64,000 bases of DNA. Origin: a bacterium. Lineage in GTDB: Bacteria > RBG-13-61-14 > DATKZS01. The notes under the pieces are model-generated. The model made no database searches and was not told where the DNA came from. It saw nothing but the letters and a program-made list of their open reading frames with translations. Each line of letters opens with the position of its first letter. Within the stretch, counting starts at the first letter, position 1. The stretch is taken from NCBI GenBank assembly GCA_963674965.2, contig CAXXFL010000001.1:992001-1056000 (forward strand), given 5' to 3'. Positions 1 through 64,000 of this stretch are shown piece after piece. The translations under genes were made by a program, and so were the position numbers.

Positions 1-2677
1 GGGTAAGGGCCTCGAGGGGCGTCAGGGCGTCGAGGTCCATGTCCCTGATCTGGCCGGCCACCTTTTCCGCAACCGGGTCGGCCGGCGGCTCGGAGGGCGG
101 GAAAAAGGAAAGCTGGACCGGTCCGTCCTTTTTCCGTGGCTCGCCCGCCTTCTTGCTGATGGCCGGTTTGCCCGCGGGGTCGTGCTCGACCGACTCGAGG
201 TTCTCGAGTATTTCCTTGGCCCGCTCGATTACCTCGGCGGGAAGTCCCGCCAGCCGGGCGACCTGGATGCCGTAGGAGCGGCTGGTCGAGCCGGGGACCA
301 TGCGGCGGAGGAAGATGACCTCCCCCTCCCACTCCTTGACCAGGACGTGGTAGTTCTTGACCCGGTCCCGGGTCTCGGCCAGGTCAACCAACTCGTGGTA
401 ATGGGTGGCGAACATGGTTTTGGCCCGGCGGCCCGGCGCGTCGTGCAGAAACTCGGCCACGGCCCAGGCGATGGACAGCCCGTCAAAGGTGGAGGTGCCC
501 CGCCCGATCTCGTCGAGCAGTACCAGGCTCTTGTCCGTGGCGTTGTGGAGTATATTGGCGGCCTCGGTCATCTCGACCATGAAGGTGCTCATGCCCCGCA
601 CCAGCACGTCGGAGGCGCCCACGCGGGTGAATATCCGGTCGACCACTCCTATCCGGGCCTCGCGGGCGGGCACGAAGGAACCCATTTGGGCCATGATGGT
701 TATTAAGCCGGTCTGTCTCAGGATGGTGGACTTGCCGGCCATGTTGGGTCCGGTGATGATGAGTATCTGGTACTCTTGTCCGTCCAGCAAAACGTCGTTG
801 GGCACGAAGCGCTCGGTCTTGACCAGCTCGGGTATGACCGGGTGCCATCCGCCCTTGATATCTATTTCGCCCGATTCATCCACCTCGGGCCGGGTAAGCC
901 TTTTGGCGGCGGCCATCTCGGCCAGGCCGGCGATGGCGTCGAGCTCACCCAGCCGGCGGGCGTTTTCCTGAAGCTGGACCGCTCGGGAGGCGACCTTTTC
1001 CCTAAGCTCGACGAACAGCTCGTAGTGAAGCTCGATGAGCCGGTCCTCCGCTCCGAGGACCTTGGCCTCGAGTTCCTTGAGCTCGGGCGTGATGAAGCGC
1101 TCGGCGTTGACCAGGGTCTGCTTCCGAATGTAATCCGAGGGAGCCGAGGCCGCCTGGGCCTTACTGATCTCGATGTAATAGCCGAAGACCTTGTTGTACT
1201 TGACCTTCAATTTAGGTATGCCCGAGCGCTGTCTTTCCGCCGCCTCGAGGCCGGCGATGACCGACTTGGCGTCCCGTTGGACGCTCGTCAGCTCGTCGAT
1301 CTCGGCCGAGTAGCCGGGCCGGATCAGCCCGCCGTCGCGAAGGGAAGAGGGCGGCTCGTCAACCAGCGCCATCGAGAGCAGCCCGACTACTTCCTCGAGG
1401 GGGTCCAGGCCCTCGAGGACTTCCTGGATTTTAGAGGACTCCGCTTTGCCGGCGAGGGCCTTGATGGCGGGAATAAGCTCGAGCGTCTCCCTCGCGGCGC
1501 GAAGGTCCCGGGCGTGGGCGCTGCCGGTGGCGATGCGGGCGGAAATCCTTTCCAGGTCCGAAAGCCTTTGGAAAAGACTCCTAAGATCGAGCCGATAGGC
1601 GTGGTCCTGGGCCATCCACTCCACCGCGTCGAGGCGGGCGTTGATCCGGTCCACGTCCATGAGGGGGGAATGGAGCCACTGGCGGAGGACCCTGCCGCCC
1701 ATGCTGGTGACGGTCCGGTCGAGGAACCAGAAGAGGGAACCCGCGGGTTTCGAGTCTCTGAGTGTCCTTGTCAGCTCGAGGTTTCGCTTGGTGCTTTCGT
1801 CTAAAACCATGTAGTCGGAGGAGGAATAATAGGACAGGCCGGTCACGTGCGACAAGGGGTTGGGTATGGTGATGGGCTCGTCTCCGCCCACGGCGAAGGG
1901 AGGGACGTCCTCCGGCTCCTGCGTCTCCCGGAGATAATAAAGCAGGGCCCCAGCCGCCCGGACGGCCTGGGGAAATCCCTCGACCCCGAACCCCTCGAGG
2001 GTGTCGGCCCGGAAATGCTCGAGCAGGGTCCGGCGCGCCTTGTCCGGATCGTAGGCCTCTTCCTCCGGGTGGTCCATGAAGACGGGAGGCTCGGTGGAGA
2101 GGGACACCTCACGTACGGCCTCCCCCACGCCGGGAATGTCCAGAAGGCTTTTGGGAACGAGTATCTCGGCGGGCTCGAGCCGGAACAGCTCGTCGGCCAG
2201 CTCCTCGGCGCGGCGAAGGGTCGTGGCCTTGAATTCCCCCGTCGAGAAATCCAGGAAGGCCAGGCCGCTTTCCTCTCCGTCCGAGGCGACCGAGACCACG
2301 TAGCGGGAGGACTTGGCCGGGAGCCTTTCCGGGCTGACGGCCGTGCCGGGCGTGATCACGCGGGTAACGGCCCGCTTCACGATGCCCTTGGCCTTTCTCG
2401 GGTCTTCCACCTGCTCGCACACGGCGACCTTATAGCCGGCCTCGACCAGCCTGGCCAGGTAGACGTCGGCCGAGTGGTAAGGGACCCCCGCCAGCGGCAC
2501 GGACTCGGGCATGCCCTTGTCCCGAGCGGTAAGGGTGATGCCGAGCGCCCTCGAGGCCTTCTCGGCGTCCTCGAAGAACATCTCGTAAAAGTCGCCCATC
2601 CGAAAGAAAAGGATGCAGTCGGGATACCTCTCTTTAAAGGAAAGGTACTGCTGAATCATGGGAGTAAGCTTCGTCAT
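1..2677 (-). CDS. mutS: DNA mismatch repair protein MutS (3' end runs off the window edge)
   Basis: Manual translation from ATG 2677: MTKLTPMIQQYLSFKERYPDCILFFRMGDFYEMFFEDA; Walker A ITGPNMAGKST; C-terminal ...DLDALTPLEALT at the edge. Absent from the ORF track because the stop lies outside the window. Confidence 0.97.
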   Translation of the reverse strand, partial: MTKLTPMIQQYLSFKERYPDCILFFRMGDFYEMFFEDAEKASRALGITLTARDKGMPESVPLAGVPYHSADVYLARLVEAGYKVAVCEQVEDPRKAKGIVKRAVTRVITPGTAVSPERLPAKSSRYVVSVASDGEESGLAFLDFSTGEFKATTLRRAEELADELFRLEPAEILVPKSLLDIPGVGEAVREVSLSTEPPVFMDHPEEEAYDPDKARRTLLEHFRADTLEGFGVEGFPQAVRAAGALLYYLRETQEPEDVPPFAVGGDEPITIPNPLSHVTGLSYYSSSDYMVLDESTKRNLELTRTLRDSKPAGSLFWFLDRTVTSMGGRVLRQWLHSPLMDVDRINARLDAVEWMAQDHAYRLDLRSLFQRLSDLERISARIATGSAHARDLRAARETLELIPAIKALAGKAESSKIQEVLEGLDPLEEVVGLLSMALVDEPPSSLRDGGLIRPGYSAEIDELTSVQRDAKSVIAGLEAAERQRSGIPKLKVKYNKVFGYYIEISKAQAASAPSDYIRKQTLVNAERFITPELKELEAKVLGAEDRLIELHYELFVELREKVASRAVQLQENARRLGELDAIAGLAEMAAAKRLTRPEVDESGEIDIKGGWHPVIPELVKTERFVPNDVLLDGQEYQILIITGPNMAGKSTILRQTGLITIMAQMGSFVPAREARIGVVDRIFTRVGASDVLVRGMSTFMVEMTEAANILHNATDKSLVLLDEIGRGTSTFDGLSIAWAVAEFLHDAPGRRAKTMFATHYHELVDLAETRDRVKNYHVLVKEWEGEVIFLRRMVPGSTSRSYGIQVARLAGLPAEVIERAKEILENLESVEHDPAGKPAISKKAGEPRKKDGPVQLSFFPPSEPPADPVAEKVAGQIRDMDLDALTPLEALT

Positions 2678-2767
2678 GGAAAACCAGAGTCTAAAAATAC
2701 CAGATCATTCGCCGGCGCGCCAGATGGAAGGGGCTAATCTCGCGAAGCTCGGGTATGGGAATGTATA

Positions 2768-2951
2768 GAACCTCTGTATAAGAAACGCTTTGGAGTGCGG
2801 CGGCTTGACGCCGCTTTTCTTCCGAGCGGCTTGACGCGAGGCAGCCGCTGTATTTTCAGGTCTTGTCAAGCCAAGGCCATCGAAAGCGGTCTCAAGCGAG
2901 AGGACTCCAAATCGGCTATGCCGCCAAGAAAATGACTTTTGCAAGCGGCTC
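2768..2951 (+). repeat. 186-bp MITE/REP-doublet repeat, copy 1 (left end degenerate)
   Basis: Core CTTTGGAGTGCGGCGGCTTGACGCCGCTTT...GACTTTTGCAAGCGGCTC matches the copies at 37553, 41944 and 44555. Confidence 0.9.
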
Positions 2952-3083
2952 AATAGATAAACCCGCTTGGCTCAGAAAGAAATGAAGCGCCGGGGGGGAT
3001 GCGTCGGCAAACGTCCCGACCGACGCCCGGCGGGTCGAATCTGGGCTCGGCGATGTATCGTCCGCCCGATCCGCCGTTTAATT

Positions 3084-4319
3084 TTAGCCTTTTTGTTCGG
3101 CCACGATCTTAAAGCACTGGTCGGTAACCTCGAGGGTCTTATCCATGTCCTCCTCGGTAAGGGACGAGGAGATGAACCAGTTGTGGTGCGGATGCAGGAA
3201 AATACCGCGCTTGGCCGCCTCGCCGCAGAAAAAGCGCATCTTCTCGAGGCTGGGGTCCTCGCCGAAAAGCATGTAGGGCATGGCCGGATGTCCGGACACG
3301 GTGACTTCTACCTCGTGGAGCTTGGCCTGCTCGCGGAGTCCCGCCTGAAGCTTCTCCCCAAAGAGCCTGATTTTCTCGATGGCGCCCGAGGCCTTGATCT
3401 CGGTCATGCAGGCCCGGGCAGCGGCCATGGGGGCGGCCGAGTAAAAATGCGTTCCCGACCAGTAGACCTTTTTCGCCGACTCCATTATGGCCTTGGTCCC
3501 CATGGCCACGGACAGGGGGTAGCCGTTGGCGATGGTTTTTCCGAAGCAGATAATGTCGGGGTTGGCCTTGCCGTAGTGGCAATGGGTCCCCTCGTAGTGG
3601 ACCCTGAAGCCGGCCCGCACGTCGTCGATAAGCATAAGGGCCCCGGCCTTGTCGCATATTTCCCTGACCGTCTCGAAGTATCCGGGCTGGGGCTCGGTCT
3701 GGTTCATCATGGCCCAGTGGCCGAGGGGCAGGAGGAAGACGGCCGCTATCTCGTCTTTTTTCTCCTCCATCAGTTTCCCGAGGCCCTCGAGGTCGTGGTA
3801 GTCGTAATGGTAGACGTGAGACTTGTACTCGGCCGGTATGCCCACGTCGGAGTGTATGCACCAGTTATGAAGGCCGTGGTAGGAGTTGTTGGCCATGACG
3901 ATGCCGTTCTTGCCCGTATGGGCCCTTGCGGCCATGGCGGCGAAGGTGGTGGCGTCGGAGCCGTTCTTGCCGTAGACGGTCCAGTCCATGTAGGGGATTT
4001 CGCCGACGAGGAACTTGGCGAACTCGAGCCACTGGAAAGAGGGAAGCGTCGAGCTGTTGCTGAGCGCGAGCTGCTTGTTATACGCCTCGTCCACCGCGGG
4101 ATGGTTGTAGCCGATGCCCACGGCGCCAAAGGAGCACATGTAATCGATGTACTCGTTCCCGTCCACGTCCCAGAACCTCGCGCCCTTGGTGCGCTGGATA
4201 AAGGCGGGATGGACCCCATAGGTCAGGAACAGGGGCGTGCGGGGGAAATTGACGCCACCCGGAACGTAGTCCTGGACCTCCTTGAACATCTCGTAAGACT
4301 TGGATACGTCGTGACTCAT
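3084..4319 (-). CDS. Class III PLP-dependent aminotransferase (GSA aminomutase-like)
   Basis: GARFWDVDGNEYIDY, KNGSDAT, LMIDDVRAGFR, PLP lysine in FGKTIANGYP. Confidence 0.9.
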   Translation of the reverse strand: MSHDVSKSYEMFKEVQDYVPGGVNFPRTPLFLTYGVHPAFIQRTKGARFWDVDGNEYIDYMCSFGAVGIGYNHPAVDEAYNKQLALSNSSTLPSFQWLEFAKFLVGEIPYMDWTVYGKNGSDATTFAAMAARAHTGKNGIVMANNSYHGLHNWCIHSDVGIPAEYKSHVYHYDYHDLEGLGKLMEEKKDEIAAVFLLPLGHWAMMNQTEPQPGYFETVREICDKAGALMLIDDVRAGFRVHYEGTHCHYGKANPDIICFGKTIANGYPLSVAMGTKAIMESAKKVYWSGTHFYSAAPMAAARACMTEIKASGAIEKIRLFGEKLQAGLREQAKLHEVEVTVSGHPAMPYMLFGEDPSLEKMRFFCGEAAKRGIFLHPHHNWFISSSLTEEDMDKTLEVTDQCFKIVAEQKG

Positions 4320-4358
4320 CTATAGTCCTCCTTTCAAGTAACCGTACATTATTTATCC

Positions 4359-7007
4359 TTACGGCGACAACACCAGATGGTAAGCCGCTTCTTCTTTCAC
4401 TTTTTCCGGGTCCATGGTCATGGTCAGATGATCGCCCGCCAGCCACACCATGTGCAGGTCCGAGTAATGGGGCGAGAGCCACTGCCCCGAGATCGAGCCG
4501 TCTATAACGCCCTTGGCGTTCTCCACGTCGCCCATGTCGATAAGGTGGCGCCAGGCCGGGCCGTACATGGCCTTGAAATGCCACTTGCCCCCGTCGGCGG
4601 GGCTGGCGTTTCTTACCGTGTGACGCGAGCCCACGTGGGGGTAAGGCCCGACGGACAACTCGCCAAGCGGTCCGAACCCGAGGGGATGGAACCACTTGAT
4701 CACGTGAACGTCGCCCCATTCCCAGTTCTCCGGGTCCTCGCCGTAGCGCTTCTCGATAAAGACCATGGCGTCCTTGACGGCCTTGATCATGATATCGTCC
4801 ATGTCCTCGACCACGTCGGGCGTGGTCTTGTCGTCAAAGAGAGGCGACTCTCCCTTTTTAATCATGACCTCGATGGCGATCTCGATATGAGATTCCGAAA
4901 GAAACTTCTCGAAGTCCTCCTTGGAGACCTCGTCCGCGAAGACGGCCACCCGCATCGAGTGGGCGTACTTGAAGAAGATGGTCGAGGCCGGGCTGTCAAG
5001 GTCCGTCTCGTAGTCCCACTCCTTAAGAATATCATAGGCCTTCAGGACCTGGGGATCGGTCACGCCCTTCTTCTCGATGGCCGACAGGATCATGGGTACC
5101 TCGACCTGGGCCTTGAGCGCCTTGATGTCGTTCTGAATCCTGACCATGTCGTCCATGTCGATGGGCGCCAGTTCCTCGAGCAGCTCCTCCACCCGCCAGG
5201 CGCGGTAGCCGTTGTCGTAGTTGAGGTCGAAAATATAAGGATATATCTCCGCGTCCACCACCTCGTTGTTGGCCGAGACCATCCAGCCCCGCTCCGGGTT
5301 GATCGAGTGAGGAAGCTCCATCAGCGGTATGAAACCGGTCCAGTCGAAATCACCCGGCTCGCCGGGAACGGGGACCGCGCCCACTCCCTTGCCCCTTATC
5401 GGGACCAGGCCGCCGGGCAGGTAGGCGATGTTTCCCGCGGAGTCGGCCGCCATCCAGTTCTGGTTGGGCAGGTCAACGTAGTCCATCGCTCGAACGAAGT
5501 CGTCAACCGACTTTCCCCTCATAAGGATATCCATGGACATGGCTATGTTGTTGAGGCTGACGCCTTCCAGTTCGCTCGCCCGAGCCATGAAGTCGTCCAC
5601 GTCGGTGGAATTAACCAGCTCCTGGAAAAGCCGCTGGTCTCTCGAGAAGTCCCAGGCCGTCCATCGAAGCGACACCGGCGGCGCGCCCTCCGGCAGGGGA
5701 AGGTAATCCGTGAGGACGGGACCGTGTACGGTCTGCCTGATTTCCACCTCCTCCCACTTGCACTTGTTCGAGGGTATCTGGCGGACGCAGTATTTTTCCG
5801 TCCGGGTGGTAAAGGGGACCCACTCCCCCTTGTGTTGGTACATTCCGGGATGATCGTCGTCCACCGTCTCCACGTAAAGGTCCTGCACGTCCGCTATCGA
5901 GGTGGTGGCGGCCCAGGCCAGGTCTCGCGTATGGCCGAGCGGGATGTAGGGTATGCCGGGAAACATGACGCCATAGACGTCCACGCCGGGGCAACGCAGA
6001 TGGGCCATGTACCAGATCGAGGGCTCCATGTGGGGAAGGTGGGTGTCGTTGCCCAGCATGGCGTTGCCCGTGGCCGAGAGTCTGGGCGAGACGATCCAGT
6101 TGTTCGAGGCGAAGGGCAGGTCCGTTCCCACCGTCTTCCTGATCACGTCCGATGAGGCCAGAAGCGCCCGGGCCGCGTCTCCCGCCAGGACCGGGGCGTC
6201 GCCCAGTTCCTCGAGGGAGGGCCTTCCTCCCGGCGGCAGTCCCTCCCGGGGACGAGCGAGCTTGTTCTCGAGCAGCTCGGGCGGCACGATGGTGGGGCCG
6301 TAGCCGTCGTGGATGGGCGCCACCGACCAAGCCAGGTCCTCGCCGTACTTGTCCATCAGCGCCGTCCGCAGAAGCTCGACCATCATGTTGTAGCCCAGGA
6401 TGAACCCCATCAGCCGGCTGAAGCTGATAACGTCCGCCGGCCGCCAGGGCTTGGGCTTGGTCTTCAATACCTGGAACTCGACGGGCAGGTCCTTGAAATC
6501 GGGATGGGTCTCGATAAAGTAGTTGACCCCGTCGCTGTAGGCCGCGAGCTGGCCGTAAATCCGGGGCTGCTTTTCCTTTAAAAGGGCCTCGCCCGCCTCG
6601 CCCACGAACTTCATGCCGATCGAGCGCTGCTGGCGGTCGATCATTACCGTGTCGATGGGAAAGCCTTTAAAAGAAGCGCCGGGTATTTTCACCTTTCCGA
6701 AGAGCTCGGCCGTTCTTCCCTCCGCCACCGCCCGAAGGAGGACCATCTCCCACAGCCTGTCCTGGGCCTGAATGAACCCGACCGCCCAGAAAAGGTCATG
6801 CTCGTTCTCGGCGAACACGTGGGGCACGGCGTAGGCGTCGCGGTATACGTGGACCTCGCCCGACAGGCCGGGCGCGGTTATTTGGCCCTCGTAAACGGCC
6901 AGCGACCGGTCGAGGTTTCTTTTATAGACGTACTTCTCATGCACGCAGGAGAGAAGCCCGCTAAAAACGAGCGACGCCGTTAACAATATGCTGAGTACCT
7001 TTTTCAT
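4359..7007 (-). CDS. Penicillin acylase / AHL-acylase family Ntn hydrolase, probable lipoprotein
   Basis: RDAYAVPHV, AQDRLWEM, beta-chain N-terminal nucleophile ASNNWIVS, NDTHL, lipobox-like SGLLSC. Confidence 0.93.
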   Translation of the reverse strand: MKKVLSILLTASLVFSGLLSCVHEKYVYKRNLDRSLAVYEGQITAPGLSGEVHVYRDAYAVPHVFAENEHDLFWAVGFIQAQDRLWEMVLLRAVAEGRTAELFGKVKIPGASFKGFPIDTVMIDRQQRSIGMKFVGEAGEALLKEKQPRIYGQLAAYSDGVNYFIETHPDFKDLPVEFQVLKTKPKPWRPADVISFSRLMGFILGYNMMVELLRTALMDKYGEDLAWSVAPIHDGYGPTIVPPELLENKLARPREGLPPGGRPSLEELGDAPVLAGDAARALLASSDVIRKTVGTDLPFASNNWIVSPRLSATGNAMLGNDTHLPHMEPSIWYMAHLRCPGVDVYGVMFPGIPYIPLGHTRDLAWAATTSIADVQDLYVETVDDDHPGMYQHKGEWVPFTTRTEKYCVRQIPSNKCKWEEVEIRQTVHGPVLTDYLPLPEGAPPVSLRWTAWDFSRDQRLFQELVNSTDVDDFMARASELEGVSLNNIAMSMDILMRGKSVDDFVRAMDYVDLPNQNWMAADSAGNIAYLPGGLVPIRGKGVGAVPVPGEPGDFDWTGFIPLMELPHSINPERGWMVSANNEVVDAEIYPYIFDLNYDNGYRAWRVEELLEELAPIDMDDMVRIQNDIKALKAQVEVPMILSAIEKKGVTDPQVLKAYDILKEWDYETDLDSPASTIFFKYAHSMRVAVFADEVSKEDFEKFLSESHIEIAIEVMIKKGESPLFDDKTTPDVVEDMDDIMIKAVKDAMVFIEKRYGEDPENWEWGDVHVIKWFHPLGFGPLGELSVGPYPHVGSRHTVRNASPADGGKWHFKAMYGPAWRHLIDMGDVENAKGVIDGSISGQWLSPHYSDLHMVWLAGDHLTMTMDPEKVKEEAAYHLVLSP

Positions 7008-7076
7008 CCAATGTTTCCCCCTGAATATATCTTGTTTTTCTCGCGACGGCCCTGGGCCTCGCCGGCATAATCGTTA

Positions 7077-8540
7077 TTAAACTCCCGCCTCGACTTTTTT
7101 ATTTCGCGCCCAGTCGGAACGCTCCGAGCCCGGGTCGGTAATCGAGACAATCCTGTTCAGGGCTGCCCTGGCCCCGGTCTTATCGCCCATCCTCAGCCGG
7201 GCCTCGGCCAGAAACCCGTTTGCCGAGGCCTCGGCCGAAGGATACACGTGATACCTTAATGCCTCATCCGCCCAGGATGGAACGCCCTTAAGGCCCGGCT
7301 CTCCCGAGGATAATATCTTTACGAGTCGAGATAGAAGCTCCTCCCCCGTCCTGACGGTCTCGAAGAAATCGGGAAGCGTGACGTAAACCGCCCCGCAAGC
7401 GTACATGGTCAGCCAGCCCTCGAGACCGTCTCCAACCGGGACCGCCAGGGCCCGGGCCAGAAAAGAAAGCATCCGGTTGACAAGGTAAATCGGGGCGGAC
7501 AAGCCCTTGGCCTCGGCCAGGGAAAACAAGCAGTCCAGGGCCGCCGCGACGTTGTCCATCGGCTTGGCCGAAGGCTCGGGCCAGGACCTGGCCGCCAGGG
7601 CCGAGGCGGACTCGAGGTCCCCATCCAGCAGATAAAGAAGAGCTGAAAAAGCATCGGCGCCCGGTCCGAAATCGGGACCCCGCGCGGCCATAAGAGAGGC
7701 GGCTTCGCCAAAGTTGCCCCGCAGGGTCTCGAGGATTATCCCCTCCGGCCCTTCCATTTTTCCCGCGGGAAGCAGGTCATCGAGCTTGCCCAGGCCCCGG
7801 AAGAAATTCAGGTTGTCCTTTAAAACGGAAATCCTGTTCAGCGCCCCCAGCGCGTCGGCCGCCAGTTCCCGAGTAAGCAGCCTCCGGTATATGACGATGA
7901 AACGGTCAAGGGACTCGTCGGCCTCGGTCATCATGCGGGCGGCCTCCCTGGCGGTGACGTCGCCCAGGATGCTGGTGGTAAATATCTTGAGGTCGCGGGT
8001 AACCGAGTGATGGACCCCGTCGCGATAAGCCTTGGCTATCTCGAGGCAGTGGTCGAAGGGAACGCCGAGTTCCTCCCGCTGCTTCATGATGGCTATTATC
8101 TCGAGACTGAGAGGGCCGTAAAGGTCGCCTTTTTCTCCGCGGCTGGGGCGGATGATGTTCTCCCGGGCAAGGGCCCTTATCTTCTCGAGAGGATACCCCG
8201 TTACGCTCGCCGCCCTGGCCTCGGAAAGGGGCTCGGCCTCGGCCATGGCCGCGTTGATCTTGAACATGGCGCCGCCCAGTTCCAGGTCTTCCTCCCTTGT
8301 CTCCCCCGAGTCGAGAATCCTTTTTATCACCTCGAGAGGAAGAAAACGCTCGCGCTGAAGTTTCTTGATTTGTTTGATCCGGTCCACGCATGACTCGTCG
8401 TAATAGGCCATGGTCTTGCCGGTCTTGATGGGCTTGTCGATAAGGCCCTCGTTAAGGTAGTGCCTTATGGTGGAAACGTTGACCTCGGCCTTTTTAGCCA
8501 ACTCCCCTATCCGAAGTTTATTTTTTCTTTTTATCGGCAT
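7077..8540 (-). CDS. MerR-family regulator (tandem MerR-like HTHs) with a long helical C-terminal domain
   Basis: LRIGELAKKAEVNVSTIRHYLNEGLI; second HTH-like segment LSEARAASVTGYPLEKIRALARENII. Confidence 0.85.
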   Translation of the reverse strand: MPIKRKNKLRIGELAKKAEVNVSTIRHYLNEGLIDKPIKTGKTMAYYDESCVDRIKQIKKLQRERFLPLEVIKRILDSGETREEDLELGGAMFKINAAMAEAEPLSEARAASVTGYPLEKIRALARENIIRPSRGEKGDLYGPLSLEIIAIMKQREELGVPFDHCLEIAKAYRDGVHHSVTRDLKIFTTSILGDVTAREAARMMTEADESLDRFIVIYRRLLTRELAADALGALNRISVLKDNLNFFRGLGKLDDLLPAGKMEGPEGIILETLRGNFGEAASLMAARGPDFGPGADAFSALLYLLDGDLESASALAARSWPEPSAKPMDNVAAALDCLFSLAEAKGLSAPIYLVNRMLSFLARALAVPVGDGLEGWLTMYACGAVYVTLPDFFETVRTGEELLSRLVKILSSGEPGLKGVPSWADEALRYHVYPSAEASANGFLAEARLRMGDKTGARAALNRIVSITDPGSERSDWARNKKVEAGV

Positions 8541-8575
8541 AGCTTAAAGATCAACTAAACATTACAACGTTATAC

Positions 8576-8606
8576 ATTATATACTCCGTTTCACACCGGA
8601 TTGCAA
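8576..8606 (-). promoter_or_regulatory. MerR-type sigma70 promoter: -35 TTGCAA, 19-bp spacer with dyad, -10 TATAAT
   Basis: Minus strand TTGCAA (8606-8601), spacer 8600-8582 containing TCCG-N8-CGGA, TATAAT (8581-8576), 36 bp upstream of the merR ATG. Confidence 0.65.
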
Positions 8607-8712
8607 CTGGGAATTAAAAAATTCAAACAAGGGAAATATGGCCTCGCGACGAATAAAAGCCGGGAACCAAACCAGGCTGGATATGGGCGCTTCAAAATGC
8701 TAATCTTCTTAC

Positions 8713-9342
8713 ATGATCGAAATTTACTACGGCGGGAACTCGAGGCGATCGGGAGTAAATATCCTTCTTGCTATCTTGGCCTTTATGGCGGTCCTGGTTT
8801 CACCGGCGTCTCTTCTGTCCGCGGAAAAGCATCTGACCTTGTCCGAGCTTGCGGTGCAGTCGGACCTGATTGCCCGGGTCAGGGTAATATCCATGGAAAC
8901 TCGGCTCATGCGCGCCTCGGCCGGAGAATTCCCCTTTATTATCTATAAGGCCGAGGTCATCGAGATGATCCACGGCCAAAAATCTTCCGAGCTTTTTTTC
9001 CGGGTACCGGGAGTAATCACGGGCAATACCGTCGCCATCGGCTCGGACCAGCCTCTTTTCAAGGATGGCTCCGACCTGGTGGTTTTTCTCCGGCGAGCGG
9101 ACGCCTCCGAAGGGGAAGGACCCATGTACGATCTTGTCTCACCGGGACAGGGCGCCATCCCGGTGCTGGCCGTTCCTTCATCTAAGAAAGCGGACGCGGC
9201 CGTCAGGGAGATGGTCCCCATCAAACTCGGCGTTCCCTCCGGTCCGGACAACGCGTCGCGCGTCATGATCGGCCTCGAGGATCTGGCCGCCCACGTCACG
9301 GCCGCCAAGGCCAACCAGGCCGCGCGGGAGGCCGGCCAATGA
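8713..9342 (+). CDS. Secreted hypothetical protein, coupled to the downstream protease
   Basis: Signal-peptide-like N-terminus; ATGA overlap with the next gene. Confidence 0.7.
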   Translation: MIEIYYGGNSRRSGVNILLAILAFMAVLVSPASLLSAEKHLTLSELAVQSDLIARVRVISMETRLMRASAGEFPFIIYKAEVIEMIHGQKSSELFFRVPGVITGNTVAIGSDQPLFKDGSDLVVFLRRADASEGEGPMYDLVSPGQGAIPVLAVPSSKKADAAVREMVPIKLGVPSGPDNASRVMIGLEDLAAHVTAAKANQAAREAGQ

Positions 9343-10904
9343 AAAGGACTTCGGCCGCCATGCTCGCGGCGGGGCTTATTTTGCTTTTCGGCCTTAGCGC
9401 CCGGGCCTATTGGATTCAGCACCGTCTGGTTAACGACCTTTCCACTCCCGAGCAGTTCCTTCCCGCCCCGGACGGCTCGAGGCCGGGACCGGCAAATCCT
9501 CCCGCTCCCGTCACCCTCGAGATACTCCCCCTCCCGCCGGGCGGCAACGACGACCTGATTGAAGCCGCGGCCAGGGCCGTTTCAAACTGGGACCTGGTAG
9601 CCGGCTCCGCCCTCAACCTTTCGATATCGACGCCTGGTCCAGGGGACTTATACGACCCCGGCTGGGCGGACCGGTACTATAATGAAGACGGCAGGAACAC
9701 CATCGAGTTTATCATGGAGGGCTGGCCCGATTTCCTCGGCCCGAACGTCATCGCCATGACGGTTCCTCACGCACGGGCGGACGGCGCCATTGCCGAGGTG
9801 GACATATTCTGCAACGTCGAGAACTTCAGATGGGAGGCATTCGAAAAGGACGGCTATTTCCCGGGCCTGGCGGCCGAGCGCTGGGTGGACGCGGAGTCCA
9901 TATTAACCCACGAGCTGGGACACGTGGCGGGTCTTGGCCATTCCCAGAAGTTCTGGGCGAGCATGTATTATCTTCCGGGCCTGGCCGACACTCGGGCCCG
10001 GCTTCTCACCTCGGACGACGAGCGGGCCCTCAGGTTTCAGTACCCGGCTAGGGAGGAGGACGTTCCTCCGCCCAGCCCCTGGGCCGCGGCGGCCGATACC
10101 TTCGCGGACGGCCAATGCGGCGCTTCTTTTATCTCGCTTCTTTCCTATCCGGTATATTTCGATGAAAGGATAATTATAACCTCACCCGAAGACCCGTCCA
10201 TTCCGCTTTGCGTATTCGGCTCGGGTTTCTACTCCGACCGCTCTATCGACATGGACCTTTCCCGCGCCCGGGACTCGCTCGGACAAATCGACGGCGAGGA
10301 GACGATCGCTCCCAACTTCGCTCGCGGTATAATCCGGAACGAGGAGGGCGGATACGATATATTGGAGGAAGGGTCGTACAACGTGGACATGTACTATGGC
10401 CCGGGTGAGGCGGGATCGCTTCTCGACGGCTTCATCAAAAACCCCGCGGGAAACGACCCGCCGACCGCGATAATAGAAGCGGACCGGGACGTGGTGGGCG
10501 TGGGCCGGGTAGTGAGACTTTCCGGTGAGGGGTCCTTCGACCCGGACGGCGCCGACCTTTCCTATTCATGGTCCGTGGTCGAGAGCCCGGGAGAAGCGAC
10601 CGCCATTCTCGATTCATCCGAATCGGCCACCGTAAAGTTCAAAGCCATAAGGCAGGGCCTCTTCGTGATAAGGCTTTCGGTTAACGACGGAAGCGTCTCG
10701 GGAATTGCCGATCAGGTCCTTATACGCGTAACCAACGCCGACGTGGTTTCCGGCGGAGAGGAAGACTTCAATCCCTGGGGTTGCTGGATAGGGGAGGCCC
10801 CTGGCCGCTCATGGCTTATATGCCTGGTCCCGTTTGTCCTGGTAACGTTGGCCAGGGTTTTGTCGCTTTTTCAGTGGGATAGGAAGCGCCCGCGGTCAGG
10901 GTGA
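9339..10904 (+). CDS. Matrixin-like (metzincin) metalloprotease with PKD-like domain and C-terminal anchor
   Basis: HELGHVAGLGHS zinc motif, Met-turn ASMY, PKD-like GSFDPDGADLSYSW, C-terminal GC + hydrophobic helix + basic tail. Confidence 0.88.
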   Translation: MKRTSAAMLAAGLILLFGLSARAYWIQHRLVNDLSTPEQFLPAPDGSRPGPANPPAPVTLEILPLPPGGNDDLIEAAARAVSNWDLVAGSALNLSISTPGPGDLYDPGWADRYYNEDGRNTIEFIMEGWPDFLGPNVIAMTVPHARADGAIAEVDIFCNVENFRWEAFEKDGYFPGLAAERWVDAESILTHELGHVAGLGHSQKFWASMYYLPGLADTRARLLTSDDERALRFQYPAREEDVPPPSPWAAAADTFADGQCGASFISLLSYPVYFDERIIITSPEDPSIPLCVFGSGFYSDRSIDMDLSRARDSLGQIDGEETIAPNFARGIIRNEEGGYDILEEGSYNVDMYYGPGEAGSLLDGFIKNPAGNDPPTAIIEADRDVVGVGRVVRLSGEGSFDPDGADLSYSWSVVESPGEATAILDSSESATVKFKAIRQGLFVIRLSVNDGSVSGIADQVLIRVTNADVVSGGEEDFNPWGCWIGEAPGRSWLICLVPFVLVTLARVLSLFQWDRKRPRSG

Positions 10905-12668
10905 GGGGATCGCCTCCTCGTCGATAAGCTCCCAGATTTCCACAGCGTGCTTGTCCACCTCATGGACGAATAATCCCTCCCTTTGGCTTTGCGCCAGTTT
11001 GTCGGCCGAGTCCTCGTCCATGACCTTTATCTGGCCCTCGTCATCTTTTCCCGACAGGATGGCCTTGACGGCGTAGGCCCTGGTGAACCATTCGGCGTTC
11101 TTGATCGGCCCCTCCACGGCCTCCCACCACTCGGCCGAGTGGTGAAGGACTAAAAGCTCGGGTTTATATTCCCTTATCCACCAGGTCATGTCGCCCATGG
11201 CCAGCATGCCCGCCGCGCCGGGCGTGGGTATGCCGCATTGATCGATGATTAGCATATCGGGCAGGTAATAGCCCAGAACTCCAATCTCGTGGGCGCCCAC
11301 GGACGAGACCTCGGGCGCGTTACCGCTGATCCACTTGGCGGTGGCGCGATAATACTCGTACTGAGTGCCGGGAATCTGGGTCAGATTCAGATAGGAATTC
11401 CAATGCCTGGGCAGATAGGCCGAGGCCACGACGGCGATGGTCACCATCGTCACCGCAACCGCGTGGTTGCGAAGGCGGGGCAAGCACATGGCCGCGCCTC
11501 CCATGATAATCGCCGCGTATCCCAGGGCGTGGCCAAGATGGATGGGGTTAAAGAGCTTGCCGATTATGGGAATAAAGCCGGTGGTGGCGGAAAATAGCCA
11601 GACCGTCAGGCAAGCGGCCCCCGCGATAACGAAGGAACCGCAGGGCTCGAGGGAGACGGAAAGACGGTTCACTGCCCGGCCCGCCCCTATGCCCAATACC
11701 ACCGCTCCCATCACGTGCAGGGGAGCGAAATACCAGGTATAAGGCGGGACCTTAAGCACGACGCCGTAGGCCAGAAGATGGAGAAGCGCCCATAAAAAAA
11801 TAAGGATAGGCCAGGGCTTTCGGTTTCTAATCGACCAGTAAAAGCCCGTTCCCACGCAGACGGCTATTATGAGTCCCGTTAGGTCGGGCGGCCATAAAAA
11901 GTTCTTTATGGTTTTATACAGAGCGAAAAGGAACATCCACTCGTTGCCCCAGTGTCCGCCGGCCGAACTCTGGGAAATTTTGACGGATAGGGTATGGGGA
12001 AGAAGCTGTCCGAAGTACAGATATGAGAAAATAAACCAGGGCGTGACCACTAAAACGGGGGCCAGAATGGAGGCGAGGGGCGGTGGCTTTCTCTCCTTGA
12101 TCAGATAATGGCCGAGCGCGAGAAAGCCCAGAATGGCCGCGTCCATCCTGACCATGACCGCCAAGCCGAACAAGGCGCCCCCCAGCGTCATCTTGCCCCG
12201 AGAATAAAAATAAAGGCCGGCCGAGCATGCCGCCACAAGAAGGCCAGTTTCCAGGCCCATGCTCTGGAGGAGCTTGGGGTGGACCATGACCAGCATGCCC
12301 GCCAGGTAACCGCCAGGATAAATCTCGTCGTCGTTTAAAAGTTTCCCCAAAAAGATGGCGCCGAGAAATAGCCCGAACATGGTCAAGGACGCGCCTATCT
12401 GGCGGAAACCGGCCCCCGTAATCCGGTGGATGGCGGCCAGGGTCGCCGTGGAGAAGGGAGAGGTAACGGCGTTGATCTTCTCGCCCGGATTGTAGACCCA
12501 GCCCTTGGCGTCGGCAATGTTCCGGGCCACGCGGTAGGTAATAAAAGGATCGTCAATGGCGTACCTGTTGAATCGGTAGCCGATGGCGATTCCAAACACG
12601 ACGGCCACGGCGAGCCAGATAAGGTCACGACGATTGATGCGAGTATAAAAACCGGATAACGTTGGCAT
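10896..12668 (-). CDS. Polytopic membrane protein, GT-C-like glycosyltransferase
   Basis: IDDPFITYRVARN acidic loop after the first TM helix, GLET and RMD motifs, many TM helices. Confidence 0.7.
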   Translation of the reverse strand: MPTLSGFYTRINRRDLIWLAVAVVFGIAIGYRFNRYAIDDPFITYRVARNIADAKGWVYNPGEKINAVTSPFSTATLAAIHRITGAGFRQIGASLTMFGLFLGAIFLGKLLNDDEIYPGGYLAGMLVMVHPKLLQSMGLETGLLVAACSAGLYFYSRGKMTLGGALFGLAVMVRMDAAILGFLALGHYLIKERKPPPLASILAPVLVVTPWFIFSYLYFGQLLPHTLSVKISQSSAGGHWGNEWMFLFALYKTIKNFLWPPDLTGLIIAVCVGTGFYWSIRNRKPWPILIFLWALLHLLAYGVVLKVPPYTWYFAPLHVMGAVVLGIGAGRAVNRLSVSLEPCGSFVIAGAACLTVWLFSATTGFIPIIGKLFNPIHLGHALGYAAIIMGGAAMCLPRLRNHAVAVTMVTIAVVASAYLPRHWNSYLNLTQIPGTQYEYYRATAKWISGNAPEVSSVGAHEIGVLGYYLPDMLIIDQCGIPTPGAAGMLAMGDMTWWIREYKPELLVLHHSAEWWEAVEGPIKNAEWFTRAYAVKAILSGKDDEGQIKVMDEDSADKLAQSQREGLFVHEVDKHAVEIWELIDEEAIPSP

Positions 12669-12920
12669 GATTTTCTTAAAATATAATAGCTCACGCCATC
12701 TTCTTTGGCAACGTAAAAATAGGTCCCTTTTTTCCTTGATCAGATGAAGGGGCCTTGGCCGAGGTAAGCCCGGGAGGCATTCCTTACTTTCATTACCAAG
12801 GCGGAGTCATTCTTGTATTTTCTTCGATGCCCGTTTTTGATTCGAGACTTAAAATCTGATAACTTCGATATCGCCCGCCGTCTTGACGGCCCTGAATTTC
12901 AGGTCATTAAAGGATATCGA

Positions 12921-14060
12921 ATGGATTCCTTTTTATCGGAAAAACAACGCCTGGTCCGGAGGTCCGCACGCGCTTTTTGCGATCGCGAGTTGGCCCCCAT
13001 CGCCAAGGACGTCGATCAGGAAGCCCGCTTTCCCTGGGAAGTGGTGGAAAAAATGGGCAAGCTGGGCTATTTCGGCCTTCAGGTCCCGGCCGAGCTTGGC
13101 GGCTCGGGCCTTGACTCGATAAGCTCGGCGATCGTGGTGGAGGAGGTATCGCGGGCCAGCGCCGGCGTGGGTCTTTGCGTTTCCGTCCACAACGCCGTGG
13201 CGGTATATCCTATTTTGGCCTTTGGGACCGATGAACAAAAGAAAAGGTTCATACCTGCCCTGGCCCGGGGCGAGAAGATCGGGGCCTTTTGCCTTACCGA
13301 GCCCAACGCCGGCTCCGACGCCTCGGGCATCGAGGCCTCGGCCATACGGGACGGCGGCCATTTCGTGGTCAACGCCAACAAGGTCTACGTGACCAACGGC
13401 GGGGCGGCCGACGTTTTCCTCATCTTCGCCCGCACCGATCCCAAGGCGGGCCGCAAGGGCATCAGCGTGATAATAGTCGAGCGCGGCGCCCCGGGCCTGG
13501 TGGTGGGAGACCTGGAGGACCTGTGCGGGATGCGGGCCAACCCCGTCAGCTCGGTTCGACTTTACGACTGCCGGGTCCCGGTGGGGAACCTGCTCGGCAA
13601 GGAGGGGCAGGGGCTGAACATAGGACTGGCCGGCCTGGACGTGGGCAGGATCGGAATAGCGGCCCAGGCCCTGGGGATCTCCCAGGCGGCCCTCGAGGCG
13701 GGCATAAGATACGCCAAGCAGCGGAGGCAGTTCGGGGCGCCTATCGCCAAACACCAGGGCATCCAGATGATGATCGCCGACATGGCCACCCAGGTCGAGT
13801 CGGCCCGGCTCATGATTTACAACGCGGCCGCTCTCAAGGACAGTGGGGCGCCCTTTGGACGTCAGGCGGCCATGGCCAAGCTTTACGCCTCCGAAGTATC
13901 GAGCAAGGTCACGGACGCGGCCATCCAGATACACGGGGGCTATGGTTACTCGAAATCCTACCACGTCGAGAGATACTATCGCGACGCCAGGGTAACCAGG
14001 ATTTACGAGGGCTCGGCCGAGGTCCACAGGATGGTCATCGCCAGGGGAGTGCTGACGTGA
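12921..14060 (+). CDS. Acyl-CoA dehydrogenase (short-chain/butyryl-CoA type)
   Basis: FCLTEPNAGSD, GRIGIAAQALG, QIHGGYGY, IYEGSAEV; start chosen at the ATG after AAGGA. Confidence 0.95.
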   Translation: MDSFLSEKQRLVRRSARAFCDRELAPIAKDVDQEARFPWEVVEKMGKLGYFGLQVPAELGGSGLDSISSAIVVEEVSRASAGVGLCVSVHNAVAVYPILAFGTDEQKKRFIPALARGEKIGAFCLTEPNAGSDASGIEASAIRDGGHFVVNANKVYVTNGGAADVFLIFARTDPKAGRKGISVIIVERGAPGLVVGDLEDLCGMRANPVSSVRLYDCRVPVGNLLGKEGQGLNIGLAGLDVGRIGIAAQALGISQAALEAGIRYAKQRRQFGAPIAKHQGIQMMIADMATQVESARLMIYNAAALKDSGAPFGRQAAMAKLYASEVSSKVTDAAIQIHGGYGYSKSYHVERYYRDARVTRIYEGSAEVHRMVIARGVLT

Positions 14061-14100
14061 AACCGTTATATGCAGAGCCCGCCTTTTGCGGGAAAAGACC

Positions 14101-14886
14101 ATGAACGTAATCGCGTGCGTCAAGTCAGTCGTCAAGGTCGGCTCGGTAAAGGGGCTCAAGTCCCGCGCTCCCATTGAAAGGGGGCCGGAGGGTACCGAGC
14201 TTAACCCGTTCGACCGGGTCGCCATCGAGGCCGCGCTCCGGCTGAGGGAGGCCGGCGGCAAGGTCACCGCCTTGTCCATGGGACCCGAGGCCGCCTCCGG
14301 CGCCTTGATGGAAACCATGGCCATGGGGGCGGACGGCGGCGTTCTGATTTGCGATCCGGCCATCGCCGGCTCCGATACTCTAGCCACATCCCGCATCCTG
14401 GCGGCGGCGATCAATAAGATCGGGGATTTCGACCTTGTGCTCTTCGGCGTACGGACCTCTGACAGCGACACGGGACAGGTGGGGCCGCAGGTGGCCGCGG
14501 CGCTGGGACTACCCTTTATCGGGGCCGCCATGAAAATTGAGACCGACAAGGAAGGGCTGAGGGTCGACCGGTCGGCCGACGGTTTCCTCGAGACCTACCG
14601 GCTCCGTACGCCGGCCGCCATAAGTCTACATCCGGCCTCGTCCGCGCCTCGCGACGTTCCCTTTGGCGGCATAGAAACAACGTACGCCTCGGGGAAAATC
14701 ACCAGGTGGGACCTGGCCGACCTGGGACTTGGTCCCGCCCAGGTGGGATGGAACGGGTCCCCCACCCGGGTCCTCAACATGGTCGGAGTGGAACGGGACA
14801 GGAAGTGCGAGTTCCTCGAGGGTTCTCCCGACGAGAAGGCCGAGGCCCTGGTGAAAAAACTTATCGGCTCCGGACTGATCGGATAA
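14101..14886 (+). CDS. etfB: Electron transfer flavoprotein beta subunit
   Basis: MNVIACVK, LNPFDRVAIEAAL, GSDTLATS, DSDTGQVGP, GSPTRV. Confidence 0.93.
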   Translation: MNVIACVKSVVKVGSVKGLKSRAPIERGPEGTELNPFDRVAIEAALRLREAGGKVTALSMGPEAASGALMETMAMGADGGVLICDPAIAGSDTLATSRILAAAINKIGDFDLVLFGVRTSDSDTGQVGPQVAAALGLPFIGAAMKIETDKEGLRVDRSADGFLETYRLRTPAAISLHPASSAPRDVPFGGIETTYASGKITRWDLADLGLGPAQVGWNGSPTRVLNMVGVERDRKCEFLEGSPDEKAEALVKKLIGSGLIG

Positions 14887-14928
14887 TAGGCGAGCGACTC
14901 AAGATTATATTGGAGCCTGGAGACATGG

Positions 14929-16551
14929 ATGAAGGACGGCGGCGAAGTTTGGGTATACTGCGATCTTAGAAGCGAGCGGCTTTTCGGGCTGAGCCTGAAG
15001 ACCCTGGCCAAGAGCAGGGGACTGGCAGGAGAGCTGGGCGTCAAGTGCGTGGCCCTCCTGGCGGGATCGTCCCAAGGCATGCCCGGCGGATGCGAGGGCC
15101 TGGCCATGTCCCGCCTGGACCTGGAAGACGCGGCGCAAAAGCTGATCGGCCACGGCGCTGACGAGGTCTACGTGATGGACGACCCGGCCCTGGCCACGCC
15201 CAGGACCGACGTTTACGCCGGCATGATGAGCTCGCTTATCAAGTTTTACAAGCCCCGCCTGGTGATCTTCGCTTTGACCGACTTCGGCCGGGAGGTCGCC
15301 GCCATGGCCGCCTGGACGCTGCAAGTCGGCCTCATCTCCCACTGCGTCGACCTTCGGGTGGACGAGGGAGGAATAGTCGCGAGCTGCCCGGCCTGGGGCG
15401 GCGAGGTCATGGCCGAGATTTATTTCGCCAAGGGCCAGAAGACCGGCCTCGCCACCCTTGCCCCCCACGCCTTCACCGCCGTCGAGGCGGCGGGCGACCC
15501 GGGACTGGTCCGCATGATCGACTCGATCGATATCGCGTGCTCCGGCGGGGCCGAGCTGGTTTCCTGCGCTCCCCTTTCCCGGCGGGAGGGAAGCATCGAG
15601 GACGCCGAGGTAATAGTGTGCGGAGGCGCCGGTCTCGGCGGCGTCGAGGGCTTCAGCCTGGTACACGACCTGGCCCGGGCCATCGGCGGCGAGGTCGGGG
15701 CCACCCGGCCGCCGGTCCTCCAGCACTGGGTCGAGGAATCGAGACTGATCGGGCAGACGGGCAAGACGGTCCGTCCCCGCCTCCTCGTTTCAGTGGGAAC
15801 CTCCGGCGCCGTGCAGTACACCGCCGGCATAGCCGAGTCGGGCTACGTGGTGGCCATCAACCGCGACCCCGAGGCGCCCATCTTCGAGGTGGCCGACCTG
15901 GGAGTGGTGGCCGAGGCCAAGTCGTTCCTGCCCATGGTGACCGACCGGGCCAGGAAAGCCCTGATGAGGAAACTGGCCGACCTGCTCGGCGAGGGACGCG
16001 GGCCCGCCGAGGAAGGCGATAAAAGCTTCGGCGCCAAGGTCCGGGCCATGCGGGAGGCCCACGGCATGAGCGTTATCGACATGTCCAAGGCCACGGGCAA
16101 GTCTCCCGAGTTCATCGGCCAGGTCGAGAGCGGGGAGGTCACCCCCTCGGTCAGCTTCCTGCTCAGTCTCGCCCGCGCCCTGGGCGTGGACCCCAGCGCC
16201 TTTTTGACCGACGAGGAAAAGACGAAGCTGAAGGACGCCCGCTCCCAGGCCTTCCAGACCCGGACGCAAAACTACAGCTACCAGACCCTGACGCCCGGGG
16301 CGTCCAACGAGCATCTGCGCGCCTTCATGATAACCATCGAGCCCAAAAGCGCGCACAAACCCGTGGCCTACAAGCACGAGGGCGAGGAGTTCATCTTTAT
16401 TCTGGAGGGCGAGCTGGAACTAAGGCTCGGGGAAAAGGTCCATCACTTAAAGCCCGGCGAGAACATCCACTTCGACTCCGAGATACCCCACAAGCTCAAA
16501 AGCCTGTCGGACGATCCCACCAAGTGCCTGGTGATTCTCTATACGCCATGA
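14929..16551 (+). CDS. etfA: ETF alpha subunit fused to XRE HTH and cupin domains
   Basis: EtfA motifs GATRPPV, IGQTGKTVRP, GTSGAVQYTAGI, AINRDPEAPIFEVAD, followed in frame by FGAKVRAMREAHGMS...PSVSFLLSLARALGV (XRE) and HEGEEFIFILEG...HFDSEIPH (cupin). Confidence 0.92.
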   Translation: MKDGGEVWVYCDLRSERLFGLSLKTLAKSRGLAGELGVKCVALLAGSSQGMPGGCEGLAMSRLDLEDAAQKLIGHGADEVYVMDDPALATPRTDVYAGMMSSLIKFYKPRLVIFALTDFGREVAAMAAWTLQVGLISHCVDLRVDEGGIVASCPAWGGEVMAEIYFAKGQKTGLATLAPHAFTAVEAAGDPGLVRMIDSIDIACSGGAELVSCAPLSRREGSIEDAEVIVCGGAGLGGVEGFSLVHDLARAIGGEVGATRPPVLQHWVEESRLIGQTGKTVRPRLLVSVGTSGAVQYTAGIAESGYVVAINRDPEAPIFEVADLGVVAEAKSFLPMVTDRARKALMRKLADLLGEGRGPAEEGDKSFGAKVRAMREAHGMSVIDMSKATGKSPEFIGQVESGEVTPSVSFLLSLARALGVDPSAFLTDEEKTKLKDARSQAFQTRTQNYSYQTLTPGASNEHLRAFMITIEPKSAHKPVAYKHEGEEFIFILEGELELRLGEKVHHLKPGENIHFDSEIPHKLKSLSDDPTKCLVILYTP

Positions 16552-16659
16552 GGAAGGCCCAAAGGTTACCTTCACCGCGGCATGTCCCAGAAGGGATCGG
16601 ATTCGAATAGCCGCGTTCCTTGCCTGCGAAACGCGTCAAATCTGAAAAGAGAGAATTTC

Positions 16660-17808
16660 ATGCGAAGCATCTACCTTGACCATAACGCCACGACCCGGCC
16701 CGATCCTCTGGTGGTCGAGGCCTGTCGGGAGGCCTTGGAGGAGAGCTGGGGCAACCCCTCGAGCGGGCACTGGCACGGGAAGAAGGCCCGGGCCGTCCTG
16801 GAGGGGGCCAGGGAGGAGGTGGCGTCCCTGCTCGGGGCCAGGGCCTCGGAAATCCTTTTCACCAGCGGAGGGACGGAGGCCAACCACCTGGCCCTGGTGG
16901 GCGCTTTCCTTCACCCATCGAGAAAGATCGAGCGCGTGGTGGTCTCGGCCATCGAGCATCCCTCCGTGCTCGAGTCCGTCTCGAGCCTCAACTCTCACGG
17001 CGTCGAGGTAGTCGAGATAGGAGTGGACCGGAAAGGCCGGGTCGATCCCGAGGAGGTGGGCGCGGCCATAATCGGCGCCAACGCTTTAGTCACGGTCATG
17101 GCGGCCAACAACGAGACGGGCGTGATCCAGCCGATCGGGGAAATCGCGTCAATCTCGAGGGCCAAGGGCGCCCTGTTCCACGTTGACGCCGTGCAGTGCG
17201 TGGGCAAGATAAAGGTGGACGTGAACGATTGGGACGTGGACCTATTAAGCCTGGCGGGCCACAAGTTTTACGGTCCCAAGGGCGTGGGTTGTCTTTTCAT
17301 CCGTGAGGGAACGGCCATAAGTGGCGTCAACGTTGGCGGCGGCCAGGAGCGGGGACTGCGAGGAGGCACGGAGAACGTTCCCGCCATAGCCGGGCTGGGG
17401 GCCGCGGCGCGCCTTTCGCGGGAGGGGCAAAAGGATTGGGAGCCGCGCATGGCAAGCCTTAGGGATGAATTCGAGAGGACGCTTCTCGACAATATCTCTG
17501 ACGCCAAGGTCCACGGCGACCGGGACCACCGGCTTCCCAACACCTCGAACATGTCCTTTATGGGGGCCAATGGCGAGGCGGTCATGCTCGAGCTGGACCT
17601 GGCCGGCGTCCGCGTCAGCACCGGCTCCGCCTGCCACGCCGGGTCATCGGGGCTGAGCCGCGTCCACCGGGCCATGGGGCTGTCGCCTGAGGAGGGCGAG
17701 GCGACGCTCAGGTTCTCGCTGGGAAAAGACACGACCGCCGAGGAGCTGGAGACGGCGGCGGGCCTGGTTATCAAGTCGGTCGAAAGGATTCGAGCCATCG
17801 CCGGCTGA
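16660..17808 (+). CDS. Cysteine desulfurase (IscS/NifS family)
   Basis: IYLDHNATT, FTSGGTEAN, AANNETG, PLP lysine in AGHKFYGPKG, STGSAC. Confidence 0.95.
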   Translation: MRSIYLDHNATTRPDPLVVEACREALEESWGNPSSGHWHGKKARAVLEGAREEVASLLGARASEILFTSGGTEANHLALVGAFLHPSRKIERVVVSAIEHPSVLESVSSLNSHGVEVVEIGVDRKGRVDPEEVGAAIIGANALVTVMAANNETGVIQPIGEIASISRAKGALFHVDAVQCVGKIKVDVNDWDVDLLSLAGHKFYGPKGVGCLFIREGTAISGVNVGGGQERGLRGGTENVPAIAGLGAAARLSREGQKDWEPRMASLRDEFERTLLDNISDAKVHGDRDHRLPNTSNMSFMGANGEAVMLELDLAGVRVSTGSACHAGSSGLSRVHRAMGLSPEEGEATLRFSLGKDTTAEELETAAGLVIKSVERIRAIAG

Positions 17809-17813
17809 AGAGA

Positions 17814-19703
17814 TTATTCGTTCCAGCCGTAATCGAGGCTGATGACGGTCTCGCGCCGAGGGTCCTCGATTCCGATGAAGCCGACGGGGTCGTCCCCCAT
17901 CATGACCCTGACCAGGCGGCTGGGAGGAGCGGCCCGTAGCCTCGGGTGCCAGTGATAGGAAATCACCACCCTCCCCTTCGCGGGAACCACGTTTTTTAGA
18001 ACGATCCGGTTGAAGTCGGTATAAGCCTCGCCGGAGCCGACAAGGAAAAAGGAAGTCTCCCGCTTGACCTTGTAGAAGGCCACGCCTCCGGCCTCTCCGC
18101 TTCGCTCGAACAGCCCGGGAAAATCTTCAAGCAGCTTCTTCGCGCCTTTTGTCGAGGCCCCGGCCCAGGCCACGTTGTAAAGGTCCATGGCCTCGGACAA
18201 TGAGCGCTCGTCCCATTCCCCGAACCTCTTGCCGAAAAGCGTCGCGCCCGAGAAATCTGCGTGATGGTGCAGAAGGTGAGTCATCCAGTGGGGTCCCCCA
18301 ATAATTTCCCTGCCCGAATAATAAGCGATAGGCGCGGCCGGGAAAGTGTCGCCGTGCAATTTATTGAAAGGCCCCCTGTCCTCGAGCAGAAGCCGTCCAC
18401 TCCGGTCGGTGTTGTTTTCGGCCCACCGGATAACCTTGGCGAGAGATTCGGGCATTCCCACCAGTTTAGGGCCGCCCAGAATAATCAGCTTAAGGGGAGA
18501 CGCTAAAAAGACGATCAGCGAAAAACCGGCAATCAATAGCCCGGCGCCTCTGGCCTTGAAAGAAAATCCGCCCGCGGAAGACCTCCATTGTGAAATCCAC
18601 GCCATGAATCCCTCGGCCGCCGCCGGACAAAGAAAGAACAAAAGCGGCAGGCCGTACCTTGACGGCTGGGTCTTGTCGATTACGGGTAAAAGGGAGCCGA
18701 AGAAGCAGATGATAAATAGACCCAGGAAAGTCCACAAGGTCATATGGAAGAGGTCGCTCTTTTGTGCGATTTTAAAGCGCCTTGCGCCGGAGTAAGCGGC
18801 GAAAGGCAGGACCCAGACGATGAACTGAAGCCCCGAGAGGCCGTCCGCGAAAATGGCCGCGATCAAGGGCGCGGGATTCTGAAGGTGTGAGGTCGATGGA
18901 AAGGCGAACCGAAGATTCATCCATTGCGGAAGAATCCATAGCAGGTTGGCCATGACCGCCAATAAAGCCGAGAGCGCGATGGCGGCGTGACTTGACGGCT
19001 TGAGTGACCTGAAGCGGAATATATAAAGCGTCCCGCAGGGAATGACGATAATCGGCGCCACGCCGGGATGTATAAAAAGGGCCAGGGCCGCGGCCGCGGT
19101 AAGGGCGATGAAATTCAAAGCCGATATCCTTAGCAGAAAGCGGTTGAAGAGCCCGGCGAAAAAGACCGCGTAAGCGCCGGCCAGCCCGAAGCCGACCAGT
19201 CCCACCTGGAAGGTCGCCGCTCCCCCGCCGGCCCACCATGCCCATGTCCCGATCAGGGCCGAGGCGGCCGAGGATTCTTTTCTCATGCCCAAAAAGACCG
19301 CGCCCAGGTAAAACAGGGGCGCCGCAGCGAAAGCCATGGCGAAGACTATCAGCTTGTACGCGGTCTCGGGCCGGGCCGATCCGGCCAGGGCCATGCAAAG
19401 CTTTATCGTCCGGTCGCTGGTGTCGAAGACGTCGGTCGGGTAGCCGGCCATCATGTACGGGTCGTAGCCCCAGGTCTCGAGGTGGTCGCGCAGTAAATTT
19501 CCTCCCACCACGCCGTAGTAAAAGTGCCAGGAGTGATCGTCATAAAGCATGGGCTCGGAAGAAAGAATCTTGCCGGGTCCGCCGAAAAAAGCGATCAGAT
19601 ATATAAAGTGAAAGGCGAAGGTAAAGATAACCGCCGCTCTCGCCGGCCATGCGCCTCGGCTTTCGGAAGTTTCTTTTGAATTGTCGATACCCCGGTCGTT
19701 CAT
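17814..19703 (-). CDS. Polytopic membrane protein, probable GT-C-like glycosyltransferase
   Basis: YDDH acidic loop, WGYDPYMMAGYP, many TM helices, soluble C-terminal domain. Confidence 0.6.
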   Translation of the reverse strand: MNDRGIDNSKETSESRGAWPARAAVIFTFAFHFIYLIAFFGGPGKILSSEPMLYDDHSWHFYYGVVGGNLLRDHLETWGYDPYMMAGYPTDVFDTSDRTIKLCMALAGSARPETAYKLIVFAMAFAAAPLFYLGAVFLGMRKESSAASALIGTWAWWAGGGAATFQVGLVGFGLAGAYAVFFAGLFNRFLLRISALNFIALTAAAALALFIHPGVAPIIVIPCGTLYIFRFRSLKPSSHAAIALSALLAVMANLLWILPQWMNLRFAFPSTSHLQNPAPLIAAIFADGLSGLQFIVWVLPFAAYSGARRFKIAQKSDLFHMTLWTFLGLFIICFFGSLLPVIDKTQPSRYGLPLLFFLCPAAAEGFMAWISQWRSSAGGFSFKARGAGLLIAGFSLIVFLASPLKLIILGGPKLVGMPESLAKVIRWAENNTDRSGRLLLEDRGPFNKLHGDTFPAAPIAYYSGREIIGGPHWMTHLLHHHADFSGATLFGKRFGEWDERSLSEAMDLYNVAWAGASTKGAKKLLEDFPGLFERSGEAGGVAFYKVKRETSFFLVGSGEAYTDFNRIVLKNVVPAKGRVVISYHWHPRLRAAPPSRLVRVMMGDDPVGFIGIEDPRRETVISLDYGWNE

Positions 19704-19837
19704 ATTTATCTTTCCAGCCCGAGCCGGAGGAGCTTTAGCCCGGCCCAGCGAAGATTCTATCTAAAACGCTCGCCTTAATAAAGTTTTGACGCTTTCCTTG
19801 TTGACTGTCTTCCAGGTTGGGGCATAAAATGCTCGGC

Positions 19838-20578
19838 ATGGAACCGGCGAGTCATAACCCCGAGGTCTCCGTCGTCGCTCCGGCCTATAACGAGGCGGAA
19901 AGCATCGCCGGCGTCGTGAGGGACTGGATTCAAGTCCTCGAGGGCGCGGGCGTTTCCTGGGAGATTGTCATATCCAACGACGGCAGCTCGGACAACACGG
20001 GAGAGGTACTCAAGGGCATGGGCGAGCCGAGGCTCAGGGTCCTCGAGTTCGAGAACAACGGCGGATACGGCCACGCCCTTTCCCAGGCCATGCGGGCCGC
20101 GAGGGGCGACTACGTGGTAACCATAGACTCGGACGGACAGTTCGATCTGGCCGACTTCCCGCCCCTTCTCGGTCAATTGAAAGAGGGCGGACTCGATCTG
20201 GTTACCGGGTACCGGCGCAAGAAAAAAGATTCCCTGATCAAGGTGGCGGCCGACAGGGTCTTGAACCTTATTGTAAGGATGACCTTCGGCCTGTCCCTGC
20301 GCGACACCAACTGCGCCCTTAAGGTGATGACCAAAAAAGCCGCCCACGAGATCGAGATCGAGGCTCGAGGCTTTCCCACTCCCACCGAGATAGTGGCCAA
20401 GGCCTCGATGTGCGGCATGAAACTGGGGGAGGGACCGGTCGAGCACCGGGAAAGGGCGGCGGGCCAAAGCAAGCTGAAAGCCTTTCAAAGCGCCCTGGAT
20501 TTCCTCCAGTTCCTTTTTTATCTTCGCCTTCAGTTCTTTCTGGCGAAAAGGGGCGTTCTTCAGCGGAGGCATAAATGA
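19838..20578 (+). CDS. GT2 glycosyltransferase (polyprenol-phosphate glycosyltransferase-like)
   Basis: VSVVAPAYNE, NDGSSDNT, NGGYG, IDSDGQ, DTNCALK. Start could also be 19829. Confidence 0.9.
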   Translation: MEPASHNPEVSVVAPAYNEAESIAGVVRDWIQVLEGAGVSWEIVISNDGSSDNTGEVLKGMGEPRLRVLEFENNGGYGHALSQAMRAARGDYVVTIDSDGQFDLADFPPLLGQLKEGGLDLVTGYRRKKKDSLIKVAADRVLNLIVRMTFGLSLRDTNCALKVMTKKAAHEIEIEARGFPTPTEIVAKASMCGMKLGEGPVEHRERAAGQSKLKAFQSALDFLQFLFYLRLQFFLAKRGVLQRRHK

Positions 20579-21531
20579 ATCCAGGCCATGATTTGATGGG
20601 CATTATTCTAGCCGCGGGCAAGGGCGCCCGGATGTACCCTTTCAGCGAGAGGATGCCCAAGTCCCTTCTTCCCATCCTCAACCGACCCCTTCTCGCTCAC
20701 CAACTCGACAGGATGTCCGAGTTGGGAATAAAAAAGGTCCTTATAGTAATCGGGCACTATGGTTTCGAGATCGTCTCTCGGATAGGGGACGGCTCTGATT
20801 GGGGCGTCGAGATCGAGTACATGGACCAGCAGGAAACCCTGGGCATAGCCCACGCCCTGGGCAAGCTAGAGCCTAGGGTGGACCGGCCCTTTTTGCTATT
20901 CCTGGGCGACATCTTTTTTCACTCGACCGACGGGCTCCAAAGCATGATAAGCCCGGTGCTGGAGGGCAAGGCCAACGGGGTCCTGGCGGCCAAGCGCGAG
21001 GAAGACGTGGAGGCGGTCAAGCGCAACTTCGCGATTATCGCGGACGATGACGGCCTTGTCTCGCGGGTGGTGGAAAAGCCGCGTCATTCGAAGACCAACC
21101 TCAAGGGCTGCGGCCTTTACGCCTTTGACCTCCACGTTTTCGACGCGGTAAGAAGGACCCCCCGCACGGCGGCGCGCGACGAGTACGAGATCACCGACTC
21201 GATCGACCTTTTCATCAAGGACGGCTACCGGGTCGAGGTCCGCGAGACCATCGAGTACGACGTGAACCTGACCTTCCCGGAGGACGTATTGAAGGTCAAC
21301 CAGCGCGAGCTTTCGAGGCTTGGAAAAAAGTCGATCGTGGGCCAGGGTTTTTCGGGCCCTCCACTCGAGTCTATCGAGAGGTCCGTTATCGGCTCCAACG
21401 TCAGCCTGCCGGAGACGATCAAGGTGAAAGACGCGGTTATTTTCGACAAGGTTAAGATCGGGGCCGGAAGAGATATATCTTCCATGATAGTGACGCCAGG
21501 CGGACGCGTGTCGCTTTCGGTTGACTCCTGA
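20575..21531 (+). CDS. Sugar-phosphate nucleotidyltransferase (RmlA-like)
   Basis: GIILAAGKGARMYP, PKSLLPI, LGIAHA, LGD, EKP, EYEITD. Confidence 0.9.
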   Translation: MNPGHDLMGIILAAGKGARMYPFSERMPKSLLPILNRPLLAHQLDRMSELGIKKVLIVIGHYGFEIVSRIGDGSDWGVEIEYMDQQETLGIAHALGKLEPRVDRPFLLFLGDIFFHSTDGLQSMISPVLEGKANGVLAAKREEDVEAVKRNFAIIADDDGLVSRVVEKPRHSKTNLKGCGLYAFDLHVFDAVRRTPRTAARDEYEITDSIDLFIKDGYRVEVRETIEYDVNLTFPEDVLKVNQRELSRLGKKSIVGQGFSGPPLESIERSVIGSNVSLPETIKVKDAVIFDKVKIGAGRDISSMIVTPGGRVSLSVDS

Positions 21532-21675
21532 GGGGGGGGGCGTAGGTCCACGCCGTGTCCCACCGACCGCGTCATTTTTCCCGGGCGCGGGTCAAACCGT
21601 GCTAACATAATAGACTGGTTCAAGTTTGTCTCGCGGCGGCCGGATACCCGTTCAGCGGCGAGTAAGGATTTTTCC

Positions 21676-24600
21676 ATGGCCAGTGGCCCACGCGAAAAGA
21701 ACGGTCCGGATAACCTCGAGGGACCGGGTAAATCGGCGGCCGATCTCGAAAGAGAAATCGAGAGGCTCGCGGCCGAGAACGAGCGTCTGCAAAATTCCCT
21801 GAATAAATACAAAAGGATTTTCGAGTCTTCTCCCGACGCCATAGCCCTGGTAGGGCTGGACGGGACCATAATCGAGTATAACTCGAGCGTTACCAAAGTG
21901 TCCGGGTTGCCAAAAGATGAAGTGATCGGAAAGAAGTTTCATGAACTGAGCTTCATGCGGGGAAGAGACCTTTCGGAATTCGCCGGTTTTTTCCAGACCC
22001 TGGCCGCGGGCGGCGAGTTGTCCCCAATGGTCCTGGAATTCGAGTCCTATGATGGCAGGACAAGATACCTCGATATTTACGCCTCGCTACTGAAAAGGGA
22101 CGGCGCGCCCGAGGCCATACTGGTATCGACAAGGGACGTTACCGAGCGCGTCGAGGCTGAAAACGCCCTTAAGGAAAGCGAGTCCAAATACCGGTTCCTG
22201 GCCGACAACGTGCTTGACGTTATCTGGACGGCGAACAATGACATGCGCTTCACCTACGTTAGTCCATCCTTCCAGCGCGTTCTCGGTTATTCCCCCCAGG
22301 AGGCCTTGGGAAAGCCGGTGATGGCTTTCTTCTCGCCCGAGTCCATGGAGCGCATGGCGGGTCAGTGCTCGAGGATGGGCGATTATTTAAAGGGCGAGGA
22401 CCCCGAGGCTCCCCGCTTCCACGTCCAGGAGGTCGAGCAGATAAGAAAGGACGGCGGCCAGGTCTGGACCGAGATTCATTGCCGTCTTCTCGACGGGGAG
22501 GACGGGCTCCCCCTTGGCGTGATAGGCGTAACTCGGGATTTGACGGATCGGAAAAGGACCCTCGAGGAAATACGGGAGCTCAACGAGCATTTTTCCAAGG
22601 CCTTCGAGGTCAACCCCGTTCCCATGATGCTGTGCACTCTGAGCGGAGGGCATCTCTTCGAGGTCAACACCTCCTTTCTTCAGACGCTCGAGCTTACCAG
22701 AGATGAGACCCTGGGCAGAACGGGACCGGAACTTGGACTTTTCTCTGGCGAACAATGGGATTGGTTCGTCTCTCTTATCAAGCGGGACCGACTGATTGAC
22801 AATCTGAGGATGAACCTTCGCTCCTCGCGGGGGCGTGAGATCGAGGGCCTTTGCACCGCGACCCTGGTCACCATCGGGGGACACGAGTGCGTCCTGGCCG
22901 CCTTCGTGAACATCACCGACCAGAAAAAAGCGGAAAAGGAACTAAGGGAAAACCAGATGAGGTCCGAGATGGCCCTCGAGGGCGCCGAACTTGGGGCCTG
23001 GGACTACGATATAGCGGCCGAGGAAATAATCTTGAACGAGCGCTTCGCCGCCAGTCTTGGTTATACGTCCTCGGAAATAGCCGGCCATCCCAGCAAGTGG
23101 GCGGCCCGCGTCTATCTGGACGACATTCCCGTTGTCGCCGAGGCGCTCAGGAAGCACATCGAGGGAGAGGCCCCCTTTTACGAGTCCGAGTTCAGGTTCC
23201 GGCTTCCAAGCGGCGAATATACGTGGCTGGCGAGCCGGGGAAAAATCTTCAAGCGCGACTCGATGGGAAGGCCGCTCAGACTGACGGGCACCCACCAGGA
23301 CGTCTCGAAAAGAAAAACCGCCGAGGAGGCCCTTTCCTGGGAGGCTTCCACCAACGCGGCGCTGGCCGAGCTGTCCGAGGCCCTCCTTTCCTCGGCCTCC
23401 ATCGAGGAGGTGTCTGAGCTGATTTTGGCCAAGGCGAAATCACTGACCAAAAGCGCCCTGGGTTTCGTGGGCTACGTTTCTCCCGCCACCGGATGGCTCG
23501 TTTGCCCCGCCATAGATATCAACGCCGGGCCCGAGGCCGCTCGGCGCGAGGGCGGCCTGATATTGAAAGACCGGAAGGGCCTGTGGGGCTGGGTATTGAG
23601 TAACCGCAAACCCATCCTTACCAACGACGCTCAAAGCGACCCCAGGGCCGCTGGCCTGCCGGCCGGACACGTTCCGGTCGAAAGGTTCCTTTCCGCGCCG
23701 GCGGTGATCGGCGGGGCTCTGGTGGGGCAGATAGCGCTGGGAAACTCCACGCGCGCCTATGCCGAGCGCGACCTCACTTTCGTGCAGCGGCTGGCCTCGA
23801 CTTACGCGCTGGCGGTACAGCGCATGAGAAGCGACCAGGCCCTTCGCGAGAGTGAGGGCAAACTGCGCCGCGCCCAGTCCGTGGCCAATATCGGGAACTG
23901 GGAACTCGATCTTCACACCCGCCAGATATGGGGGTCGGAGGAAGCCTTCAAGATTTACGGCTTTCCCCGTCTTTCTCCAAGCAGGTCCTACGTGGAGGTA
24001 ATGGACCGGATTGTTCCCGAGGACAGGGAAAGGGTCGAGCGGTCGCTGGCTGAGATAATCGCCAACGGTCAAATGAGGAGCGATACGTTCAAGATCGCGC
24101 GGGAAACCGACGGCGAGGAGAGGACGGTCAACTCCATCGGGGCCATGATACGGGACGAGCGCGGTGAGCCGATCAAAATAGCCGGCACCATTCAGGACAT
24201 CACCGAGCGGACCCGCCTCGAGGCCCAGCTCCGGCAGGCGCTGAAAATGGAGTCCATCGGCCAGCTCGCGGGCGGCGTGGCGCACGACTTCAACAACCTG
24301 CTCTCGCCCATCCTGGGCTTCGCCGAGATGGGCCTTATGCTGGCGGGAAAGAACAACCAGGTCTACGAGTATCTGACCCAGATAAGAGACGCGGCCGAGC
24401 GGGCGGCGGGTCTCACCCGGCAGCTTCTCGCTTTTTCCCGCAAGCAGGAGCTCGACTTCAAGGTGCTGGACCTTCGGCTGCTGGTCAGGGACATGGAAAA
24501 GATGCTCCGCCGCCTGATCGGTGAGGACATCGAGCTCGAGGTCAAGGTCGCCAAGGACCTCAGTCCGGTCAAGGCGGACCCGGTCCAGATAGACCAGATT

Positions 24601-25371
24601 CTTATCAACCTGGCCGCCAACGCCCGCGACTCGATCAAGAGCGTGGGCAAGCTGACCGTCGAGCTCGGCAATTATGAGGCGGGAGAATCGGGACCCTCCT
24701 CCGACCCCGACCTGCCGGCGGGGGACTTTATATTGTTGACGGTCAGCGACTCGGGCGCGGGGATGAGCGCCGATACCAAGGCCCGCATCTTCGATCCATT
24801 TTTCACCACCAAGGAGGACGGCAAAGGCACGGGCCTGGGGTTGGCCACCGTCTATGGCATAGTCAAGCAGCACGGCGGCGCCATATCCGTGGATAGCGAG
24901 CCGGGAAGAGGCGCGACCTTCAAAATTTTTCTTCCCGCGGCTTCTCCCGAGCGGCCCGAGTCAGGCAAGGGCCGCGTCGCCTTCTTCGAGATGGCGGCGG
25001 GCGCCGCGGTCCTGATCGCGGAGGACGACCATATGGTAAGGCACATGGTGTCGGACGTTCTCGGGCTTCACGGGTTCAACGTCCTGGTCTCGGACGACGT
25101 GGACCACGCCATCAGGCTGGCCCGGGAATGGAAAGGCGAAATCGACCTTCTAATAACCGACGTGATCATGCCCAAGATGAACGGAAAGGAACTGTGCGAG
25201 CGAGTGATGAAGCTCCGGCCCGGGATCAAGACCCTTTACATGTCCGGATACACCGACGACATTATCGAGCAGCAGGGCGTAATAAGGAGCGGCCATTTCT
25301 TCCTGCAAAAGCCCTTCACCGTTACCGACCTCCTGGACAAGGTCAAGTCCGTTCTCGACTCCGATAAATAA
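21676..25371 (+). CDS. Hybrid sensor histidine kinase (multiple PAS, GAF, HisKA/HATPase, receiver)
   Basis: [12 protein letters not shown]-box, [25 protein letters not shown]; receiver LLITDVIMP...YMSGY...LQKPF. Confidence 0.95.
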
Positions 25372-25376
25372 TCGGC

Positions 25377-26333
25377 TTATTTTTCCCGGTCCCAGACCCT
25401 GCCCGCGGCCAGAAACAAGACCCCGAAAATCCATCTCAGCGCGGTCGAGGCGGCGGCCCATAATAAGGAATAAGCCAACAGGTTGGCGTCCGCGGCGCGT
25501 CCGTGAAAAAGCACCAGATAGGCGCCCTGGGCGGGTCCAATCCTTCCCGGCGTGGGAACGGCCGTCACCAGGCCCACGATGGGACCGAGCAAGGCCAGCT
25601 CCGACGCCTTGATATGAACGTCGGCCGAGGCCATGGCCAGTCCGGCGAAAAAAAGCCAAAGCACGATCTGTAATATTCGAAGACCCACGAAAAGAGCGTA
25701 ATCCGCCGGGCGGGCGCGGTCGAAGGCGACGTAGATTCCTCCCTTCAGCTTTTTGCGCAAGGAAAAATTCCAATCGGGAATCCAGAAAATAAGGGCCAGG
25801 GCAATAATCGGCCACGAGGCGATGATCCAGGTCACCGCTATTCTCCATTCAGGGCCCGCCACCAGCTCGGGGGTTACCAGTTCCTCGCGGAAAAACAAAA
25901 GAGCGATGGTGGGGAATACCAAGAGGGAGCATAGAGTACAGAACATCAGGAAAAGGATCGAGCCGCTTATTTCGATCAGGGGTTTGCCAAGGCGGCGGGA
26001 GGCCAGGTAAGCCATTCCGCCCTGCCCGTATAAAAAGCCCAGGGCCAAAAGAAGATATGACTCGCCCCTGGCCATTATTACCTGGCGGGCGTCGGCGGGA
26101 CCGTTGAACCTTTTGAATAAAGCGTGGTGCGTAAAAGAATCGAGGGCAAAGGTGCATAGGAGAAAGCCCAGGGCGGCTGACGCGAACCCGAGGGGCTCGA
26201 CCATCTTCACGGCCCGGATCACCTCCGGGAGAGGAACGCGGAGGAAAATCCATCCAAGCGAAAAGATCGCCAAGGCCCACATCGCGGCCCTGACGATCCT
26301 GTTTTTCTTTTTTTCCCCGGCCGGCTCGGTCAT
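25377..26333 (-). CDS. Lysylphosphatidylglycerol-synthase TM domain / flippase-like membrane protein
   Basis: About 8 TM helices with VPTPGRIGPAQGAY, resembling the PxxPGGxG motif of this family. Confidence 0.6.
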   Translation of the reverse strand: MTEPAGEKKKNRIVRAAMWALAIFSLGWIFLRVPLPEVIRAVKMVEPLGFASAALGFLLCTFALDSFTHHALFKRFNGPADARQVIMARGESYLLLALGFLYGQGGMAYLASRRLGKPLIEISGSILFLMFCTLCSLLVFPTIALLFFREELVTPELVAGPEWRIAVTWIIASWPIIALALIFWIPDWNFSLRKKLKGGIYVAFDRARPADYALFVGLRILQIVLWLFFAGLAMASADVHIKASELALLGPIVGLVTAVPTPGRIGPAQGAYLVLFHGRAADANLLAYSLLWAAASTALRWIFGVLFLAAGRVWDREK

Positions 26334-26358
26334 ATATATTCCTGAAAGGAGCGCGGCC

Positions 26359-28035
26359 CTAGGCAGGGTTCGAGAACCACTCGGGGACCGCGTCCTGCAC
26401 CGCCAGCACGATGTCCATGTCGTGCTCGCCCATGGCGCCGCGCGCGATAAGCGACTCGACCGTCTTCATCAGCACCACCATCTTGGCCTCCGTGTGAATG
26501 ATGGCCGGATAATACTCGTTGACGAAAAACTGCTTGAGCCGGAACCGGCCGCGCTCGTCCTGGGCCATTTCCTTTATCTTGGCTTCGGTTTCCTTTTTGG
26601 AGAGGCCCTGGAGGTCTCTCTTGGGGGAGGCCATGCGGGAGGAAACGTCGCCTACTCCTTTTTTGCATTTAAAGGTCAATTGCCAGTGCTCGGTGACGCC
26701 CAGAGAATTTATGGCCAGGGTATTGGTGGTGATAATACCCTTCTCTCGGTCGACCTTGACCCCCTCGAGCTGCGGCAGGTAGACGTTGTCGGAGATGGCC
26801 GAGAAAGCGCTCAACCCCCCGGCAAATGGACGCTCGAGAATGTCCTCGATGGTGAAGAAGGGCTTCTGCTCGAAACGGGCGTCCTGGATGAGCATGAGCT
26901 CGTCCTCCGTGTAATGGAAGCGCTCGGCCCAAAGCTCCTCCGCGCTGAGGTCCTTGCGCGTAAGAGAGCTCTGGCTCGTCAGCATGCCCAGGGCCTTGCC
27001 GCCGCGCCAAACCAGGGGCAACACGCCGATGGCCCACTCGGCGGACCCGCCTATCTCGCCGATGAGACTGTTCAAGGGACGGCCGTCGGGGAACTTGAGC
27101 CCCTCCACGCCGAGAAGGAGGGAGGGAAAGAGGTCCCCGTCCTTGTCGTAAGGAGTGGCCACTCCCATCTCGTTGAGCTGGGCCATGGGAGGCTCGTGAC
27201 GCTTTCTGTCAATGAAGAAGGCCGTCAATTCCTTGAAGTCCTTCATACCGTAGGCCCCGGCGATGATCTCGACTTCCTCTTTAAGGTCGGTGGCGCGGGG
27301 GTTGAAGTCGGGAAAGGGGGCCCCCGCCATCCAGCGCTCGACGTAAATGTCCGGCAAGTGGCGCTTGACGCCCGACTCGGTCACGAACAGGGTAGTAAGA
27401 GAGCTGTGCAGCCCTTTAACCGACTTGGTCGTGCCCTCGACCACGTCCGAGCCCATGCTGAGCATGTTGATCTCCTTGCTCAGGCCGCGGCCGTAGGTGC
27501 GGCAATGCTCCTCTTTGCCGTACAGCGCGCCCACCGGGATGGTGGGATTGCCGCCGGGCTCGACGCCGGGCTTGACCCTCACCCCCTCCGTGATGGCGCT
27601 CTCGATGATGACCTCCTCCCCCACGTCGAAGGTCTCGGTCGATATCTGAAGGACCTCGGCCATCACCTGGGCCGATATGCGGTCGTTCATGCGCTTTAGA
27701 GAGTTGATCTTCTCCTTGGTCTGGAGTTCCTCCGGCACCTTGTTAAGAGAGCCGAAGCCGTGAAGCACCACGGCGGCCGCGGGCAGGGCCGCCGCCAGAA
27801 TAACCGACTGGCGGAGCTGCTTGCTCCTGAAGGCCCCAAGGTTGGATTTGCCGTTTACCCGATCGTCGATGATGAAGACCGTCCCGGACTCCAGCTCGAG
27901 ACCGTAAAATTCCATGACCTCCTTATGACGCAGATTGAAAGTGGAAACCTTGCCCTTCCCCATTACCACCGGGTCGTGACGACCCGAGTAAGAGGGCCGC
28001 TGGTCGGCAACGTTGTACCTGAGTGGACTGCTCAT
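26359..28035 (-). CDS. glpX: Extended class II fructose-1,6-bisphosphatase (GlpX-like)
   Basis: DVVEGTT, PDIYVER, DRKRH, DGDL and IGGSAE match GlpX motifs DPLEGT, PDMYM, DRPRH, DGDV and IGGAPE in order. Confidence 0.75.
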   Translation of the reverse strand: MSSPLRYNVADQRPSYSGRHDPVVMGKGKVSTFNLRHKEVMEFYGLELESGTVFIIDDRVNGKSNLGAFRSKQLRQSVILAAALPAAAVVLHGFGSLNKVPEELQTKEKINSLKRMNDRISAQVMAEVLQISTETFDVGEEVIIESAITEGVRVKPGVEPGGNPTIPVGALYGKEEHCRTYGRGLSKEINMLSMGSDVVEGTTKSVKGLHSSLTTLFVTESGVKRHLPDIYVERWMAGAPFPDFNPRATDLKEEVEIIAGAYGMKDFKELTAFFIDRKRHEPPMAQLNEMGVATPYDKDGDLFPSLLLGVEGLKFPDGRPLNSLIGEIGGSAEWAIGVLPLVWRGGKALGMLTSQSSLTRKDLSAEELWAERFHYTEDELMLIQDARFEQKPFFTIEDILERPFAGGLSAFSAISDNVYLPQLEGVKVDREKGIITTNTLAINSLGVTEHWQLTFKCKKGVGDVSSRMASPKRDLQGLSKKETEAKIKEMAQDERGRFRLKQFFVNEYYPAIIHTEAKMVVLMKTVESLIARGAMGEHDMDIVLAVQDAVPEWFSNPA

Positions 28036-28135
28036 CTTAACTCCTCCCCTATGAGTTTTTTGACCGATACTACTCCACGGTAAACATCATATCCTAACGG
28101 AGGCTTCCCGCAAACATTAAACAAAGGCCCGTCCT

Positions 28136-30424
28136 TCATCTCGGAAGCTCACGGAGCGACCGGGTGATGAAATCGTCGAGCACGTTTCTCGACCCCGACC
28201 GGATTCCGATAAGGGAATAGGTAATGTCCGCCCGCTCGTCGGCCACCAGCCAGGGAATGACCCGGGCCCGGGTCTGAAGCTCGATGATCTCCGTCCTTTT
28301 AGCGGCGCTGACCTCGGGAAGCGGGTTTTCAAGGACCTCGAGGCATAAAAGTCCCGCGCGACCGTAATAGGAAAGCTTTTGAGAGGCCGGTCTCAGTTCA
28401 TCGACCAGCCGCGGGTCGTCCACCTTGGACTCCAGTTCCTCGGGGTTTTTCGCGTAAAGATCGAGCAGGACCGCCAGTTTTTTCCTGGCCTCCTTGCCGT
28501 TCCCCCGGCGGCGTTCCTCCCAGTACGCCTGGACGGCCTGGTACACGGGAGTCTGCTCGACGCTCAGGGACTCGATGGCCGGATGGGAAATAAGACAATC
28601 CGAGATGGCCTTGAGAGGCGCGTAGCCGGTCTCTCCACCTAAAATTTTAAGCCCCTCCTCATAGGACGCCCACGGGTCGTAGGAAGCCGAGGTCATATAC
28701 TCTCCGGCCGTGTAAAGCGAGATTTTACTGGCGTTGGGAAGATACATGGGATTTAGAAAGATTCCCGAGACGTCCTTTTCCAGGTCCTCGGACCCGCCCA
28801 AATAGGGCCCGGTGAAAATATTGAAGCGAAGAACGCCGTCGTTCGCCGGGTAATTGTCCCAGATCATTATTTGCCGCCCCAGGGTCTCTTTAAGGTCACG
28901 AATCGCTTCCCTGTCGGCCTTGCTCGAGAACACCTCGCCCGGACCGGTCCACATGACCGTAACCTCGGGATGGACCGACTTGATGGCCTCGAGGTAGGCC
29001 GCCCTGGAGGAGTCCCTGGTGAGGAACATGCTGAATGAGCGAGAAAAAACCGTGGGAACGAAAATAAACCTTACCTTTTCCTCCTTGATCGAGAACCAGC
29101 GCAAAACGTCGTTGACAAGGCGGGCCTGCCCCTCAGCCAGGTTTTGAATGCCGGTCCCGGCCGCGGGAACGTCGTCGAACAAAAGAGCGAAGTTCCTTAC
29201 GCCCACGCCGTAGAGAGTATCGAGCTTTTGCTCGACGGCCGCGGCCTCGGCCGGGTCGCGGGGGTTCAGGTCAATGCCCGGCGACAGGCCGTAGATAAAG
29301 GTTATTTGGCGGGCCTTGCAGGCGTTCAATAGTTCCTTGAAGTTTTCAAGTTCCTTTTCCGGGTAGGGCCTTCTCCACCATTGGCGGAGGTAAGGGTCCA
29401 TTTTCGGGGCGTAAAGATAACGGTTGAAGCCCGCGTCCTCCATAAAGGAGATCATCCTCAGCCTCTCCTGATGAGGCCAGGGATCGTTATAGAACCCCTC
29501 GATTACTCCCCTTGCCTCGAAGCGGGCCTCGGCCTCGCCGGGAAGCGTGCTCGTCATGGCCGGGACCGGCTCCGACCGAGCCCCACCAAAGCTCTCGGCC
29601 ACCAGGAGGTAATGATATTCCTGGCCGGGCTCGAGGCCCCGGTCCAAGATGGAAAAGCGGTCTACCTCCGCCACCAGAAACTCGGGAGATATCCTGGGAG
29701 GCCCTCCCTCGTTTCGGTATAATAGGTACAGGTAAGGGGCTTCCCCTTCAGGGGCGGACCATTTCAGGGATATGGCCCCATCGCCGGCCGGAGCGGCCTC
29801 GAGGCCCTCCGGCGCCGCGGGAGCCTCTGACCCGGAATCGCCCAGGACCGCCAGGTCCACGATGGAAATGGAGGCGGGCTTATCGAGGGCGGCCTCGACG
29901 CGGATGGAGTTGACGGCCAAGGGCGGGTTGAAATCGATAGTCTCGGGTTTGCCCGTGACCGCGTCCGATGAATGCAGGGGTCTCCAGTAGTCTCCGTCGC
30001 AGGTGACCATGATTTTATAGGAGGATGGAAAGTCCTTGCCCCAGTCGATTTCCATGCCCGAGAGGTTTATCCTTTCCCTCATCCGGTTTCCGAGCTCGAG
30101 CCTGATCCAGTGCAGGTCCGATTCCTCGGAAGCCCAAAAGGTCAGCGGGCTTCCATCGATGGCGTAACGCTCATCCATTCTAGGCCGGGTTTGGGGTATG
30201 GTCTGGAAGACTCCTTCCGTGATGGAGGATCCCCTTGCCATTTCGTTCATCCTGGCCAGACGCCTGCTGGAGGCGAGGACCCTGGCCCATCGGGCCCTGT
30301 TCGGACTTTTCGCCGAGGAGTCCCCGGGGCTTTCATTCTGGCCGTGGGCCGTTGAAAAACAAATGATGGCCAAGGCCGCCGTAGCCGCGGCGGCTTTCAA
30401 TGAGCTTAAAGCTTTTTTATTCAT
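28136..30424 (-). CDS. Secreted GH84 beta-N-acetylglucosaminidase with F5/8 (CBM32-like) and FN3 domains
   Basis: RGVIEGFYNDPW, YLYAPKMDPY, catalytic LLFDD, WTG, IWDNYPAND; signal peptide. Confidence 0.9.
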   Translation of the reverse strand: MNKKALSSLKAAAATAALAIICFSTAHGQNESPGDSSAKSPNRARWARVLASSRRLARMNEMARGSSITEGVFQTIPQTRPRMDERYAIDGSPLTFWASEESDLHWIRLELGNRMRERINLSGMEIDWGKDFPSSYKIMVTCDGDYWRPLHSSDAVTGKPETIDFNPPLAVNSIRVEAALDKPASISIVDLAVLGDSGSEAPAAPEGLEAAPAGDGAISLKWSAPEGEAPYLYLLYRNEGGPPRISPEFLVAEVDRFSILDRGLEPGQEYHYLLVAESFGGARSEPVPAMTSTLPGEAEARFEARGVIEGFYNDPWPHQERLRMISFMEDAGFNRYLYAPKMDPYLRQWWRRPYPEKELENFKELLNACKARQITFIYGLSPGIDLNPRDPAEAAAVEQKLDTLYGVGVRNFALLFDDVPAAGTGIQNLAEGQARLVNDVLRWFSIKEEKVRFIFVPTVFSRSFSMFLTRDSSRAAYLEAIKSVHPEVTVMWTGPGEVFSSKADREAIRDLKETLGRQIMIWDNYPANDGVLRFNIFTGPYLGGSEDLEKDVSGIFLNPMYLPNASKISLYTAGEYMTSASYDPWASYEEGLKILGGETGYAPLKAISDCLISHPAIESLSVEQTPVYQAVQAYWEERRRGNGKEARKKLAVLLDLYAKNPEELESKVDDPRLVDELRPASQKLSYYGRAGLLCLEVLENPLPEVSAAKRTEIIELQTRARVIPWLVADERADITYSLIGIRSGSRNVLDDFITRSLRELPR

Positions 30425-30517
30425 TCTTTTCCAGATCCTTTTCTCGCTCGCCGCAAACGATCTTGTTGCTTGCGTGCCCCATTGGTCATGATAAAAAAAC
30501 TGGCCGCCGTCGTCAAC

Positions 30518-30577
30518 GGCGGGTTAACGTGGGGCGGGTTAACGTGGGGCGGGTTAACGTGGGGCGGGTTAACGTGG
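30518..30577. repeat. Perfect tandem repeat, 4 x 15 bp GGCGGGTTAACGTGG
   Basis: Read directly: units start at 30518, 30533, 30548 and 30563. Confidence 0.97.
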
Positions 30578-30580
30578 AGA

Positions 30581-31564
30581 TTACTTTCGTGAAGGATGGT
30601 CTTCCATGGCCTCGCGGAGGTCTGAAAGAAGGTTTTCGAAGCGCTCGTAGAAGAAGTAGGTTTCCTGGGAGAAGTTCATGAGCACGCGGTTCAATTTATC
30701 CGGTATGTAGGGGTAGAGCTTTTTCAAATTTGCTATCCTGTACTTGTAAAAGAGGAGCGCGTCGTCGGCCGTAAGGCTGCACGCCTCGTTGCACTTGGGG
30801 AAACGCTCAGGATACTTAACGACCTCGGAAAAGCTGATGATCTTTTTAGCCGTGACGTAAGTGATGACGTTCCCGCAGCTCCAGATGTCGTAATCCTCGT
30901 AGGAGACCTGGAAATCGAAGTCTATCCACCTGTACTTGCCCGTGTCCTTGTCAATTATTATATGGTCGTTTCTCACGTCGCCGTGATGTTCGCCATGGTC
31001 CTCCAGGAACTTGAGGGCCTCGACGCACTCGATGACCTCGTCCATTACCCCGGGGAAAACCTCGTGAAAGTATTCCTCGTGATCCATGTCCAGCATGGCC
31101 AGTTGGTTGAAAAGGGTCTTGCCGGGGAGAAAATCGATGACTCTCACCAGGTTGCCCGCCGCGTCCAAAACCGTGAAGCCCTGCATGAAGCGATCGTGTC
31201 CTTTCACGACCTCGAGGCAATGGGCCTCCTTTTCCGGGCTCCGGTGACACTTGATAAGAAAGATGCCCTCCCGCGAGGTGAAGTCCTCATAGAAGACCAT
31301 CTTGATGATCTTGCGGGACCCGTCGTCAAGGTCATAGCCGTACTTGACCCAGAACTTGGGCTGGTCGTCGATACCGAAGCGTCCCTCCTTGGCGTCGCCC
31401 GTGAGGAAATAGTCCTTACCCGCGATCCTGAGGACCATGCCGCCGGAAATGCGCATGTAGTCGGTGGTGTCCTCGATGATTTGGGGACGACCGTACACGG
31501 TCCGTCCCGTCAGTTCTTTGACCCTGTCCTTTAACTCCCGCTCGTCGTTAATAATCACCGGCAA
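30581..31564 (-). CDS. Ser/Thr protein kinase-like protein
   Basis: KIIK lysine, catalytic-loop-like HGDVRNDH, WIDFD, DIWSCG. Confidence 0.75.
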   Translation of the reverse strand: MPVIINDERELKDRVKELTGRTVYGRPQIIEDTTDYMRISGGMVLRIAGKDYFLTGDAKEGRFGIDDQPKFWVKYGYDLDDGSRKIIKMVFYEDFTSREGIFLIKCHRSPEKEAHCLEVVKGHDRFMQGFTVLDAAGNLVRVIDFLPGKTLFNQLAMLDMDHEEYFHEVFPGVMDEVIECVEALKFLEDHGEHHGDVRNDHIIIDKDTGKYRWIDFDFQVSYEDYDIWSCGNVITYVTAKKIISFSEVVKYPERFPKCNEACSLTADDALLFYKYRIANLKKLYPYIPDKLNRVLMNFSQETYFFYERFENLLSDLREAMEDHPSRK

Positions 31565-31588
31565 TCATCCCTGGCCAGCCGCCGCTAT

Positions 31589-32698
31589 TTATAAGCCGTA
31601 AAACTCGAGAATCTTGTCAGCCACTTCCTTGACCATGTCGGAGGTCATCTCCGGGTAGACGGGAATGGCCAGACACTCGAGGCAGGCCCGCTCCGAGGCC
31701 GGGAAGGAATCGGCCTCATTTAGGTATGGCTTGAAACAGCCGAGCCGATGGAGGGGGACCGGATAATATACCGCGGACCCGATTCCCTTTCCGGCCAGAT
31801 ATTTCATGAGCTCATCTCTTTTCTCGACCCTGACAACGTAGTTGTTGAACACGTGATCGCCGCCCACCCGGGCGAGGGGCTTAACGCTCGTGCCCTGGAA
31901 GGCCCGGTCGTAATAGTCGGCGCGCTCTCTTCTCTTGCTCGCCCATTCCGAAAGCAGGGGAAGCTTGGCCAGGAGCACGGCCGCCTGGATCGAGTCCAGC
32001 CGGCTGTTGTAGCCGATGTGGGAGTGGTGATAGGACTCCCTGGCGCCGTGAACTCGAAGCAGTCGGATCGAGTCGGCCACGTCGTCGCGGTTGGTGGTTA
32101 CCATGCCGCCGTCGCCATAGCCGCCCAGGTTCTTGCTCGGGTAAAAGCTAATGGCGGCCGCGTCGCCCATGGACCCGGCGCGACCGCCTCCAAGACCGGC
32201 GCCGATCGCCTGGCAGGCGTCTTCCAGGATGGCCGGAGAAAAGGGACCCAAGACCGAGCGAATACCCGCGACGTCGGCGCATTGTCCGAAAAGATGCACC
32301 GGAACGACGGCCCTGGTCCTCTCATTCACGGCCTCTTTGACCTTGTCCGTATCGATAAGGCAGGTATCGGGATCGACGTCAACGAAGACCGGTCTTGCCC
32401 CGACAAGGACCACGCTCGAGGCGGTGCTGTAAAAAGTAAAGGTGGGCGTAATGACCTCGTCGCCCGGCCCGACGCCCAGGGCGCGAAGGGAGAGGATAAG
32501 GGCGTCCGTTCCCGAGGCCACGCCCACCGCGTGCCTGGCTCCCACGTACTCGGCGATCTTTCGCTCCAGCTCGGACACCTCGGGTCCGAGTATGAAGCCC
32601 TGGTTATCGAGCACATTCTCGATGCGATTTTTAACGTCTTGTTTGATTGCCGCGTACTGGGCGCGAAGGTCCAGAAGTGGAATTTTAATTTCCGTCAT
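31589..32698 (-). CDS. DegT/DnrJ/EryC1/StrS sugar aminotransferase
   Basis: SGTDAL, EDACQAIGA, SFYPSKNLGGYGDGG, GYNSRLD. Confidence 0.95.
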   Translation of the reverse strand: MTEIKIPLLDLRAQYAAIKQDVKNRIENVLDNQGFILGPEVSELERKIAEYVGARHAVGVASGTDALILSLRALGVGPGDEVITPTFTFYSTASSVVLVGARPVFVDVDPDTCLIDTDKVKEAVNERTRAVVPVHLFGQCADVAGIRSVLGPFSPAILEDACQAIGAGLGGGRAGSMGDAAAISFYPSKNLGGYGDGGMVTTNRDDVADSIRLLRVHGARESYHHSHIGYNSRLDSIQAAVLLAKLPLLSEWASKRRERADYYDRAFQGTSVKPLARVGGDHVFNNYVVRVEKRDELMKYLAGKGIGSAVYYPVPLHRLGCFKPYLNEADSFPASERACLECLAIPVYPEMTSDMVKEVADKILEFYGL

Positions 32699-32763
32699 TA
32701 TAAGTTTACCAACCTATCATATGGATTATAGCCGACGGGACGGTAGGGCAGTGGATGAAGGAA

Positions 32764-33711
32764 TCATGTTTTCCGCTCGTCGTGTTCTTTTATTTTGGCG
32801 GCTATGGCGGGGCGGGCCTCCTCGAAGAAGGGCTCGGCGAACTCGAGGGTCCAGGTCCGGTCGGGAAAGGACCGGCTCTCGACCTGTTTCAGGAAGCGGG
32901 CCTTGAAGTCGTCCAGCCTCCGGCCGTAGATATGGTAGCTGTCGGACTCGTCCACGTAGCGTCCCAGCTTGACCTCCCTTCCCGCCTTCTCGGCCACTTG
33001 TCCGGCCACCCGGGCCATGAGATGGATAAGGGCGAAGCAGTTCATAAAGGCCGCGTCGTAGGCGTCGCGAGAGCGGAAACGGACGTTCATGTTCAGGCGC
33101 CATACGCCTTGCTCGTCGGGGAGTATACGGAACCAAAGGGACTGCATGCAGGCGGGATCGTGTATTCCCGTGTCCTCCCACACCTTCCAGAGAACGGCCT
33201 GCTGGCGTCTCGAGTAAGGGGTCTTGGCCAGGCCCTCGGCCACCCGCTGGATCTGGTCCACGGCGCCCTCCACGCCCGGCGTACTATAGCTGAAAATCCG
33301 CTCGTGATAGGTGTACTCCCAACGCTGGTCCTCGGGATCGTTCGGGTCCCGACGCCAGTGGTCCTTGATCCCGTCCAGCACCTCCTGACGGTATTCCTCG
33401 AGCGCGTCCAGGCCGCCGGGAAAACTCCGGTGAATCACCGGCTCGGAAAAGGGGTCCTCGACGATAATCCGCATCGAGCAGTCAAGACTCGGCGGGTCAG
33501 TGAAAGTGCCCCGATCGTCCCTGGCGTCGTACTCGGTGCGTATATCGAGCCCATGCCCGTAAAGAGCAAGAAGACTGAGCTCCCAGGCCTGAGCCAATCC
33601 CTGGCCCCGGACCGCCAGCGTTGGTATCGAGCCGCCGCCCGCTCCCATCTCGACGAACACCCGTCCCGAGTCGGCGCCGAGTATTCTTTTCGCGTCATCT
33701 ATTCTCGACAT
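32764..33711 (-). CDS. thyA: Thymidylate synthase family protein (divergent, archaeal-like)
   Basis: YTYHER, SRR, catalytic DPAC, FRSRD, FMN, DSYHIY. Confidence 0.75.
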   Translation of the reverse strand: MSRIDDAKRILGADSGRVFVEMGAGGGSIPTLAVRGQGLAQAWELSLLALYGHGLDIRTEYDARDDRGTFTDPPSLDCSMRIIVEDPFSEPVIHRSFPGGLDALEEYRQEVLDGIKDHWRRDPNDPEDQRWEYTYHERIFSYSTPGVEGAVDQIQRVAEGLAKTPYSRRQQAVLWKVWEDTGIHDPACMQSLWFRILPDEQGVWRLNMNVRFRSRDAYDAAFMNCFALIHLMARVAGQVAEKAGREVKLGRYVDESDSYHIYGRRLDDFKARFLKQVESRSFPDRTWTLEFAEPFFEEARPAIAAKIKEHDERKT

Positions 33712-33720
33712 GCGCGGTCC

Positions 33721-34221
33721 TTATTCTTCCTTGCTCCCGGCGGCGGTTTTTTCGAGTATCTCGGGCAAGGGCTGGACGAGAACGTGGATTATCGTCTTGT
33801 AGCCGAACAGGTCGACATCGCGTTGGCTCCAGTGAATGGTTACCAGCCTTTTTTCATTGTCCCTGTAGGATATGCCCACGTCTCCCTTGGTGGTGGTGGC
33901 GATTTTAAACTTATTCTTTTGTATCTCGTTTTTAAAGTATTGAGCGAGGTCGCTCGCCTCGTCATTGGAAGAGAATCGCATATAATAACCGTCTACTTCC
34001 GCTTTCACCTCGTCCTTTAAGAGAGTGGAGTCGGGAGGAAGGATAAGAGAGTCCTGAATCTGCTTCTTGGCCAGGCGGATGGCCTCCTCCTCGGAAACGT
34101 CGTCCCCCGGGCAGCCGTAAAACGCCAGCGCCATAAAAGACGCCAGCGCGAAGATAAGAAGCGACTTGAAAACGCCGCCGCTATGATTAACCTTCTTAGA
34201 AAAGGGCCGTCTAGTTTGCAT
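33721..34221 (-). CDS. Hypothetical lipoprotein
   Basis: Hydrophobic signal followed by lipobox-like FYGC. Confidence 0.7.
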   Translation of the reverse strand: MQTRRPFSKKVNHSGGVFKSLLIFALASFMALAFYGCPGDDVSEEEAIRLAKKQIQDSLILPPDSTLLKDEVKAEVDGYYMRFSSNDEASDLAQYFKNEIQKNKFKIATTTKGDVGISYRDNEKRLVTIHWSQRDVDLFGYKTIIHVLVQPLPEILEKTAAGSKEE

Positions 34222-34252
34222 GTCTTCCTCCCCGGAAAGCCGCCCGGCTCCC

Positions 34253-35590
<1,338 letters not shown>

Positions 35591-35990
35591 TCAAGCCGGC
35601 AATCTGAGAGTATAACATGAACCGTCTGGATGGTTCCACACGTTTCGCTTTTGGCCAATAATCTTCCCGAGTCCGAAAGGAGTCATTGCCCAGGGGCATT
35701 TGCATGGAGGTAAAAATTTAGCTAATCTGTAGCGGAATATGGGCCATCCAGGATTATCGCTGAATAAGGCCGTTGAGGCGTTGGTAATACTGCATTTTTT
35801 TCTTGTTTACTTTCTTTTTAAGATAAAGTAACGGCTCTTCAGTGTAAGCTGTAACCGCCTTTATTCAGGTGGAATCAGGGTATTTTCGGCGGAATCGTAA
35901 TAGATGAATCGTTTTGGGATCAAAATCGGATGAAGAAGATATCTTATCGATTTAACATTATAATTTAATAAGGAGAATACAAGAAAGGAC

Positions 35991-36659
35991 ATGAAAGATT
36001 TCAAGGAACATTACCAACCCAACGAAAGCGTCAAACGCTACTTCAGCGACGAGGCCCAGGAATGGAACAAGCACTACCAGGGTGGGGGCGTCTTTCTTAA
36101 GGTTTTCGACTCCTTATTCAGGAAGGCCCTGGTCCAAAGGTGGCAGTTTACAATGCAGTATTGCCTCCCCGCCGAGGGAAAGAGCTTCTTGGACGTGGGC
36201 TGCGGAACGGGAGTGCACTCGATTGCCCTTGCCAAGTCCGGCGCGGAAAAAATCGTGGGAGTAGATTTCGCTCCGGGCATGATAGGATTCGCAAAGCAGA
36301 AAGCCAAAGAGGAAGGCGTAGAGGCAAAATGCGAATTTATCATCGGGGATTTTATGAAAGCCGAGTTTAAAAAAGAGTACGACGTCGTCTACGCGATGGG
36401 GGTTTTCGATTACATTGAGGACCCGGTTCCCTTCTGGAAAAAAATGGCCGACGCGAGCACCGGCGCGGTCATAGGCGCTTTTCCCGGCCGCGATTTTTTT
36501 CGGAGAAAACAAAGAGAATTCAGATATAGACTCAAGGGCGTGCCGGTGTACTTCTATTCGCCGGAACAAATCGGTAAAATCTGCGCCGACGCGGGCGTGC
36601 CCAAATATGAGATCGTCAGATTGCAAAGCGGCTATATGGTGGCGGGGTTGATTGATTGA
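35991..36659 (+). CDS. Class I SAM-dependent methyltransferase
   Basis: FLDVGCGTG, GVDFAPGM; AGGAG upstream. Confidence 0.88.
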   Translation: MKDFKEHYQPNESVKRYFSDEAQEWNKHYQGGGVFLKVFDSLFRKALVQRWQFTMQYCLPAEGKSFLDVGCGTGVHSIALAKSGAEKIVGVDFAPGMIGFAKQKAKEEGVEAKCEFIIGDFMKAEFKKEYDVVYAMGVFDYIEDPVPFWKKMADASTGAVIGAFPGRDFFRRKQREFRYRLKGVPVYFYSPEQIGKICADAGVPKYEIVRLQSGYMVAGLID

Positions 36660-37546
36660 TCAACTTTATGTCCATAGACGTCGAGGATTACGAGTCTCTG
36701 GTCAACCGGGATTTTTTCGGGGTCCTTACCGAGGTCTCCAGTTCGGTCGTGGATTGCACCCTTCGCTTCCTTGATATTCTCGACGAGGCGGGTGTCACGG
36801 CGACCTGCTTTTGCCTGGGTCTGGTGGCCAAGGCGAAACCGGAACTGATAAGGGAAATACACGGGAGGGGGTTCGAGGTCGCCTCCCACGGAATGAATCA
36901 CCTGTTCTATTCTCAATACGGCGTGGATGAGGCATATCAAGACATGAAGGACGCCAAGGACGCCATCGAGGACGTTCTTGGCGAGGAGATCACGGGCTTC
37001 AGGGCCCCGGCCTTCAACGTTTCCTTGAAGCGTCCCGAGCTAATCGAGGCCATCGTCAAAGCGGGCTATAAATACGACTCATCGATTTTTCCTTTCCAAG
37101 GCAGAAGATACGGCTGCCCCGAAAGCCCAAGATCGCCTTATCGGATCGGTACCCGAGCCGGAGATCTCATCGAGTTCCATTTATCCACCGTTCGGGTACG
37201 GGGCAAAAGAATTCCAGCCGCTGGAGGAGGATACCTGAGACATTTCCCATATTTTTTAAACGCCAAAGCCATTCGTTCAATAAACGAAGAGGGAATTCCG
37301 GTCGTGGTATATCTACATCCTCAAGAATGTTTCGAGGGTAAATTCAACCTGCTGATAAAAGAGGCGGACCCGAAAACGCAACTTAAAGCGGCGCTGTTCG
37401 ATTTCAATCAAAGCGTCGGACGTAAAAGAACCATTAAAAAATTAACGCGTTTGACCGAGGATTTTCAGTTCACGGCGATGAGGAATTTTTTTTCAAGTCC
37501 CCAGTATAATGAGAGGGGTCTATTGGAAGTAAGCGTCAAATCATAA
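36656..37546 (+). CDS. Polysaccharide deacetylase (DUF3473 type)
   Basis: SIDVEDY, EVASHGMNH, GFRAPAF, YDSS, AGGGYLR, YLHP. Confidence 0.88.
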   Translation: MINFMSIDVEDYESLVNRDFFGVLTEVSSSVVDCTLRFLDILDEAGVTATCFCLGLVAKAKPELIREIHGRGFEVASHGMNHLFYSQYGVDEAYQDMKDAKDAIEDVLGEEITGFRAPAFNVSLKRPELIEAIVKAGYKYDSSIFPFQGRRYGCPESPRSPYRIGTRAGDLIEFHLSTVRVRGKRIPAAGGGYLRHFPYFLNAKAIRSINEEGIPVVVYLHPQECFEGKFNLLIKEADPKTQLKAALFDFNQSVGRKRTIKKLTRLTEDFQFTAMRNFFSSPQYNERGLLEVSVKS

Positions 37547-37552
37547 TTTAAT

Positions 37553-37738
37553 GAGCTTCTTGCAAAAGCCCCTTTCTTGGCGGCATAGCCGCTTTGGATT
37601 GTGGTCGCTTGAGAGCGCTTTCGATGGCTTTGGCTTGACAAGGCCTAAGAAAACAACGGCTAGCCTCGCGTCAAGCCGCTCGGAAGAAAAGCGGCGTCGA
37701 GCCGCCGCACTCCAAAGCGGGACTTTTACAAGAGGCTC
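37553..37738 (-). mobile_element. 186-bp MITE/REP-doublet repeat, copy 2, flanked by TAAT direct repeat
   Basis: Ends GAGCTTCTTGCAAAAGCCC / GGACTTTTACAAGAGGCTC; TAAT at 37549-37552 and 37739-37742. Confidence 0.9.
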
Positions 37739-37819
37739 TAATAACTTCGGATTTTACAGTTCCTGCTTTGAAATAGAGTCCTTCGCTCCCATCCTTTCCT
37801 GATCGCTATCTCATCCCCT

Positions 37820-38599
37820 TCAAATCAATTGCTCAATTTTGACCAAGGCGCCTTTTACGACTCCAAGCCTCTTCGCCGTCGATCCGTTCATAACCGATAT
37901 CTCGAGGCGGCCTGAGGAACCGATAAGGGCAATGAGCAGCCCGGCCTGGCCCATTCCGTAACAGGTTTTCAAACCTTCGATAGTCTCGTTGGCAATGGTG
38001 ATTTTTACTCGTTCAGGCTGGATCGAGTCGCGGGGCACGTTCGTGATAAGGTTTCCGAAGCGGTCTATCTGGACGACCCGTCCCATGACGGTTTGGCCCG
38101 CTACCTCTGGCTCGGGAATCTCGAGCTTCACGGGGTCCGAGACGGGGGACCCCAGGTCGGACAGCCGGAGACCGGAGGCGATCCTGGCGGCGACGGGCGC
38201 GAAAACGTCGCGGCCGTGGAAGGTCGAGCTCAGGTTGTCAAGGAAAAATTTTTTCCGGTCCAGAGCGACGGCCTTGTCCGCGGGCAGAAAAAAGGAGAAC
38301 AGTCCGTTGTCCGGCCCCACGAAAATATTGCCATCCTTCTCGATGGCTATTGGTCTTCGGCTTGTCCCCACTCCGGGATCGACTACCGCGAGATGCACCG
38401 TCCCTTTTCCGAAAAAGGGGACCGAGTCCTTGAGGGTCCAGGCCGCCCATTCAACGTCCTGGGCCGGTATCTGGTGAGTCAGGTCCACGATCCTGGCCGA
38501 GGGCAGTATTTTTAAAATTACTCCCTTTACCACCCCCACGTAGTGGTCCTCGAGGCCGAAGTCGGAAGTAAAGGTGATAACGCCACTAGGATCGGTCAT
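37820..38599 (-). CDS. SAM-dependent chlorinase/fluorinase family (DUF62, SAM hydroxide adenosyltransferase)
   Basis: ITFTSDFG, DLTH, VVDPGVG, GPDNG, STFHGRDVFAP, IDRFGNL. Confidence 0.92.
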   Translation of the reverse strand: MTDPSGVITFTSDFGLEDHYVGVVKGVILKILPSARIVDLTHQIPAQDVEWAAWTLKDSVPFFGKGTVHLAVVDPGVGTSRRPIAIEKDGNIFVGPDNGLFSFFLPADKAVALDRKKFFLDNLSSTFHGRDVFAPVAARIASGLRLSDLGSPVSDPVKLEIPEPEVAGQTVMGRVVQIDRFGNLITNVPRDSIQPERVKITIANETIEGLKTCYGMGQAGLLIALIGSSGRLEISVMNGSTAKRLGVVKGALVKIEQLI

Positions 38600-38630
38600 T
38601 ATGTTTCCTTGGTTTCTATATACTCAGAAC

Positions 38631-39224
38631 CTATCTGGGCATAATCCGGAGGGACCCGCCCATGGCCTTGAAAAGGGCCTTGTATGACTCGAACATGGCT
38701 TTGGGGGCCTTGGTCGTGACCACCCAGGCGGAGAAGTCCCGGGTCTGACAAAAAGACATGGCCTCGACGGGCTTGCCGTCGTTGGGATACTCGTAGTGAA
38801 TCCAGGCCATGCCCGATCCGGGAAGAGGCTCGACTCCTCCTTCTATGATGTTGAGGTCCTTGATAGACATCTGCATGGCCGGAACGTTGGCGTAAAGGTA
38901 CTGATAGGGGTCCATCCGCTGAGTCAGACTCTCGACCACAACGTTAACGAGCGGGCCGTCGATGCCCGCGCCGGGGGCGGAGGCAAAAAGCACCGGGTTC
39001 TCGGAACGTTTTTCCAAATCCCAGTCGGCCGGGACCTTAAGCGTGTATTGCTTCCATTGATCGTAATGGACCGTAAACTCGACGGACTCGACGGGAATAC
39101 TCTTGGCGTTGGCACCGTCCTTATCGACCTTGACCTCGGGCGGTCTGCCGGGGCAGGACTGTACGCCCAGATTGGACAAGGCCAAAAGAGCCGCCGCGAT
39201 GAGCCAAACGTTTACTCTTCTCAT
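38631..39224 (-). CDS. Hypothetical lipoprotein (DcrB/PsbP-like fold by inference)
   Basis: Lipobox-like VQSC; YTLKVPADW, VNVVVE; resembles the neighbouring ORF. Confidence 0.65.
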   Translation of the reverse strand: MRRVNVWLIAAALLALSNLGVQSCPGRPPEVKVDKDGANAKSIPVESVEFTVHYDQWKQYTLKVPADWDLEKRSENPVLFASAPGAGIDGPLVNVVVESLTQRMDPYQYLYANVPAMQMSIKDLNIIEGGVEPLPGSGMAWIHYEYPNDGKPVEAMSFCQTRDFSAWVVTTKAPKAMFESYKALFKAMGGSLRIMPR

Positions 39225-39805
39225 GGGAGCACCCGGAAGCTTTGGCTGATTTCCTCCAAGGGCTTTCTGTACTTAAACGCCTGGGTCCGCTCGTAAGTCG
39301 CGTTTATTAGGTAGGCGTAGCGAGGACCGGGCAACGCGTAAATAACCGTCTCCAAATCGAAAATACCGATTCTGTGATCGTAGACCAGATAGGCGGCTTT
39401 TTGTCCGCCAATCTGGACGTGGCCCTTTTCCAACTCTTTAAAATCGGTAACCATGGTCTTGAGATTGGGCATGTTGGCCTCCATAACCTCGTCACAGGTC
39501 ATGGGCTTGGGAAGTGGACTCGAGGCAATGGAAACGTTCTCACGATACTTGTCGTCAATCGCGTCAATCTGGGCCAATCCGATAGCGTCAAGCCCCAGGG
39601 TATTGACGCGGATTTCCCAGTTTTCGCCGAATTGAATGGAAAACCCTTTTTCCTTATCCTCATAATAGCCGGGTGGGGAATCCGCTCCCTTTTGACAACG
39701 CGAGCCAAAACAAAAAACCGCAATTAACGCGCAAGCTAAAGTTATTGCATGATTTATTAGTGGACTGAAGTCGCGCCGGCAAGGCGCCTCGCCATATGTC
39801 CTCAT
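39221..39805 (-). CDS. Hypothetical exported protein (DcrB/PsbP-like), probable paralog of the downstream gene
   Basis: FSIQFGENW, ENVSI, ANMPNLK (versus ANVPAMQ); start placed at ATG 39805, just after the acs stop. Confidence 0.65.
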   Translation of the reverse strand: MRTYGEAPCRRDFSPLINHAITLACALIAVFCFGSRCQKGADSPPGYYEDKEKGFSIQFGENWEIRVNTLGLDAIGLAQIDAIDDKYRENVSIASSPLPKPMTCDEVMEANMPNLKTMVTDFKELEKGHVQIGGQKAAYLVYDHRIGIFDLETVIYALPGPRYAYLINATYERTQAFKYRKPLEEISQSFRVLP

Positions 39806-39815
39806 AAGACGTCCT

Positions 39816-41750
39816 TTATTTTGCCCGCGTAATTTCCTCGATAGCCTCGGGGTTCTCCACCGAGGCCAGATCGCCCGGGTCCTTGCCAAGATACTTGCGC
39901 TTGATCGCGCCTCGCACGATCTTGGCGGACCTTGTCTTGGGCAGGGCGCTGACGAAAAGAAGCTTCTCGGGTTTAAGCGTTTTTCCCAGCTTGTCAACTA
40001 TTAGAGAGGAAATTTCAGCCCGGAGTTCCTCGGAAGGCTCATGGCCTTGCTTTAGCACCACAAAGCACACCACGCTCTCGCCTTTCAACTCGTGGGGAAC
40101 ACCTATGGCCGCGCTTTCCTGTACGGCCTTGTGTTCGTTGGCCGCGCTCTCGATTTCGGCGGGTCCCGTGCGTTTTCCCGCCAGCTTGATGGTGTCGTCC
40201 GATCTTCCATGCAAAAACCAGAAGCCGTCCTCATCCACCAGGGCCCAGTCGCCGTGATACCAAATACCCTCGTACTTCGAGAAATAGGTGTCGATATAGC
40301 GCTCGTCGTCATTAAGAAAAGACTTGGTCATGGAGGGCGCCGGCTTCTTGCAAACCAGGTGGCCTATGCCCCCCTTGATGGAGTTTCCATCCTCATCGAA
40401 AACGTCCACGTCCATGCCCAGGCCAGGGCCTTGCAGAGTGCAGGGCTTGAGGGGATGGATCGGATAAGGCTGGAGATGGCAGCCCATGATCTCGGTCCCG
40501 CCGGAAATATTGATAATGGGACAGCGCCCTCCCCCGACCTTTTCGAAGAACCACATGTAGGCCTCGGGGTCCCATGGCTCGCCCGAGCTGGCCAGGAGAC
40601 GAAGTTTACTGAAGTCGTGTTTTTCAACGTTCTCCGGCGGCTGGGCCTTCATCAGCCGGATGGCGGTGGGCGAGATGCCGAACTCGGTCACTTTGTGGTC
40701 CTCGATGACGTTCCAGAGCCTGTCCGGTTCCGGGTAATTGGGCGTTCCCTCGTAGACCAGGTAGGGCGTCCGGTAGAACTGGCACCCGATGAACTCCCAC
40801 GGTCCCATCATCCATCCGATGTCGGTGGGCCAGAAAAAAACGTCCTCCGGTTTCACGTCGCAGGCGTAGCCCACTTCCTTGGATACCTGGGCGATAACGC
40901 CGGCGTGGGTGTGGACCGTGCCTTTGGGCTTTCCCGTGGTGCCCGACGTATAAATGACCATGCATGGATCCTCGGCCTCCATCACCTCGGTGGCCGCCTC
41001 CTCGGAACGGCCCGCAATCCAGTCCTCGAAATAAACGTCACGGTCGTCCTTCATGGGAACGTCCTGGCCGGTTCGCTTGTAGACAACCACGCGACGGACG
41101 CTCGGGACCTGGTCCGCCGCCCGGTCCGCCTCATGCTTGATCGCCACGGGTTTACCACGTCTTACACCACCGTCGGCCGTAAAGAGGGCCTTGGCGCCCG
41201 CGTCCTCCAAACGCGTCGCCAGGGCCGCTCCTCCAAACCCGGAAAAAACCGGGATCACGATGGCCCCGATCTTGAGACAGGCGAAGTAAACGGCCACAAT
41301 CTCCGGGACCATGGGCATGAAGATGCTCACGAAATCGCCCTTGCCGATCCCGTCCTCGCGAAGGGCGTTGGCTATGAGGCATACCAGGGCGTTCATCTGG
41401 CCGTAGGTAAAACTTCTCTTTTCCTTGTCGTCTCCCTCCCACATGAGGCAGGTCGAGTCGGCAAAGCCGTTCTTGACGTGGCGGTCGATAACGTTATGCA
41501 CGATGTTGATCTTGCCGCCCACGAACCACTTGGCCCAGGGGAACCCCCTCGAGTCGTCCAGGATTTCTGTATAAGGCTCGTACCACTCGACGCCCACGTC
41601 CGCGAGGCAGGAATCCCAGAACCACCTCGTGTCCCGAGTGCTCCTCTCGATGAGATCGCGGTAATTGTCGATGCCGTGTTTTTGCATGAAGCGCCACACG
41701 TTGGTCTTCTCGATCATTTCCCTGGTGGGTTCCCAGATTATTCCTGACAT
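39816..41750 (-). CDS. Acetyl-CoA synthetase-like AMP-forming ligase
   Basis: IYTSGTTGKPKG, TDIGWMMG, SGGTE, YHGD, GRSDD, LPKTRSAKIVR. Confidence 0.93.
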   Translation of the reverse strand: MSGIIWEPTREMIEKTNVWRFMQKHGIDNYRDLIERSTRDTRWFWDSCLADVGVEWYEPYTEILDDSRGFPWAKWFVGGKINIVHNVIDRHVKNGFADSTCLMWEGDDKEKRSFTYGQMNALVCLIANALREDGIGKGDFVSIFMPMVPEIVAVYFACLKIGAIVIPVFSGFGGAALATRLEDAGAKALFTADGGVRRGKPVAIKHEADRAADQVPSVRRVVVYKRTGQDVPMKDDRDVYFEDWIAGRSEEAATEVMEAEDPCMVIYTSGTTGKPKGTVHTHAGVIAQVSKEVGYACDVKPEDVFFWPTDIGWMMGPWEFIGCQFYRTPYLVYEGTPNYPEPDRLWNVIEDHKVTEFGISPTAIRLMKAQPPENVEKHDFSKLRLLASSGEPWDPEAYMWFFEKVGGGRCPIINISGGTEIMGCHLQPYPIHPLKPCTLQGPGLGMDVDVFDEDGNSIKGGIGHLVCKKPAPSMTKSFLNDDERYIDTYFSKYEGIWYHGDWALVDEDGFWFLHGRSDDTIKLAGKRTGPAEIESAANEHKAVQESAAIGVPHELKGESVVCFVVLKQGHEPSEELRAEISSLIVDKLGKTLKPEKLLFVSALPKTRSAKIVRGAIKRKYLGKDPGDLASVENPEAIEEITRAK

Positions 41751-41984
41751 AGTTCCTCCCTTTGGCGAGTGGGCAAAAGATTCTTACAGGCGACGGCCGC
41801 GAGCGACAGGATATGGCCTTCCCGATCAAATTCTATCATAGGGCATATTTCAGTCAACGCTCTGAGACAAAAGAAAAAATCCGCCGCCCAATATGTCGGC
41901 GCAGCGGGGACAATCTTGCCGCGGTAAAATTCCATCGTTTCCCGGGCCTCTTGCAAAAGTCCCGCTTTGGAGTGCGGCGGCTCG

Positions 41985-43432
41985 TGTACAGACCGGAGAC
42001 ATGGGTAACAGGTGTTCGGAGACATGGGTAACAGTTGGTACATTCTTCTGTATGTCAATACAGGAGAAGAAAGATGCCATGGAATGAGGTTACCGAAGTG
42101 TCTCAGAGGAAGGATTTTGTTTATTTAGCGATGCAGCCAGGTTCCAACATAAGCGAGTTATGCCGTCGATTCGGTATCAGTCGCCGCACCGGCTACAAGT
42201 GGATCAGCCGTGGGCAAAGCGGTGAAGAGGACTGGGCATGTGACAGGTCCCGCCGTCCCAGGCGATCTCCCCAGCGTGTTTGCCCGGAGGTCGAGCAGTT
42301 GGTGCTTTCGGTTCGCGACGAGCATCCGACCTGGGGAGGGCGCAAAATCGAGCGGCGGCTGATCGATCTTGGTCACGACGAAGTGCCAAGGCCGAGCACG
42401 ATCACGGCGATCCTCGACCGCAACGGCAGGCTGCGGGACGCCCAGCGCAAGGCTCGCGGTCCCATGAAGCGTTTCGAACGAGAGGCTCCCAACCAGTTGT
42501 GGCAGATGGATTTCAAGGGACATTTTCCGACGGCGGCCGGTTCCTGTCACCCTCTCACCGTGGTGGACGACCACTCCAGGTTCGCGTTGACGGTCACCGC
42601 CTGCTCCAACGAACGGGCGGACACCGTGCGGGCAAGCCTGGCGCCGGTCTTCATGCGCTACGGCCTGCCCAGCCGCATACTTACCGACAACGGATCGAGC
42701 TTCTGCGCGCCGAACTCGCGTTACAACTACATGAGCGCCTGGCTGATCAGGCTCGGCGTCGGCATCAGCCACGGCCGTCCCTTTCATCCCCAGACCCAGG
42801 GCAAGAACGAGCGGTTCAACCGGACCCTTAAGGAGGAGGCGATAAGGGGACGCAACTTCGGCGCCCTGAACGACTGTCAGAAAGCCTTCGACCGTTTTCG
42901 CGACTGCTATAACCATGAACGTCCCCACGAGGCCCTGGACATGAACACGCCGGCCAGCCGTTACGCGATGAGCCCCTTTGCCTATCCCGAGACTCTGCCC
43001 GAAGTCTGGTATCGGGATGATTGGCCGACTTGCAAGGTGAACCCGGGCGGGGCGGTTAGAATCAAAGGCGAGTTTTATCCGGTGGGGCGGGCCTTCGTTG
43101 GTGAAAAGGTCGGCTTGCGAAATACACAAGTGGACGGCGTGATCGAGGTTTATTACTGCCGCCAACGGATCATGGTCGTCGATCTGCGAGACCATAGCTG
43201 GAGGCAAACGTGATAAAAGGTTTTCTCGACCATGAGGACGATAGCATCTCCACGAGGCCCGTCAAGGGTAAATCCCTGCGGGACGGCTGCGCCGCCCTTG
43301 ACTGGCCACGTGATCGATGCATAGATAAACTTAGGTCGAGGAAAAATAGGTCAATAGCAGGAGCGCGAGCAAGCGAGGAAATATGTTACCTATGTGCCCG
43401 AACACTTGTGAAGCATGTCTCCGGTCTGTACA
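41985..43432 (+). mobile_element. IS481-family insertion sequence, 1448 bp
   Basis: TGT...ACA ends, 49-bp imperfect TIRs (first 19 bp perfect: TGTACAGACCGGAGACATG), CTCG duplicated at 41981-41984 and 43433-43436. Confidence 0.95.
42074..43213 (+). CDS. IS481-family DDE transposase
   Basis: ELCRRFGISRRTGYKW HTH, WQMDFKG, VVDDHSRF, LTDNG, HPQTQGKNERFNRTL. Confidence 0.95.
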   Translation: MPWNEVTEVSQRKDFVYLAMQPGSNISELCRRFGISRRTGYKWISRGQSGEEDWACDRSRRPRRSPQRVCPEVEQLVLSVRDEHPTWGGRKIERRLIDLGHDEVPRPSTITAILDRNGRLRDAQRKARGPMKRFEREAPNQLWQMDFKGHFPTAAGSCHPLTVVDDHSRFALTVTACSNERADTVRASLAPVFMRYGLPSRILTDNGSSFCAPNSRYNYMSAWLIRLGVGISHGRPFHPQTQGKNERFNRTLKEEAIRGRNFGALNDCQKAFDRFRDCYNHERPHEALDMNTPASRYAMSPFAYPETLPEVWYRDDWPTCKVNPGGAVRIKGEFYPVGRAFVGEKVGLRNTQVDGVIEVYYCRQRIMVVDLRDHSWRQT

Positions 43433-43617
43433 CTCGACGCCGCTTTTCTTCCGAGCGGCTTGACGCGAGGCTGGCCGTTGTATTTTTAGGCCTTGTCAAG
43501 CCAAGGCCATCGAAAGCGCTCTCAAGCGACCACAATCCAAAGCGACTATGCCGCCAAGAAAGGGACTTTTGCAAGAAGCTCTTTCCGGCTAAAATTTTTT
43601 GAGCCAGTATGGTATCC

Positions 43618-44502
43618 CTATGTTTTGAGAAAGCTCAGGGCGAGGCGGTTGAATACATCCGGGCATTCAACGTGAGGAGTGTGTCCGGAATTATCAAATA
43701 CTTGGAGATGAAAATTCCCGGACAAGTTCGTAAAAGCCTCGGAAGTTTCGCGAGGAATGATTTTATCCTTACCGCCATGAATTAGAAGCACGGGTATTCC
43801 ATGGACGGCCAGGACCTTTGCCTCCTTTTCCAGAAAAGGCGGATCAATGCCGCTTTTCACTCCGAACATGACCATATTGTTCGAGCCCGCTATACAAAGG
43901 GGCCTGAAAACCGCAGCCGCGTATTCCTCGGACACGAGGTCCTGGCGCGGGAACATGCCGGACGCCAGCGTTTTTTTTATTATGGGAGCGGCGGGATTTG
44001 AGAGAAAATCCTCGGGCAGATGGAAGTTGGACATAGACCGGTTAACCTTGAAATCGTAGGGCATGATATGGGGAGAAGACAAAACCATGCTCTCGAATCT
44101 TTGGGGGTTGGCCGCCGCCATGGCTACTGCTATGCCTCCTCCCATCGAGTGGGCCACAAGCGAGCATCTTCGAATATCCAGGGCGTCGATTATGGCAAGA
44201 ACCATCTTGGCGAACCTGGTGAAATCCATGGGCCCCTTGAATTTAATACGCTCACTGTATCCGAAACCGGGGAGATCAAGAGCAAAGACCTGGAACCTCT
44301 CGGCAAGCTCCGGAATATTTCGCCGCCACATGACCGAGTGATAGAGAAAGCCATGGATTAAAACCACCGGTCTTCCAGCGCCCTTTACGAAATAGTGTAT
44401 CTTGCGGCCATCCACGGTAATGAATTTGCCTCGCGCGTACCTTATGGCCGCCTCTTCATGAGAGAGCGTCTCAATCGGAAATATTTTATCCATGTCCATC
44501 AT
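43618..44502 (-). CDS. Alpha/beta hydrolase
   Basis: LIHGF, DLPGFGYS, nucleophile elbow AHSMGG, GKD, GHTPH. Start trimmed to MMDMDKIF because the ORF-track extension is MITE sequence. Confidence 0.88.
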   Translation of the reverse strand: MMDMDKIFPIETLSHEEAAIRYARGKFITVDGRKIHYFVKGAGRPVVLIHGFLYHSVMWRRNIPELAERFQVFALDLPGFGYSERIKFKGPMDFTRFAKMVLAIIDALDIRRCSLVAHSMGGGIAVAMAAANPQRFESMVLSSPHIMPYDFKVNRSMSNFHLPEDFLSNPAAPIIKKTLASGMFPRQDLVSEEYAAAVFRPLCIAGSNNMVMFGVKSGIDPPFLEKEAKVLAVHGIPVLLIHGGKDKIIPRETSEAFTNLSGNFHLQVFDNSGHTPHVECPDVFNRLALSFLKT

Positions 44503-44554
44503 CGCGTGTCCGATTCTACATTTTTGCGTGGATACTTTGAAAATACAACTAAAA

Positions 44555-44740
44555 GAGCCTCTTGCAAAATTCCCGCTTTGGAGTTCGGCGGCTCGACGCC
44601 GCTTTTCTTCCGAGCGGCTTGACGCGAGGCAAGCCGGTGTATTAATAGGCCTTGTCAAGCCAAGGCCATCGAAAGCGGTCTCAAGCGACCGCACTCCAAA
44701 GCGGCTATGCCGCAAAGAAAAGGACTTTTGCAAGAAGCTC
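44555..44740 (+). mobile_element. 186-bp MITE/REP-doublet repeat, copy 4, flanked by AAAA
   Basis: TIR GAGCCTCTTGCAAAATTCC / GGACTTTTGCAAGAAGCTC; inverted REP-like units at 44576-44605 and 44672-44701. Confidence 0.92.
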
Positions 44741-45236
44741 AAAAGAGTGCATCGATAAAAATGATGACCGTGATCGGGCAACTGAAAATTCCGATTAAAT
44801 CGATCCGAGAATAACAAAAACTTGCGTGATCTTACCGATTTTTTAGTTTTTTGAGGATGTTCTAAATCAAGTACACTGTGAGTATTAGTGTGGCCAAGAT
44901 GCAACAGTTTTAGGATGGTTTTTTAAATATGTTCCGGCAACTGGTTTTGATGTTCTCAGGTGAAAGCTTTGATAACAAGTGTGAAGTATTGTTATCGAAG
45001 CATCTGTTTTAACGGTCGATATCTTCATCAAGTGCAATGATAACTTGCGCTAATCTAACGATATTCTCATACTAGCGCCCAAATGGCCCTCATTGTGAGA
45101 TGAAGCCGTTAGTAAGGTGAAGCGGCTTGGCGATGGCCAGGAAAATCGATTCGCCTGGGCTTTGGCATGTTATTAGCTTATTTCCTACTCGACGGTAGCC
45201 CTTTGCATGGATGCTGAGAAAGGAAATCGGTGCAAA

Positions 45237-46154
45237 ATGTCGAAATTGCAAAAAACGATCGGACGCTCGATAAGTTGCTGCGGAGTTGGCATACATAGCG
45301 GTGAAAAAGTAACCATGACCTTGAATCCCGCCGAGGCCAATCACGGGATAATATTCAACAGGACCGACGTTAACCCTCGGGTTAAAATACCCGCCATCTG
45401 TGAAAACGTCAAAAGCACTTTAAACGCCTCCACTTTGGGGGTCAACGGCACGAGGATTGGAACGGTCGAGCACATCATGGCGGCCCTTGCCGGCCTGTCG
45501 GTTGACAACGTGGATATCGAGGTCGATGGTCCAGAAGTCCCCATTTTAGACGGCAGCGCGGCGCCCTTTGTCGAGCTTATCAAGCAAGCCGGCGTGGTCG
45601 AGCTTGACGCGGCCCGCTCGTGGCTGGTCATCAGGCGGCCGGTCCGGGTGCGCGTGAACGGGTCTTATTCTGAAATACGGCCCTCCTCCAACACGGTATT
45701 CAACTGCTCGATCTCGTATCCCCATCCCATGCTCGAGTACCAGGAGAGGAGCGCGACCCTGACGGCTGACGAGTTCGAGAGCGAGATAGCCGGCGCCAGG
45801 ACCTTCGGTTTCCTTGAGGACATCGATAAGCTGAGGTCACTTGGGCTGGCAAGGGGAGGCTCACTCGAGAACGCCTGCGTTTTCGATGAGAACGGACTCG
45901 TCAACAAGGAAGGCTTCCGCTGGAACGACGAGTGCGTCAGACACAAGATACTCGACATGGTGGGCGACCTGGCCCTGGTCGGGCTTCCCTTCCTGGGCGA
46001 GATCACGGCCCATAAGGCCGGCCATGGCCTAAACCATAAGCTGGTGCATAAGCTTCTTTCCAACCCCGAGAACTACGACGTAGTCGATGGAAGCGAAATC
46101 GGCGAGAACGTAATCGAGTGGCGCGAAAGCGAGGCGAGGGCGGCGTATTTATAG
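45237..46154 (+). CDS. lpxC: UDP-3-O-acyl-N-acetylglucosamine deacetylase
   Basis: QKTI...GVGIHSG, TVEHIMAAL, EVPILDGSA, ARTFGF, RHKILDMVGDL, KAGH. Confidence 0.98.
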   Translation: MSKLQKTIGRSISCCGVGIHSGEKVTMTLNPAEANHGIIFNRTDVNPRVKIPAICENVKSTLNASTLGVNGTRIGTVEHIMAALAGLSVDNVDIEVDGPEVPILDGSAAPFVELIKQAGVVELDAARSWLVIRRPVRVRVNGSYSEIRPSSNTVFNCSISYPHPMLEYQERSATLTADEFESEIAGARTFGFLEDIDKLRSLGLARGGSLENACVFDENGLVNKEGFRWNDECVRHKILDMVGDLALVGLPFLGEITAHKAGHGLNHKLVHKLLSNPENYDVVDGSEIGENVIEWRESEARAAYL

Positions 46155-46173
46155 TTACCAATTCAACTTGAAT

Positions 46174-46202
46174 AAAAGCCGCGTTCTATCGCGGCTTTTT
46201 TT
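46174..46202 (+). terminator. Rho-independent terminator after lpxC
   Basis: AAAAGCCGCG-ttctat-CGCGGCTTTT followed by more Ts. Confidence 0.85.
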
Positions 46203-46241
46203 ATGGCATAATGGCGGTTTGTTTTTGGATCGCCGAAGATT

Positions 46242-47204
46242 ATGAGTTATCACGTTACAACCGGAAGGTGGAAGCTGGGAGTATTCCTGGCCTTTATCAC
46301 CGCGCTCCTTTGGGCTGCGGCGCCCATTGCCTTGAAGGTGGTCCTGGACGGCATGGGTCCCATTACCATAAGCTGGTTTCGGTTTACCATCGCCATGACG
46401 GCCCTGGCCCCGTATCTGATGGTCAAGGAGGGCTTGCCGCGACCGTCCGAGTTCAAGGGTTTCGCGCCGCTTCTGGCCCTGGCCGCTATTGGCGGACTTT
46501 GCGTTAACCAGATTTTTTTCATGACCGGCCTCGACCGCATCCCGCCGGGAGCGGCCGTGGTAGTCATCCAATCGGCCAACTTGTTCTTCCTCGTGGGCGG
46601 GCTGATCGTCTTCCGGGAGAGCTTTGGGTGGAAACAAATGGCGGGGTGCGCCGCCTTTGCCCTGGGCCTGGTTTTTTTCTTTAACGAAAGGATTGGAAAA
46701 CTGGTCCATGGCATTGACGAGTACGCAATCGGCGTGGGCTTTATTCTAGTGGCGGCCCTGGGATGGGCCTTGTACGCGCTGGCCCAGAAGCAGCTTCTGA
46801 ACCACATATCTTCCCTTAAAATAATGCTTCTGGTTTACGCGGGGGGCTGCGCCTGTTTCCTTCCCTTGTCCAGTCCGAAGGAGGCGCTGGGTCTTACTTT
46901 TCTGCAGGGGGCGCTTTTACTGTTCGCCGGGCTGAACACCGTGGTCGGATACGGCTGCTTTTCCGAGGCGCTCGATCACGCGCCGGCCACGCGGGTCAGC
47001 TCGGTGCTGGCTTCCATACCCATATTGTCGCTGATCATGTCCCGGGCGGTCGCCGCGCTGGTACCCGGCTACATCGAGCCCCAGCCGCTGAACTGGCTTG
47101 CCGTCGCGGGGGCCTTCATGGTGATGATGGGTTCGATCACGGCCGCGGTCTCGAGCAAGTCCTCACTCGCGGCGGAAAGCCCCGAGGCGGGGGCGCCCTC
47201 TTAG
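46242..47204 (+). CDS. EamA/DMT family transporter
   Basis: About 10 TM helices in two repeats; ISWFRF, YALAQKQL, FSEALDH. Confidence 0.9.
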   Translation: MSYHVTTGRWKLGVFLAFITALLWAAAPIALKVVLDGMGPITISWFRFTIAMTALAPYLMVKEGLPRPSEFKGFAPLLALAAIGGLCVNQIFFMTGLDRIPPGAAVVVIQSANLFFLVGGLIVFRESFGWKQMAGCAAFALGLVFFFNERIGKLVHGIDEYAIGVGFILVAALGWALYALAQKQLLNHISSLKIMLLVYAGGCACFLPLSSPKEALGLTFLQGALLLFAGLNTVVGYGCFSEALDHAPATRVSSVLASIPILSLIMSRAVAALVPGYIEPQPLNWLAVAGAFMVMMGSITAAVSSKSSLAAESPEAGAPS

Positions 47205-48505
47205 ATGCGGCACCCTTCCTCGAAATATTTGTAGTTCAGTCTTCTGCCCACGTTCAGCGCCAGGAAGGGAGCGAAGTCCTTTTTCGTCCAGGCCATCCGC
47301 CTGAAGATCGATTTGGCCGAGTACATGCGGCGGTAAGCCTTGAGGTATCCCTCCAGCAGTTGGCTGGGACTCATCTTCTTCGGCTGGTACACAACATGGT
47401 TCATGTCGTAGCGCGACCAGTCGTGATGAAGGATTCGACCCTCCCCGGACATGTCCTCGTAAAGCTGGGTAAAAGGAAGTGGAGTGAAAATATAGAAATT
47501 GGCGCCCTCGATCTTGTTGTCCTCGCAGAATCTGACCGTGTTGTCGAATACGTTCGGATCGTCGTCGTCGAACCCAAAGATAAAGGAGCCGAAAACCTTG
47601 ATTCCCGCGCCCCGGATGGCGGCGAGGCTGCGCTTGAATTTTTCCGTCGAGTTCACCCGCGACTTGCCCACCGCCGCCAGGTTCACGTCGTTGACGCTTT
47701 CAATGCCGATGAACAGCCACTCGCAACCGCTTCGGGCGGCCAGATCGAGAAGCTCCGGGTCCTCGCCCACCCGGATGTCGGCCTGGCTGTACCATTTCCT
47801 CTTGAGCGGGATCATGGCCTCGAAGAGCTTTTTGGCCCGGTTGGGAGAGCCCGCAATATTGTCGTCCACTATAACCATATAGCCCGGAGGCATGGACTTT
47901 ATCTCCTCCACCACCTCGTCGATGGGACGGAAGCGGAACTGTCGGCCCCAGAACTGGCTGACGGCGCAGTAGCTGCAAGCGTGAGGACATCCTCTCGCGG
48001 TCTCGATTACGTTGGGCAGGCTGTAGGCCTTGCGGTTAACAAGGTCAAGCCTGGGTTTGGGAAGCCCCACCAGGTCGTGAGGGGTCTCGGACTTGTATTG
48101 CCTTTTCATCCCTGTCCCCAAAAAGTCCTCGATAAGAGAATCCCAGGCGCCCTCCGCCTCGCCTATTACGATGGCGTCGCAATGCTCGAGGGCTTCCTCA
48201 GGGAAGAAGCTTACGTGGAACCCGCCCATCACCACCGGGACACCAGCCGCCCGGAAGCGGTCCGCGATCTGGTAGGCCCGCGCCGAGACCTGAGTAATAA
48301 CCGTGATGCCGACCAAGTCGGGCCGGAGGTTGAAATCGACGTCCTCGATCGACTCGTCAACGATCTTTATATCGAAAAGATGATCGGCCCTGGCCGCTAA
48401 AAGGGGAAGATTCAGCTTGGGAATCGAGGACTTGCGACGACGTTTCGAACCGATACGGTCCTTGTCCTGACCCGGATGAATAAGTAAAAGAGTAGGCTTG
48501 GCCAT
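47201..48505 (-). CDS. B12-binding radical SAM protein
   Basis: VVMGGFHVS, IGEAE, RGCPHACSYC, VDDN, IGIES; start set at MAKPTLLL. Confidence 0.92.
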   Translation of the reverse strand: MAKPTLLLIHPGQDKDRIGSKRRRKSSIPKLNLPLLAARADHLFDIKIVDESIEDVDFNLRPDLVGITVITQVSARAYQIADRFRAAGVPVVMGGFHVSFFPEEALEHCDAIVIGEAEGAWDSLIEDFLGTGMKRQYKSETPHDLVGLPKPRLDLVNRKAYSLPNVIETARGCPHACSYCAVSQFWGRQFRFRPIDEVVEEIKSMPPGYMVIVDDNIAGSPNRAKKLFEAMIPLKRKWYSQADIRVGEDPELLDLAARSGCEWLFIGIESVNDVNLAAVGKSRVNSTEKFKRSLAAIRGAGIKVFGSFIFGFDDDDPNVFDNTVRFCEDNKIEGANFYIFTPLPFTQLYEDMSGEGRILHHDWSRYDMNHVVYQPKKMSPSQLLEGYLKAYRRMYSAKSIFRRMAWTKKDFAPFLALNVGRRLNYKYFEEGCRI

Positions 48506-48748
48506 AATGAACTCACTTTGCGGAAGAAAGCGCGGAGGGCTTAAATAACGGTCCGCGGAAAATACCGATTCATGCCGCGAGAATCTGGAATGACGTCGCG
48601 ACCCCCGACAGTAAGGATTGCTTTCCCATGACAGGATACGTACAAGCGGCAATAGAAAGCTTAAAAGATACTCATAACGAGTTACCGCCCCTTCATCCCC
48701 ACAGGTAACTAAATATATTATACTCTCCCCGCAGCCGCTTGGCAAGGG

Positions 48749-48772
48749 AAATTAGACACGCGAGTCTAATTT
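48749..48772. promoter_or_regulatory. 24-bp near-perfect palindrome, candidate operator
   Basis: AAATTAGAC-A-CGCG-A-GTCTAATTT in the intergenic region upstream of the radical SAM gene. Confidence 0.4.
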
Positions 48773-49033
48773 TTTCAAATCGGTTGTGGCCCTGCCGCTC
48801 GTGATGAAGACCCGGCGGAAAACCAGCATGACGTCACTTAATTTAGGCGATCGATACCCGTATCAATACCCTTATCCTAACTTCGCCGTCCGTTGAGGTC
48901 TCCTTGTAGTTTGATCCCTCTTTCCCAGGGTCCCGGCCTCGCGCCAAGACATTCACCTGACGGGTGAATCTCTATGATGGTAAATTTAAGAGAAATAATC
49001 TTCGCCCGTGATTGAGTTTTGTCATGAATCGCT

Positions 49034-49887
49034 TTAAAGGAGTTCTTCCTTTATAGTGGACCAATGGATGTTAACTATCTCTGGTGATCTTTGAGGATCA
49101 GAAGCGTCCCAAAAAGAAAAATATTCAAGCTCTTTTTCCTGATTAAACGGGTCCGCGGCTAGCATTGCCCTATGCATGGCTTCATGATTGACCTTATAAG
49201 CGTCGACAACTCTGAATTTATGACCGTAAATGGCGTTGGACATGAGAGGAATGGGTATTAAAAGCGTAAACAGAATCGCAAAAGGCGAGAGAATTTTTTG
49301 GAGCAACGTGTATTCCGATCTTGATTTACCGAATTTTGTGCGCTTTCTTTTTCCCTGCCCGCTAATGCAGTCGACTTGAGTTAGCATCTCAACGTAATAT
49401 CTTCCCTTTTCAGCATCTTTTAAGATACTGAGAGGTACCCTGAAAACGCCGAACTCTCCCTCGCTCATATGTACGCTCATTTGCCACTGAAAAATGAAAT
49501 GCTCGGTTTTAGGTTTGCCGAACGCCTTTTTTAGCTTCAACGCTAAATTAAATTCCCGGGGCTCATCATGAGCGTTTTCAACCATCACAAGCCAGCGATA
49601 AGAACCTCCAGGTATATATTCTTTTTCCTTGCTCATCATGGCGAATTTTACGCCGTTTTGTTCGTATATTTCTTTGGCCTTAACGCGGCCGTGAAGAAAC
49701 TCGGGATACTCTCCGGCGCCGTAAAAAAGATGTAAATATTTGTAAGTTCCCCAGATGAAGAGAAAAAAGAATGGGATCGCCAGCAAAAGCATAAGCGGAT
49801 AGCCGTCGAGGCCGGAAATTATCAAGATAAACGAGATAAAAAAACCGGTGAACGCTAAAAAAAAAAATAAATATTTCTTTGTTCCAT
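49034..49887 (-). CDS. AT-rich hypothetical membrane protein, apparently frameshifted at a T11 tract near its start
   Basis: GAGGG RBS + ATG 49887 gives MEQRNIYFFF* with 11 T; 12 T would join the long frame (LAFTGFFISFILIISG...). Confidence 0.6.
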
Positions 49888-49901
49888 TATAAAGTGCCCT
49901 C

Positions 49902-49956
49902 AAAATCTGAAAATCTGGGGGACGAAATCTGGGGGACATCACAGATATCTCGCCTC
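49902..49956 (+). repeat. Tandem AAATCTGGGGGAC doublet plus ATATCTCGC tail (second repeat family)
   Basis: Units at 49910-49923 and 49924-49937; related to 53011-53055. Confidence 0.7.
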
Positions 49957-50177
49957 TTTTCAGCTTTATCCGCATTATTACGTATCTAATCTCTCCCAAT
50001 ACTTCACTTTCTCAGTCCCATTTTGAAGCGGTAGCCCCTATTACTTCACCAATTCCAATTTGCAACCGACAACCGGGAAACGGATTGGCAATCCATGTGT
50101 TTACCATTGCCCGTATTGAAACCATCTTTTCAATTGCTCCGTCCTTTCGGGACTCCTAGTCGTTTGGCCCTTCTTCC

Positions 50178-52952
50178 TTAGTGTCCCGGACCCGCTCGAC
50201 GGACGCGGGAGAAGAAAAAAATCAAAAAGGAACCGATGGCGCAAAACCCGGCCGTTGCCGAGACCCATAGCCCGAGGCGGAGGGAGGCGGGCCGGAAGGA
50301 GAAAGTGACCGAGTGCCGGCCGGCGTCGAGCCAAACCGCGCGGAAGGCGTGGTTGGCCCTTAATATCGGGGCCTCCACGCCGTCAACCTCCGCCCTCCAT
50401 CCAGGATACCAAACATCGCCAAGCACGACCAGGCCCGGGTCAGTCAGGTCCGCGCCGATCATGACCCGGTCGGCCTGATAGCTTTGAATCTCGATTTTCT
50501 CCCCCGCCGGCCAGGAGGAATCGCGGACTGGCAAATTAAGTGGAGCTTCGAGAAGGACTTCCTTGGCCGGCTGAAAAACACGGTTACGAAGATACTTAAG
50601 GCGCGCCGCCGCGTCCGGGACGACATTATATTTATGGACGATAAAGGCCCGGGGAAGCGCGCCGGGGTTGACGAATACGTTGAGCCCGGCCAGATCAAGG
50701 CGTTTGAAATAAGCATTGGGATTAAGGACCGCGGGATTGAATATCTCGATTTCTGGGACTTCAGATCCCGAGGACGGGGACGGCGGCAGGACGTCCATGC
50801 CAACTCGAAGGGTCTGGCCGTGCAGGTCCGATAAATCGATGGTCTGAAGATGGTTTTGAAGGACCTCGTCCGAGTTGATGAAAAACCGGGCGAAGAGAAG
50901 GCGGTGATTGCCGGTTTGATCGACCCGGGCCCGGACCTGGACCCACGCCGGCGCCGTCAGGTCCGTCTCGGTCCCTTCTCGGCGGAGCTCGAATTGGAAC
51001 GACGACCCCGCCGGCGCGAGCCAGGTCTGTCGCCACGATCCGGGCGCCATGATCGCTACCCCCCCTGGAACCAGGCCGGAGAGTCCGGTCCGCCGGCAGC
51101 CGCGGGCGGGACAGTCCCTGGCCTGCCAGTGGTAGGCCGGGAAAAAATGCGAGGCGAACTTAAGGTTGGCCTCCTCGGTTATGACGTAGACCACGTTGAG
51201 AAAATTTAATAGATGGACGTTCTGGTCGGAAATATAGTTCGGGTTTTTCAGTTGCCAAAAATTAAGACGCTGCCATCCGCCGTCCTTGGCGGGGGGCAGA
51301 AGCTGCATGTAGAATTCGGCGTACCACTGGATCGAGGACGTCATGAAGGAGTCGGTGGTTTGCTCTCCGGGCAAGGACCCCAACTGATAGGGAATTGAAC
51401 GCCGTCCGAAACGGTGAGCGGGAGCTACTGTCATGCTCCGGCCGATCGGTCGCGGCCGTGAGAAATACTCGAGATAGGCCGGGTTGAATCGAGGAAAATC
51501 CAATCGCTCCCGGTGGAGGATAAAAAAGGAGGGGATATAACACTCGATAATAAATAAAACGCACAACCAGCCCGCTACCACGCGGGCGCGCGACCCGGTC
51601 ACGATGACGATCATCCCGCCCAGGGCCAGAAGCAGGTATATAACGGCCACCCGGTCTTGATAGGCGGCCACTCGGTCCATGGGGAACTGATTTTGGCTGA
51701 CCGTGAACCAGGCGGCTTCCAGTTTGAGGAAAGCCGCGAAAGCAAGGGAGGTGCTGGAAAAGATCGCGATATATCGCCGAGCCCGGGCGGAGGCAAGGAC
51801 GTGGTCAATGAAAAACGCGACGAGCAGCGCAATCAGGATGCTCGCGTAATAGAAGTTTAGATGGTGCCACATCATCTTCCCGACAAAGGGGAGCCTATAA
51901 GCCACGCGGAGCAGGCCGAAGGGATTGGCCGTAAGCAGCAATAAGCAGGCGATGCAGATAAATATTACCTTGATGGCCGGGCGCTTTCTCATCTCGGTGA
52001 TACTCAAAACCAGGACCGCTGGAGTGATCGCTCCCAGGATAACCCGGATATATCCCGCCACCGCCCTGCCGGACGCGGTGGAGCTGAAGGTTTCATAGGA
52101 AAACCAGGCGGGGTCGGATCGGGTGCTGAAGTGGACGAATTCGTACACGGGCAGGAACTGGATAAGGCCCAGGGCTACCCCGCCCCCAACCGACGCGGCG
52201 ATCAATATTAGCGCTTTTCGCCGCTCCCACAGATCACGCGGCCTTACCGCCGCGACGCCGGCTAAAATAATGAAAAGGGTTAAGAACTCCCGGCCAATGG
52301 TCTCCATATTGCCGCCCAAAACCTGCAACCCGAGCGCCGCGATCGCCCCCAAAAAAGCCGCCGGGCTCCGATAGCGCCAAATCCCCACGTAACAGGAAAA
52401 AAGGAGCGGCGTCCACGAGAAGGTCAATAAGCGAGGCAGAAAATGATCGGCCTCCCCGATCTGAAAAAGCAGCAACCCGAAAAGGGCCCCCGACAAGGAG
52501 GCCCATGGCCCCCGCGACAACAGCCGCGCCAGCAGGTATAACGAAAGGGTGAAGATCGCCAGATGCACGTATGTCCCGACCACCGCCGCGACGTTATAAG
52601 GGAGAATGGAATAAATAACGCCCAGGGGCGCAAACCGGCTGGTATGAGACCAGCCGATCAGCGGCGTGCCCGAGTTGAACTGAGGCATCCAGGCCGGAAA
52701 AAAACCGCGTTCCGCGTTTTCGTCAATAACTCGGCGGTAAAGCATCCACTCGTTCAGGTTCTCGCTGTTGCCCGGTTCGATGGCGCCTATCAGGGTCTCG
52801 CCCCGAAAAAGATAGGGGACCGCTGGAACAAGTGAAAGTATCAATAGCAAGGCCGGTAACGCCAGGTCCAGGCGACTGAACTTAAGGGGCGGGAATTCCT
52901 CCTTGTCCGAGCCGAGGGTGGCGACAGGCGGAGCGTCGGCGCTGGAATTCAT
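50178..52952 (-). CDS. YfhO-family (GT-C) membrane protein
   Basis: PAWMPQFNSGTP, QFLPVYEF, ALPRAF, LGDVWYPGWRAEVDG, ANHAFRAV, terminal TM helix. Confidence 0.85.
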   Translation of the reverse strand: MNSSADAPPVATLGSDKEEFPPLKFSRLDLALPALLLILSLVPAVPYLFRGETLIGAIEPGNSENLNEWMLYRRVIDENAERGFFPAWMPQFNSGTPLIGWSHTSRFAPLGVIYSILPYNVAAVVGTYVHLAIFTLSLYLLARLLSRGPWASLSGALFGLLLFQIGEADHFLPRLLTFSWTPLLFSCYVGIWRYRSPAAFLGAIAALGLQVLGGNMETIGREFLTLFIILAGVAAVRPRDLWERRKALILIAASVGGGVALGLIQFLPVYEFVHFSTRSDPAWFSYETFSSTASGRAVAGYIRVILGAITPAVLVLSITEMRKRPAIKVIFICIACLLLLTANPFGLLRVAYRLPFVGKMMWHHLNFYYASILIALLVAFFIDHVLASARARRYIAIFSSTSLAFAAFLKLEAAWFTVSQNQFPMDRVAAYQDRVAVIYLLLALGGMIVIVTGSRARVVAGWLCVLFIIECYIPSFFILHRERLDFPRFNPAYLEYFSRPRPIGRSMTVAPAHRFGRRSIPYQLGSLPGEQTTDSFMTSSIQWYAEFYMQLLPPAKDGGWQRLNFWQLKNPNYISDQNVHLLNFLNVVYVITEEANLKFASHFFPAYHWQARDCPARGCRRTGLSGLVPGGVAIMAPGSWRQTWLAPAGSSFQFELRREGTETDLTAPAWVQVRARVDQTGNHRLLFARFFINSDEVLQNHLQTIDLSDLHGQTLRVGMDVLPPSPSSGSEVPEIEIFNPAVLNPNAYFKRLDLAGLNVFVNPGALPRAFIVHKYNVVPDAAARLKYLRNRVFQPAKEVLLEAPLNLPVRDSSWPAGEKIEIQSYQADRVMIGADLTDPGLVVLGDVWYPGWRAEVDGVEAPILRANHAFRAVWLDAGRHSVTFSFRPASLRLGLWVSATAGFCAIGSFLIFFFSRVRRAGPGH

Positions 52953-53010
52953 GCGATCATTATCCCGTCGCGGGAAGAGCCCCGCTCTATGATCCAGTGA
53001 ATCCTGGTGA

Positions 53011-53055
53011 AGAAATCCGGGGACGAGAAATCCGGGGACGGCATATTTATCTCGC
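53011..53055 (+). repeat. Tandem AGAAATCCGGGGACG doublet plus GCATATTTATCTCGC tail
   Basis: Units at 53011-53025 and 53026-53040; the 17-mer CGGCATATTTATCTCGC recurs at 53418-53434. Confidence 0.75.
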
Positions 53056-53573
53056 TTCTATTCAGCTTTAGTCTCGTTATTAATGATCGATGCGAAGGCC
53101 AATGGCGGACTCGTGAGAAACCCATAACGCGCGTAGGCGGCGCAGCCCCGGTCCGAGCGTTTTCTTCCACTAATTCAAGCATAGACTGACGCTTATCCTC
53201 CCTCGCGTTATACGATTCTTTTCAAAGGGATGGCAGTATAACATGTTCTGCCCGCGTCTTTCCCGCCCACGCAATATTGGAGGCAATATCCCGCGTGCCA
53301 TCCAGCGAAATAGTTGCATAGGTGGCAAGGGAAGTCAATTATTCCTTTGCAAAGTTCTCTTCTTGTCGCTGAAGCCAATTTGGATCACGGAAGCATAAGT
53401 CCGCCTTGATATGGAGGCGGCATATTTATCTCGCCTTTATTGCGGGGCAGAGGGGCGTTTATGGATATTCCATCAACATCGAGCGTTTAAGGGGACCTAT
53501 ATTATTTCCAACAATTAAAGTGATTTTCCTGGGATATTCAAAGAACGGCCCGGCCTCGCTTCACTCCCTCTTT

Positions 53574-54989
53574 CTAGGCGGAATATTTTTTCAGGTAATA
53601 ACGGAACTGGTGATAGGTCAGGCCCAGGCGTCTGGCGGCTGCGGCCTGGTTGCCCCCCGCCTCCTCCAGGGCGGAAAGCACCAGGGACCTCTCATGGGCC
53701 TCGACCCTTTCCCTGAAGGAGCCGGACGCTGGAAAGGCCCGCTCGGCCGCGTGGAGGCCAAGGTCCGAGGCGGTGATCTCGTCGGTCGTGTCCCTGTATA
53801 CGGCCCTCTCGATGACGTTCTTAAGCTCCCGCACGTTGCCGGGGAAGGCGTAATTTCGGAGGGCCCTGACCGCCTCCTCCCCCAGCCTCTTGCCCTGGAA
53901 GGCCGGGACCTCGTCCATGAACCTGTCCAGGAAATAATCGGCCAGGAGGTCCACGTCTCCCTCTCTCTCCCGGAGAGGAGGAACGCGTATCTCCTCGAAG
54001 GAAAGGCGGTCGTAAAGGTCGGCCAGGAACTTGCCCTCCCGGATCAGCTTGTCCAGGTCCGCGTTGGTGGCCGCCACGATCCGGGCGTTGACCTTTATTT
54101 CCTCGCGCCCGCCCACGCGGTTGAAGGTCCCGTACTCGACCACCCGCAGAATCTTGCGCTGGAAGGGAAGGCTCATGTTGCCTATCTCGTCCATGAAAAG
54201 CATGCCGCCGTCGGCCTGCTCGAAACGGCCGCCGCTCCTTTTGGCCGCCCCGGTGAAGGCGCCCTTCTCGTAGCCGAACAGCTCGCTCTCGAGCAGAGAG
54301 TCAGTAAAGGCCGCGCAGTTGACCACCACGAAACTCCCCATGGGACGCGGGGAACGGCCGCTTTGGCTGGAGGAGTTTTTCGCGGCCATGTAGATGGCGC
54401 GGGCCACGAGCTCCTTGCCCGTTCCCCTCTCGCCCGTTATCAGCACGGGCCGGGGAATGGAGGCGACCTTGTCCACCCGGCTCACCACCTCCATGATCGC
54501 GTCGGAACGGCCCACTATCTCGTAGCGGGAGCGGGCCGCCTCCTGGAGAAGCTCGTTCTCCCGCCCCAGTTCCCGGTTCTTCTCGATAAGAGAGATAAGG
54601 GCCTTGATTTTGCCGAGCTGGGTGGAAACGCGCTCGGACAAATTGTCGGTCCGGACCAGAAAGTCGCTGGCCCCCGCCCGGACCGCGTTGTTGGCGATAT
54701 TTACGTCGCCCTTTTCAGCAACCATGACCACGGGCACGATGGGGTCGATCTGCCGAATCTCGAAAAGAGCCGACAGCCCGTCGATCCTGCCGTCGCCAAG
54801 ATGATAATCGACCACGATAAGATCGCACCTTGCGCCTTTGCCCAAAAGGGCCAACAGCTCGCCGGCGCTGGAGATTGTCTTTATTATTCCACTTGTTCCG
54901 CAGACCTGGACAAAGGCTTCGCATAGGCTTTGGAGGTCTTTCCTCGGGGTATCCAGGATGTAAACGCTCTTGGTATTGTCGCCGATCAC
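53574..54989 (-). CDS. Sigma54 enhancer-binding protein, PspF-like AAA+/HTH with an N-terminal atypical receiver domain
   Basis: GERGTGKE, GAFTGA, LRVVEYG, ADLYDRLSF, LGLTYHQFR are PspF-type signatures; REC-like DLIVVDYHL. Confidence 0.9.
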   Translation of the reverse strand: MIGDNTKSVYILDTPRKDLQSLCEAFVQVCGTSGIIKTISSAGELLALLGKGARCDLIVVDYHLGDGRIDGLSALFEIRQIDPIVPVVMVAEKGDVNIANNAVRAGASDFLVRTDNLSERVSTQLGKIKALISLIEKNRELGRENELLQEAARSRYEIVGRSDAIMEVVSRVDKVASIPRPVLITGERGTGKELVARAIYMAAKNSSSQSGRSPRPMGSFVVVNCAAFTDSLLESELFGYEKGAFTGAAKRSGGRFEQADGGMLFMDEIGNMSLPFQRKILRVVEYGTFNRVGGREEIKVNARIVAATNADLDKLIREGKFLADLYDRLSFEEIRVPPLREREGDVDLLADYFLDRFMDEVPAFQGKRLGEEAVRALRNYAFPGNVRELKNVIERAVYRDTTDEITASDLGLHAAERAFPASGSFRERVEAHERSLVLSALEEAGGNQAAAARRLGLTYHQFRYYLKKYSA

Positions 54990-55032
54990 GGGTTTATTTT
55001 AAAAGATCGAGATGAGAAAAACAACTGGAATG

Positions 55033-55147
55033 TGACAATTTTCACCACACCTGAAGTTTTCCACCATCAAAAAGAGGCGGTTTTTTAGGCAATATCCAAT
55101 CAAAACGGATACTTAAAATTAATCTCCCCTTGGGCACGCAATTTCCA
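55033..55147 (+). promoter_or_regulatory. Candidate activator sites and sigma54 -24/-12 promoter for the NfeD-flotillin operon
   Basis: TGACAATTTTCACCA (55033-47) and TGAAGTTTTCCACCA (55052-66); GGCACG-caat-TTCCA at 55133-55147 (-12 reads CC instead of GC). Confidence 0.6.
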
Positions 55148-55169
55148 TTAAAGGTATTACCAAGAGGAC

Positions 55170-55763
55170 ATGAAGATGATGAAAATAGAAACCATAGACA
55201 TAATATTCATCGCGGGAATTATTGAAGGAACGGCCCAGTTATGTTTCCTGGGCGCCGCTTCATTCCTGGCCAATATAACTCTTTTCCCCCGGTTGTCCGG
55301 CCTTTTCGGCTCATTGCGAATAAGTCCCCAAGGCCGAGTGTCTCGCGGCTCCGTCCGCTCTTCTTGTACCATGGGCGGGCCTCTCATTATCCTGGCGCTT
55401 TGGTCCTCGCTGTTTGGGTCGCTGGGGCTCTTGGGCAGGTCTTTTTTCCACTTCGATACCATGGTCCTCCTGGCGGGTAGCGCGGCGGCGTCCCTTCCCG
55501 TCGCCCTTGTTTGTTCCCTGCTGCTTGGCCGCTACCTGACCGGCTCCGAGGCCAGGGAGATGGAAAGCGAGTATCTGCCCGGCCGGATAGCCAACGTGAG
55601 CCTGGCCATCCCCGAGAATGGGGTCGGCCAGGTCAGCCTGGTCTGCAACGGAAAGCGCGTGATCATTCCCGCCAGGGACAAAAGACGCAAGGGCATTTGC
55701 CGGCGTTCGATGGTAGTCATCATCGGGATCGATAGAAACGTTGCCGAGGTGGTCGAGTTTTAA
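55170..55763 (+). CDS. NfeD/YqiJ-like membrane protein with C-terminal OB-fold
   Basis: TM helices then GRIANVSLAIPENGVGQV...VVIIGID; directly upstream of flotillin. Confidence 0.75.
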   Translation: MKMMKIETIDIIFIAGIIEGTAQLCFLGAASFLANITLFPRLSGLFGSLRISPQGRVSRGSVRSSCTMGGPLIILALWSSLFGSLGLLGRSFFHFDTMVLLAGSAAASLPVALVCSLLLGRYLTGSEAREMESEYLPGRIANVSLAIPENGVGQVSLVCNGKRVIIPARDKRRKGICRRSMVVIIGIDRNVAEVVEF

Positions 55764-55879
55764 ACGCGAAAGGAGAGGCGACATGAAAACTCCACCGAGT
55801 ATAAAAAAGTAGAAGGCTGAAGGGTTTTCAAAGGCAATAACGAAAAGAGCCGGGCGGCTCATGAGAAAGGAGAAAGCAA

Positions 55880-57508
55880 ATGGAATTTTTATCCGAGTGG
55901 TGGGGTCTTCTGGTGGCGATGGCCGGGATATTCGGCTCGGTCATAGCGGCGGGCGGCTACTTCGCCTCGAGATACGAAAAGGTCGGACCTAACGAGGTCC
56001 TTATCGTTTCGGGCAGAAAGGGAGTCTACATGGACCCCTTTGGCAAGAAAAAAGTCGAGAAGAATTTCCGCATTTATCACGGCGGCGGGACCTTCGTCCT
56101 CCCCGTGCGCGAGAAAGTCAGCAAGATGAGCGTCGAGCTTATGACCCTCGAGATCAGGACCCCCGAGTTCTTCACCAAGTTCGGAGTGCCCATCGTGGTG
56201 GACGGCATAGCCCAGATCAAGGTCAGGAGCGACGACCCGATCTCCACCATCACGGCGGCCGAGATGTTCCTGTCCAAGAAGCCGGACGAGATGAACGAGA
56301 TAGCCCACCAGATGATGCAGGGCCATTTGCGAGCGGTCATCAGCACTCTTCCCTTCGAGGAAATCCACGCCAACCCCGAGGCTTTCGCCCAGACGGTCCA
56401 GCGCCTGACGGCGGAGGACCTTGCCAACATGGGCATCCAGGTGGTGAGTTTCACCATACGCGAGATCAAGGACCCCTCGGGATACCTGAAGGCAATTGGG
56501 CGGCCCAAGGTGGCCGAGCTTCACAAGAACGCGATCCTGGGCGAGGCGGCGTCTCATCGCGACGCGGAGGTGGGCAAGTCGGCCGCGGAAAGGGAGGCCT
56601 CGGTGGCCTCGTCCAAGGCCAGGCAGGAGGCGGAACTGGCGGCGATCAATAAGGAACTGGCGGTCCAGAACGCGCAAATGGAAAAGGAGAAGCGCCTAAA
56701 CGCCATGAAGGTCGAGGTGGCCAGGACCCAGGCGGCCTCGGACATGTCCTACGAGTGCGCCAAGGTCAAGCACCGCCAGAGCTTGGTGGAGGAGGAACTG
56801 GGAGTCAGCAAGGTCGAGCGCGAGAAACAGATCGAGATCGAGGAGCTTGAGGTTAGAAGGAAGGAGATCGAGTTGATGCACGGCGTCAAGAAGCCCGCCG
56901 AGGCCGAACGGTATCGCGTCGAGACCATAACCCAGGCCGAAAGGCTAAGGCTCGTGAGCATGGCCGAGGCCCAGGCGGAGGCCGAGCGGCAAAAGGGACT
57001 GGCGGAAGCCGACGTCATCAGGGCCAAGGGAGAAGCCGAGGCCCAGGCCATACGCCTCAAGGCGCTGGCCAAGGCGGAGGGTGAAAAAGCCATGTTCCTG
57101 GCCGAGGCGGAGGGCATGCAACAAAAGGCCAAAGCCTACCAGGAGTATAACTCCGCCGCGGTGAGCCAGATGCTGATCGAAAAGATGCCCGAGATAGCCG
57201 CCGCCGTGGCCGCTCCTCTCCAGAGGATCGACCGCATCGTCATGATCAGCGGCGCGAACGGCGACAACGGGGACTCCTCCGGTTTCGGCCGTATCACCAA
57301 GGGAGTCACCGAGGTCATGGCTCAGGTCCCCGCGGTTTTCGAGGCCATGACCGGAGTGGGCCTCGAGGACCTCATAAGGAAAGTGCCCGCCTTCAAGGAG
57401 GTCGCGGAAGTCAAAAAGGCCGATACCGCCTCCGGGCAAGATCAAAAGGCCCTGACCAGCCAAGACAACGGGACAAGCCAGGGACTTGAAAGGTCGCAAA
57501 GCCAGTAG
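55880..57508 (+). CDS. Flotillin (SPFH/band 7) family protein
   Basis: N-terminal TM, KVGPNEVLIVSG, GGTFVLP, DGIAQIK, GHLRAV, AEA-rich coiled coil, IEKMPEIAAAVAAPL. Confidence 0.93.
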   Translation: MEFLSEWWGLLVAMAGIFGSVIAAGGYFASRYEKVGPNEVLIVSGRKGVYMDPFGKKKVEKNFRIYHGGGTFVLPVREKVSKMSVELMTLEIRTPEFFTKFGVPIVVDGIAQIKVRSDDPISTITAAEMFLSKKPDEMNEIAHQMMQGHLRAVISTLPFEEIHANPEAFAQTVQRLTAEDLANMGIQVVSFTIREIKDPSGYLKAIGRPKVAELHKNAILGEAASHRDAEVGKSAAEREASVASSKARQEAELAAINKELAVQNAQMEKEKRLNAMKVEVARTQAASDMSYECAKVKHRQSLVEEELGVSKVEREKQIEIEELEVRRKEIELMHGVKKPAEAERYRVETITQAERLRLVSMAEAQAEAERQKGLAEADVIRAKGEAEAQAIRLKALAKAEGEKAMFLAEAEGMQQKAKAYQEYNSAAVSQMLIEKMPEIAAAVAAPLQRIDRIVMISGANGDNGDSSGFGRITKGVTEVMAQVPAVFEAMTGVGLEDLIRKVPAFKEVAEVKKADTASGQDQKALTSQDNGTSQGLERSQSQ

Positions 57509-57532
57509 TCAACAGCCGGAGCCAAGCGCGAA

Positions 57533-57567
57533 GGCGGCCGGATTGACGTCCGGCCGCCGCTTCCTTT
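57533..57567 (+). terminator. GC hairpin after flotillin, probable terminator
   Basis: GGCGGCCGGA-ttgacg-TCCGGCCGCC followed by a weak pyrimidine tail. Confidence 0.5.
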
Positions 57568-57979
57568 CCCGCGTGGGTGAGAGGAGCGAAAGGGCTGAAG
57601 GCCTGGGGGCCGAGGGCGCTTGGAGGCGTTTTCCGGCGGCTTTCGACCGGCGATTTGAGGGACCTGATGACGGGAGAAGATCAGCCGGCGGCTAAGTCGC
57701 CCATGCATGATGATTAGATGGGCGACCCGGAAAAAAACAGGATTGACCCTGGGAAACCTGATCCAATACGCGAACGAGGCGCTGGGAGCGGCGGGCCATT
57801 AATCTCCGCTCGTTCTTTGCTTACCATAATATCGTCGAATCCTAGCGAAACCCAAGTTGAAGAATAGGGAAAAAGGCATTTAAATAGATAGTGTAGGGTC
57901 GATCCTTGACGCTCCCTAATATACTTTCGGCCCGATCTTATAATCGCCGAGGAAGTTCGCCTCTAAACGGAGTAATTAA

Positions 57980-60208
57980 ATGATCGACCATACCCTATAC
58001 GACACCCTGTCCGACAAGCCTTTAAGCCCCCACGCGTCCGGAGCGTTCGGCGCCGCCGGCCTTTTCCCCATGCTGGGATTGATGGGTCAGGCCTGGGCCT
58101 ACTACGTGGACGCGTGGCAGCGTCACGTCCTGTTCAATGACGTTTTGAGGAAGCAGGGCAACGTTTATTTCGAGCACAAGAGGAAGGGCCTTCCTCCGGT
58201 CCTCAGCTTTGGCCATGAGATCGTCATGGACGGGCGGGAGCTTGCAAGGCCAGTGAACTACGCCCTGGCCCGGATACTTCCCGACGAGGGCGTCGAGCTT
58301 GACCCGACGTCTCGTCCCATCGTGATCGTCGACCCCCGCGCGGGCCACGGTCCCGGCATCGGCGGCTCGAAAAAGGACTCGGAGATGGGCCTTAGCCTGC
58401 GGGACGAGAGGCCGACTTATTTCGTGATGTTCTTTCCCGATCCGGTCCCGGGCCAGACCATCGAGGACGTGATGAACGCGGAGATAGCCTTCGTCGAGCG
58501 CGTGAAGTCGCTGCATCCGGAGGCCCCGGCCCCGGCGGTGATAGGCAACTGCCAGGCGGGCTGGGCCGTGGCCATGATGGCGGCCAAGCGTCCGGACCTT
58601 GCCGGTCCCATCGTCATGGTGGGTTCTCCTCTTTCCTATTGGGCGGGGGAGGACGGCGACAACCCCATGCGCTACCGGGGCGGCTTGATGGGCGGCGCGT
58701 GGCCGGCGTCCTTCCTCTCGGACCTGGGGGGAGGACGCTTCGACGGGGCCTACCTGGTGGGAAATTTCGAGTACCTCAACCCGGCCAACACCTTCTGGAA
58801 GAAGAAGTACCACCTTTATTCCAACGTGGACACCGAGGAGGACAGGTACTTAAACTTCGAGAAATGGTGGAACGGCTTCGCGGACCTGACGGAGGAGGAG
58901 ATTAAGTTTATCGCTTCCGAGCTTTTCATCGGCAACAAGCTCGAGCGGGGTGAAGTCGAGCTGGAGAGCGGCGAAAGGATTAACCTCAGAAACATCCGGC
59001 GGCCGATCATAATATTCTGCTCGGAGGGCGACAACATAACCCATCCGAAGCAGGCCCTCAACTGGGTCTTCAAGGTATGGAGGAGCGAGGAGGAGCTGAA
59101 GGCGGACAAGCAGGTCATCGTTTACCTGGTGCATGAGAGCATCGGCCACCTGGGTATATTCGTCTCCGCGAGCATAGCCAGGAAGCATCACAAGGAGATC
59201 ATGACCGACGTGGACGCGGTGGACTATCTTGCGCCCGGCCTTTACGAGATGATCATCGAGGAGTCCGAGGCGTCGGGTGAATCGGGCCGTCCTGCCGGGG
59301 GTGTCCGCTACGAGGAGAGGAAATTCTCCGACGTGGTGGACCTGAAGCGCTGCGAGGAGGATGAGGAGGCCTTCGCGGTGGTGGATAAAATCTCGACCAT
59401 CAACGACGCGGCCTATAAGCGCCTTATCTCTCCCATGGTCCGGGCCGTGTCCACCAGGGCCGGCGCGAGCGCCCTTAAGGCCATGCATCCTCTCAGGGCC
59501 CCGAGGTACTATTACTCGGACTATAACCCCATGATGTATTTTTTCAAGGTCGCGGCGCCCCTGGTGAAAAAGCACCGGAGGCCCGTCTCACCGGACAACC
59601 CCTTCCTCGAGGCGGAGAAGAAGTATTCCGACTTTATCGTCAAGCTCCTGGACATGAGGAAGGAAATCCGAGACAAGCGCTCCCAGGTTATATTCCGCAA
59701 GACCTACGATCATCCCCTGGTTAAAAGGATGTTTCTCGGCGCGGGCAACGGCAATGGCCGGCAATGCGACGGGGGGGTCGAGGTCGCGCCGTCACCGGTA
59801 ACCGAGGCGGAGCGGTCCCGTCTTCTGGCGGCCATGGGTGAAGGCGGATTTGTCGAGGCCGCGATCAGGATCATGATCGCCGTGGCCCGGGCCGACGGAT
59901 GTTTCAGCCGGTCGGAATTCAAGGCCGCCCGCCGCGTGAGCGCGTCGTATCCGGAGCTTGGCTCGCTCGATCCTCGCGAGGTCAGGCGGATCGCGTCGGA
60001 CCAGGCCAGGATGCTGCAAGTTGATGAGAATGAAGCCATAAAATCTCTTTCCGCGCTGATCCCGGACGAGAAGTCAAGGCGGGACGCTCTCCAAGTGGCG
60101 CGGCAAATGGCCGAGGCGGGCGTTAAACCCGAGGGCCAGGAAAAGCTTCTGGCCAGGATAGAAGAGGTCCTGCTCGGCCGACCGGGCCCCTCGAGGCCTA
60201 GCCTTTAA
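57980..60208 (+). CDS. DUF3141 / PHA synthase-like alpha/beta hydrolase with TerB-like C-terminal domain
   Basis: [19 protein letters not shown], lipase-box-like [20 protein letters not shown]-terminal [16 protein letters not shown]. Confidence 0.8.
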
Positions 60209-60719
60209 ACTCGGACAGAGTTTTCGCGAAAACCGAGGCGGCCTCCTCCCCGAAGAGCACGAAGTATACTCTTTCGAGAGGACCGCCCTTGTCGAGATAA
60301 TCAATCGTTTCCTCGATCATGACCCGGGCGCACTTGTCGAGAGGGAAGCCCGCTATCCCCGTCCCGATGGCGGGGAAGGCGACGGTCTTGAGCCCGTTTT
60401 GGCCGGCCAGGCGAAGGCTTTGCGCGACCGACGACCTCAGGTTCGGCTCCGCGGTTTTTCCGCCAAGGCTCATCGAGGCCGCGTGAATGACGCGTCGCGC
60501 CTTGAGGTTGCCCGCGCCGGTAATGGCGGCCCCACCCACGTTGATGGCGCCTATACGGTCGCATTCCTCCTGGATGGACGGCCCCCCCTTCTTCCTGATG
60601 GCCCCGGCCACGCCCGCGCCCAGCTTCAAGTCGTTATTGGCCGCGTTCACGATGGCGTCAACGTCCATCTCGGTCAGGTCGCCCTCGACGACGACTATCT
60701 TTTCAAGCGACTTGGACAT
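60198..60719 (-). CDS. Macro domain protein (ADP-ribose binding/hydrolase)
   Basis: [46 protein letters not shown] upstream of ATG 60719. Confidence 0.93.
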
Positions 60720-60824
60720 GATATTCCTCCTTGCAAAATCATGGGCCGAAGCGGTTTTCAAATTCTCTTTTACTGATGTATCATGGAACAAATAATCAGG
60801 CAACAAATCTTATATATATCGAGC

Positions 60825-61880
60825 ATGAACAAGGAAAACGACATAGAAAAAGTAAGGCTTTGCTCCCGCTCGAGCGCCTCGGGGTGAGCGGCCAAGCTGG
60901 GTCCGGGCGACCTCAGGCAAATCCTTACCGGGCTCGACCAGCCCGTAAACGAGAGGCTTATCGTAGGGGCCGACACGGCCGACGACGCGGGCGTTTACAA
61001 GCTCGATGAGTCTACTGGCCTTATTTTGACGGTCGACTTCTTTACGCCCATCGTGGACGACCCCTATGAGTTCGGCGCCATCGCGGCCGCCAACTCCCTC
61101 TCGGACGTGTACGCCATGGGCGGAAGGCCCCTGGCGGCGCTGAACGTCTGCTGTTTTCCGCCCAAGGAGGACAAGGACCTTTTGCGCTCGATCCTGCAGG
61201 GCGGGGCCGACAAGCTGAGGGAGGCAGGCGCGGTCCTGGCGGGGGGCCACTCGGTGCGCGACGACGACCTCAAATACGGGATGGCCGTGATCGGGATCGC
61301 CCCTCCCGGCGAGGTTTTGACCAACGGCGGGGCCAGGCCGGGCGACAAGCTGATCCTGACCAAACCCATCGGCACGGGTCTTCTTTCCACGGCCCGCAAG
61401 AAGAACGCCATCGAGGAGGATGACTTCCGGGTCGCGGTCGAAAATATGCTCGAGCTCAACAAGGCGGGCGCCGAGGCCATGAAGGGTCTCGAGGTTTCCG
61501 CCTGTACCGACGTGACCGGTTTCGGGCTGTTGGGCCATGGCCGCGAGATGGCCGCCGCCTCGGGGGTCTGTCTCGCCATCGAGCTGGCCCTGGTTCCTCT
61601 CCTGGAAAAGTCCCGGTGGTGCGCCGAGAAAGGGCACTCGCCGGGCGGGGCCAAAAGCAATCTCAAGGAGTTCGGCGCCAGCCTGATCGGAAAACCCAAA
61701 CGCGATGAATGGTATTCCATCCTCCCCGACCCTCAGACCTCGGGCGGGTTGCTTATCGCCGTCGGCGCCTCGGACGCGGAGAAGCTAACGGCCAGACTCG
61801 AGGACCTTGGCGTGAGAGGCGGCTGTATCGGGGAAGTCCTGGACGGTCCCGCCGGCGGGATCAAGATCATCGACGAATAA
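60825..61880 (+). CDS. selD: Selenophosphate synthetase, selenocysteine-containing
   Basis: MNKENDIEKVRLCSRSSASG-U(TGA 60885-87)-AAKLGPGDL continues in frame into DDAGVY, TVDFFTPIVDDP, NSLSDVYAMGG, DVTGFGLLGH, DPQTSGGLL. Confidence 0.95.
60888..60918 (+). promoter_or_regulatory. Candidate bacterial SECIS hairpin
   Basis: CTG-GGTC-cgggc-GACC-t-CAG (60897-60916) just 3' of the UGA, with a G-rich loop. Confidence 0.65.
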
Positions 61881-61881
61881 G

Positions 61882-63756
61882 ATGACTCGATCTTTTCCGC
61901 GTCGTAACTATTTATATCTCGCCGCTCTTTTAGCCTTATTATCCTTTTCGTTTTACGCCTGCCCGGGAAGCGGCGACCCGCCCCCGGCGGAAGTTCCCGC
62001 TTTTTCCATCGTCTGGCCCGGAGACACGAGCGGGCCGTTGAAATGGACTCACGATAACCCGGTTCAAAAGGTCTGCCTGCAAGGCGTGTCCAAGAACGCC
62101 GTCCTTATAAGCCCCGAAAAACCCCTCGGCGTAACGCCGCCGGAGGACGTCCTGGGCAAGCAATATATTCTCAGGTTCTGCGCCGGCTCATCCTCCGGGG
62201 AACTCGCTTCCCCGGTCGTCCTCTCGGTGAAGTCGGGAGGCGTGGCTATCGGGTCCCTCCAGCTCGAGGCGGGTAAAAGCCCGGGCTGGCAAGAAGTATC
62301 CATGTCGTATTCTCCCTCCCTCGTCTCCGGCTCGAGCCTGGAGATATCTTCCATCCTCATCGAGCTCGACCGGGAAGCGGAAAACATTTACGTCAGCGAG
62401 CCCCGGCTGATCCTGGAAAACGACGCTCGGGCCAGGCCTTCCGTTTACTTCATCCTGGTCGACGCGACCCGGGCCGACGCCGTCGGGGCCTATGGCGATC
62501 GAGGCAAGTCCACGCCGAATATGGACTCCCTGGCCAAGGACGGGGTATTGTTCGAGCGCTGCTACACTTCCTCTCCCTTCACGCTGACGTCGGTGGCCTC
62601 GATCTTCACCGGCCTTCATCCCTGGAATCACCGGGTCATATTCGCCAAGGACGCGGGCCTGGTTTTCCGCGACGAGATACCCACGCTGATCGAGGACTTC
62701 AAGAGGGCGGGCTATCACACGGCAGCTTTTTCGGGGACTTATTTTTTCATGTCCAAAAACGGCTACGCCAAGGGTTTCGATCATTTCGACGAGACCTGCG
62801 CGGACGACTTTTTTCGCGGCGGCGCCGAGTGTCTCAGCGCTCGAGTCGTTCCCTGGGTGGAGGCCCATGTTGACGAGCCCGTGCTGGTGTACGTACATTA
62901 CATTGACCCTCACGCCCCCTACTACGCCCCGCCGCGTTTTCGGGATGCGGCCGCGTCCGGTCTTCCCAAGCCCGGCCATGAGGACGTGGTCCTGGGCGAG
63001 ATCGAGCAGTTCGGAAGCAACCGCAAATGGTACCAGGCGCTCAGGAAGCCGGACGCGGCCGATCTCGAGTATCTCAGGGCCATGTACGACGCCGAGCTCG
63101 AGTACGTGGACGAGGAAATCGGCAAGCTGTTAAAGGCGATAGACCAGAGGCGTCTCGCGGGCGGTCCCGAGCCGTTTATATTATTGACCGCGGACCACGG
63201 TGAGGCTTTTTACGAGCATGGGGCCATGGACCACGTCGCCGACCTTCACGATCCGGTAATGCGGGTACCCTTCATATTGAAAGGTCCGGGCTTGCCCAAA
63301 GGAGAGCGCGCGCCGGAGGCGGTAAGGACCATCGACTATCTTCCCACGTTGCTGGACCTGGCTGGAATATCTCCATCCTCGAGGACCGACGGGGTTAGCC
63401 TCCGGCCCCTGCTGGAGGGGGACTCGATCAGGCCCCAACCGGCGGCGGCGGTGCATTTCCTGGAGGGCAAAAAAGAATACGCGCTTGTTTACTGGCCCTG
63501 GAAGATATTCCATCTTCCCGACTCGGGAACGACCTCGCTTTACGACCTCGAAAAAGACCCGGGGGAGCATAAAGACATGTCCGCCCTGGACCCGGAAAGG
63601 TCCAGGGCGATGCTCGAGTACCTCGAGGCCATTTTGCCCAGGGAGGGCGATAACGACGGGACCGCGAGCGACGCGTTCGATCTTGACACCTGGAAGCGCC
63701 TCGAGGAGCTTGGCTATATAGATAAGACCAAGTCCAGGCGCAAGCCCGAGAAATAG
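61882..63756 (+). CDS. Sulfatase-like hydrolase/transferase, probable lipoprotein
   Basis: ILVDATRAD, TPNMD, SPFTLTSVASIFTG, HYIDPHAPY, TADHGE, RVPFI; lipobox-like FYAC. Confidence 0.88.
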   Translation: MTRSFPRRNYLYLAALLALLSFSFYACPGSGDPPPAEVPAFSIVWPGDTSGPLKWTHDNPVQKVCLQGVSKNAVLISPEKPLGVTPPEDVLGKQYILRFCAGSSSGELASPVVLSVKSGGVAIGSLQLEAGKSPGWQEVSMSYSPSLVSGSSLEISSILIELDREAENIYVSEPRLILENDARARPSVYFILVDATRADAVGAYGDRGKSTPNMDSLAKDGVLFERCYTSSPFTLTSVASIFTGLHPWNHRVIFAKDAGLVFRDEIPTLIEDFKRAGYHTAAFSGTYFFMSKNGYAKGFDHFDETCADDFFRGGAECLSARVVPWVEAHVDEPVLVYVHYIDPHAPYYAPPRFRDAAASGLPKPGHEDVVLGEIEQFGSNRKWYQALRKPDAADLEYLRAMYDAELEYVDEEIGKLLKAIDQRRLAGGPEPFILLTADHGEAFYEHGAMDHVADLHDPVMRVPFILKGPGLPKGERAPEAVRTIDYLPTLLDLAGISPSSRTDGVSLRPLLEGDSIRPQPAAAVHFLEGKKEYALVYWPWKIFHLPDSGTTSLYDLEKDPGEHKDMSALDPERSRAMLEYLEAILPREGDNDGTASDAFDLDTWKRLEELGYIDKTKSRRKPEK

Positions 63757-63781
63757 CCTCTTCTATCCTTTTCGTCCCATC

Positions 63782-64000
63782 CTAGGCCGAGGGGGCGGAG
63801 TTTTTAGGCGGTCTTCCGGGCCCTCTTTTCGCGCCCGCTTTCCTGGCCGTCTTTTTGGCGGCGGCTTTTCTGGGAGCGCCGGCCCGGGTTTTTTTAGCCG
63901 CGCTTTTTTTCGTCCGGCCGGGGGCCTTCTTTTTCACGACCGCCTTTTTGGCCGCCTTTTTGGCCGCCTTTTTGGCGGTTTTTTTCGGTCTTCCCTTTTT
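63782..64000 (-). CDS. C-terminal Lys/Ala-rich histone H1-like tail of a gene starting beyond the window
   Basis: KKGRPKKTAKKAAKKAAKKAVVKKKAPGRT...KRGPGRPPKNSAPSA* with TAG at 63784-63782. Confidence 0.8.
   Translation of the reverse strand, partial: KKGRPKKTAKKAAKKAAKKAVVKKKAPGRTKKSAAKKTRAGAPRKAAAKKTARKAGAKRGPGRPPKNSAPSA

Follow-up and report, generated by a model that had tools for sequence, protein, structure and literature searches.

An EtfA subunit with a C-terminal XRE-HTH/cupin module in a conserved acyl-CoA dehydrogenase-ETF cassette

ETFs are regarded as pure electron carriers, and the variations on them known so far are ferredoxin-like extensions. In PutA and other trigger enzymes, a flavin-dependent redox protein and a DNA-binding fold are combined in one polypeptide, encoded in or near the operon that it could regulate; PutA has an N-terminal ribbon-helix-helix domain, and membrane association is its switch. 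The solved ETF systems closest to the locus described here are Bcd-EtfAB of C. difficile (5OL2), CarCDE (6FAH), EtfAB of A. fermentans (4KPU), LctBCD (7QH2) and EtfABCX of T. maritima (7KOE), which have the same set of acd, etfB and etfA and are described as electron-bifurcating in sections of PMC6085437 and PMC10734219. Proteins that place a helical domain and a cupin in one chain are also known. Stand-alone XRE-cupins, such as the PuuR type, 1Y9Q (deposited as a transcriptional regulator of the HTH_3 family) and ~180-aa proteins encoded next to acyl-CoA dehydrogenase (ACD) genes, are organized as HTH_3, connector and Cupin_2, and the iron enzymes HppE (1ZZ6), HEPD and MPnS likewise join a helical, HTH-like domain to a cupin. 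HppE, as presented in PMC9088020, uses H2O2 and is a homotetrameric non-haem Fe(II) enzyme built from an all-helical domain and a cupin.

Here, we consider a gene in a 64,000-nucleotide stretch of bacterial DNA (the window) that brings these elements together. An earlier note, made from the letters alone, had read one 540-aa ORF as a complete EtfA followed by a linker, an XRE HTH and a cupin, a reading borne out by the ORF list and Pfam, and had placed it in an acd-etfB-etfA operon, in agreement with the genes for an acyl-CoA dehydrogenase and EtfB that lie directly upstream on the same strand. The features are as follows.

12669..12920, no strand: intergenic region between acd and a divergent 590-aa gene
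12921..14060, plus strand: acd, short-chain (butyryl-CoA type) acyl-CoA dehydrogenase, 379 aa (Acyl-CoA_dh_N, _M, _1)
14101..14886, plus strand: etfB, ETF small subunit, 261 aa (Pfam ETF, 130.3 bits)
14929..16551, plus strand: etfA-HTH-cupin fusion gene, ATG start, 540 aa plus stop (Pfam, relatives)
14950..15489, plus strand: EtfA domain I (Pfam ETF, residues 8-187)
15595..15831, plus strand: EtfA FAD-binding domain (Pfam ETF_alpha, residues 223-301); Tyr297 stands in for the signature His
15916..16026, plus strand: C-terminal EtfA helix (residues 330-354 in the AF2 model), then a variable linker (355-366)
16027..16212, plus strand: XRE-type HTH (residues 367-428; HTH_3, HTH_31)
16213..16308, plus strand: connector helix and strand (residues 429-460), with an invariant NYSYQTL motif
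16309..16548, plus strand: Cupin_2 barrel (residues 461-540); H483, E487 and H521 are invariant, H476 and H514 nearly so

The acd start (ATG 12921) was picked from alignments, and the mechanical ORF start of etfB is the TTG at 14086. All four Pfam domains of the fusion score above their gathering cut-offs: ETF (PF01012) with 88.9 bits against 26.7, ETF_alpha (PF00766) with 95.7 against 27, HTH_3 (residues 371-423) with 45 against 23 and Cupin_2 (residues 467-536) with 60.3 against 27.2; HTH_31 also matches the HTH (42.4 bits, cut-off 27). The EtfA part is complete in both domains, as its residues 7-340 align to residues 71-390 of the 396-residue CarE chain (6fah_A). The linker quoted in the earlier note, ALMRKLADLLGEGRGPAEEGDK, is present within the ORF. 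With a helix at residues 330-354 and pLDDT below 50 at 357-362, the AF2 model has a disordered, variable linker tethering the HTH-cupin module to the end of EtfA. By comparison, the alpha subunits of the bifurcating complexes have neither HTH nor cupin; CarE (396 aa) and LctC (418 aa) bear N-terminal extensions instead and are matched from residues 71 and 115, respectively.

This fusion is a genuine, conserved architecture and not an artefact. ETF, ETF_alpha, an HTH family and Cupin_2 occur together in all 120 of the best database relatives (520-551 aa, 52-61% identity, 97-100% coverage), a family annotated in databases only as ‘FAD-binding protein’. Among 301 sampled species genomes of one Desulfobacterales-type order, 47 hold a single uninterrupted copy each; none of these 47 matches contains an internal stop, 44 reach from query residue 7 or earlier to 539-540, and three are shortened on the N-terminal side. 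In a different phylum, 3 of 13 genomes likewise have it as a single copy, the fused form is retained over divergence down to 37% identity, and the family comprises five full-length representatives at 50% identity. At the read level, where the earlier note had wanted the junction confirmed, a 1006-nt contig (two runs of one sample) covers 15387-16392 with no differing letter and no gap; this sample may be the assembly’s own source, and hence independent support for the junction comes from the relatives rather than from the contig. The observations named beforehand as speaking against a fusion, namely a stop or frameshift at the junction or relatives that always have two genes, were not made: the junction is intact and the relatives are almost always single-gene, with one 362-aa EtfA lacking the module and one 202-aa module alone as the exceptions among the representatives. 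An assembly or sequencing artefact joining two genes is thus hardly conceivable. Nothing was found in its favour beyond the possible source-sample origin of the sole read-level data, and the shared architecture of the 120 relatives, drawn from many independent assemblies, the stop-free order-level matches and the contig without any difference all oppose it, the relatives and order-level matches already refuting it for practical purposes. The family is widespread in sulfate-reducer-type MAGs.

The gene neighbourhood is conserved as well. Where 2.3 kb or more of upstream sequence is available, 24 of 25 fusion loci have the order acd-etfB-fusion, and at three shorter loci etfB is present as far as the contig extends. 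The cassette ACDs of 22 relatives are 56-76% identical to the window ACD (mean column identity 80%), and no other flanking family is common to three or more of the 27 fusion loci. Gene order thereby marks acd-etfB-etfA::HTH-cupin as a self-contained three-gene cassette with variable flanks. Assignment to the AcrABC acryloyl-CoA reductase (NF042970-72), judged by NCBIfam cut-offs, was rejected, with scores of 462.5 against 640 for AcrC, 165.7 against 600 for AcrA and 143.6 against 475 for AcrB.

For each of the three window proteins, the best or near-best solved relatives come from the bifurcating complexes. The five best for the EtfA part (E 4.8e-50 to 4.4e-43) are all bifurcating ETF complexes, and those for EtfB, small subunits of such complexes without exception, are 5ol2_B (9.1e-40), followed by 6fah_B, 7qh2_B, 4kpu_B and 7koe_A (to 1.4e-29); these top-five complexes are CarDE, A. 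fermentans EtfAB, C. difficile Bcd-EtfAB, T. maritima EtfABCX and LctBC. Non-bifurcating, AMP-containing ETFs reach 2.2e-27 or worse with the EtfA part and 4.5e-20 or worse with EtfB. The closest solved relative of the ACD is 5ol2_C, the Bcd of C. difficile Bcd-EtfAB (2.6e-119). The fusion apparently serves as EtfA in a Bcd/EtfAB-like flavoprotein system of the bifurcating type, with bifurcation predicted from this kinship.

At one position of the flavin domain, the clade of the window departs from these systems. In the G.SG..Q[H] signature it has Tyr, rarely Phe, in contrast to the His of bifurcating ETFs and of 86 of 91 other EtfAs, a residue that we take to lie by the electron-transferring flavin. 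Among 108 module-bearing proteins with the flavin-domain signature, 106 have Tyr, two Phe and none His. Proteins without the module have His in 86 cases, Phe in four and Leu in one, plus 18 with Tyr, the eight inspected of which are fusion-family members or fragments missed by the module pattern. Along with a clade-specific recognition helix, this Tyr-for-His change suggests that the two halves of the fusion evolved together.

Every part of the fusion is under purifying selection. Mean pairwise identity is 0.52 in the ETF domain (residues 1-200), 0.69 in the ETF_alpha domain, 0.65 in the HTH, 0.71 in the connector and 0.75, the highest, in the cupin, and falls to 0.39 in the linker block 346-366, the least conserved part; a cupin and connector more conserved than the HTH are unusual for a regulator. 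The HEGEE...PH ligands that had been noticed in the cupin correspond to H483, E484, G485, E486, E487, P520 and H521, all invariant or at least 90% conserved in 50 members. H483, E487 and H521 vary in none of the 50 fusions, nor in any of the 12 rows of an alignment of fused and stand-alone modules, and Y449 and Y451 are invariant among family members (n=50). By these conserved motif residues, the cupin fits the metal-binding 2-His-1-carboxylate type. On the putative DNA-reading surface of the HTH, R375 and E400 are invariant, and P393 and E394 are at least 90% conserved. The window’s putative recognition helix is KSPEFIGQVE, against a family consensus of SPEFIEQVE (50 members); the helix lacks a basic residue in most members, and the window’s own begins with Lys391. 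The net charge of the fused HTH averages -2.2 in the 50 fusions (range -6 to +2), more acidic than in most of nine stand-alone relatives (-1 to +3). An internal translation start at Met346 was rejected, with SD-like sequence at 3 of 23 loci compared with 35 of 245 other internal Mets; at least five of the six loci without Met346 have Leu there, and the remaining one (L033) is too divergent to tell.

The module belongs to an XRE-cupin subfamily with the signature YKHEGEEF...HF.S...H, which also includes the ~180-aa stand-alone proteins, 38-45% identical to residues 355-540. The putative helices of these free proteins carry R, K or Y (for example, SQRYLKEIE), in contrast to SPEFIEQVE in the fused form, and no tested function for any member of this close subfamily was found in the literature searched. 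At 10 of 15 loci examined, stand-alone relatives directly adjoin an ACD paralog in the same direction; this holds for all seven in the window’s own phylum, with ~10-30 bp between the matched segments, and four other stand-alone relatives have rubrerythrin genes as neighbours. In the tree, the fused modules fall into a single group (29 rows, support 87/79; 28 rows at 100/99), which is sister to the seven ACD-linked stand-alone proteins (90/84), and stand-alone forms occur in the same genomes as the fusion. The ESM Atlas neighbours of the module are stand-alone XRE/Cupin_2 clusters, generic only, and membership in PuuR (NF007408) was rejected by the NCBIfam cut-off (51.8 bits against 211). The adjacency of stand-alone relatives to ACD genes strengthens the case that the module is functionally linked to the ACD/ETF system, a link that is well supported by the architecture, the operon, the conservation and the selection on every part.

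The closest solved chain to the module is 1y9q (profile E 3.2e-20; Foldseek 3.9e-12), followed in Foldseek by HppE entries (about 1e-9) and then by HEPD and MPnS (2.7e-8 to 6.1e-7). The nearest functionally characterized solved proteins with this two-domain fold are the iron enzymes HppE, HEPD and MPnS, with no regulators among them. The profile of the module aligns to HppE over its full length (1zz6; E 9.1e-12, positions 4-180 against 4-196), and HppE shares an aligned His/Glu/His and a Tyr-rich connector with the module: H483 and E487 align with the His and Glu of HppE HAGNEF, H521 with the His of vPH, and Y449 and Y451 of NYSYQTL with YYVYNCL. The numbering of the HppE metal ligands is assumed here, except for Glu142. 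That residue is named in a section of PMC9088020. In 1y9q, too, His, Glu and His align at or near the same triad positions, which means that regulators and enzymes cannot be told apart by the triad. HppE is only 16-18% identical to the module, with TM-scores of 0.31-0.36; it is a phosphonate-pathway enzyme unfused to a flavoprotein, and no link of the window cassette to phosphonates was found. A complex prediction for two ACD copies with residues 355-540 gave 0.00 in both runs and carries no weight in either direction.

Since the recognition helix hardly varies, an autoregulatory operator common to the cassettes would be expected to show. In the 250-300 bp upstream and the acd-etfB spacers searched, exact 5-/6-mer dyads, shared k-mers and EM with or without a palindrome constraint yielded no motif common to the cassettes. 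Palindrome-constrained EM over 250 bp upstream of acd at 22 loci reached a log-likelihood ratio of 31.1 against 22.6-23.7 in four shuffles, which keep mononucleotide content only, and the best motifs are weak and position-inconsistent, with 7.9 bits of information. The window has a 13-nt palindrome, CCTGAATTTCAGG, at 12891-12903, as well as a pair of complementary 9-nt arms (12864-12872 and 12913-12921). TGAA-N-TTCA lies upstream at only 2 of 22 loci at up to one mismatch (again with shuffles keeping mononucleotide content only); the palindrome is not conserved, and its region is a possible operator or leader in this genome alone. The RNA fold of 12855-12930 has z = -1.84, a stability equalled by 12 of 200 shuffles, which leaves a leader element unsupported, and there are no Rfam matches within the window. 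ATATCGAA appears in the cassette non-coding DNA of only 4 of 24 loci, and no shared palindrome was seen in eight upstream regions of stand-alone XRE-cupins read by eye without statistics.

Of the possible roles of the module, we tentatively regard as best that of a DNA-binding sensor-regulator controlling transcription and carried by EtfA. The cupin would bind a metal via H483, E487 and H521 and, with the metal, a small effector, for which an acyl-CoA pathway metabolite or a redox- or oxygen-derived signal are candidates; the HTH would then bind DNA as an oligomer and control transcription, most simply of the cassette itself. As the fusion lies within the cassette, the regulator would be made in fixed proportion to ETF and would travel with it. 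The HTH_3 and HTH_31 scores, 1y9q as the closest solved chain, the ACD-linked stand-alone kin and the selection on the putative DNA-reading surface argue for this role. Against it stand the lack of an operator, the acidic HTH with its consensus recognition helix devoid of basic residues, the higher conservation of cupin and connector, the enzymatic nature of the characterized fold-mates, the failed PuuR membership and a literature in which no experiment on family members was found; no paper on an EtfA-HTH-cupin fusion was found in the literature searched. Several of these points fit a serious, if on balance unlikely, rival, in which the module is a non-DNA-binding, HppE-like metal-cupin domain that acts directly on ACD/ETF and whose helical N-terminal part serves oligomerization or ligand binding. 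Such a domain might be an allosteric or anchoring subunit, might sense O2 or peroxide and protect the flavoprotein or switch it off, or might have a small catalytic activity towards an intermediate of the pathway. The full-length HppE profile match with its aligned triad and Tyr connector, the Foldseek ranking of HppE, HEPD and MPnS, the strong conservation of cupin and connector, the acidic or neutral recognition helix and the absence of an operator would all be consistent with it, as would the tight co-directional stand-alone/ACD gene pairs, often seen for enzyme partners, and the rubrerythrin neighbours of the other four relatives. However, similarity to 1y9q is stronger than to HppE (3.2e-20 against 9.1e-12), 1y9q has the His/Glu/His at or near the triad positions as well, and the HTH scores as a normal HTH_3 while overall TM-scores to HppE remain low.

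The earlier note had gone further and proposed a trigger enzyme of PutA-like logic in which flavin state or assembly could gate DNA binding. The architecture, operon and conservation stand, and the interpretation as a whole is partly supported; such gating is less probable than the sensor-regulator role. The fusion shares with PutA the union of flavoprotein and DNA-binding fold, and differs in that an XRE HTH and a metal cupin are appended C-terminally to an electron carrier subunit that is itself non-catalytic, with DNA binding putative. It seems unlikely to us that ACD-EtfAB as a whole acts as a transcription factor gated by redox state or substrate. In that case the HTH-cupin would hang on the mobile FAD domain of EtfA. 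Whether two modules pair and bind DNA would depend on the docking of this domain to the dehydrogenase, or on the metal site combined with the state of the flavin, which the clade-specific Tyr297 would tune; in a variant, an Fe-cupin would sense O2 or H2O2 and shut down an oxygen-sensitive bifurcating flavoprotein. Still more doubtful is a functionally neutral fusion, in which a local XRE-cupin repressor gene downstream of etfA was joined to it by loss of the stop and the halves work independently. The disordered, least conserved linker, the stand-alone forms in the same genomes and the lone EtfA and lone module among the representatives could be read in this way, but the fused form is kept down to 37% identity, in 47 of 301 species and 3 of 13 genomes from a different phylum, the recognition helix and the Tyr-for-His change are peculiar to the fused clade, and split forms are rare.

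A clade of ETFs with an XRE-HTH, a metal cupin and a change beside the flavin points either to a direct line to gene control, which would then run from an apparently bifurcating acyl-CoA redox module, or to a new accessory ETF chemistry. If the gated transcription factor were true, it would be the first flavin-based electron-bifurcation machine to report its own electron flux to the genome. The family is compact and its three-gene cassette can be co-expressed, which makes the question directly testable. The fusion moreover offers a functional lead for the larger, uncharacterized subfamily of stand-alone XRE-cupins that pair with acyl-CoA dehydrogenases.

The open reading frame at 14929..16551 (forward strand) is as the earlier note described it, opening with ATG, encoding 540 amino acids and containing the linker quoted there. 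Its claimed combination of EtfA, XRE helix-turn-helix (HTH) and cupin is borne out by four Pfam domains, all above gathering scores:

Residues 8-187, ETF
Residues 223-301, ETF_alpha
Residues 371-423, HTH_3
Residues 467-536, Cupin_2

In the AF2 model of the fusion (overall pLDDT 77.8), a long helix at 330-354 immediately precedes a disordered segment at 355-366 (pLDDT <50 at 357-362), and conservation along the protein is lowest across the block 346-366 (pairwise identity 0.39). The parts of the C-terminal module are conserved at least as well as the EtfA domains, pairwise identity being 0.65 for the HTH, 0.71 for the connector and 0.75 for the cupin, versus 0.52 and 0.69 for the EtfA domains. 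Databases label the fusion 'FAD-binding protein' or by the names of both halves, and full-text literature searches found no published description of it.

An artefact is very improbable. The junction is covered with zero differences by a 1006-nt contig spanning 15387-16392 (2 runs, one sample), to which little weight is given because the sample may be the assembly's own source; independent support comes instead from conservation of the architecture across relatives. Among 2190 relatives, obtained from 8000 scored candidates, all of the best 120 carry ETF, ETF_alpha, an HTH family and Cupin_2, and these are 520-551 aa long and 52-61% identical at 97-100% coverage. In the order of L024, a locus from a MAG labelled Desulfatitalea, 47 of 301 sampled species genomes hold one match each (E <= 1e-80), none with internal stops. 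Only 13 species genomes represent the window's GTDB phylum in the collection; three of them, all from the window's family, have the fusion. The window's fusion is 54-60% identical to fusions of MAGs labelled Desulfobacterales. Clustering at 50% yielded five full-length representatives plus fragments; two representatives, one an EtfA of the fusion clade (362 aa) and the other a 202-aa module bearing the fused-type helix, may be split or truncated forms, which are rare and could reflect frameshifts. Two metagenomic proteins (P0149, P0140), in which part of an acyl-CoA dehydrogenase (ACD) or a signal-peptide-like segment is joined directly to the mid-HTH of the module, are probably assembly chimeras or deletions.

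The proposed acyl-CoA dehydrogenase-etfB-etfA operon order also held, with the ACD and EtfB genes directly upstream on the same strand and alignments placing their true starts at ATG 12921 and at 14101, respectively. With window proteins as tblastn queries, the comparison of neighbourhoods took in 27 fusion loci of named MAGs plus two of the window's phylum; acd-etfB-fusion was present in 24 of the 25 loci having at least 2.3 kb of upstream sequence. Three shorter loci retain etfB before the contig breaks off, and one of these a cut acd as well; one fusion locus is uninformative on neighbours, and another, L010, has neither acd nor etfB within 6 kb. All-against-all ORF clustering found no other flanking family in at least three loci, bar shadow ORFs over the three cassette genes. 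ACD is the most conserved cassette member (56-76% identical, mean column identity 80%). Around the window's cassette lie:

10896-12668, reverse strand, 590-aa predicted membrane protein, no Pfam match
16582-17808, forward strand, NifS/IscS-type cysteine desulfurase, starting 30 nt after the fusion
17814-19703, reverse strand, 629-aa predicted membrane protein, no Pfam match

A NifS-like gene adjoins the cassette in none of 27 relatives, which places it outside the cassette unit. At L094, a relative's locus in genome G005, a homologue of the 590-aa membrane protein (46% identity) also lies upstream of the cassette, divergently, and the cassette ACD has an in-frame TAG (L094:5468-5470) at invariant Gln249, where CAG is expected, which would make the gene a pseudogene in that MAG unless the TAG is a sequencing error. 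Between acd and etfB, cassettes differ in spacer length (<20 nt to 633 nt), and some of these spacers are rich in repeats; examples of the variation are L028:4553-5185, L025, L014, L017 and L029. A 16-nt sequence, TTAAAGGATATCGAAT, is identical at window positions 12907-12922, over the acd start codon, and at L012:1635-1650, in a relative's acd-etfB spacer; L025 and L028 have related AATATCGAA repeats in their long spacers, and sequence of the AATATCGAA type is found in only four of 24 loci.

By sequence kinship, the cassette appears to be of the bifurcating Bcd/EtfAB type. The best solved relatives of the EtfA part, EtfB and ACD all belong to electron-bifurcating complexes, the nearest being CarCDE, A. 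fermentans EtfAB, C. difficile Bcd-EtfAB, T. maritima EtfABCX and LctBCD, described as bifurcating in two papers (PMC6085437, PMC10734219). Scores to bifurcating ETFs are better by 15-20 orders of magnitude than those to human, Paracoccus and Methylophilus ETF. An AcrABC identity was rejected, the closest NCBIfam models all falling below their cut-offs. Three ordinary etfBA pairs are also present in the window's genome. The flavin domain of the fusion carries a further change:

15817-15819, forward strand, Tyr297, replacing the conserved signature His

At this position of the G.SG..Q[H]..G signature, module-bearing proteins have Tyr (106 of 108) or Phe (two), and EtfAs with neither module nor Tyr (n=91) have His (86), Phe (four) or Leu (one); the CarE alignment shows His. 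Tyr also occurs in 18 further proteins lacking a detected module, the eight inspected being fusion-family members or fragments. The substitution appears specific to the fused EtfA clade, and, since the signature His of ETF-alpha presumably contacts the electron-transferring flavin, Tyr may retune that flavin.

The module belongs to a distinct XRE-cupin subfamily that includes ~180-aa stand-alone proteins, 38-45% identical to it, and both forms have the signature RTQ.YSY.TLTP...H...YKHEGEEF...G.S.HF.S...H. At 10 of 15 stand-alone loci the gene adjoins, co-directionally, an ACD paralog 41-47% identical to the cassette ACD. This pairing is found in all seven loci of the window's phylum, the window's own genome included, with ~10-30 bp between the matched segments there; the two-gene pair loci are L003 (G000:C1:1371044-1374595, in the window's genome), L087-L092, L067, L071 and L085. 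Four other stand-alone loci lie among rubrerythrin, DUF4124 aspartyl-protease, UbiE-type methyltransferase and GNAT genes, a setting that may point to an oxidative-stress link (the rubrerythrin-neighbour branch comprises L047, L050, L052 and L055), and one lacks an informative neighbour. A maximum-likelihood tree was built from 44 modules (L016 dropped as too short; midpoint rooting for drawing only). All 29 fused modules group together in it, with support of 87/79, or 100/99 without the long-branched L033, and their sister is a set of seven ACD-adjacent stand-alone proteins of the window's phylum (90/84). Given this tree and sister group, one fusion event in a lineage already linked to ACD genes would be the simplest reading, and the patchy spread of the cassette hints at its possible lateral transfer as a unit.

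In our leading, still tentative reading, the alpha subunit of a bifurcating-type Bcd/EtfAB cassette has a regulator built into it, the tethered XRE-cupin module, which would sense a metal or a ligand. The HTH scores like a normal HTH_3, its putative recognition-helix surface residues are strongly conserved, the closest solved chain (1y9q, a stand-alone HTH_3 plus cupin) was deposited as an HTH_3-family regulator, and a self-contained cassette could plausibly have a regulator of its own. However, dyad, k-mer and EM searches of the upstream regions of 22 loci and of acd-etfB spacers found no operator common to the cassettes. The consensus helix of the fused family, SPEFIEQVE, also lacks the R, K or Y of stand-alone relatives (unlike this consensus, the window's own putative recognition helix starts with Lys391), and the mean net charge of the fused HTH is -2.2, versus -1 to +3 in nine stand-alone relatives.

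These points leave a strong if less probable rival, namely a non-DNA-binding accessory or sensor domain resembling (S)-2-hydroxypropylphosphonate epoxidase (HppE). HppE is a non-haem Fe(II) enzyme, and its helical domain does not bind DNA (PMC9088020). The module profile matches the full length of HppE (9.1e-12), H483/E487/H521 and Y449/Y451 align with HppE residues, and in the Foldseek ranking HppE, HEPD and MPnS come immediately behind 1y9q. Since 1y9q has residues roughly corresponding to the His/Glu/His triad too, these positions point to a metal site rather than to catalysis. A neutral fusion is unlikely, and a small chance goes to readings outside those considered.

The trigger-enzyme interpretation in the earlier note is thus partly supported: there is good support for a functional link of the module to the ACD/ETF system, whereas a PutA-like switch in the fusion would be hypothetical. 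The pair of stand-alone XRE-cupin and ACD paralog represents an uncharacterised subfamily, probably sharing a function.
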